DNA of 32,000 nt. Origin: Desulfotalea psychrophila LSv54 (GTDB taxonomy: Bacteria; Desulfobacterota; Desulfobulbia; Desulfobulbales; Desulfocapsaceae). Positions 1-32,000 of this stretch are shown one piece after another. The stretch's first letter is position 1. Every line of letters begins with the position of its first letter. The notes below the pieces were generated by a model that was given only the letters and a program-made list of their open reading frames with translations, was not told where the DNA came from and searched no databases. A program made the translations under genes and the position numbers. The stretch spans positions 1,770,001-1,802,000 of the forward strand of contig NC_006138.1 in NCBI RefSeq assembly GCF_000025945.1. The letters are read 5' to 3'.

Positions 1-1
1 T

Positions 2-622
2 CTCATGTGCGGGGCAATCAAGGGGATCATTCTCGATGCCGATGGCAGCGAGCTTTACGATCTCTATAAGGAGTTTGGTATCACCGCCAAGGTCATCGCC
101 TTTGCCCTGGGTGCCGAGGGCGGCGATGTGGCGGCTAAGTGTCGCCAGGTTGTGCGTCATATCGAAGACAACCTGCTGGGTGAGGTGATGAGCGGTGTGC
201 ACTGTATCTGTGGCGAGATGTTCATGGACGACCTCATCTCTGATCCGAGCGTTGAGAAGTTCTTCCTGAACCACACTAAGGCTCTGCAGCTTGCGGGTAT
301 TGATGAAGATCCACGTAAGGGCTTTGTCTTTGGTGGAATCACCTTCGAGGAGTATCGGGCCAAGGCAACGGATCCAAGCACCGGTAAAGCCCGAAGCTTC
401 ATCGGCGCAGATGATGCCCACTTTTTCCCCGTGGGTACCATGAACACCTTTAAGATCCACGATGCGCCGGCGGAGTATATGGAGACCGTAAACACCTTTG
501 GTCAACCCCTCTATGCTAAGCAGGTGATGTCGGCCGATGGCAAGAAGATAGATATCCTCAGTGAGTCCAATCCACTGCCTATCTGTCGTCGTCCTGGTCT
601 TTTGGTTAAGGGCACCAAGTAA
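2..622 (+). CDS. Major capsid protein, 5'-truncated by the window edge (resembles the family annotated as phage major capsid protein E)
   Basis: The frame is open from nt 2. The C-terminal sequence (ILDADGSELYDLYKEFGI ... FEEYRA ... PAEYMETVNTFGQPLYAK ... ESNPLPICRRPGLLV) matches my recollection of that capsid family. It is the first gene of the head-to-tail operon. Confidence 0.7.
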   Translation, partial: LMCGAIKGIILDADGSELYDLYKEFGITAKVIAFALGAEGGDVAAKCRQVVRHIEDNLLGEVMSGVHCICGEMFMDDLISDPSVEKFFLNHTKALQLAGIDEDPRKGFVFGGITFEEYRAKATDPSTGKARSFIGADDAHFFPVGTMNTFKIHDAPAEYMETVNTFGQPLYAKQVMSADGKKIDILSESNPLPICRRPGLLVKGTK

Positions 623-927
623 TGAGCAAACTTCACGACGATACCCTGGAGGCCTATGCCACTAATCCTGATCTCTTTGGTCGGGAGATAGGCGTTGATG
701 GCAGGCCCTGTTGTGGGGTGAAACGGGAGCTGGATTGGCGTGAGAAACAGGATTGTGGTTTTGAACTTGGTATCGAGGCGATTCGGCTGACCCTGGCCCG
801 GGACTTTTTTGAGGTCGTTCCCGTGCGTCGGCAACAGCTTGAGGTTGATGGTTTTCTCTATGATGTCGATGATGTCAAAATTCGGGGCCATCTGCTCAGA
901 ATTCTCTTATCGAGGTACTCCTCATGA
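622..927 (+). CDS. Phage head-tail module protein, function unknown
   Basis: 101-aa ORF. Its start overlaps the capsid stop (TAATG) and its end overlaps the next start (ATGA). No motif recognised. Confidence 0.6.
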   Translation: MSKLHDDTLEAYATNPDLFGREIGVDGRPCCGVKRELDWREKQDCGFELGIEAIRLTLARDFFEVVPVRRQQLEVDGFLYDVDDVKIRGHLLRILLSRYSS

Positions 928-1526
928 TCAGTCTGGATCTGAATACAGATGTCGCCCAACAGCTGGCAAAGCAGGTGACAGGTACCCAGGGACAGATGAA
1001 GAAGGCCTTTCGGGGTGCCCTGAGTGATACGGGAAGTGCCGGTGTAACTTTTGTGAAAAAACGGGTTAGTGCCTCAACGCGAGTTGCGCAGAAGCGTTTA
1101 GCTGTGCGGATGAAAAAAAAGATTCTCAATTATGATGAGCATCCCGAAGTTGAGCTCTTCTTTGGCGCCAATCCCGTGGCTTTTCATACAATCGGCACCC
1201 TCACCCAGACCAGAAGTGGGGTGACAGCTGGGCGGATGCATCGGAAAGGGGCCTTTACTCCGGCTAATGGTGGTCTTGGTGGTAGGGCCTTTATTCGGGC
1301 TTCTTCAAAGCATTTTAAGCCGGAGTTTTATTCGACAGAAAGTTTTTTTAAGGGATCGGTCGTGAGTAAGTACGGGAGCGTCAAGAGTCGTTTTCCTCTC
1401 CGGTTAGCCACTGTCCAGATTAACGATGAGGTGGGTGCTGCTGTGGAAGAGTTTTCCGGTCATGTTCAGGAAATTTTCGATAAGAAGTTCAAGCAACGTA
1501 TGAACTATGAGGTGAATGTGAAATGA
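924..1526 (+). CDS. Phage head-tail joining / tail completion protein (putative, by position)
   Basis: 200-aa ORF, translationally coupled at both ends, lying between the capsid and tail tube genes. Confidence 0.5.
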   Translation: MISLDLNTDVAQQLAKQVTGTQGQMKKAFRGALSDTGSAGVTFVKKRVSASTRVAQKRLAVRMKKKILNYDEHPEVELFFGANPVAFHTIGTLTQTRSGVTAGRMHRKGAFTPANGGLGGRAFIRASSKHFKPEFYSTESFFKGSVVSKYGSVKSRFPLRLATVQINDEVGAAVEEFSGHVQEIFDKKFKQRMNYEVNVK

Positions 1527-1984
1527 ACCAAAGTTTTGCTACTCAATTTACTGAACGTCTCCAGGAGCTGGTGGCGGATCTCAGGTATTTCCATAAGCCC
1601 ACCGGCAAGTGGATTGCCCCCAGGGTGGTTGAAACCATGTTTCTGGCCCGGGCGCGAGGGCAGAAGGAAGATTGTGAGTATCCCGCCATTCGTTGGGCCA
1701 TCTATAAGGGGGCCTTTGATCGGCATCGACCTCAGCCTTTTTCGGTGATTCTTAATCTTGGTCTTTTGCTTGATACCTCCTGTGAGTCGGTGGTTGAGGG
1801 AACTGCAAACATAATAGAGTTCACCAATGCCGTGGGTAAGCTCTGTGAGAAGCCCATCTTTGCCCCCTATAAATTAAAGACACCAATCCCCTTTCAGATT
1901 GGTGATCCCACGGAAGGGCAGGAGGGTATGCAGCCACATCCATATTATTGGTCGAGCATGCATCTGGATTTTTTAAAGTCTTAA
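1523..1984 (+). CDS. Phage head-tail joining / tail terminator-like protein (putative, by position)
   Basis: 153-aa ORF, ATGA-coupled to the upstream gene and immediately preceding the tail tube candidate. Confidence 0.5.
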   Translation: MNQSFATQFTERLQELVADLRYFHKPTGKWIAPRVVETMFLARARGQKEDCEYPAIRWAIYKGAFDRHRPQPFSVILNLGLLLDTSCESVVEGTANIIEFTNAVGKLCEKPIFAPYKLKTPIPFQIGDPTEGQEGMQPHPYYWSSMHLDFLKS

Positions 1985-1997
1985 TAAGGAGAAGGTC

Positions 1998-2735
1998 ATG
2001 GGAAGAGCAGTATCGATTATCGGCACCACCTATGTGGGCCTATTGGATAAGGATAAAAAACTTGTCGGTGGCTATCGGCGGGTGGGCGAGTGTTATCCCT
2101 TTAAGATTAAGGTCGAGACCGAGCAGAAGAAGATGGAATCTCGCCAGCGAGAAAGTGCCGGGCAAACCCTGCACACTAAGAACCGGGTCAGTGCCATTGG
2201 TGGTTCTATAAATATTCGTGAATGGACAGCAGCCAATCTTGCCTGGGCCTTGTCTGGTACCGAGGTACTTAATACCGCAGTTGCCGGCACGGTGGCCGAT
2301 GAGTCCGTCACCCTGATTGCAGATAACTGGGTGCGTTTAGCCCATCAAAATATTTCGGCAGTGAAGATCGCCGATGCCGCCGAGGGCAGTGACTTTGAGG
2401 TAAACGCGCCTCTGGGGCTTATCCGTTTTATTACTGGTGGGGCCTTGAGTGCCACTGCGGTTTCCGTTGCCTATAGCTATGCAGAAGAATCTGGCTACCG
2501 GGTTGATATTGGCAACAAGTCTCTGGTTCGGGTGGCCATCATGATTGATGGTGAAAACGAATATACAGGTGAAGCCATTTCAGCGGTGTTTGATTCCGTG
2601 GTGCTCTCCTCTTCAGCTGAGATCAGCCTTATCTCTGAGCCTGATAATGAGTACGAAGAGCTGCCCTTTGAACTCTCCTTTGAGACTCTCCCAGGGAAGA
2701 AGTCACCGGGCTATATCAATGGTCTTCCGCTTTAG
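1998..2735 (+). CDS. Major tail (tube) protein, putative
   Basis: 245-aa ORF directly upstream of the chaperone and tape-measure pair. A short hairpin follows it (2768-2783). Confidence 0.6.
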   Translation: MGRAVSIIGTTYVGLLDKDKKLVGGYRRVGECYPFKIKVETEQKKMESRQRESAGQTLHTKNRVSAIGGSINIREWTAANLAWALSGTEVLNTAVAGTVADESVTLIADNWVRLAHQNISAVKIADAAEGSDFEVNAPLGLIRFITGGALSATAVSVAYSYAEESGYRVDIGNKSLVRVAIMIDGENEYTGEAISAVFDSVVLSSSAEISLISEPDNEYEELPFELSFETLPGKKSPGYINGLPL

Positions 2736-2767
2736 GATCGACCTGTAAACGTATCTATAAATTTCAG

Positions 2768-2783
2768 GCGGGTTCGTACCCGC
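2768..2783 (+). promoter_or_regulatory. Short intergenic hairpin after the tail tube gene (GCGGG-ttcgta-CCCGC), a possible attenuator or RNA-stability element
   Basis: 5-bp GC stem with a 6-nt loop in the 64-nt gap between the tail tube and chaperone genes. No U-run follows. Confidence 0.25.
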
Positions 2784-2799
2784 TTGGCTGGAGTGAATA

Positions 2800-3144
2800 A
2801 TGATTCAAACAAAAGCGATTACTTTCAACGGCCGCCAGCTCATCATAAAAGAGCTGACTGTTCCCCAGATCGATGCCTGGGAGAAGACCTTGAGCAACCA
2901 TGAAGAAACCACTGTCCCTTCCCTGGTGGAGATGCTTGTGGATTCTGCCCTGCCTCTCTCTGCCGTGCGCCTGGCCGTCCCTGAATTAACCGATGCCGAT
3001 CTCTTGGCCGACATTGCTCCCTCCCAGTGGTGCGAGCTGTATAGGGAGGTGGAAGAGGTGAACTCTTTTTTGTCCCAGATGGTGGAGAAGATGGCCAAAC
3101 TCGGCGAAGCCCTCGTGCAAAGCGGGAAAATACCAATCTCATAG
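2800..3144 (+). CDS. Tail assembly chaperone (lambda gpG-like role)
   Basis: 114-aa acidic ORF immediately upstream of the tape measure gene. GGAG lies 6 nt before the ATG. It contains a slippery heptamer, and the -1 frame is open to the tape measure start. Confidence 0.7.
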   Translation: MIQTKAITFNGRQLIIKELTVPQIDAWEKTLSNHEETTVPSLVEMLVDSALPLSAVRLAVPELTDADLLADIAPSQWCELYREVEEVNSFLSQMVEKMAKLGEALVQSGKIPIS

Positions 3145-3245
3145 CTGTTGCCTGCGATTTGGTAAAGCTTGGTCATGTACATGCAATGAGTTATGGCATG
3201 GGCCTTTTTAAACGTGTCTTGGAAGAGGAGTCGAGGAAAAGATAA
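2800..3245 (+). CDS. Frameshifted tail chaperone fusion product (gpGT-like), predicted about 148 aa
   Basis: 91 zero-frame codons (2800-3072) plus 57 codons in the -1 frame (3072-3242). The stop TAA at 3243-3245 overlaps the tape measure ATG at 3245. Confidence 0.55.
3066..3072 (+). other. Putative -1 programmed ribosomal frameshift site T_TTT_TTG
   Basis: The zero-frame codons are tcT TTT TTG (S-F-L of EVNSFLSQ), which fits X_XXY_YYZ. My codon-by-codon check found no stop in the -1 frame from 3072 to the TAA at 3243-3245. Confidence 0.6.
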
Positions 3246-5806
3246 TGGCAAGTAAATCACAAAAATTTGTCTACGCCCTGCAGGCAGTGTACGAGGGCAA
3301 GAATGATATGGCCCAACTCAGTGGCGATCTTAAATCCCTGGGGCAGATTGAGTCATTTCAGAAACTGCAGGGAGATTTCACTTCGACCACCACTGCCCTG
3401 GTTGCCGCCAAGGCCCGGATGCGTGATCTTAAATCCGAGATGAAAAAGCCCGGTGGTGAAGCCTTCGCCACCGAATATAAAAATGCTACTGCCTCGGTAT
3501 CAGCCCTCTCAGCTAAACTACAGAAGCAGAAACAAAAGCTTGATGACTCTCGACAGTCTATGCAGACCCAGGGTTTTCAGATGAACGATCTGGCGGGGCA
3601 ATATAGAAAACTTGCCGAGTCCACCGAGCTCCATGGACAGAAGATAGCCGCCATGCGCACCCTTGGTGTTCAGTCCTTTGCCAGCATTGACCGTAAGGTG
3701 CAGGAACTCCATGCCGCCTATAAGATTTTAGAGAAAGATCCTTCCATAGCCGCCCGTGAACTTGCCGCCGCCAAACGAAAGATGAAGGCGGATATTGCCT
3801 CATTAACGGGTGAGACAGGTAAATGGGCCAGTAAGATTGATAAGGTTAAAATGGGTTTTGCAGGGCTCGCAGGTCTTACTGTAGGCGGGTACCTCCTGGG
3901 CAATATGGTGCAGAAGACGGGAGATGCGGCCCGTGAACTGCAGAACCTTGCCCGAGTAGCAGGTACCTCGGTGGAGGAACTCTCTGCCACGGGTTTTGCC
4001 ACCCAGTTCGTTGGCATAAGTGTAGAAAAACTTGCCGATATTTCCAAAGATGCCAAGGATAAGATCGGTGATTTTATCGAGAATGGCGGTGGTGAGTTTA
4101 AAGATTTCTTTGATAATGTTGCCCCTAAGGTTGGCCTCACCGCCCAGGAGCTGATCAAGATGTCCGGACCTGACTGTCTGGTGGCAATCAAAAAGGCCTT
4201 GGATGATGCCAATATCTCGGCCGACAATCAGGTCTTTTATCTTGAAGCCCTGGCTAATGATGCCTCTCTCTTGACCCCCCTCTTGGAAGATAACGGTCGT
4301 GCCATGAAGGAAAAGGCGCAGCGTGCCCGTGAGTTGAACCTTTCTATTTCTGATATGGATAATGCCAAACTTGTCGAGATGGCCGAAAAGACCAAGGAGC
4401 TTACCGATACAGGTGGTGCTCTTACCCGTGAAATTGTTTCGGCCCTGGCTCCAAGTCTTCAATTCTTGATGGGGCAGGTGCAGGATGTTGTTGCTTGGTT
4501 TAATCAGCTGGACCCCGGTATACAGAGAATTATCGTCCTGGGTGCCACAGGTACTGCCATAGTGGCTGGCCTTGGTGCCGCCTTCTTCCCCCTGGTCAGT
4601 TCCATCTCCATGGGTCTGCCCCTTCTCTCCTCTCTGGCCTTAGGGTTTAAAAGTGTTGCAACAGGGGCCAATGTTCTGGCCATTGCCTCAAGGGTACTGG
4701 GCGTTGCTGTGAAGGGCATCCTCCCCGTGGGGATCATCTTCATGATCTATGAAATAGGTAAGGCCATGGGCATCTGGACACCTATTATGAATGCGGTGCA
4801 GAGGGGTGCTATCAGCCTTACCGCTGGCATTCATCTCCTTGGTCTGAATATTCGCAGGCTGTGGAATGTCATTAGCGGTGACGATGCAGAAGTTGTAGCT
4901 CTTGATAAGCGCATCGAAAAGGTTGGGCAGATGTATGACAAGCTTTCTGCAAAGGTTGGTGAGAAGCAGGAAGAGCTGGTTGATAGCGCCAAGGCATCTC
5001 AAAAGAAAGTCACGGCAGAGATCGAAAAGGGAGCCACCGATCAGGTTGCCATTGTCCAGGATGCAGTCAAAAAGATGTCTGATGCCTATGCGGGAGCCGC
5101 CTCCGGAGCTCTGGCACAAAAGCCTGGTGAGAAAGGATCCAAAAAGAGAGGTTCTAAGAAGAAGGGTAAGGAGAAAGAAGAGAAGATCGATGCGTTTGGG
5201 TTCACAGAAACAGAAAATAAAGATAGCAAAAAACAGCTAGCCATTGCCGATGCCATCAAGTCTGGCGACATGACAGGCTATAAGAAAAAGAAAAAAGACG
5301 ATGGCACCTGGGCGTGGGAGGCAGATGAGAAGGCAAAACCCAAAAAAGATACCTCGCCCAAAAAGGTCTACGGCAAGAACGGCAAGTGGGACTACCACTA
5401 TGGCGATGATACGGGCCTGAAAAAACGTAAGGGTGGCGGTTACGAGAGAGAGGAGAAGGCGAAGAAAGAGTCAAAGAAAAAGGCTGCTCGCTCAAAATCG
5501 GCCCTTAGCGCCATGGCCATTGATAGTCTTAGAAATCACTCTGCAGGTCTTAAACGTTATAGCTATCTACGGGAAAGGGTTGGTATCAAACTTCCCGCTG
5601 GCGATAGTGCAGCCATGGTCTCTGCCAAAATAGATAAATTAGCCGCCATGGCCAAGAGACCGGGCAGTCGTCTTGCTACTGCTGCAGGAGGAGAGGAGGC
5701 CAAGAAAATTGTTGAACTGAAACTGGGCAAGGCCAAGGTGCAGGGTAGTCAATCCGATGTCGATAGCTTTATTGAAGAGCTGAAAAGGGCGGGGACTTTG
5801 GCATGA
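3245..5806 (+). CDS. Tail tape measure protein
   Basis: 853 aa, positioned after the chaperone pair. It has a long Ala/Lys/Gln-rich helical N-terminal part, central Gly/Ala/Leu-rich hydrophobic segments (DNA about 4528-4765) and a Lys-rich C-terminal region. Confidence 0.85.
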   Translation: MASKSQKFVYALQAVYEGKNDMAQLSGDLKSLGQIESFQKLQGDFTSTTTALVAAKARMRDLKSEMKKPGGEAFATEYKNATASVSALSAKLQKQKQKLDDSRQSMQTQGFQMNDLAGQYRKLAESTELHGQKIAAMRTLGVQSFASIDRKVQELHAAYKILEKDPSIAARELAAAKRKMKADIASLTGETGKWASKIDKVKMGFAGLAGLTVGGYLLGNMVQKTGDAARELQNLARVAGTSVEELSATGFATQFVGISVEKLADISKDAKDKIGDFIENGGGEFKDFFDNVAPKVGLTAQELIKMSGPDCLVAIKKALDDANISADNQVFYLEALANDASLLTPLLEDNGRAMKEKAQRARELNLSISDMDNAKLVEMAEKTKELTDTGGALTREIVSALAPSLQFLMGQVQDVVAWFNQLDPGIQRIIVLGATGTAIVAGLGAAFFPLVSSISMGLPLLSSLALGFKSVATGANVLAIASRVLGVAVKGILPVGIIFMIYEIGKAMGIWTPIMNAVQRGAISLTAGIHLLGLNIRRLWNVISGDDAEVVALDKRIEKVGQMYDKLSAKVGEKQEELVDSAKASQKKVTAEIEKGATDQVAIVQDAVKKMSDAYAGAASGALAQKPGEKGSKKRGSKKKGKEKEEKIDAFGFTETENKDSKKQLAIADAIKSGDMTGYKKKKKDDGTWAWEADEKAKPKKDTSPKKVYGKNGKWDYHYGDDTGLKKRKGGGYEREEKAKKESKKKAARSKSALSAMAIDSLRNHSAGLKRYSYLRERVGIKLPAGDSAAMVSAKIDKLAAMAKRPGSRLATAAGGEEAKKIVELKLGKAKVQGSQSDVDSFIEELKRAGTLA

Positions 5807-6183
5807 TAAGCCTTAACAGTGTGGTGCTTCCTCCGGATCTCTTCTGGTCCGATGAATTCGGCTGGACTCCCGTTGCCAGCGCCCTGGAGTATGGCACCAC
5901 GGGTTCGGCCTTTGTTGATGTCAGTAAAAAGAAGAGTGGTCGTCCCATTACCCTCTCTGCCGAATCTGATACCTGCTGGCTTACCCGTGCCGATGTTCTG
6001 GCCCTTAAAGCCTTGGCCGATCTACCGGGTAAAGAGATGACACTGACCCTCTACGAGAGAATATTTACGGTGATTTTTGCCCCTGGTGAAAAGCCCTTTG
6101 ATGCCGAACCCGTTTGGCAAGAGATGCCCGTGGTCGATGATGATAAGTGGGTTGTTACTGCCCTGAGATTAATTGAGATTTAG
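5803..6183 (+). CDS. Minor/distal tail protein (putative)
   Basis: 126-aa ORF, ATGA-coupled to the tape measure stop. Confidence 0.55.
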   Translation: MISLNSVVLPPDLFWSDEFGWTPVASALEYGTTGSAFVDVSKKKSGRPITLSAESDTCWLTRADVLALKALADLPGKEMTLTLYERIFTVIFAPGEKPFDAEPVWQEMPVVDDDKWVVTALRLIEI

Positions 6184-6192
6184 GATATAAAA

Positions 6193-9100
6193 ATGGCAAT
6201 CCAACTAGAAAATATAAAGCTGATGGCAAGTCAGCGTCTCACCGATCACGACGATGGCGGTGGTCATATGAGTGGTGCCGAGATCGTTGACGGTAATGTC
6301 AATAACCTCTACCCCGATATCTCTCGCATGGATCGTGTCTATGGTCGGGTCAGTCTGCGTAAGAGTTTTGCCTTTATCGATACCAACGATACCTCCGTTT
6401 ATTCCGGAGCCCATGCGGTGGTCTCCGTGCCGGCGGAAGATCCCAACGTTTCGGTCTGCCTCTTTGAAACGGGCAACCCCACCGATCAACGGGCAGCGGC
6501 TCGTGATTTCATCGAGAGTTATGTCACCCTCGGCCCTCGTATGTCAGCATGGCTCTGGGGCGATCAGCCTGCAGGCTCCCGAACCATAGTGCTTTTTGCC
6601 TCGGTGAAAGCGGATCTGCCTGATGTGGGTTCGGTTCTCTCTCTCTTTAATAACAAGGATAAGAGCGATGAGCAGCAGCAGTATATGCGCATCACCAATG
6701 TTAAGGCTGAGATTCGTTCTTTCACTATTATGGTAGGGGACAAGGAAGTCACCTTCGAGCGTAAAATTATTACCCTGGGCATAGGCAATCCCCTGGCCCA
6801 TACCTTTATCGGTGTAGAGATCCATAATAACGATGCTGAGTCTACCAACGTCTATACCACCATGGTCTCTGATGCCGCCAAGTATTATGGGGTGATGCTT
6901 CCTAAGGCGCCCTTTGCCAAGGGGGATATCAGCCTGCCCGTCAAATCCATATTCACCCATCTGGTTCCATCCGCCCAGGGGGAGAGTCCCATGGTGGATC
7001 TCAGCCCCGGTGAGGCAGGTCCTGTTTTCGGTTCCGGCACGGGCTTTAGTCTCTCTCTGCCATCACAGCATTTTGCTAGCGGGGTACAGATCAACGTGGG
7101 TAGGGCCATCAAACCCGGCACCCTTACCATCAGCCGTCCCTCTGCCGTCCCTGCTCTTCTTGAAGATAATGGCGATGGCATCATCATGGCCGGATCTCAG
7201 CAGTGGGGCACCATCGACTATGGCCTGGGCACCGTCACCTTTGCCGGAGTAAGCAACCACAGGGCTAGCGCCACCTTGGCGTGTGTCATTGGTGTTGCCG
7301 TGCCCATGCTTCCCAACTCGGCCATGGTTAAGGTAGAGCTGGCCAGCCGTGGTTATAACTGGACCATGATTTTAGAGCCACCCCCTCTGCCCGGTACTCT
7401 GAAGGTGGATTATAGAGCCCAGGGCAAGTGGTTTCGTCTCACCGATAAGGGTAAGGGCGAGTTGGTACCGGAAACAGCGGGGGCTGGCACCGGGCAGATC
7501 AACTATACGACGGGTTCCGTCAGCCTTACCTGTGGAGCTCTGCCCGATGTGGGCTCTGCCATCCTCTATCTCTGGGGCAATCCCATTGAGTGTATCGATA
7601 TTGCTGGCAGTACCACGGTGGAGATCCCAGAGCTTAAACACACCCTGAAGAAAAAACCAGTGAAGCCCGGAAGTCTTAATCTTGATTGGAACACCGGCAT
7701 TGATCCCACTGACGGTGCCACCCTTATTGCCAAGATTACCGATGATGGTAATGGCAATCTGGTGGGCGATGGCGCTGGTTGGATCAGGTATTCCACCGGA
7801 GAGCTGGGGTGGCGGGCTACTAAGCTACCTGCAGACGGTGAGAATTATGAGATCACCTATAAGCAATATCCTATCCGTGAAGGCTCTGTCTCTCCCACTG
7901 GCAGTGGTCTTGTCAGTCTTACCCTGCCCGATGGTGATATTGAGCCAGGTTCCGTAGCCTTCGCTGTGCCGGTTACCCTGGGCAGTTTTATCCATGTTTA
8001 CCGGGTGGTCGATGATGGCAATGGTCATCTGTCGGCCCCTGGCTTTAGTAAAAAACAGTCGGTGAGCCATGCCACTTGGCCGGGTTCCTGTTCCATCGGT
8101 GGCTTTAGTGGCACTATCAACTATTTGACCGGAGCTGTGACCCTTGATCTCACCACCATCTCTGGTAGCGAAACATGGAAGGAGCCCTGGTATAAAAAAT
8201 GGACCTATACCAACTCCTATTTTGATCTTCAGTATTTACTTCGTTACAAAGATCCACAGACGGTTCCGGTCTCCTGGACGGGATCTTCCTCTTTGGTGAC
8301 CTATAGCTATCGTCTTACCGCCGCCTCCAGTAGTGCCGGCACCGAGACCCTACCCGTGCCCAATTATATTATCCAGTTGCTCCCTGCAGCAGGCTATGCC
8401 ATTCAGCCCGGCTCCGTTGCCTTTCGCTGGCAGGGTGCCCTCTATATTGATCGTAAGGGTAAGCTCTATCGAAACCCCTCCACGGTCACGGGGGTTGGAG
8501 CTTTGGCAGGCACCATCGACTATAGCACGGGGAGCTGTGCCTGTACCGTCTCCGGTAATGGTTCACCCGAGGTTGTGATAGAGTCCCTGGTTGCCTGCAT
8601 CGGTAAGCAGCAGAGCCTCTCCATAAGCTTTCGCACCCCCGGTGCGCCTCTGCGTCCCGGTTCTATCAACCTTGTCGGTAGTGCTGTCGATGGTAGCCCC
8701 ATCTCTCTGATCGCTGATTTTGACGGCAGGATAGGTGGTGCCGGCGGAGAGGGTTTGGTCAACTACGAGCAGGGTATTGTCACCATTAATTTTGGCGAGC
8801 AGGTGGCAGATTCTCCAGCCTTTGCCGGGCAGGCCTGGTACGATCCCGCCGATGTTAAAGAGGGTAAGGTCTTTAAGCCCATGGGTGCTATGGCCGAGAC
8901 CATCAACTACGGCTGTGTGGTCTACTCCTATATCCCCCTCGATGCCGAGTTGATTGGTCTTGATCCTGTCCGGCTACCCACCGATGGTCGGGTACCCATC
9001 GTGCGTCGTGGTGATGTGGTGGTTGTTCATAATGCTGCCACTGAAACCCTCACCACATCTATTGCTGCAGGGAGCAGTGTGACTCTGGCCAGAGAGCCGG

Positions 9101-9804
9101 ATTCCATCGATCTCTACGATTCGGCCACTGTGTCCCTGCGGGTGGAGAGTACCAAGTATGAACTGGTGGGGGCGGAGCTCACCTTTGCCGAAGGTTTTGA
9201 TCCCAACGCCTATACCCTGCCCATTGTGGTCAATAATCGAATTGAGGATATGGCCCTGGTCAGTGATGCCGATATTACCGGCCGGGTCACCCTGGCCAAT
9301 GGTCTCTCCCATGCCTATCCGCAGGAAAATACTTTCGTTTCATCGGCCCTGATCTTTGGTGATCTGCAGGCGAGGCTCCATGGCCTCTTTGATCAGAAGA
9401 CCTGGACCAATGTCTGGAGCGATAGTCTCATTGGTGATGGCTGTATTGCCTCCTATAACGAGATTAACTTTCCAGCAGTGGTCACTAATGCCGGGGCCGT
9501 GGCTGAACGTTGGGCTCTGATTTTTGATAGCTCGGAGCATTTTAAAATAGTGGGCGAGAATTACGGAGTGGTGGGGGATGGCTACATCACCAAGGACTGT
9601 AATCCGGTAAACCCTGCCACCAATAAACCCTACTTTTTCTTTGACTATCGAGGGTTCGGGCAAGGTTGGGTGGCGGGTAATGTCCTTCGTTTTACTACCG
9701 AGGGAGCAAGTCCTCCCATCTGGGCCGTTCGTACCACCCTGCAGGGGCCTGCCACCGAACCAAACGATCAATTTACAATTCAAATACGAGGAGATGCAGA
9801 GTAA
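6193..9804 (+). CDS. Large tail tip / host-specificity-type structural protein with six tandem repeat modules
   Basis: 1203 aa, the largest tail ORF. It has six recurring tripartite modules (PG[ST][LV], D[DN]G[DN]G, G-x-[IV]-x-Y-x-x-G-x-[VL]) between 7111 and 8793. Confidence 0.6.
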   Translation: MAIQLENIKLMASQRLTDHDDGGGHMSGAEIVDGNVNNLYPDISRMDRVYGRVSLRKSFAFIDTNDTSVYSGAHAVVSVPAEDPNVSVCLFETGNPTDQRAAARDFIESYVTLGPRMSAWLWGDQPAGSRTIVLFASVKADLPDVGSVLSLFNNKDKSDEQQQYMRITNVKAEIRSFTIMVGDKEVTFERKIITLGIGNPLAHTFIGVEIHNNDAESTNVYTTMVSDAAKYYGVMLPKAPFAKGDISLPVKSIFTHLVPSAQGESPMVDLSPGEAGPVFGSGTGFSLSLPSQHFASGVQINVGRAIKPGTLTISRPSAVPALLEDNGDGIIMAGSQQWGTIDYGLGTVTFAGVSNHRASATLACVIGVAVPMLPNSAMVKVELASRGYNWTMILEPPPLPGTLKVDYRAQGKWFRLTDKGKGELVPETAGAGTGQINYTTGSVSLTCGALPDVGSAILYLWGNPIECIDIAGSTTVEIPELKHTLKKKPVKPGSLNLDWNTGIDPTDGATLIAKITDDGNGNLVGDGAGWIRYSTGELGWRATKLPADGENYEITYKQYPIREGSVSPTGSGLVSLTLPDGDIEPGSVAFAVPVTLGSFIHVYRVVDDGNGHLSAPGFSKKQSVSHATWPGSCSIGGFSGTINYLTGAVTLDLTTISGSETWKEPWYKKWTYTNSYFDLQYLLRYKDPQTVPVSWTGSSSLVTYSYRLTAASSSAGTETLPVPNYIIQLLPAAGYAIQPGSVAFRWQGALYIDRKGKLYRNPSTVTGVGALAGTIDYSTGSCACTVSGNGSPEVVIESLVACIGKQQSLSISFRTPGAPLRPGSINLVGSAVDGSPISLIADFDGRIGGAGGEGLVNYEQGIVTINFGEQVADSPAFAGQAWYDPADVKEGKVFKPMGAMAETINYGCVVYSYIPLDAELIGLDPVRLPTDGRVPIVRRGDVVVVHNAATETLTTSIAAGSSVTLAREPDSIDLYDSATVSLRVESTKYELVGAELTFAEGFDPNAYTLPIVVNNRIEDMALVSDADITGRVTLANGLSHAYPQENTFVSSALIFGDLQARLHGLFDQKTWTNVWSDSLIGDGCIASYNEINFPAVVTNAGAVAERWALIFDSSEHFKIVGENYGVVGDGYITKDCNPVNPATNKPYFFFDYRGFGQGWVAGNVLRFTTEGASPPIWAVRTTLQGPATEPNDQFTIQIRGDAE

Positions 9805-10775
9805 TGGGCGCACCAACAGTTTATAGATGGGATGATCCTAATGCACCGGTTTTGTGTGGTTTCCCGAATACTATATGTGATGTAATAAAAGCATGCTTGG
9901 TGGACGGTTATGGGACCGGTGATGATAGAAAAGAGAGCCCAGGTGGTTGGACAGTTTCACACGAACAGCTTTTGGCAGAAAATGGCTCTGAACACCCTGT
10001 TTCTCTCGCGCTCAATGCTGCCTCAACTAAAGGTAAAAGTTTTACGGTAAAGGTTGAGACTGAGGTTGGTCGAGGCGGTACAGGTAGTAAGCTCTACGCT
10101 TATATACAGGCAGGTTTGGTTGTATCTCCTACCAATGAATTGCTTGATAAATTTCCATCGAGCGCTGGGCGCATAGATGTGTCTTCTCGTAATGATAGTA
10201 CGCAACGTCCTTGGCTCCTTATCGCTGATGCCCACGCCTTCTACTTCTATGTTTGGACTAACTCTTCAAGTGGTGGGGTGCCAGCAGGCACAGCAACGTT
10301 TTATGGTTTTTTTGTTGGCCAACTCGTAGGCTGTTTTGATTCAGACCTGTTTGATATAGGTGTTGCCTTTACTCGACTATCAACCTCTTTTACATCTTCG
10401 CTAGGATTAGCCTATAAGAATAGTCACATAACTATGGCAAATAATAGAGAAGGCACAGGAGCAGCCACTAATAATATCCTTAGGATATCTGGTGGGCCTG
10501 CAGCACATGTAGGTGGTGGTTATTTAGGGCAGGGAGGGGCATCTCTTATTGATGGCGAAATGGCCTATATTAGTTCATTTTATTCTCAGGGAGTGGGTAG
10601 TGTGGTGCGTGCATTTATGCCTGGACTTTATGTTCCTGGACACCGAAATAATAAATCAAATCTTGGGCAGTTTACATTTGATGGCCTTCCTTATCTAGCC
10701 GTGAGCGGTTCTTCTTATTCTGGCTCTTATTGGTCAGCCGTATATATAGCATTGTCTGATTGGAGAACACCATGA
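9804..10775 (+). CDS. Tail fibre / receptor-binding protein candidate
   Basis: 323-aa ORF, TAATG-coupled to the large tail protein. Its GC is lower than in the flanking tail genes. The N-terminus (TVYRWDDPNAPVLCG...ACLVDGYG) resembles N-termini I recall from prophage tail-associated proteins, but I have no family name for it. Confidence 0.4.
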   Translation: MGAPTVYRWDDPNAPVLCGFPNTICDVIKACLVDGYGTGDDRKESPGGWTVSHEQLLAENGSEHPVSLALNAASTKGKSFTVKVETEVGRGGTGSKLYAYIQAGLVVSPTNELLDKFPSSAGRIDVSSRNDSTQRPWLLIADAHAFYFYVWTNSSSGGVPAGTATFYGFFVGQLVGCFDSDLFDIGVAFTRLSTSFTSSLGLAYKNSHITMANNREGTGAATNNILRISGGPAAHVGGGYLGQGGASLIDGEMAYISSFYSQGVGSVVRAFMPGLYVPGHRNNKSNLGQFTFDGLPYLAVSGSSYSGSYWSAVYIALSDWRTP

Positions 10776-11098
10776 TATCTAAGTGGTTTTTACGAATTCA
10801 AAATACAACGCCAATCTCTCGCCGACATAAACTTGCAGGCGTAGTAACAGTTGAAGGTGTGCCAGCCAGTCGGTTGGTGGTTGTATTTGACAGAGGGACG
10901 CTTACTAGGGTTAGTTCCGTTCAGTCGTCAAGAATTGATGGAAAGTGGGAGATATCTGGGCTGAAAGAATATCCTGAAAAATCTTTGATAGTCATCGCCA
11001 TAGATCCAACAGGAGGAACCCATAACGCTAAAATTGCTGATTTTGTCTCCCAGATAGGGCCACCGGCCCCTCCCGTTGAAGAGACGGTAACCGAGTAA
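10772..11098 (+). CDS. Small tail-module protein, function unknown
   Basis: The ATG at 10772 overlaps the upstream TGA (10773-10775), giving 108 aa. The track start at 10760 is a TTG and less likely. Confidence 0.5.
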   Translation: MISKWFLRIQNTTPISRRHKLAGVVTVEGVPASRLVVVFDRGTLTRVSSVQSSRIDGKWEISGLKEYPEKSLIVIAIDPTGGTHNAKIADFVSQIGPPAPPVEETVTE

Positions 11099-12990
11099 TG
11101 GCGATCGATTTTGATCTTATAGCGGGCTATGAGCCGCCAGCAGGGGATGAAATATCCTTTGCCTTTCCCTATGCGCCTCCGCTTGGAGATCATATCAACT
11201 TTGATCTTGAGGCAGGATACACGCCACCTGCAGGAGATAAGATCTATTTCGGTGGCGAGCCTACGGAACCGCCAGAGCCACAACCTGAGCCCATCCCCCT
11301 CAAACCCTATATGGGTAAGAACATTCCCTGGGGTGCTGGCCTCGCAAGGGATAGAAGATCCGGGGCTGGGTGGAGCAATCAGCGACGCTTCCTAAGCCGT
11401 TCCTTTGGGCTGGTTGCAGGCAAGAGCAGAGGGCAGGATATGGTTCAAGCTCTGCCCTGGGGCACAACCATTACTCGGGACAGATTGAAGGAGACCGGTT
11501 GGCAGATTCTCAGAGAGGTTTGCTGTGGGACAAGCTCCTTCTATATAGCTCTCTTTGGCAAAGATACCTGTCGATCGATGCCCTGGGATAGTTTGAAGCC
11601 CTTGAAGGTCATCTCTGCCTTGGCCTATCTGGCGCCACCGCCACAGGATCTCCGCTGTTCTTTGCTCTTTGCCGATGGCTTTACCAGGTTGGATGATGCC
11701 TTTGCTCTGCCCTATATTCCCATTCTGCCCGTAAAGGATGCATCTCATAGAACTCTGTGGGGCGATGCCTATTATGCCGCCGTCTGTGTCCAGGAGTATG
11801 AGCCACCTGCAAGTGACAGTATCTCCTTTGATTTGGACGAACCGATCTCTTTGGTGGGCGATGGAGATCACATCGATTTTGTTTTTGACAGCAATAGCTA
11901 TGACGAACGCTGTTCACAACGTGAGCCGTCCGGCTGGCGGGATGCCAATACCTTTGTCCCACCACCAACTCTGCCCACCGGCCTATCTCTGAGGACCTAT
12001 ATTATGATGAGTTCCGCCCAGCTCAATAGAAAACCGGATGATCTACCCATCCCGGTGAAGTCTCTTTCCCTCTCTCTCGACTGGGATTCGGTGCATTGGT
12101 CGCTTTCGGCCACCGTAATCGGTGGTGATGTCCGGACTCTCTCGCCCACCAAGGATGGTCCCATTGAGGTGGAGGCCATGATCAATGGCACAACCTGGGC
12201 CTGCGTGGTGGATGATTGGAGCCGTGATCAAAGTTTTGGTGCGGAGGGTCGTTCCATCCGGGGCAGATCTCGTTCGGCTATTTTGGGTACGCCCTGGGCA
12301 CCGCGTAAAACCGAGGTGGAGGATGGTGCCAGAACCGCCCTGCAGTTGATGGAGGCAGAGCTTGAAAACAGTGGATGGACCATCTCCAGTACCCTGGTGG
12401 ATTGGTTACTTCCCGCTGATACTCTGCAAAAGAGTGGGGCCACTGCCCTTGATACCATCAAACGAATTGCCACGGCTGCAGGTGGCTTTGTTCGTCCTGA
12501 TACCAAGAATAAAATTCTGCATATTCAGCCAAAGTATAAGGTCGCGCCCTGGAAGGCCAAGCGAAGTGATGCCGATATGGTTCTGCCTGCCTCCATGGTG
12601 GTGCGGGGCAATGCCGCATGGGATGGCCGAGAGGATGCGGACGCTGTCCATATAGTGGGTGGTATCTCTGTTGCAGCCACCCGTGCCGGCACAGCCGGTG
12701 GAACGATTGCCCCCGATGTGACTGAACCACTGATCACCGAGGTGGACGCGGCTCGTGCCAGGGCAATCCATGAGCTGGGCAGATGTGGGCGATGGCAGAA
12801 GCATAGTTTCAGCCTACCCGTTTTTGAGGATGCTGTGCCGGGGCTGATCCTGCCCGGTCAGATCATTGCCGTTGATGATGATACCACCTGGTTGGGCTTT
12901 ATCTCTTCGGTATCGATCAAGGCCGACTGGGGAAGTGCTGGGCTTGTGGTGCGTCAGGAGATAGCCGTTGAAGTTTACGTGGGGGATTAA
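11098..12990 (+). CDS. Tail tip / baseplate-hub-like structural protein (putative) with an N-terminal Y-x-P-P-x-G-D-x-I-x-F repeat
   Basis: 630-aa ORF, TAATG-coupled, and the last large gene of the tail module. See the repeat finding. Confidence 0.5.
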   Translation: MAIDFDLIAGYEPPAGDEISFAFPYAPPLGDHINFDLEAGYTPPAGDKIYFGGEPTEPPEPQPEPIPLKPYMGKNIPWGAGLARDRRSGAGWSNQRRFLSRSFGLVAGKSRGQDMVQALPWGTTITRDRLKETGWQILREVCCGTSSFYIALFGKDTCRSMPWDSLKPLKVISALAYLAPPPQDLRCSLLFADGFTRLDDAFALPYIPILPVKDASHRTLWGDAYYAAVCVQEYEPPASDSISFDLDEPISLVGDGDHIDFVFDSNSYDERCSQREPSGWRDANTFVPPPTLPTGLSLRTYIMMSSAQLNRKPDDLPIPVKSLSLSLDWDSVHWSLSATVIGGDVRTLSPTKDGPIEVEAMINGTTWACVVDDWSRDQSFGAEGRSIRGRSRSAILGTPWAPRKTEVEDGARTALQLMEAELENSGWTISSTLVDWLLPADTLQKSGATALDTIKRIATAAGGFVRPDTKNKILHIQPKYKVAPWKAKRSDADMVLPASMVVRGNAAWDGREDADAVHIVGGISVAATRAGTAGGTIAPDVTEPLITEVDAARARAIHELGRCGRWQKHSFSLPVFEDAVPGLILPGQIIAVDDDTTWLGFISSVSIKADWGSAGLVVRQEIAVEVYVGD

Positions 12991-13096
12991 GTTTTATTTG
13001 ATGACTTAAGGACATTGTTTGAAGGATGGGGGCATCGCTCCAGCGATGTCATTGCTATGGAGTTGTATTAGCGTTGTTATGCGGGTGTGCGGAAAT

Positions 13097-13324
13097 ATGG
13101 CAACAAATTTATGGGAACAGTTCAAGGGCATCCTGCCCGATACCCCTCGGATCTATTGCACCATCGACCAACCTCTGACGGGTGGCAGGTGCCGGGTAAC
13201 CACAACGGGTGGTGGCTCCATGGTGGTACTGGGAGCAGGGCAGGCAGGGGCAAAGGTATGGGTGCAGGATGGCCGGATCATCGGCGAAGCACCCATGCTT
13301 CAACATTATGATATCGAGGTATAG
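13097..13324 (+). CDS. Small phage protein, function unknown; start uncertain (13019 TTG, 13079 ATG or 13097 ATG)
   Basis: ORF in the gap between the tail and lysis genes. No strong SD precedes any candidate start. Confidence 0.35.
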   Translation: MATNLWEQFKGILPDTPRIYCTIDQPLTGGRCRVTTTGGGSMVVLGAGQAGAKVWVQDGRIIGEAPMLQHYDIEV

Positions 13325-13333
13325 GAGGAAGCT

Positions 13334-13672
13334 GTGAGAGATGAACGATTGCAAAAGATGGTTTTGATAAGTTTGGTCTGCCTGTTATTGGTGGCTTTGG
13401 TTGCGCCCTATCAGTTGCCACTTGTAGGCTATAAGCTTGGTCTGGTCTGTCTGGGAGCCTGTACCTTTTTCTGGTTGGATCGGATTGCCTTTCCCTATTC
13501 CCGCCCTGGTTCCTATCTGCTCAAACCATGGCAGGAGGTGGGAGATTTTATTGAAGGTCAGGCTGATTATAAAATCGCCTATGGTTATGAAATGGTCTTT
13601 GCCCTGGTCTGCTGCAGGCGGGCTTTTATGATGAGTATTGGGGGATCTCTGGGCCTTGCCCTGGGACTGTAG
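13334..13672 (+). CDS. Holin candidate (small membrane protein with about 3 hydrophobic helices)
   Basis: The GTG start lies 5 nt after AGGAGG (13323-13328). It encodes 112 aa with hydrophobic stretches LISLVCLLLVALVAP, LGLVCLGACTFFWL and FALVCC...IGGSLGLALGL, and sits immediately upstream of the endolysin. Confidence 0.6.
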   Translation: MRDERLQKMVLISLVCLLLVALVAPYQLPLVGYKLGLVCLGACTFFWLDRIAFPYSRPGSYLLKPWQEVGDFIEGQADYKIAYGYEMVFALVCCRRAFMMSIGGSLGLALGL

Positions 13673-13675
13673 GTT

Positions 13676-14302
13676 ATGAGAGGTTTTATCGTTCTGGTCA
13701 CAGCTTTTCTTGTCTTTTTTTATCCTTTTTCGGGTGTGGTTTTGGCCTCAGTAAAACAACCACCACAGAAGGCAAGGCACTATAAGCGTATCTATATAAG
13801 GACAGCTCATGCCTATTGGGGCTTAGATGCCCCTGTTGCAGATCTTGCCGGGCAGATCCACGCAGAATCGCGTTGGCAGAGTGACGCTACATCATGGGCA
13901 GGTGCCGAAGGTCTAAGCCAGTTTATGCCAGCCACGGCAACCTGGTGGGCTAAGAAGGCCAAGCTTTCGGCTCCTGCACCCACCAAACCCCTATGGGCCA
14001 TGCGTGCCCAGGTCTCCTATATGAAATGGCTCTTTGTCCGTGCTCAAGCTGATACGCCATTCAATAAATTGGGTCTTGCCCAAAAGGCATATAACGGCGG
14101 GGAGACCTGGGTGAGACGTGATCAGAAGCTTGCCCTGGGAAAAGGTCTTGATCCGAAGAGTTGGCGGGATGTTAACCTGGTAAACGCCGGTCGTAGTGCC
14201 AGTGCATGGCGAGAGAACAGAGAATACCCGGAGCGGATCTTCTATAAATTTTCACCTCTCTATAAAAAAGATGGGTGGGGGAGGAGCTTATGTGGTCCAT
14301 AG
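13676..14302 (+). CDS. Endolysin, SLT-family lytic transglycosylase with an N-terminal signal or signal-anchor sequence
   Basis: SLT motifs are present: HAESRW (catalytic Glu-Ser), GLSQFMPATA and AYNGG. The N-terminus MRGFIVLVTAFLVFFYPFSGVVLASV is hydrophobic. Confidence 0.85.
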   Translation: MRGFIVLVTAFLVFFYPFSGVVLASVKQPPQKARHYKRIYIRTAHAYWGLDAPVADLAGQIHAESRWQSDATSWAGAEGLSQFMPATATWWAKKAKLSAPAPTKPLWAMRAQVSYMKWLFVRAQADTPFNKLGLAQKAYNGGETWVRRDQKLALGKGLDPKSWRDVNLVNAGRSASAWRENREYPERIFYKFSPLYKKDGWGRSLCGP

Positions 14303-14721
14303 CATGGTCGTTTATCAGCAGTTTTTTTGCCTCGAAGAAGATGCTTTTGGTGGTGGTGGGGGTGTTACTCTGTGGTGCTTTTGTCCTCGTTTGGCATGAC
14401 TACCAGGGGGCCAAGGAGGATGTTGTTCACTATCGGGATCTCTATCAGAGGGTTTTGCAGGAGAAGGAGTCCCTTTTGGCCATTAGTAAGAAAAATCTGG
14501 CGCAACTGGGACAGCAGAAAAAATATTATGAGACTGAACTCAGGGCATCTGTACAAAGATCAGAGCAACGCCTGCAGGGTTTACAGGATCTTACCCGACA
14601 ACTAAGAAGCCTACAAAAGATACGGAGGCCAGAACGTGAAAAAGATTGCCCTATTCATCCTGCTATTGTCTACACTTTTGACCTCCTGCGCGGGGAGACC
14701 AGGAGTAGTACAGCAAATTAA
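14290..14721 (+). CDS. i-spanin (Rz-like inner-membrane spanin subunit)
   Basis: The ATG at 14290 follows GGGGGAGGAG. It has an N-terminal TM segment (LLVVVGVLLCGAFVLVW) followed by a charged coiled-coil-like region, and its start overlaps the endolysin end. Confidence 0.7.
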   Translation: MWSIAWSFISSFFASKKMLLVVVGVLLCGAFVLVWHDYQGAKEDVVHYRDLYQRVLQEKESLLAISKKNLAQLGQQKKYYETELRASVQRSEQRLQGLQDLTRQLRSLQKIRRPEREKDCPIHPAIVYTFDLLRGETRSSTAN

Positions 14722-14902
14722 GGTAGAGAAAATAGCTCCGCCGGCCACCATGCTCTACTGTCTCGATGAACCTGTTCTGCCCGAGACGCTTACCGGTGCC
14801 AATGTAGGTGGCTATATTCTTGAGCTCTCTGCTGCCTACCGTGATTGCAAAAGAACCCTGGCTGAAGTTCAACAGTGGGCGGTGGAGGGCGAAGCACCAT
14901 GA
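14636..14902 (+). CDS. o-spanin (Rz1-like outer-membrane lipoprotein)
   Basis: The GTG start lies 7 nt after GGAGG (14624-28). Its signal peptide has lipobox L-T-S-C (Cys18). The start lies 86 nt inside the i-spanin gene in another frame (overlapped architecture). Confidence 0.75.
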   Translation: MKKIALFILLLSTLLTSCAGRPGVVQQIKVEKIAPPATMLYCLDEPVLPETLTGANVGGYILELSAAYRDCKRTLAEVQQWAVEGEAP

Positions 14903-15216
14903 TTGAGCTTGAATATGCTGCCCTAATCAACGCCGTGGTGGCTCTTTGCAGTGGCATGGCCCTGCTGGCTATCTGGCTCGTTGGTGCTACGATCTGGGTA
15001 ACTAGGATAAATATCCGGGTCAACGCCATGGGCGAACGCCAGCCGGTGGAGAAGATAGAGTGCGCCAAACAACAGGTCGATTGCCAGGCCCATATCGATA
15101 AAGAGCTCAGTCATGGTTCCAAACAGTTTGAAGAGATAAAGACCTCAATCAAAGACCTCGACACCAAACTTGAAATCCGCCACAACCTAATGATGGATCA
15201 TCTGCTAAAGGGCTAA
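14899..15216 (+). CDS. Membrane-anchored coiled-coil protein, function unknown; last gene of the late operon
   Basis: The ATG at 14899 overlaps the o-spanin TGA (ATGA). It encodes 105 aa with one N-terminal TM segment (AALINAVVALCSGMALLAIWLVGATIWV) and a charged C-terminal helix region. Confidence 0.55.
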   Translation: MIELEYAALINAVVALCSGMALLAIWLVGATIWVTRINIRVNAMGERQPVEKIECAKQQVDCQAHIDKELSHGSKQFEEIKTSIKDLDTKLEIRHNLMMDHLLKG

Positions 15217-15224
15217 TTATGAGG

Positions 15225-15812
15225 TTATAGGTCAAGGTTTTTAAAGCGGTAGGTCATCGATTGGATAGAGACATCAAAGATAGTTGCAAGCTTTTCTATT
15301 AAGCAACTATTTGTAATTGTGTCTTCCTCATCCCTGATGCGTTCGGCTTGTTTTTGTACAAGACTTCTTGGCATAAGAAGAATTGCCGCAAATTTGTTGG
15401 CCTCGAATTCTAAGGTGTTCCCGTATGATTTGCTTCTGCTTATGCTTTTTCCGGTGTCGACAAAAATTTTCTGATCCGGGCTAGGGAGGATATGTTTAAT
15501 GTAGTGTCCGATTTCGTGTGCTAGAGTGAAACGCTCTCTTGTTTTGTAAGTATGTTCGAGAGGATTGAGCCAGATGAGTGGTTGGCGGTTTTTGTAGGAA
15601 ATACACCCAACATCATAGAGGCTTATATTTTCATCTTCGCAAAAATCAGGATCTAGTGAGCGTGAAATTTTTATGCCAAGTATTGAGGCAATTTTTTCGA
15701 CGTCTATGGGGATAACGCGAGGAAGGTCATGTTCTTTAGAAAGAATGTTGAGGAGCTCTATCGGGCTTACGTCGGAGATTTTGTCTGTGAGATCTTCTAG
15801 AGATGCAGTCAT
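15225..15812 (-). CDS. ImmA/IrrE-family (COG2856, M78-like) zinc metallopeptidase
   Basis: An intact HEXXH motif (LAHEIGHYIKH, DNA about 15505-15519) with the downstream EFEANKFAAILLMP and a C-terminal FDVSIQSMTYRF helix region, all typical of the family. The ATG at 15812 lies 4 nt after the upstream stop with AAGG 9 nt upstream, giving 195 aa. The track start at 15845 would overlap the upstream gene. Confidence 0.85.
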   Translation of the reverse strand: MTASLEDLTDKISDVSPIELLNILSKEHDLPRVIPIDVEKIASILGIKISRSLDPDFCEDENISLYDVGCISYKNRQPLIWLNPLEHTYKTRERFTLAHEIGHYIKHILPSPDQKIFVDTGKSISRSKSYGNTLEFEANKFAAILLMPRSLVQKQAERIRDEEDTITNSCLIEKLATIFDVSIQSMTYRFKNLDL

Positions 15813-15816
15813 TGTC

Positions 15817-16536
15817 TTAAACCTTTTTGGAAATAGTCCAGTCATATTCAGGTTCTATCGAATCTTCTTCCGAAGGATTTTCGCATTTTAGCCTTGAGTC
15901 GACAGTCTCTTGTATCAGTATAGATACTAGCTCATCTTCTAGTAAAGCACTAATGAATACTGTTAAAGAGTCTCTGTCTTTTTTTATTTCATCCGGCAAA
16001 TTTTTGATTAAAGTTTCTATTTCTTCTTTTTTAGTAGTGGCAAACCATTTAGATAAATATATTCCCAGACCTGAAAGCAAGATAGTTATGATAATAAAAA
16101 TGAAGCTTACATATACTATATAAGTGTTAGCTGTGGCCAATACTGCGTCAGCTGTAGGAGGCTTGGCGGAGTGGATATAGACAATTTTGTTAAAGCAAGA
16201 GATAAGGAAACTGCCCAGTATCGCACCAAGTAGTCCGGTTACATAGACGCTCACCCAATATTCTTTTGTCTTTCTGAATTTTGAGATTGAAAGTTGGAGG
16301 TTGGTGAGAAGTTTAAAAAAATAACAAGTGCAAGCTAGAGTCACGATAATTTTAATAAAATCAAAAAAACTTATTTGCTTAAATTCAACTACCACGCTAG
16401 CAATAACGTTTGTTACGCTTGTGGCTAATGTTGCAGAAGTGCTTGTGTTGTAGAGCGTCCAATCAATAAATGCAAGGTTGAGCGCGCACATGCCAAGGAT
16501 GAGAAACGGTGATAGGATTTTTATTTTTTCAGCCAT
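15817..16536 (-). CDS. Multi-pass membrane protein (4-5 hydrophobic helices) with an acidic C-terminal tail; no recognisable family
   Basis: 239 aa from the ATG at 16536; the track start at 16575 is a TTG upstream of the predicted transcription start. Hydrophobic segments include ILSPFLILGMCALNLAFI, FIKIIVTLACTCYFFKLL, YWVSVYVTGLLGAILGSFLISCF and YIVYVSFIFIIITILLSGLGIYL. The C-terminal ~75 aa are Glu/Asp-rich. Confidence 0.7.
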   Translation of the reverse strand: MAEKIKILSPFLILGMCALNLAFIDWTLYNTSTSATLATSVTNVIASVVVEFKQISFFDFIKIIVTLACTCYFFKLLTNLQLSISKFRKTKEYWVSVYVTGLLGAILGSFLISCFNKIVYIHSAKPPTADAVLATANTYIVYVSFIFIIITILLSGLGIYLSKWFATTKKEEIETLIKNLPDEIKKDRDSLTVFISALLEDELVSILIQETVDSRLKCENPSEEDSIEPEYDWTISKKV

Positions 16537-16577
16537 ACATGACCCAGAGTTTATTTTTAGTAAAAAATGATGCAAGC

Positions 16578-16606
16578 CTTATACATACCTTACATATCTT
16601 TGTCAG
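16578..16606 (-). promoter_or_regulatory. Putative sigma70-type promoter for the membrane-protein/ImmA cassette
   Basis: On the minus strand: -35 CTGACA (16606-16601), a 17-nt spacer, then -10 TATAAG (16583-16578), about 40 nt upstream of the ATG at 16536. Confidence 0.45.
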
Positions 16607-16611
16607 CTTTT

Positions 16612-17685
16612 TTATTCTCCTAAGTGATTAATCTTACTAATAGTCTCTTGTCTTCTGCTATCGAGCAGATGGGTGTACCTCATGGTCATGGCCAGGGTGC
16701 TGTGGCCGAGTATATCTGCCACCTCCCTGATATCCACCCCTGCCATGAGCAGGTGGCTTGCGGCCGTATGGCGCAGATCGTGGGGCCGAAAGTGAGGGAT
16801 TTTGTGCCCTGATGCTTCCATCTTTTTTCGTAAACTTCGCCAACAGGAGGAGAATGCCTTGGCCGGGGCGAGTCTGATATCTTTTTGGTTGAGATGGTTT
16901 TCTTTTAAAAAATAATAGCCTGTTGCTTCTGGGCTAACCGTCTGCAGAACCTCTGCAGCCTTTGTGGTCAGGGGCACTGATCTGGGAATACCGCTTTTGG
17001 TTTCGTGTATCCTGAGCGAGAGAGTCTCAAAATTAATATCCTCAGGGCGAAGTCTGGCCACCTCCGATGATCTCATTCCGGTATGCATAAGAAGCAGGAC
17101 AAAGGGGTAAAATTTTGGATTACGGATGTTCTTTGACTCGTCCAAAACGATCTTGGCTTCTGCTGTGGTGAGAAAGCGAGTGTTTCCCTTGTCCGGTGGC
17201 ACCCTGGTGATATCATTCACCGGGTTTTTAATATTAAGGCCCCATATTTTTCGGGCGTTATTGTACATCTTGGAGAGGATGGCGAGCTCGGTACGGATGG
17301 CAGAGTTTGAGTATCCCTCTTTTTGCCGTGTTAGCTGGTATTGAGCTACCAGGGCAGGTCGGATATCCGCAAGGCTGCGGTCAGCGCCCAGTAATCGGGT
17401 GAGATGCCTTGTTGCTCTGCTTTCCAGATCCAGGGTAGATTCTTTCTTGCCTGCAGCTGTGGAGTCTTCGGCATATTTGTCCAGGGCCTCCTGGAGAGAT
17501 ATCTGTTCGGCCAGGCGCGGATCTCCTGCGTCCTTTGCCCGGAGCAGTGCCTCATATTCGACGGCCCATGCCTGGGCCCTACACTTGGTGGGGAAACTCT
17601 TTCTGCGGGGCGTATGCCCTTTTATGCGAATGTGAGCTTCCCATACTATGCCGCTCTTGTTTTCCCTTTTCTTGAACGTTGCCAT
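16612..17685 (-). CDS. int: Tyrosine recombinase / phage integrase
   Basis: 357 aa. The C-terminal catalytic signature is HDLRHTAASHLLMAGVDIREVADILGHSTLAMTMRYTH (R...HxxR...Y), with an upstream MHTGMRSSEV (Arg I region). It is adjacent to a tRNA gene. Confidence 0.9.
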   Translation of the reverse strand: MATFKKRENKSGIVWEAHIRIKGHTPRRKSFPTKCRAQAWAVEYEALLRAKDAGDPRLAEQISLQEALDKYAEDSTAAGKKESTLDLESRATRHLTRLLGADRSLADIRPALVAQYQLTRQKEGYSNSAIRTELAILSKMYNNARKIWGLNIKNPVNDITRVPPDKGNTRFLTTAEAKIVLDESKNIRNPKFYPFVLLLMHTGMRSSEVARLRPEDINFETLSLRIHETKSGIPRSVPLTTKAAEVLQTVSPEATGYYFLKENHLNQKDIRLAPAKAFSSCWRSLRKKMEASGHKIPHFRPHDLRHTAASHLLMAGVDIREVADILGHSTLAMTMRYTHLLDSRRQETISKINHLGE

Positions 17686-17702
17686 CTCATCTCACTTTTT
17701 CC

Positions 17703-17724
17703 TTTGCGCTCATTTTTGCGCTCA
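17703..17724. repeat. Two tandem direct repeats TTTGCGCTCA (12-nt period) just upstream of the integrase start
   Basis: Exact 10-mers at 17703-17712 and 17715-17724, lying 18-39 nt upstream of the int ATG (17685) on the minus strand, where they read TGAGCGCAAA. Confidence 0.5.
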
Positions 17725-17820
17725 CTTGTTTGGAAAAACATGCATATCTTTTGACTAAATATGTATAAGGGAGAATATAACTGCATTGGGTAGGAAAAGA
17801 TAGTTTGAGGAAAAAAAGGC

Positions 17821-17856
17821 ACAAAAAAACCCGCAAGCCCTTACGGGTTGCGGGTT
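17821..17856 (-). terminator. Rho-independent terminator downstream of tRNA-Leu(UAA)
   Basis: Stem AACCCGCAAGCCC / GGGTTGCGGGTT (one bulge) with loop TTAC at 17828-17856. On the minus strand it is followed by UUUUUUUGUGCCUUUUUUU, the complement of the A-runs at 17811-17829. Confidence 0.65.
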
Positions 17857-17858
17857 CC

Positions 17859-17884
17859 TGAAGAACGTTGTTGTGTGTTCTTCA
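17859..17884 (-). other. Second hairpin between the tRNA 3' end and the terminator
   Basis: TGAAGAAC-gttgttgtgt-GTTCTTCA, an 8-bp stem, located 10 nt from the tRNA CCA end. Confidence 0.35.
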
Positions 17885-17893
17885 TCCACTATA

Positions 17894-17980
17894 TGGTGCC
17901 TAGAGCGAGAATCGAACTCGCACGGGCCGAAGCCCACGAGATTTTAAGTCTCGGGTGTCTACCAGTTCCACCATCCAGGC
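17894..17980 (-). tRNA. tRNA-Leu (anticodon UAA), 87 nt, CCA encoded
   Basis: Folded by hand. Acceptor stem is GCCTGGA/TCTAGGC with one G-U pair. Anticodon stem is CGAGA/TCTCG with loop CTTAAAA. It has a long variable arm (TGGGCTTCGGCCCGT) and T-arm GCGAG-TTCGATT-CTCGC. Confidence 0.9.
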
Positions 17981-18137
17981 ATAGTAGCTTTATTTGGGCA
18001 ACCAACACGGCGTGTTGGCTACGAGGGGAGTTAATAACAAATCAGAAAGAAAAAGTCGAGCCTTTTATCTGATTTATTTGCTGATTATTTTAGTTCCTAA
18101 CTCCCGCTCGATTTTAAGTGCAGGTGCCCCTGTTTCT

Positions 18138-19319
18138 TTAGCCTGCCATCTGCACGATTTTTAGCATATCACGTACTGCCAGATCAAGTCCAGAGAAGAC
18201 GGCCCGGCCGATGATGGAGTGGCCGATGGAGAGTTCTTCAACGGCGTCGATGGCGGCAATGCGGGCGGCGTTGTGGTAGCCCAGGCCGTGCCCTGCATTT
18301 ACCCGCAGGCCGCGTTGGGCGGCTTCTTGGGCGGCTACTACCAGAAGTTGGTACTCCTTCTCCTGAGCGGCTTCGCCTATGGCGTCGCTATATTTGCCCG
18401 TGTGTAGCTCGACAAACTGGGCCCCGATTTCGTAGGCGGCTTCAATCTGCTCTTCGACGGGGTCGATGAACAGGGATACCGGGATGTTCTTGGCAGTCAT
18501 GCGCTCGATGGTGCGGGCCAGTTTTTTCTTCTGGCCGGCTACATCAAGACCGCCTTCGGTGGTCAGCTCCTGGCGTTTTTCAGGGACCAGGGTGATCATG
18601 TCAGGTCGGGTGTTCAGGGCAATTTTGATAATCTCCTTGTTGGCTCCCATCTCAAAGTTCATTTTGGTTTTGATGGTCTGGCGGAGGAGGATGATATCTC
18701 TGTCCTGCATATGTCGACGATCTTCACGCAGGTGGACAACAATGCCTGCCGCGCCGGCCATCTCGCAGATGGCAGCTGCGGCAACCGGATCCGGTTCGGT
18801 GATGCCGCGGGCCTGGCGGATGGTTGCCACGTGATCGATATTAATAGCTAATTGGGTCATCTTGAATCTCCTGTTAATTGCATATTCTTTCAATAGTACC
18901 TGTTCTTTATCTTCCATGAGCAGGGCGTCTTCCGGACCACGTTCGTGGTCATACCCTACAAGATGAAGTATGCCGTGTACCATGAGCCAGTTAAGGCGAT
19001 GGCTTATTGTCTGTCCGTACTCTATGGCCTCCCGCATGGCAGTGTCAACCGAGATGATAATATCGCCAAGCTCGTGCACCGGTATCTGCTGGAGGAACTC
19101 TTCGCTTCCCTCGGCAAAGGGAAAGGAGAGGACGTTGGTGGGGCCCTTTTTCTCGCGGTAATGTTCGTTGAACCAGGTCATCTGGGCATCGGAGACAAAG
19201 ACAATATTTAGATTGTGATCATTTACCCCAAGTTTTGTCAGCACCCAATGGGCAAAATGCTTTGCCTCTTTTTGGGGGATGGGAAGGCTAATCTCTTTGC
19301 ACTGTAGTTCTACTGCCAT
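18138..19319 (-). CDS. ybeY-pdxJ: In-frame fusion ORF: YbeY endoribonuclease domain (N-terminal, about 150 aa) plus pyridoxine 5'-phosphate synthase PdxJ (C-terminal, 240 aa)
   Basis: YbeY motif HGILHLVGYDH. The PdxJ region (LAINIDHVATIRQARG...VHLREDRRH...LVPEKRQELTTEGGLDV...NAGHGL...ELSIGHSIIGRAV) is close to E. coli PdxJ as I recall it. No stop codon separates the two parts. An internal AGGAG plus ATG sits at 18860. The ATG at 19319 is 1 nt after the ybeZ stop. Confidence 0.85.
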   Translation of the reverse strand: MAVELQCKEISLPIPQKEAKHFAHWVLTKLGVNDHNLNIVFVSDAQMTWFNEHYREKKGPTNVLSFPFAEGSEEFLQQIPVHELGDIIISVDTAMREAIEYGQTISHRLNWLMVHGILHLVGYDHERGPEDALLMEDKEQVLLKEYAINRRFKMTQLAINIDHVATIRQARGITEPDPVAAAAICEMAGAAGIVVHLREDRRHMQDRDIILLRQTIKTKMNFEMGANKEIIKIALNTRPDMITLVPEKRQELTTEGGLDVAGQKKKLARTIERMTAKNIPVSLFIDPVEEQIEAAYEIGAQFVELHTGKYSDAIGEAAQEKEYQLLVVAAQEAAQRGLRVNAGHGLGYHNAARIAAIDAVEELSIGHSIIGRAVFSGLDLAVRDMLKIVQMAG

Positions 19320-19320
19320 G

Positions 19321-20283
19321 TTATTCCTCTTTCTGCTCTTGTTCGTAGGCGTGGATGATTTTTTGCACCAGGGGGTGGCGGACGACATCGGCCTTATCAA
19401 AGTGACAAAAACCGATATCCTTGATCTGGGCCAGGAGCTTCTCTGCCTGGAGCAGACCTGAATGTTCCTTGTTGGGCAGATCCACCTGGGTTACGTCGCC
19501 TGTGATTATGGCCTGTGAATCAAAACCAATTCTGGTGAGGAACATCTTCATCTGTTCTCGGGTGGTGTTTTGGGCCTCATCAAGAATGACAAAGGCGTTG
19601 CTCAGGGTGCGGCCACGCATAAAGGCCAGGGGGGCAACTTCAATAACACCCCGTTCAATGAGGTCGGCTGTCTTTTCCAGGCCAAGCATATCCTGGAGGG
19701 CATCGTAGATCGGGCGCAGATAGGGATCAACCTTATTAGCCAGGTCTCCCGGCAGAAAGCCCAGCTTTTCCCCGGCCTCAACAGCAGGACGGGTGAGAAT
19801 GATAGAGCGCACCAGGCCACTGGCAAGGGCCGAGACAGCCATGGCCACGGCCAGATATGTTTTGCCTGTTCCCGCCGGGCCGATGCCGAAGACAATATCC
19901 TTATTGCGAATTTCGTCGATATAAAACTTTTGATTGGTAGTTTTGGGAGAGATTATCCGGTTTTCCGTGGTGACGTAGACCTTGTCGAGAAATATCTTGG
20001 CAAGATCTGCCTGGGGGCTAGACTCAAGTATTTGAATGCCGAAGGCAACGTCGGAGCTGTAGATCTGATGGCCCCTGCCTATGAGAGCATAGAGCTGGCG
20101 CAGGAGGTTGCCTGCCAGTTCTACACTGTGCGGCATGCCCTCAATGTTCAGCTGGGTACCCCGGGTTTTGATTGTCACCGAACAACTATGCTCTATGGTG
20201 CGGATATTACAGTTGTGCTCACCGTAGAGCAGGTTTGTCTGCTGGTTATCCTTAAAGGATATCTCTTCCTGAATGGCTTTCAT
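19321..20283 (-). CDS. ybeZ: PhoH-like ATPase (YbeZ/PhoL family)
   Basis: Walker A motif GPAGTGKTYLAVA. It shows the conserved synteny of lying directly upstream of ybeY. The ATG at 20283 gives 320 aa and is preferred over the TTG at 20322. Confidence 0.85.
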   Translation of the reverse strand: MKAIQEEISFKDNQQTNLLYGEHNCNIRTIEHSCSVTIKTRGTQLNIEGMPHSVELAGNLLRQLYALIGRGHQIYSSDVAFGIQILESSPQADLAKIFLDKVYVTTENRIISPKTTNQKFYIDEIRNKDIVFGIGPAGTGKTYLAVAMAVSALASGLVRSIILTRPAVEAGEKLGFLPGDLANKVDPYLRPIYDALQDMLGLEKTADLIERGVIEVAPLAFMRGRTLSNAFVILDEAQNTTREQMKMFLTRIGFDSQAIITGDVTQVDLPNKEHSGLLQAEKLLAQIKDIGFCHFDKADVVRHPLVQKIIHAYEQEQKEE

Positions 20284-20287
20284 AATA

Positions 20288-21169
20288 TTAGAGGAGCCCT
20301 GCCTTGCGGAGTTCAGCGTCAATCATTGTCTGAAATGTTCGCTGCTCACGCTGTTTGAGTTTATGACCATTGATAAAGACGGTTGGGGTGCCGGTAACAC
20401 CTGCAGATTTTGCGTCAATAATATCCTGGCGGACTTGAGCCCTGACGGCGTTGGAGTCCATATCCTTTTTAAAGAGGGGGATATCAAGCTCCAGCTCTTT
20501 GGCTGTTTTGATGAGATCTGATCTCTTAAGGTTTTTTATGGCAAATATTTTGTCATGATATGGCCAGAATTTTCCCTGGGCTTCAGCTGCCAGTCCTGCT
20601 CTTGCTGCTGGCTCTGCGGCCTTATGGAAGTTGAGAGGCATGTTTTTGAAGACAATTTTCACATTCTTGGAATTTGCCTCATATATTTGATCTATCAGTG
20701 GGACAAGCTTGCTGCAGTAGGGGCATTCAAAATCGGTGAACACGGCAATGGTTACCGGCGCATCTGCCTTACCCTTGAAGGGAGAGCCCTTGGTGTTGAA
20801 TTCAACAACAAAATCTGTGCGGACAGCGCTGAATACATTGTTTGTGCTATCAAGCAGATAGATGATCTCTCCCTGTGGAGCAATGTCTATCGAGCTGACG
20901 CCGGGGGCAACGGGGATAAAACCCTGCAGTTTTCCCTCACGGCTATATACCATTACCTTGTGCTCTTTTGTCAGGAAGTAGACGTATTTATCGTCGAGTG
21001 AGTGGGCAAAATCAAGCACTCCGGCCGGTGCCTTCCAGTTTTGGGCAAGGGTCCACTCCACCTTTCCCTCCTGGCCCTGGCTTGTTTTTTCGCCAGCCTG
21101 TATAAAGGTGCTTGCCATAAGGAGGCTGATGGCACCTGCCGCGAGTATTGTAAGTTTTGAGAATTTCAT
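20288..21169 (-). CDS. Secreted DsbA-family thiol:disulfide oxidoreductase with an extra N-terminal domain
   Basis: Signal peptide MKFSKLTILAAGAISLLMASTFIQAGE and a thioredoxin-fold CPYC active site (FTDFECPYCSKL). About 130 aa of additional sequence lie between the two. Confidence 0.75.
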   Translation of the reverse strand: MKFSKLTILAAGAISLLMASTFIQAGEKTSQGQEGKVEWTLAQNWKAPAGVLDFAHSLDDKYVYFLTKEHKVMVYSREGKLQGFIPVAPGVSSIDIAPQGEIIYLLDSTNNVFSAVRTDFVVEFNTKGSPFKGKADAPVTIAVFTDFECPYCSKLVPLIDQIYEANSKNVKIVFKNMPLNFHKAAEPAARAGLAAEAQGKFWPYHDKIFAIKNLKRSDLIKTAKELELDIPLFKKDMDSNAVRAQVRQDIIDAKSAGVTGTPTVFINGHKLKQREQRTFQTMIDAELRKAGLL

Positions 21170-21321
21170 GAAACCCTTAAAGTAGTATTGATGGTGTATA
21201 ATGATTAATAAATTTTGCCCTGTTTGCTGTGCCTAAGATAGTCACTGCCAGGGCATTTTGCAAGAAAACAGCGAGTTGCTTCTGTGGAAAGATAAAAGCG
21301 AAGAATATTGGAAGAAAGCTG

Positions 21322-21350
21322 TTGACATTGTTTTTAAAAACATCTATAGT
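21322..21350 (+). promoter_or_regulatory. Near-consensus sigma70 promoter of tRNA-Leu(UAG)
   Basis: -35 TTGACA (21322-21327), a 17-nt spacer, then -10 TATAGT (21345-21350), about 50 nt upstream of the tRNA. Confidence 0.7.
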
Positions 21351-21401
21351 CTCGCTCGTTGCTGAGGCGCTAGTCGTCCTGGCAAGCTGAAAACATGTTG
21401 T

Positions 21402-21486
<85 letters not shown>

Positions 21487-21500
21487 CAATTTTGGATTGA

Positions 21501-21538
21501 AAAAAAGGGCTTTGACATTTTGTCAAAGCCCTTTTTTT
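21501..21538 (+). terminator. Rho-independent terminator after tRNA-Leu(UAG)
   Basis: A 12-bp perfect stem AGGGCTTTGACA / TGTCAAAGCCCT (21506-21532), flanked by an A-run upstream and TTTTTT downstream, so it has bidirectional potential. Confidence 0.85.
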
Positions 21539-21834
21539 GTTTGTATGGTGGCGCCCAGTTGCCTGTACAGTTGTTTTCCTCCTGTCTTTTTCCCTGAATA
21601 AAATACTTAATAGGGCGACCGATCTGCCCACGCCTCCGTGATCTTCCTGCTGAGAATGAATCTGCTACTCAGCGTGGCTCTGGTGGAGTGCAAGGCTTGT
21701 GTGTGAGACTGAAATAAGTTATCTTACATGTTATCAGAGTGTTCCGTTTATTTGTTCGCTCTCTAGGGGCCGGTAGGTTCAGCTTATCTGGAACCTTTTT
21801 CTGCGCATTATATAAAAAATTGAATAGATAATAG

Positions 21835-22791
21835 GTGATTATGTCCAGTATTATCCCTCGTTTTTATTTCGACCCTGAAGATTATCGACTTCTGAGAATT
21901 GTAAGCGAAGTTTTGGGGCAGGAGCGTGGTACCATTAAAGAGGCTCGCACCTTATTGCGTCCCTCTCTGCATCCCCATGGTATAAAAACCCTCGCCTCGA
22001 GTAGTAATCTGCGCATTGCCTTTGCCGTGATCAATCTCCTTAATCTGTTGGAGACAGGGCAGGCTAAAGAACGTTTGCAGGTACTCCGCTCTCTCCACGA
22101 TGAGGTGCTCTCCTCCTCCGGCTCTATGCGTCGTAATACCGCCCGGGTTCTGATCCAGATTATGAAGACCTTGGTTCGTTCTCAGGGTAGTGAGCTGGAA
22201 CAGCTTAAGCTTGCCCATGATTTCCGGGTGGCTGCCTCTGGTAAACCCCGTAATATTCTTAAACAGTTGCGTAAGTATCATCTCATTGAAATGCCTGAGG
22301 AGTGGAATCAGCTCAGCTTTGATGATCGTGTTCACGATGCCAATACTAAGGGGCGTAAATCGCCAACCCATCTAATTATGGATGCCTGGATAAAGGGTAT
22401 TCGCCGCCTCACCGTTGTTTACTATCATTATGTTGATGCCGGGGTGGTGGAAGAGCTTCTCTCCGCTGCTGCTATTATGGACATTGAGGTACATATAGGG
22501 GTGGAGGTAACAGCTCTTCGTCGCGGGCGATTTGTGCAGATTATTTGGGAGCCGAAGGGCTTTGAGCAGTGTGAGGAGTATCTGAAATTTCTCTCCCAAG
22601 CTCCGGTACAGGAGTTTATGGCGGAGGGGCGTAAGGTGGCCCTGCATCATAATAAGTACGTCTACAGTTTGTTGGAGCTTTTTAATAAAAAGCATCGCTT
22701 CACCCTGCGGGATAAATTTGATCTTGATGTGCCATGTCTGGATCAGGTTAAATTTATTGATTTTATTGGGGCGGGGTCAGCCCTCTACTGA
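21835..22791 (+). CDS. Uncharacterised protein, possibly the N-terminal part of a larger frameshifted gene
   Basis: 318-aa ORF (GTG 21835 or ATG 21841) with no motif I can name. Its end overlaps the next ORF by 74 nt in the +1 frame, next to G-runs. Confidence 0.55.
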   Translation: MIMSSIIPRFYFDPEDYRLLRIVSEVLGQERGTIKEARTLLRPSLHPHGIKTLASSSNLRIAFAVINLLNLLETGQAKERLQVLRSLHDEVLSSSGSMRRNTARVLIQIMKTLVRSQGSELEQLKLAHDFRVAASGKPRNILKQLRKYHLIEMPEEWNQLSFDDRVHDANTKGRKSPTHLIMDAWIKGIRRLTVVYYHYVDAGVVEELLSAAAIMDIEVHIGVEVTALRRGRFVQIIWEPKGFEQCEEYLKFLSQAPVQEFMAEGRKVALHHNKYVYSLLELFNKKHRFTLRDKFDLDVPCLDQVKFIDFIGAGSALY

Positions 22792-24946
22792 TCATTTGGG
22801 TGGCTATATTGCCAAGGTGGTTCGTCCGCTTATTAAGAAGAAGGCCGAGGCCTTTAATGATCAGTATGCTGGCACCGATGATAGTGGAGAGAGGGCGGAG
22901 ATACTTGAGAAACTCAAGGCTCTCAATCAGCTTGGTGCAGACTATTTTGTTGGGACCTTTCTCTTGCCGGGGGAAAATCCTAGTATTACCTATCTTCTCC
23001 AGCCTGCCGGGGACGATCCATTTTTGCTCCGGCAAAGTCCCCATGAGATGATTGTTGCCCTGCCAAAAATTCATTCTATAAACTCTTTTACCCTTAATAC
23101 GGTTAATCTGGCTCAGGCTGATGTCATAGAAATTTTATATGAATGTCGTGGGGGAATTCGCTGTATTGAATTTTTCAGTCTGCGTGATCTCACCCAGAAG
23201 CGCTTTCGTGATGGCGAGGCCCTCGCTGAACTTAAAACTGCCCTGAATAAGGCTGATGTTGTTGCCCTGAAACATATTATTATTAACAATATAGATCAGG
23301 TATGTTTTGGCGATACTGTCTGCGAACAGGCAAGTGATGAGGTGGTTAGTCTTCGTGATATTCTTAATGATATAAATACATTGGCCGAGATGTATGTGCG
23401 CCAGCCTCTACAAACTTATATTGGCAGTGGCTCAACGGGAAATTTTGCCAGCACCTTTGGGATGGGCTTTGTGGTGCTTGAGACTCTGCCTGTGCGCGCT
23501 CAGCGTGAATATGCCCGTTCCGTGCAACATCAGGGAGTGTTTTGTGTGCCAATCAACACCGAGGTATGGGAGAAGTTTACCTATAAGCCTAAAAAGGGCA
23601 TTACCGATCTTGGCAAGCGATTTTTGGCTTTTACCAAGTCCTCCCCTTTCTTTAAACGCCTGGGGCAGACCTGTGTTAAGAGCTATCTTGCCACGGAGAT
23701 TAAGGTTGCCAGAGGGGGGAAATGTGGAAATATTGGCCTGCTCGGTGGTCGGAGCCTTGCCAGTAATGGCTTTGCCATAAAGGCGGCAGAGATTATTGAA
23801 CCTAAGAGGGGACAGCGAATTCCTCTGCGTTATCTGAACAGCACCGTGCTTAACTGGCTTAAGGTTCTCGTTGGCTTTATCCCTGCCTTTTTAACCTTTT
23901 CTCTGACCAAAGATTGGTGGTTACTTTCCTATCTGGGTGCCTTTATCTGGTTTGGTATCACGGGTGGGCGTAATATTATTCAAGCCGTTGTCGGCGGTGG
24001 TGGTGGTCGCAATATTTCCCTCCTCCACTGGCATGAGTATGTTGATTGGAACAGAGTCTCTGACTCCCTGCTCTATACAGGTTTTTCTGTGCCTCTGCTT
24101 GACTGGCTCTGTAAGACGGTGGTTCTGGATCAGGGTTTTGGGGTAAATATCAGTAATAATGCTCTCTTACTCTATACGGTGATGAGTATTACCAATGGTT
24201 TTTATATTTGCAGTCATAATCTCTTTCGAGGCCTGCCCCCTAAGGCTGTTTTTGGCAATTTTTTCAGGAGTCTTCTTTCCATCCCCGTGGCGGTTCTCTT
24301 TAGTTGGGTCATTGGTGGTATTCTTGGTGCCTGTGGTATAGCTACTGCGGGAATCATTTTGCAAAAATGGGCCGCTGTTATCTCTAAGTTTGCCTCGGAT
24401 TGTGTTGGTGGTATCATCGAGGGTGGTGCCGATCGTGGGGCCAATGTTCATATGCGGGTATGGGATTATCAGACGAAATTCAAGCGGGTGCTTCAGCTCT
24501 ATACCAAAATTGAGATACTCTTTCCTGAGCGCAATGTCCTGCGGGTAATGTCGAAGCCGGATAAGTTTTTGGCGGAACTTCGGGAGAGGCGTTCTGGTCT
24601 TGAGAAGGCCCTGATCTTTGATTCACTTGATTTTCTTACCCTGTGGTTGTACCAGCCTCGAGCGTCCACGGCCCTTGAACATATACTGCGGCAAATGACC
24701 ACCGAAGAGCGCTGTGTCTTTTTTATGTCCCAGCTTGTTCTAACTCAGGAGAGGGAGGTTTCACAGCTTCTGTTGGCAGGTTCTTTGGGCGAGCGCTTTG
24801 CCCGTGCCCTCTCTTTTTATCTGGATAGTTATAGACGATACCTGCGGGGACTTGATGCCCTGATGGAAAAAATTGGTACCACCGAGCATAGAGAGCTCTG
24901 TGGTGAAAAACCTTGGGAAATAAGTGATCTTCGTCTGGGCTTTTAG
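22718..24946 (+). CDS. Uncharacterised large protein with a multi-pass membrane C-terminal half; start uncertain (TTG 22718, ATG 22727, GTG 22816, or continuation of the upstream ORF)
   Basis: 742-aa ORF. Hydrophobic helices occupy about aa 385-560 (e.g. LKVLVGFIPAFLTFSL, LLSYLGAFIWFGITGG, LLYTVMSITNGFYICS, LLSIPVAVLFSWVIGGILGACGIATAGIIL), and there is a Gly run GGGGGRN. Confidence 0.6.
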   Translation: MILMCHVWIRLNLLILLGRGQPSTDHLGGYIAKVVRPLIKKKAEAFNDQYAGTDDSGERAEILEKLKALNQLGADYFVGTFLLPGENPSITYLLQPAGDDPFLLRQSPHEMIVALPKIHSINSFTLNTVNLAQADVIEILYECRGGIRCIEFFSLRDLTQKRFRDGEALAELKTALNKADVVALKHIIINNIDQVCFGDTVCEQASDEVVSLRDILNDINTLAEMYVRQPLQTYIGSGSTGNFASTFGMGFVVLETLPVRAQREYARSVQHQGVFCVPINTEVWEKFTYKPKKGITDLGKRFLAFTKSSPFFKRLGQTCVKSYLATEIKVARGGKCGNIGLLGGRSLASNGFAIKAAEIIEPKRGQRIPLRYLNSTVLNWLKVLVGFIPAFLTFSLTKDWWLLSYLGAFIWFGITGGRNIIQAVVGGGGGRNISLLHWHEYVDWNRVSDSLLYTGFSVPLLDWLCKTVVLDQGFGVNISNNALLLYTVMSITNGFYICSHNLFRGLPPKAVFGNFFRSLLSIPVAVLFSWVIGGILGACGIATAGIILQKWAAVISKFASDCVGGIIEGGADRGANVHMRVWDYQTKFKRVLQLYTKIEILFPERNVLRVMSKPDKFLAELRERRSGLEKALIFDSLDFLTLWLYQPRASTALEHILRQMTTEERCVFFMSQLVLTQEREVSQLLLAGSLGERFARALSFYLDSYRRYLRGLDALMEKIGTTEHRELCGEKPWEISDLRLGF

Positions 24947-24980
24947 AGACCATACGGGAGAGTTTGGAGATTTGTTGATT

Positions 24981-25202
24981 ATGTCAATACGGGCAATAGC
25001 GGTAGATTTATACAGGGCCCAGCAGAAGGTGGATGCCCTGCTGTCTCAGATAGAAGAGGCCTCCTCACAGGAGGAAGATGTGCTCCGTACTGAGCTAGGT
25101 GCTGCCCGTCTGGAGCACAGTATGATAAAGAAAATGTTGGAGAGTAAAAAAGAGTCCGGTGATTATAGAAAGAAATTTGGAGGGATGAGTTTCGGCTTGT
25201 GA
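24981..25202 (+). CDS. Small coiled-coil protein, function unknown
   Basis: 73 aa from the ATG at 24981, with GGAGA upstream. It has charged, helical-looking sequence and begins 35 nt after the large membrane-protein gene. Confidence 0.4.
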   Translation: MSIRAIAVDLYRAQQKVDALLSQIEEASSQEEDVLRTELGAARLEHSMIKKMLESKKESGDYRKKFGGMSFGL

Positions 25203-25310
25203 TCTTTTGTTCTCTAAGAGCTTGTCTGTGAGGGGACAAAGTTGTATTTTGCAAAGTTGTTGATAGTGTCTGATTTATTTTATTTTGTTTTTTAAAGATA
25301 GAGGTTTGAA

Positions 25311-26498
25311 ATGGAGTCGTTATTCTCTGCTCGGATTAAAAAAGTTCCCCGTTCTTTCATTCGTGAGATATTAAAAGTTTCCCTTGATCCGGAAATTATT
25401 TCTTTTGCCGGGGGTATTCCTAACCCTGCTCTCTTTCCCCTGAAAGAGTTAGAGGCGGCAACAGCCAAGGTCTTTGCCGAAAAGGGTGCAGCTGCCCTGC
25501 AGTATAGCAATTCCGAGGGCGTCCTGGCTCTTCGTGAGCAGGTTGCCGCCCGCTATCTGCATACCCATGGCTTTCAAATTCCTGTGGAGAATATTCTTAT
25601 TACCTGTGGTTCTCAGCAGGCTCTGGATCTGCTTGGTAAATCTCTCTTGGATGAGGGTGACAGGGTGCTTATTGAGGAGCCTGGTTATCTTGGCGCCATC
25701 CAGTCTCTCTCTCTCTTTCAGCCTCAATTTGTCCCCGTCCCTCTGGCTGGTGATGGTGTTGATACCCGGGCCATGGCGGCGAGACTTGCGGAGGGGGCGG
25801 CCAAGATGTTTTACTGTGTCCCCACCTTTCAGAACCCGTCCGGACTCTCCTATACAGAGTCTGTGGTTAGGGAGGTTGCAGATCTTGCCAGAAAGAATAA
25901 CTTTCTTATTGTCGAGGATAGTCCCTACGGAGAGTTACGTTTTCGCGGAGAGCGTGCCCCCTCTTTTTACCAATTTCTGCCCGAACAGACCGTGTTAATG
26001 GGGACATTTTCTAAGAGTGTTACTCCGGGATTCCGTATTGGTTGGGTTGTGGCTCCGCCTGTTCTGCAGGAGAAGTTGCTTATTGCTAAGCAGGCTGCAG
26101 ACCTGCATACCTCAAATTTTACCCAGATGATTCTGGCCCAGTATCTTGAGGATAATGATCTGGATAAGCATATTGAAAAAATTGTTAAGCTTTATGGGAA
26201 AAACTGCCTGATGATGGAGCAGGTACTTGCCGAGTGCTTTCCCGCTGAGGTGCACTTTACCAAACCGGACGGTGGTATGTTTCTCTGGGGCGAGTTGCCG
26301 GAGGGGATGGAGTCCATGGCCCTTTTTGATTACTGCTTGGCGGAAAAGGTTGTTTTTGTGCCGGGAGAGCCTTTTTATACCAATAATAATCCCACCAGGT
26401 CGTTCAGGTTAAGTTTTTCCTGTGTGAATGAGGCTTCTATTCGTGAGGGTATTGGCCGTTTTGTCCGTGGCTATAATGCCTATGCGGCCAGCCTTTAG
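25311..26498 (+). CDS. PLP-dependent aminotransferase, class I/II (LysN / 2-aminoadipate-transaminase-like subgroup)
   Basis: 395 aa. It has the N-terminal IREILK...ISFAGGIPNP signature and a PLP-lysine region FSKSVTPGFRIGW. Confidence 0.8.
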   Translation: MESLFSARIKKVPRSFIREILKVSLDPEIISFAGGIPNPALFPLKELEAATAKVFAEKGAAALQYSNSEGVLALREQVAARYLHTHGFQIPVENILITCGSQQALDLLGKSLLDEGDRVLIEEPGYLGAIQSLSLFQPQFVPVPLAGDGVDTRAMAARLAEGAAKMFYCVPTFQNPSGLSYTESVVREVADLARKNNFLIVEDSPYGELRFRGERAPSFYQFLPEQTVLMGTFSKSVTPGFRIGWVVAPPVLQEKLLIAKQAADLHTSNFTQMILAQYLEDNDLDKHIEKIVKLYGKNCLMMEQVLAECFPAEVHFTKPDGGMFLWGELPEGMESMALFDYCLAEKVVFVPGEPFYTNNNPTRSFRLSFSCVNEASIREGIGRFVRGYNAYAASL

Positions 26499-26505
26499 TC
26501 TTGCC

Positions 26506-26536
26506 AAAGGGTCGGGAGCCTGGCTCCCGACCCTTT
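26506..26536. terminator. Bidirectional intrinsic terminator between convergent genes
   Basis: A perfect 15-nt inverted repeat AAAGGGTCGGGAGCC t GGCTCCCGACCCTTT, lying between the aminotransferase stop and the folE2 stop. Confidence 0.75.
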
Positions 26537-26539
26537 CGT

Positions 26540-27295
26540 TTACAGGTTCAGGTCTTCACTGTTTACATAGGCATAGGCATTATGTTTATGGATTGATTCG
26601 AAGCTCTCTACGCTGATCGAGAATGCGTGGATCAGTGGATGCTCTCCTGCCCTGACGGCAATCTTTCGTACCACATCTTCGACGAACATGGGGTTGTCGA
26701 AGGCCTTTTCGGTGACATATTTTTCATCGGGTCGTTTGAGGACAGAGTAGACCTGGCAGGAGGCTGATTCTTCAACAAGCTGAATAAGATCTTCCAGCCA
26801 GAGATGTTCCTTCATCTCTACCCTGAAAATAGCCTCGGCCCGTTGGTTGTGGGCGCCGCCATCGCTGATCTCTTTGGAGCATGGACAAAGGGTGGTGACA
26901 GGTACATAGAGGCTGGTGGTAATGCCCGACTCCCCTGTGCTGGCAGAAAAGGTGCAGTTGTATTCCATCAGGCCGCGAAGCTCGCTTACCGGTGCCTTTT
27001 TGCTGACAAAGAAGGGGCAGGAGAGGCTCAGGGTAATTTTTTCAACCCCGATATTTTCCTTGAACTCTTCCAGAAGTCTGTGCCAGCTCTTTGGCTCTAT
27101 CTCTTTAGTGAAGGATGGCAGGAGGCGCTGAACTTCCCCCGAAATATCTCCCTTAAGCGTCTCTTTTATAGTTGCGGTGATCTTACAGCTGGCGATGCTA
27201 TGCTGGAGCTTGCCATCTTTTTGCCCGAGGATGATGGGAATTTCCAGGTCGGCAATACCTACCTTTTGACATATTGTGCTCTGTTTTTTAGACAT
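26540..27295 (-). CDS. folE2: GTP cyclohydrolase IB family protein (FolE2/MptA, DUF198-type)
   Basis: Contains TTLCPCSKEISDGGAHNQRAEA, VLKRPDEKYVTEKAFDNPMFVEDVVR and ESFESIHKHNAYAY, which closely resemble FolE2 sequences I recall. Confidence 0.8.
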   Translation of the reverse strand: MSKKQSTICQKVGIADLEIPIILGQKDGKLQHSIASCKITATIKETLKGDISGEVQRLLPSFTKEIEPKSWHRLLEEFKENIGVEKITLSLSCPFFVSKKAPVSELRGLMEYNCTFSASTGESGITTSLYVPVTTLCPCSKEISDGGAHNQRAEAIFRVEMKEHLWLEDLIQLVEESASCQVYSVLKRPDEKYVTEKAFDNPMFVEDVVRKIAVRAGEHPLIHAFSISVESFESIHKHNAYAYVNSEDLNL

Positions 27296-27346
27296 TGTAT
27301 TTTCTGTTCTGAAAGTATTTGCAGATAATAACTCTGTGCAGAGCCG

Positions 27347-28237
27347 TTATCCCTGAAGCTGTTGAGAGTTGCTTACCCCCAGAGAGTCATATATTTCCCG
27401 GGTGGCGGTCGAGGTATTAAGGGTGAAGAACTGTATACCACGCACGTGTTGGTCTATCAGATCTCGTACCTGTTCTGTCGCCCAGTGTATACCAACCTTG
27501 CGTACCATTGTATCATTTTCTGCCCGTTGGACTATTTTTAACAGTTTTGCCGGGATTCTTGCCCCTGCAGCAAGCTCTGCGGTCCGAATCAGCCCCTTTT
27601 TGCTGGCGACGGGCATGATGCCTGCCACAATGGGTACGGTGATTCCTGCCTGTAGGCATCTCTCTGAAAAATCATAGAAGTCATGATTATCATAGAAGAG
27701 TTGGGTGACAATATAGTCAGCACCCTGCTCGACTTTTTGGCGTAGATGCTCAATTTCTTGTAGTCGATTTGGGGTTTCGGGATGGCCTTCCGGAAAACCT
27801 GCTACTCCGACACACATATGCGGGAAGTGTCTCTTTATAAAACCGACAAGATCGGCCGCATAGAGGAAATCATCCACCGTTTCAGCCGCATCATCTGTAG
27901 GTGCTGGTGGATCACCCTTCAGGGCCAGGATGTTGTGGATTCCCGCCTCGTCATAGCGTTTGAGGATGCGCAGTATCTCTGCCCTGCTGGAACCTACGCA
28001 GGTGAGATGGGAGACCACGGTGAGATTTGTCTCTCTTCTTATGCGAAGAACGAGGTCATGGGTCTTCTCCCGGGTAGAGCCTCCTGCCCCGTAGGTTATG
28101 CTGATATAGGATGGGGCCAGGGGGATGAGCTGTTTCAGGGTTTGTAGGAGACGTTCCTCTCCCTCTTTGTTTTTTGGGGGAAAAAACTCAAAGCTGAATG
28201 TTGGTGAATAGTGCTCTAGCAGGTCTCGGACAAGCAT
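27347..28237 (-). CDS. metF: 5,10-methylenetetrahydrofolate reductase
   Basis: Has the N-terminal FSFEFFPPK signature, ISITYGAGGSTR, and the overall length (296 aa) typical of MetF. Confidence 0.85.
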   Translation of the reverse strand: MLVRDLLEHYSPTFSFEFFPPKNKEGEERLLQTLKQLIPLAPSYISITYGAGGSTREKTHDLVLRIRRETNLTVVSHLTCVGSSRAEILRILKRYDEAGIHNILALKGDPPAPTDDAAETVDDFLYAADLVGFIKRHFPHMCVGVAGFPEGHPETPNRLQEIEHLRQKVEQGADYIVTQLFYDNHDFYDFSERCLQAGITVPIVAGIMPVASKKGLIRTAELAAGARIPAKLLKIVQRAENDTMVRKVGIHWATEQVRDLIDQHVRGIQFFTLNTSTATREIYDSLGVSNSQQLQG

Positions 28238-28533
28238 TGTGGCTCTCTTGGCTGTGGAGGAAGGCGCTCAGGGAGGCTTGTGCCTCTCTGTCTTTTCTCC
28301 TGGTTTTGTTTTTTTTTGTGAAGGGGGAAGAGGCATACTACCCTGTTTGTTGAGTCTTTCTCAAGGGCATTTTCGCTTGATTTTGCAATAGAGAAAATTT
28401 TTCAAGCGTTTATTGTTATTTCAGTGTATTTTTCCCGCTTCTATGAGCGGGATTAACCTACATTTTTCTGCCTGGCCGGATAGAGGGACGGGCGGTGTTT
28501 ATGTCCCCGTAAAAACGACGAGATAGGTAATCT

Positions 28534-28926
28534 ATGACCAGCGAAGAGGCAAGGATAAGAGTAGATAAATGGCTGTGGGCGGCCCGTTTTTTCAAAACAC
28601 GTTCTCTTGCCTCCGCGGCAGTAAATGGTGGCAAGGTTCATCTGGGTGGCAATCGGGTCAAGGCATCTCGTCCCGTTGGGGTGGGGATGGTGCTTACCAT
28701 CACCCGGGGAGTGGTTGAGTTTGAGGTCACTATTCTTGCTCTTAATCAACAGCGCAGACCGGCGGTTGAGGCCCAACTACTCTATGAGGAAAGTGAGGCA
28801 AGCAGAATCAAAAGGGAGGAGAATCGTGAGTTGCGTAGAGCCCTCAATGTTAGCCACAGTCCTCCTGCGAAAAAACCAAGCAAACGAGATCGACGTAAGA
28901 TAAAAGAGTTTGTTCGCAAAAGTTAG
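28534..28926 (+). CDS. hslR: S4-domain ribosome-associated heat-shock protein Hsp15
   Basis: An S4 RNA-binding motif RVDKWLWAARFFKTRSLASAAVNGGKVHLGG, a basic C-terminal tail, 130 aa. Confidence 0.8.
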   Translation: MTSEEARIRVDKWLWAARFFKTRSLASAAVNGGKVHLGGNRVKASRPVGVGMVLTITRGVVEFEVTILALNQQRRPAVEAQLLYEESEASRIKREENRELRRALNVSHSPPAKKPSKRDRRKIKEFVRKS

Positions 28927-28951
28927 AGGCACTACTTTATAATATTTTCTC

Positions 28952-28973
28952 CCACCGATTTCAGGTGGTTTTT
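28952..28973 (+). terminator. Weak intrinsic terminator candidate after hslR
   Basis: CCACC-gatttca-GGTGG followed by TTTTT; the stem is only 5 bp. Confidence 0.35.
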
Positions 28974-29012
28974 ACCTGGTGAACCCACCAATATATCTAC
29001 AAGGAGTATACT

Positions 29013-29633
29013 GTGAAGAAAATAGAAAGGGCACTTATTAGTCTTACCGATAAAGCTGGTATAGAAGGCTTTGCAACTGAGTTGGCTGAGCTTGGTGTTG
29101 ATTTACTCTCCACCGGTGGAACTGCAAAAAAATTGCGTGATGCCGGTCTTGATGTAAGGGATGTTTCTGAATTCACAGGTTTTCCTGAAATGCTTGATGG
29201 TCGGGTAAAGACCCTCCATCCCAAGGTGCACGGTGGTATTTTAAATCAGCGTGACAATGAGGAGCACCGTCGACAATGTGCTGATCATGACCTGCAGAAC
29301 ATCGATTTGATTGCAGTAAATCTCTATGCCTTTGCAGAGACCGTGGCAGATCCGGATTGTAGTCTTGCCGATGCCATTGAAAATATTGATATTGGCGGCC
29401 CAACCATGTTGCGGGCAGCGGCTAAAAACTTTAATGATGTCACCGTCATTGTTGACCCGGCAGATTATCCGCAGGTAATTGCTGAGATTAAGGCCACAGG
29501 TAATACCACTCTGAAAACTCGTTTCCGCCTTGCTGCTAAGGTCTTTAAGCTTACCTCCACCTATGATACGGCAATTTCAGCCTGGCTCGATAAGGTAGAT
29601 GTTGAAACCAATAGCTTTTTTGATGGGGAGTAG
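29013..29633 (+). CDS. purH: IMP cyclohydrolase: stand-alone N-terminal MGS-like domain of PurH, with no AICAR transformylase domain
   Basis: The GTG lies 6 nt after AAGGAG. Contains [35 protein letters not shown] and [14 protein letters not shown], typical of the PurH N-domain. The ORF stops at 206 aa, at the domain boundary. Confidence 0.8.
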
Positions 29634-29636
29634 GCA

Positions 29637-30218
29637 ATGTTGAAAATGGCGGTTCTTCTTTCTGGTAGTGGTCGTACCCTTGATAATTTCCATGAGCGTA
29701 TAGAGGAAGGTTCTCTGTCGGCCAGTATTGAGGTGGTGATTTCTAATGTCCAGGACGCTCTTGGTTTGACCAAGGCAGAAAATTATGGTTATCCCGCCTA
29801 TTATGGCGTAAATAACGAGGCCATTAATCAAATTATTGCCAATTTTGATGTTGATATTATCTGTCTTGCGGGGTATTTGAAATTATATACGCCGCCTGCC
29901 CGTCTTCAGCGGGCAGTGTTGAATATTCATCCAAGCCTTATACCGGCCTTTTGCGGAGATGGCTTTTATGGGAGTCGGGTACACCGGGCAGTGAAGGCCA
30001 AGGGCTGTACCGTCAGTGGTTGTACCGTCCACTTTGCCAATGAGGTCTATGACGAGGGCCCCATTATTTTGCAAAAGTCCGTGGCCCTTGATTATGATGA
30101 TGAGCCCAGTGATATTGCCTCCAGGGTTTTTGACGCGGAGTGTGAGGCCTTTCCCGAGGCTATTAACCGGGTAGATGAGCTTGGTATCGACTTTTTCTGG
30201 AAGAGGAGCGGAAAATGA
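29637..30218 (+). CDS. purN: Phosphoribosylglycinamide formyltransferase
   Basis: Contains VLLSGSGRTL, ICLAGY, LNIHPSLIP and GCTVHF...DEGPII, typical PurN motifs. GGGGAG lies 6 nt before the ATG. Confidence 0.85.
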   Translation: MLKMAVLLSGSGRTLDNFHERIEEGSLSASIEVVISNVQDALGLTKAENYGYPAYYGVNNEAINQIIANFDVDIICLAGYLKLYTPPARLQRAVLNIHPSLIPAFCGDGFYGSRVHRAVKAKGCTVSGCTVHFANEVYDEGPIILQKSVALDYDDEPSDIASRVFDAECEAFPEAINRVDELGIDFFWKRSGK

Positions 30219-30751
30219 GAGAGCAGAAGCGAATTTTGATGCAGGCCCAGGATATTGATATGGCTCTTGAGCGTATCTCTTTGCAAATTCTGGAAAAAAA
30301 CAAAAACAGAGAGCATCTTGCTGTTATTGGGATTCATACCTGTGGTGTCCACCTCGGTCGCCGTATTCATGCCCTGCTCTCCGAAAAACTTGGCCGTAAG
30401 ATTCCCTTTGGTAGTCTCGATATTAATCTGTATCGTGATGACTGGAGTCTTGTCAGTCAAAATCCCGTGGTTAAGACCACCAATCTGCCCTTTGAGGTTG
30501 ATGGTACTACTATTATTCTTGTCGATGATGTGATCTTCTCTGGCAGGACTGTCCGGGCGGGGATGGATGCTATTTTTGATTACGGCAGACCGGCAAGTCT
30601 GCAGTTGGCGACCCTTATTGATCGGGGTGAACGCGAGTTACCCATCTCTCCCGACTATGTGGGAATGGCTACGGAGATACTGCCTCAGGAGCGTATCGAG
30701 GTGGTTGTGGATGGGGAGAACAACTGTATTGAGGTGGTGGTGGAAAGTTAA
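30215..30751 (+). CDS. pyrR: PyrR-type bifunctional regulator / uracil phosphoribosyltransferase
   Basis: PRPP-binding loop IILVDDVIFSGRTVRA. Its 178-aa length and N-terminal ILEKN...LAVIGIHTCG pattern are typical of PyrR. The ATGA overlaps the purN stop. Confidence 0.8.
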   Translation: MREQKRILMQAQDIDMALERISLQILEKNKNREHLAVIGIHTCGVHLGRRIHALLSEKLGRKIPFGSLDINLYRDDWSLVSQNPVVKTTNLPFEVDGTTIILVDDVIFSGRTVRAGMDAIFDYGRPASLQLATLIDRGERELPISPDYVGMATEILPQERIEVVVDGENNCIEVVVES

Positions 30752-30781
30752 TTGCATTTTTTTTCCAGGAACCACTTATCA

Positions 30782-30825
30782 ATAGCACGACATGTACTAT
30801 AGTGTATGTCGTGCTATTTTCGTTT
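30782..30825 (+). terminator. Intrinsic terminator after pyrR
   Basis: A 12-bp perfect stem ATAGCACGACAT / ATGTCGTGCTAT with a 12-nt loop, followed by TTTCGTTT. Confidence 0.65.
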
Positions 30826-30880
30826 AAAAAAACATTTATATAATATGTACGCCTCTGGCGAATAGGAATAGAGATAAATC

Positions 30881-32000
30881 ATGGAGCTTCTTGCGCCTGT
30901 TGGCAATATCCAAAATTTTCACGTAGCCCTCGAGAGTGGTGCCGATGCGGTTTATGTCGGGGCCCCTGGTCTTAATGCCAGGACCTTGGCACGGGATGTC
31001 AGTTTAGAAGAGATCGCGGCAATGATTGAATACTGTCATGACCGGGATAAAAAACTGTATGTTGCTGCAAATAGCCTGGTCCTTGAAAAGGAGCTTGATA
31101 CTGTTATTGATAGCTTGGCTATTCTTGAAGCCCTGAAACCGGATGGTTTGATTGTGCAGGATATGGGCGTTGTCCGTCTTATTCGTGATTATTTTCCCAA
31201 GATTCATATCCACGGTTCTACCCTCACCACTGCCCATAATTCGGACTCCGTTCGTTTTATGGAACGTCTGGGTTGTGACCGGGTTGTGCTTGCTCGTGAG
31301 CTTACCCTGAAAGAGATTGAGACCATTGCTCAAAAAAGAGGGAAGGCTGAACTTGAGGTCTTTATTCATGGCGCCATGTGTTTTTCCTATTCCGGACTCT
31401 GTCTTTTTTCCTCCTATCTTGGCGGTAAGTCAGGTCTTCGTGGTCGTTGTGTTCAACCCTGTCGTCGAGGTTATCGCTTAGGAAGCCAGAAGGCCGTTGC
31501 TCTTGATGGTAAGGGTAGTCGTGGTCCTAAGGGACTCAAGGGACGTGGTGGTCAGAAGCAAAATGTTGCGGGACGTGGTGGATCAAGTAGGTCAGAGTAT
31601 CTCTTTTCCATGAACGATCTCTCCGGTCTTGAGGTTGTCCCTGCCCTGCGTGATATGGGCATTGCCTCACTTAAGATTGAAGGTCGTTTGCGTTCTGCCC
31701 ACTATGTTGAACACATCGTCCGTGCCTATCGTCTGATGATGGATGCAACTCCGGAAAATGTAGAGACGGTACTGCCCGAGGCCCAGAAACTTGCAGAACA
31801 GGCCATGAGCCGTAAGATAAGTCCCGGATATTTTTTATCACCCCAGCCTGCCGAGGCCATAAGCCATCTGCACTCCGGAAATATGGGCCTGCATCTTGGC
31901 CGTTTTACCAAAATTGATGGCGGAGAGAAAGCTCCCAGTGCCCGTTTTCGTCTTAAGGAAAATGTGGGTCTGGGCGATCGTCTCCGTCTCCATATTGAGC
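30881..32000 (+). CDS. Peptidase U32 family protein, 3'-truncated by the window edge
   Basis: Not in the ORF track because it has no stop in the window. My own translation from the ATG at 30881 is open to nt 32000. It contains MELLAPVGN...GADAVYVG, EVFIHGAMCFSYSGLCLFSSY, RGRCVQPCR and SLKIEGR, typical U32 motifs. Confidence 0.8.
   Translation, partial: MELLAPVGNIQNFHVALESGADAVYVGAPGLNARTLARDVSLEEIAAMIEYCHDRDKKLYVAANSLVLEKELDTVIDSLAILEALKPDGLIVQDMGVVRLIRDYFPKIHIHGSTLTTAHNSDSVRFMERLGCDRVVLARELTLKEIETIAQKRGKAELEVFIHGAMCFSYSGLCLFSSYLGGKSGLRGRCVQPCRRGYRLGSQKAVALDGKGSRGPKGLKGRGGQKQNVAGRGGSSRSEYLFSMNDLSGLEVVPALRDMGIASLKIEGRLRSAHYVEHIVRAYRLMMDATPENVETVLPEAQKLAEQAMSRKISPGYFLSPQPAEAISHLHSGNMGLHLGRFTKIDGGEKAPSARFRLKENVGLGDRLRLHIE

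Follow-up and report, generated by a model that had tools for sequence, protein, structure and literature searches.

Two minus-strand genes, DP1603 and DP1602, lie side by side within a prophage in the window (the whole 32,000-nt stretch of Desulfotalea psychrophila LSv54 DNA that was analysed). Their coordinates and those of the neighbouring features are given in Table 1. The two genes are the same open reading frames that were recognised in the initial annotation, 4 nt apart and encoding 239 and 195 aa, and they correspond to the RefSeq proteins WP_041277790.1 (exact match, 239 aa, annotated as hypothetical) and WP_049785038.1 (annotated as ImmA/IrrE, 195 aa). DP1603 starts at the ATG at 16536, and its frame is open upstream to a TTG at 16575 (252 aa alternative), while for DP1602 there is an alternative in-frame ATG at 15845 that would give a protein of 206 aa. 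The spacing of the stop and start codons suggests that translation of the two genes is coupled. On the opposite strand, the cassette contains open reading frames of merely 40–98 aa.

Table 1. Features of the DP1603–DP1602 cassette and its surroundings (positions are those of the window).
Feature	Position	Strand	Basis or remark
Holin	13334-13672		Lysis side of the cassette
SLT lysozyme	13676-14302		Followed by Rz/Rz1-like ORFs, then the cassette
DP1602, 195-aa stand-alone M78 (ImmA/IrrE/CapP-like) zinc metallopeptidase, putative antitoxin/regulator	15225..15812	minus	Pfam PF06114
Zinc-binding/catalytic motif H99-E100-I-G-H103 (HEIGH), codons	15504..15518	minus	Read from the sequence
4-nt spacer, DP1603 stop TAA (15819-15817) to DP1602 ATG (15812-15810)	15813..15816	minus	Sequence
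DP1603, 239-aa predicted integral membrane protein, putative toxin/effector	15817..16536	minus	ORF and sequence
Conserved core of DP1603, residues ~93-225	15862..16260	minus	Two TM helices, ANTYIV, K169, ~60-aa helical tail
Candidate sigma-70-like promoter, CTGACA-17 nt-TATAAG	16578..16606	minus	Sequence; weak; within the 75 nt that separate DP1603 from the integrase stop
Prophage tyrosine integrase	16612..17685	minus	Pfam Phage_integrase 2.2e-31; directly upstream of the cassette, same orientation
tRNA-Leu(taa)	17894..17980	minus	ARAGORN; probable attachment-site side of the prophage

The surroundings are as first described: the cassette occupies the slot between the lysis genes (holin, SLT lysozyme and Rz/Rz1-like ORFs) and the integrase and tRNA-Leu. 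Its base composition is also deviant, as had been claimed, with a GC content of 38.1% against 51.4% in the prophage part of the window, 50.9% in the integrase gene and 48.4% in the host part. Because a cassette of 38% GC sits inside a prophage of 51% GC, it was probably acquired recently. The cassette had further been credited with a sigma70-like promoter of its own. The sequence is indeed present at 16606-16578, but its −10 element, TATAAG, is without the final T and a promoter scan that needs a T as the sixth base of this hexamer made no call there, such that the promoter is best regarded as a candidate. The repressor of the prophage is encoded outside the window. The prophage has no IMG/VR record, and three exact-protein look-ups returned no match.

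DP1603 is a multi-pass membrane protein with an acidic tail, in agreement with the first reading. Kyte–Doolittle analysis gives four hydrophobic segments (residues ~7-29, 55-78, 97-119 and 140-162) and these are followed by a C-terminal tail of 77 aa with 19 D/E against 11 K/R. Residues 1-92 form an N-terminal extension of two to three helices; the conserved core, with two helices, comes next and is followed by a helical tail which is predicted to be cytoplasmic. The AlphaFold2 model is all-helical, with a pLDDT of about 76-87 over residues 91-220. In a word-indexed protein search DP1603 retrieved nothing but itself, and its family became visible only with an exhaustive HMMER search. In that search 64 cluster representatives match the core part alone, and so it is the core that defines the family. 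Within it, the alignments reveal a near-invariant motif (A136-N137-T138-Y-I140-V141; conservation assessed over 30 distinct pairs), from which we take the name ANTYIV family. D131 and this motif are the most conserved residues of the family and lie just before or at the start of the last TM helix, an end which could be non-cytoplasmic given a cytoplasmic tail. Beyond the conserved helical tail domain of ~60 aa, the family members have a variable charged end.

The initial annotation had proposed that both proteins be examined with PADLOC and Foldseek. For DP1603 these searches lead to no named family. There was no significant match in Pfam, NCBIfam, PADLOC or the PDB sequences, and the two weak matches in PHROGs are both to families of unknown function. 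Foldseek with the DP1603 model found nothing (best E 3.2 in the PDB and 0.28 in BFVD). Among the 64 family members PADLOC gave no recurrent match, and the family is absent from the E. coli genomes and plasmid collection searched. Burkholderia pseudomallei and the cultured Burkholderia phage Milagro both encode members of the family. Of the members checked, all carry the annotation 'hypothetical', bar one that bears the automatic UniRef name 'MotA/TolQ/ExbB proton channel domain'; we rejected this assignment, since a Pfam scan of ten members (E≤10) contained no MotA_ExbB.

DP1602 is the ImmA/IrrE protease that it was first taken to be. It matches Pfam Peptidase_M78 (PF06114) at 1.7e-14 and, in addition to the HEIGH motif at residues 99-103, carries the sequence LEFEANKFAA. 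Across 30 partner proteases of the family, H99, E100, H103, E135, A138 and N139 (the last three in EFEAN) are 100% conserved, and R92, R94, D119 and R126 are likewise invariant. In PADLOC, where the matches listed are to M78-type models, the best is to capP (2.5e-25, 87 bits; profile positions 7-152 of 242), and 13 RmrA profiles are matched through their peptidase part only (best 1e-12, ≤46 bits). The AlphaFold2 model consists of a single protease domain (pLDDT 85), for which the top Foldseek matches are CapP (7t5t, 8.6e-8) and then IrrE/PprI (IrrE 3dti, 1.1e-4); CapP 7t5t is also the best match among PDB sequences (6.3e-5). DP1602 is without the GAF-like C-terminal domain of these proteins, having 195 aa against the 240-278 aa of the targets, and the target-length TM-scores are 0.39-0.44. 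No HTH domain was found in DP1603 or DP1602, either in Pfam (E≤1 for DP1602) or by structure comparison.

The initial annotation had treated the two genes as a functional pair and asked whether an M78/ImmA gene is the conserved neighbour of the membrane family. A profile of the membrane family retrieved 17 genome loci from several phyla and 15 viral contigs, and Burkholderia phage Milagro, Massilia and a Helicobacter prophage supplied further pairs. In 34 of the 35 sequences read, the membrane gene is directly followed by a same-strand M78 gene, the sole exception (L023) being a contig that ends 91 nt after the membrane gene. Stop and start codons usually overlap or nearly touch: the spacing is between −8 and +31 nt in 28 of the 34 pairs, and 12 of them have an overlap of 4 nt. 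We considered and rejected the possibility that an HTH gene is a third, hidden component, because neighbour clustering over 34 loci yielded no third conserved gene and none of the ten immediate upstream neighbours of the pair contains an HTH domain. The original observation that the cassette has no XRE/HTH partner therefore extends to the homologous loci, among which no such gene is conserved. A full-text search of the literature found no paper describing a pair of the DP1603–DP1602 type. The accessions that we tried are absent from the part of NetFlax Dataset S1 that was accessible, and NetFlax may list the pair as an unnamed node.

The genomic contexts of the pair are diverse. It adjoins integrases in the window and in L012, L013, L017, L027, L031 and L034, and the order of integrase, membrane protein and M78 protease recurs in L031 and in the Helicobacter prophage. 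In three viral contigs (L026, L028 and L035) a CI repressor gene of the same orientation (HTH_3 plus Peptidase_S24) immediately precedes it, while in the P2-like phages L032, L034, L037 and L039 it is found close upstream of portal/terminase genes. Restriction-modification or CRISPR genes adjoin the pair in L001, L010, L013, L019, L033 and Milagro. Elsewhere the pair is inserted on its own among housekeeping genes, where it separates alaS from an aspartate kinase gene or flgI from flgK, and it is also seen next to an IS element and next to VgrG. These contexts fit mobile defence or toxin–antitoxin (TA) cargo.

They are harder to reconcile with an alternative offered at the outset, according to which DP1602 would be an anti-repressor protease that cuts an XRE-type repressor encoded outside the window, with DP1603 as an unrelated superinfection-exclusion protein. 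The order of integrase, membrane protein and metalloprotease does recall the lysogeny modules of the phages of Gram-positive bacteria. A relative of the protease, gp1 of phage ACA1, was annotated as 'antirepressor' by its depositors (from an HHpred match only), and the location of the prophage repressor beyond the window would also suit this idea. Against it, the two families co-occur, with apparently coupled translation, in all but one of the sequences read, and the alternative is largely refuted by this co-occurrence. It is further disfavoured because the solitary pairs (between alaS and the kinase gene, between the flagellar genes, by the IS element and by VgrG) have no element to induce, and because the CI proteins of L026, L028 and L035 possess their own self-cleaving Peptidase_S24 domain and would have no need of ImmA. 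Furthermore, an HTH gene is nowhere conserved nearby. We consider this explanation highly improbable.

The initial annotation had also concluded that the pair matches no named system, and had set RosmerTA aside on the grounds that its antitoxin, RmrA, combines the peptidase with an HTH domain. The conclusion cannot be upheld. The antitoxin of Gordonia phage Kita, RmrA_D25, is a protein of 178 aa for which the authors list Peptidase_M78 alone, and its partner RmrT_D5 is a transmembrane protein (PMC10440598). Together they constitute a validated RosmerTA TA pair, in which the toxin depolarises membranes and which affords narrow phage defence (PMC10440598; Ernits et al., 2023). DP1602 is 35% identical to Kita RmrA over 168 residues (5e-19), and the profile of the partner proteases scores Kita RmrA at 7.6e-29. 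The resemblance goes beyond the protease sequence. In both cases the M78 protein stands alone, measures about 180-195 aa, has no HTH domain listed and adjoins a translationally coupled small membrane protein, and in both the pair sits in phage DNA with late genes (tail or lysis) on one side and the integrase region on the other. On the other hand, the Kita toxin has no detectable homology to DP1603 (hhalign probability 0.4%) and differs from it in architecture, since the N-terminus of RmrT (119 aa) is soluble and its membrane helices are C-terminal, the opposite of DP1603, in which the helices come first and are followed by a C-terminal tail that would be cytoplasmic. The gene order is also different, with the protease first in Kita and the membrane protein first in the DP1603–DP1602 cassette. 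The Kita pair is therefore a precedent for the concept, and what is new here is the family of membrane proteins.

Whether the cassette is to be called RosmerTA depends upon how that system is defined. In the original work, RosmerTA was described as a Zn-peptidase 'antitoxin' adjoining a variable 'toxin of unknown function', and an rmrA deletion could not be transformed, possibly because of toxicity (Millman et al., 2022). The broad traits, namely an RmrA-related M78 domain and a conserved, adjacent and co-directional partner gene, are present. The strict traits are absent: there is neither a full-length RmrA (N-terminal HTH, about 360-400 aa) nor a toxin matching an RmrT model. The canonical RmrA profiles in PADLOC comprise 357-400 positions, of which DP1602 matches only ~170-300, and the N-terminal HTH half has no counterpart in a protein of 195 aa. 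Likewise, no PADLOC RmrT model matches DP1603 or its family. Since the protease scores better against capP (87 bits) than against RmrA (≤46 bits), standard defence finders would probably miss the cassette as RosmerTA.

Related proteases are found with other partners. In P2-like phages, namely a P2 variant (NC_070905), Pseudoalteromonas phage ACA1 (gp1-gp2) and Burkholderia phage Carl1 (gp1-gp2), a stand-alone M78 protein of 161-171 aa that is 30-36% identical to DP1602 is coupled to a small membrane protein with two TM helices. These uncharacterised membrane proteins are encoded downstream of the protease and form a family separate from that of DP1603; homology of DP1603 to them was rejected on the same hhalign probability (0.4%) as its homology to Kita RmrT_D5. 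A further close relative of the protease (P0006) is followed by a protein of 443 aa without a Pfam match, next to type I restriction-modification genes. To judge from these sequences, the association of close protease relatives with other partners would represent partner swapping, a hallmark of TA systems.

The systems to which ImmA-type proteases are classically assigned differ from the cassette in the partner of the protease. CapH–CapP, ImmR–ImmA of ICEBs1 and DdrO–IrrE of Deinococcus have the protease fold and active site in common with DP1602, but in each of them the protease cuts an adjacent XRE-type repressor, whereas the DP1603–DP1602 loci have no conserved HTH gene. CapP and IrrE carry the GAF-like C-terminal domain that DP1602 is without and, while CapH–CapP serves in the regulation of CBASS, there are no CBASS genes near the cassette. 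In lambda, rexAB occupies a lysogen-expressed position downstream of cI. The three viral contigs with a CI-type repressor directly upstream of the pair place it in the same slot as in lambda cI-rexA-rexB, and one partner in rexAB is similarly a multi-pass membrane protein. Unlike rexAB, the soluble partner here is a metalloprotease, and the pair in the window follows an integrase gene rather than cI.

Based upon these comparisons, we favour a model, to which we would assign a probability of roughly 0.55, in which DP1603–DP1602 is a self-contained, mobile and Rosmer-like cassette of a membrane toxin and a protease antitoxin that would act by abortive infection and be expressed from the lysogen as prophage cargo. 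DP1603 would insert in the inner membrane with its acidic helical tail in the cytoplasm and would be the effector; unrestrained, it should make the membrane permeable or depolarise it. DP1602, a cytoplasmic protein made from the same transcript, would keep DP1603 harmless, most likely by binding and cleaving its cytoplasmic tail. If another phage infected the cell, or if the cassette were lost, the protease would be removed or inactivated, and the freed membrane protein would kill or arrest the cell before the cycle of the invader is complete. The active site of the partner proteases is invariant, and therefore the tail of the membrane protein is predicted to be their substrate. For the DP1603–DP1602 family it is the toxicity, neutralisation, cleavage and role in defence that we infer by analogy, together with the direction of control and the trigger by infection.

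A point against this model is that an active site so strictly conserved is equally compatible with a protease that activates and with one that neutralises. DNA damage signals activate CapP, and bacterial gasdermins are activated by proteolysis. It is conceivable, by a gasdermin-like logic, that DP1602 senses infection and cuts an inhibitory tail from DP1603, such that the membrane protein opens a pore. Such a mechanism would account for catalytic residues that are invariant in 30 of 30 partner proteases, and it would sit well with a tail built from a conserved helical domain of ~60 aa and a variable charged end. The best sequence and structure matches of DP1602, the signal-activated CapP and IrrE, point the same way, but DP1602 is without their GAF-like C-terminal domain (capP positions 7-152 of 242; target-length TM-score 0.44). 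In L022 the protease gene is split and the membrane gene is intact, as would be expected if the uncleaved protein were harmless, and if this is no assembly error the membrane protein alone must be tolerated; L022 is, however, a metagenome-assembled genome of Pseudomonas, in which the frameshift may be an assembly error. Moreover, the only relatives that have been validated have an M78 antitoxin and a partner that is toxic by itself. We regard activation by cleavage as unlikely.

The roles could also be reversed, with DP1603 as a membrane sensor or anchor that holds the protease inactive until perturbation of the membrane during phage entry or lysis frees it to cleave host or phage targets. In pairs with a COG2856 protease, it is the protease that was predicted to be toxic (Makarova et al., 2009), and this prediction argues for such an arrangement. 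The strict pairing and the apparent coupling of translation fit any stoichiometric complex, including this one, and D131 and ANTYIV, at what would be the non-cytoplasmic end of a helix, could sense an external signal. Nevertheless, ImmA, IrrE and CapP are narrow, partner-specific enzymes and the validated RmrA proteins are antitoxins. That proteases of one kind occur with small membrane proteins that are unrelated to each other also looks more like a set of swappable toxins around a hub antitoxin. A tethered protease as the effector therefore appears decidedly unlikely.

These results define a widespread two-gene module whose membrane component is represented by no Pfam, NCBIfam or PADLOC model, and current defence finders would probably miss modules of the ANTYIV family. 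ImmA-type proteases without an HTH domain are repeatedly found as partners of small membrane proteins that are unrelated to one another, as seen in the ANTYIV pair, in Kita RmrTA and in the pairs of P2-like phages, and this raises the question of what an ImmA/CapP-type protease does when it has no repressor to cut. The module is a candidate for exclusion or abortive-infection cargo in several prophage slots: beside the integrase, downstream of cI and near the portal/terminase genes of P2-like phages. To our knowledge, proteases of the ImmA/CapP family have so far been known to cut transcriptional repressors only. If activation by cleavage were to prove correct, then a protein already resident in the membrane would be cleaved in the manner of a gasdermin, the ANTYIV family would be a new class of membrane effector, and M78 proteases would gain a second, non-transcriptional class of substrate.

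DP1603 and DP1602 form a strictly coupled pair: one is a small protein of the inner membrane whose helical tail is cytoplasmic, the other a cytoplasmic zinc protease of the site-specific type. In the Desulfotalea psychrophila LSv54 chromosome, from which the window derives, the two genes are 4 nucleotides apart and are flanked by holin, SLT lysozyme and Rz/Rz1-like ORFs on one side and by a tyrosine integrase and tRNA-Leu on the other. The initial annotation had placed both exactly, and its coordinates and intergenic gap were reproduced here. The promoter which it proposed can be found in the sequence but is weak, and a promoter scan made no call. At 38.1%, the GC content of the cassette is lower than that of the prophage part (51.4%) and of the host part (48.4%) of the window. 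The Rz/Rz1-like ORFs are followed by an ORF of 113 aa that encodes a single hydrophobic helix and a tail resembling a coiled coil; its stop is only 8 nt from the convergent DP1602 stop, and no terminator-like site was called between them. Elsewhere in the window, a single 420-aa ORF appears by eye to be YbeY-like at first (metal site HGILHLVGYDHE) and then PdxJ-like, and may represent either a gene fusion or two genes with no stop between them.

Coordinates of the cassette and of related features (window positions, or positions within the homologous loci read, L-numbers)
Feature	Location	Strand	Remarks
DP1603 membrane gene, 239 aa	15817-16536	minus	ORF; WP_041277790.1, hypothetical
DP1602 protease gene, 195 aa	15225-15812	minus	ORF; WP_049785038.1, ImmA/IrrE family
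Candidate promoter CTGACA-17-TATAAG	16606-16578		seen in sequence
113-aa ORF	14875-15216	plus	
420-aa ORF	18138-19400	minus	
Pair gp45 + gp46 and neighbours	L040 4944-8633		Milagro, OM638609, cultured P2-like phage
116- and 66-aa genes	L021 5309-5840	minus	Methylococcales genome
116- and 66-aa genes	L023 5312-5843	minus	Methylococcales genome
One-helix partner, 146 aa	L045 1-2085		Helicobacter prophage BK070149
One-helix partner, 201 aa	L002 719-1962		
Pair with split protease gene	L022 5977-7051		Pseudomonas metagenome-assembled genome; protease 6474-6857 + 6854-7051
P0006 + 443-aa protein	L003 3091-4971		also L004-L006
M78 + two-helix pair	L042 3025-4201		Peduovirus P2 variant NC_070905
M78 + two-helix pair gp1-gp2	L046 277-1520		Pseudoalteromonas phage ACA1
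M78 + two-helix pair gp1-gp2	L047 422-1449		Burkholderia phage Carl1

Hydrophobic segments of DP1603 span residues 7-29, 55-78, 97-119 and 140-162 approximately, and its 77-residue tail contains 19 acidic and 11 basic residues. A word-indexed protein search returned nothing beyond DP1603 itself. When 1.84 billion cluster representatives were searched exhaustively with HMMER, 64 proteins matched at E<=0.001, nearly all of 150-190 aa and aligned only to DP1603 residues 93-225 or thereabouts. We refer to this unnamed group of small membrane proteins, defined by the last two helices and tail of DP1603, as the ANTYIV family. Its members have two transmembrane helices, with a GxxG pattern in TM1 and a near-invariant (D)AxSxANTYIVFTT motif at the start of the second; after that helix come the invariant lysine K169 and some 60 residues of helical cytoplasmic tail, whose charged end varies. 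DP1603 carries two to three extra N-terminal helices, and relatives in L002 and a Helicobacter prophage have just one helix plus the tail; the Helicobacter protein comes after an integrase, like the cassette in the window. Because these one-helix variants still precede an M78 gene, the conserved unit seems to reduce, at its minimum, to a single transmembrane helix with the helical tail in the cytoplasm. The family has no model in Pfam, NCBIfam or PADLOC, and the checked members, including those from Burkholderia pseudomallei, are named hypothetical at source with one exception. The automatic UniRef name of one member (MotA/TolQ/ExbB) was not supported by a Pfam scan. The AlphaFold2 model of DP1603 is all-helical (pLDDT about 76-87 across its conserved region) and has no structural match in the PDB or BFVD.

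Co-occurrence of the two families was the key test proposed in the initial annotation, and they do occur together: a same-strand M78 gene, detected with a protease profile, lies directly downstream in 34 of the 35 sequences read, and the lone exception (L023) stops 91 nt past the membrane gene. Family-profile scans yielded 17 loci (one genome per species) across Gamma- and Betaproteobacteria, Desulfobacterota, Campylobacterota, Chlorobi and Bacteroidota, and 15 viral contigs from IMG/VR; further pairs are found in Burkholderia phage Milagro (gp45 and gp46, both hypothetical), Massilia and the Helicobacter prophage. The two nearest homologues of DP1602 (47% and 37% identity) likewise sit behind an ANTYIV-family gene. 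The two genes are spaced by -8 to +31 nt in 28 of the 34 pairs, and 12 pairs have a 4-nt overlap, typical of coupled translation. Clustering of all neighbouring ORFs revealed no third conserved gene and ten immediate upstream neighbours lack an HTH domain, which bears out the proposal of a module with no HTH partner. At L022 the protease gene is split and the upstream membrane gene is intact, reflecting either an assembly frameshift or natural tolerance of the membrane protein without its protease.

DP1602 matches Pfam Peptidase_M78 (1.7e-14) and contains the HEIGH and EFEANKFAA motifs. Its top defence-system profile is CapP (2.5e-25; profile positions 7-152 of 242), followed by 13 RmrA profiles matched only in their peptidase part. 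CapP (7t5t) is also the nearest solved structure by sequence, and the AlphaFold2 model (pLDDT 85) shows full-length structural matches to CapP (8.6e-8) and IrrE/PprI, targets which exceed it by 45-85 residues. DP1602 thus comprises the M78 protease domain alone and lacks both an HTH and a GAF-like sensor domain. Across 30 distinct pairs there is no variation at the catalytic residues H99, E100, H103 and E135, nor at R92, R94, D119 and R126.

The claim that the cassette matches no named system did not hold. RosmerTA had been dismissed because RmrA antitoxins contain an HTH domain, yet in the NetFlax study, which validated the RosmerTA pair of Gordonia phage Kita, Peptidase_M78 is the sole domain listed for the antitoxin RmrA_D25 (PMC10440598). 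The toxin of that pair, RmrT_D5, is small and membrane-spanning; it both depolarises the membrane and makes it permeable, and the pair protects against some coliphages (PMC10440598). In the original RosmerTA work, an rmrA deletion was untransformable, possibly through toxicity. Kita gp32 (178 aa) shares 35% identity with DP1602 over 168 residues (5e-19) and scores 7.6e-29 against the partner-protease profile. The Kita pair, like the cassette, lies between late genes and the integrase region, but its gene order is reversed and the membrane partners are unrelated (hhalign probability 0.4% for the ANTYIV family against RmrT_D5). A further unrelated two-helix membrane family lies directly downstream of stand-alone M78 genes in P2-like phages (L042, L046 and L047), and a similar C-terminal stretch is common to all three proteins (e.g. 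LSELIMGIVDYIKGKLSK in the P2 variant); the 'antirepressor' annotation of ACA1 gp1 rests on an HHpred match only. Such unrelated membrane partners around M78 follow the partner swapping described for ImmA as a hub of toxin-antitoxin networks. Separately, the close DP1602 relative P0006 (181 aa) is followed after 3 nt by a soluble protein of 443 aa lacking any Pfam match, adjacent to type I restriction-modification genes, and may belong to another system of M78 and unfamiliar partner.

The module travels as a unit in multiple settings. It adjoins integrases (with the window's order of integrase, membrane gene, protease in L031 and the Helicobacter prophage), lies a few genes from portal and terminase genes in P2-like phages, and has an IS transposase or VgrG as other neighbours. 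Restriction-modification or CRISPR genes adjoin it in L001, L010, L013, L019, L033 and Milagro. In Milagro it has the integrase on one side and a restriction cassette (Vsr endonuclease, C5 methylase and Eco29kI) on the other, so that two candidate defence cargos are adjacent. In two Methylococcales genomes, conserved 116- and 66-aa genes without a Pfam match lie divergently upstream and could be a small TA-like pair in their own right. In L026, L028 and L035 the module directly follows CI-type repressors (HTH_3 plus Peptidase_S24), which is the rexAB position in lambda. These repressors cleave themselves, and the pair also occurs as solitary chromosomal inserts (between alaS and an aspartate kinase gene, and between flgI and flgK); both observations count against a prophage anti-repressor role for the protease, the alternative offered in the initial annotation, which we hold to be very improbable.

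The reading we prefer, with a probability of roughly 0.55, is that the ANTYIV membrane protein is a toxic effector which would be restrained by the protease and set free by phage infection or cassette loss. Both roles are predicted from the homology between the protease and RmrA and from how Kita RmrT behaves, and the invariant active site suggests that restraint would involve cutting of the tail rather than binding alone. That active site fits equally with the main rival, a reversed and distinctly less probable logic that makes the protease the trigger, stripping an inhibitory tail from the membrane protein; the kinship of DP1602 with CapP and IrrE and the intact membrane gene beside the split protease gene of L022 are also consistent with it. 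That the protease is itself the effector is unlikely. Under the preferred reading of a protease-restrained membrane toxin, the pairing of an HTH-less M78 antitoxin with a membrane toxin is already known from Kita, and the cassette is therefore not a new class. A literature search found no published description of an ANTYIV-family/M78 pair; an unnamed NetFlax listing is possible. The novelty lies in the ANTYIV membrane family, in how widely it occurs, and in its fixed link to one protease clade.
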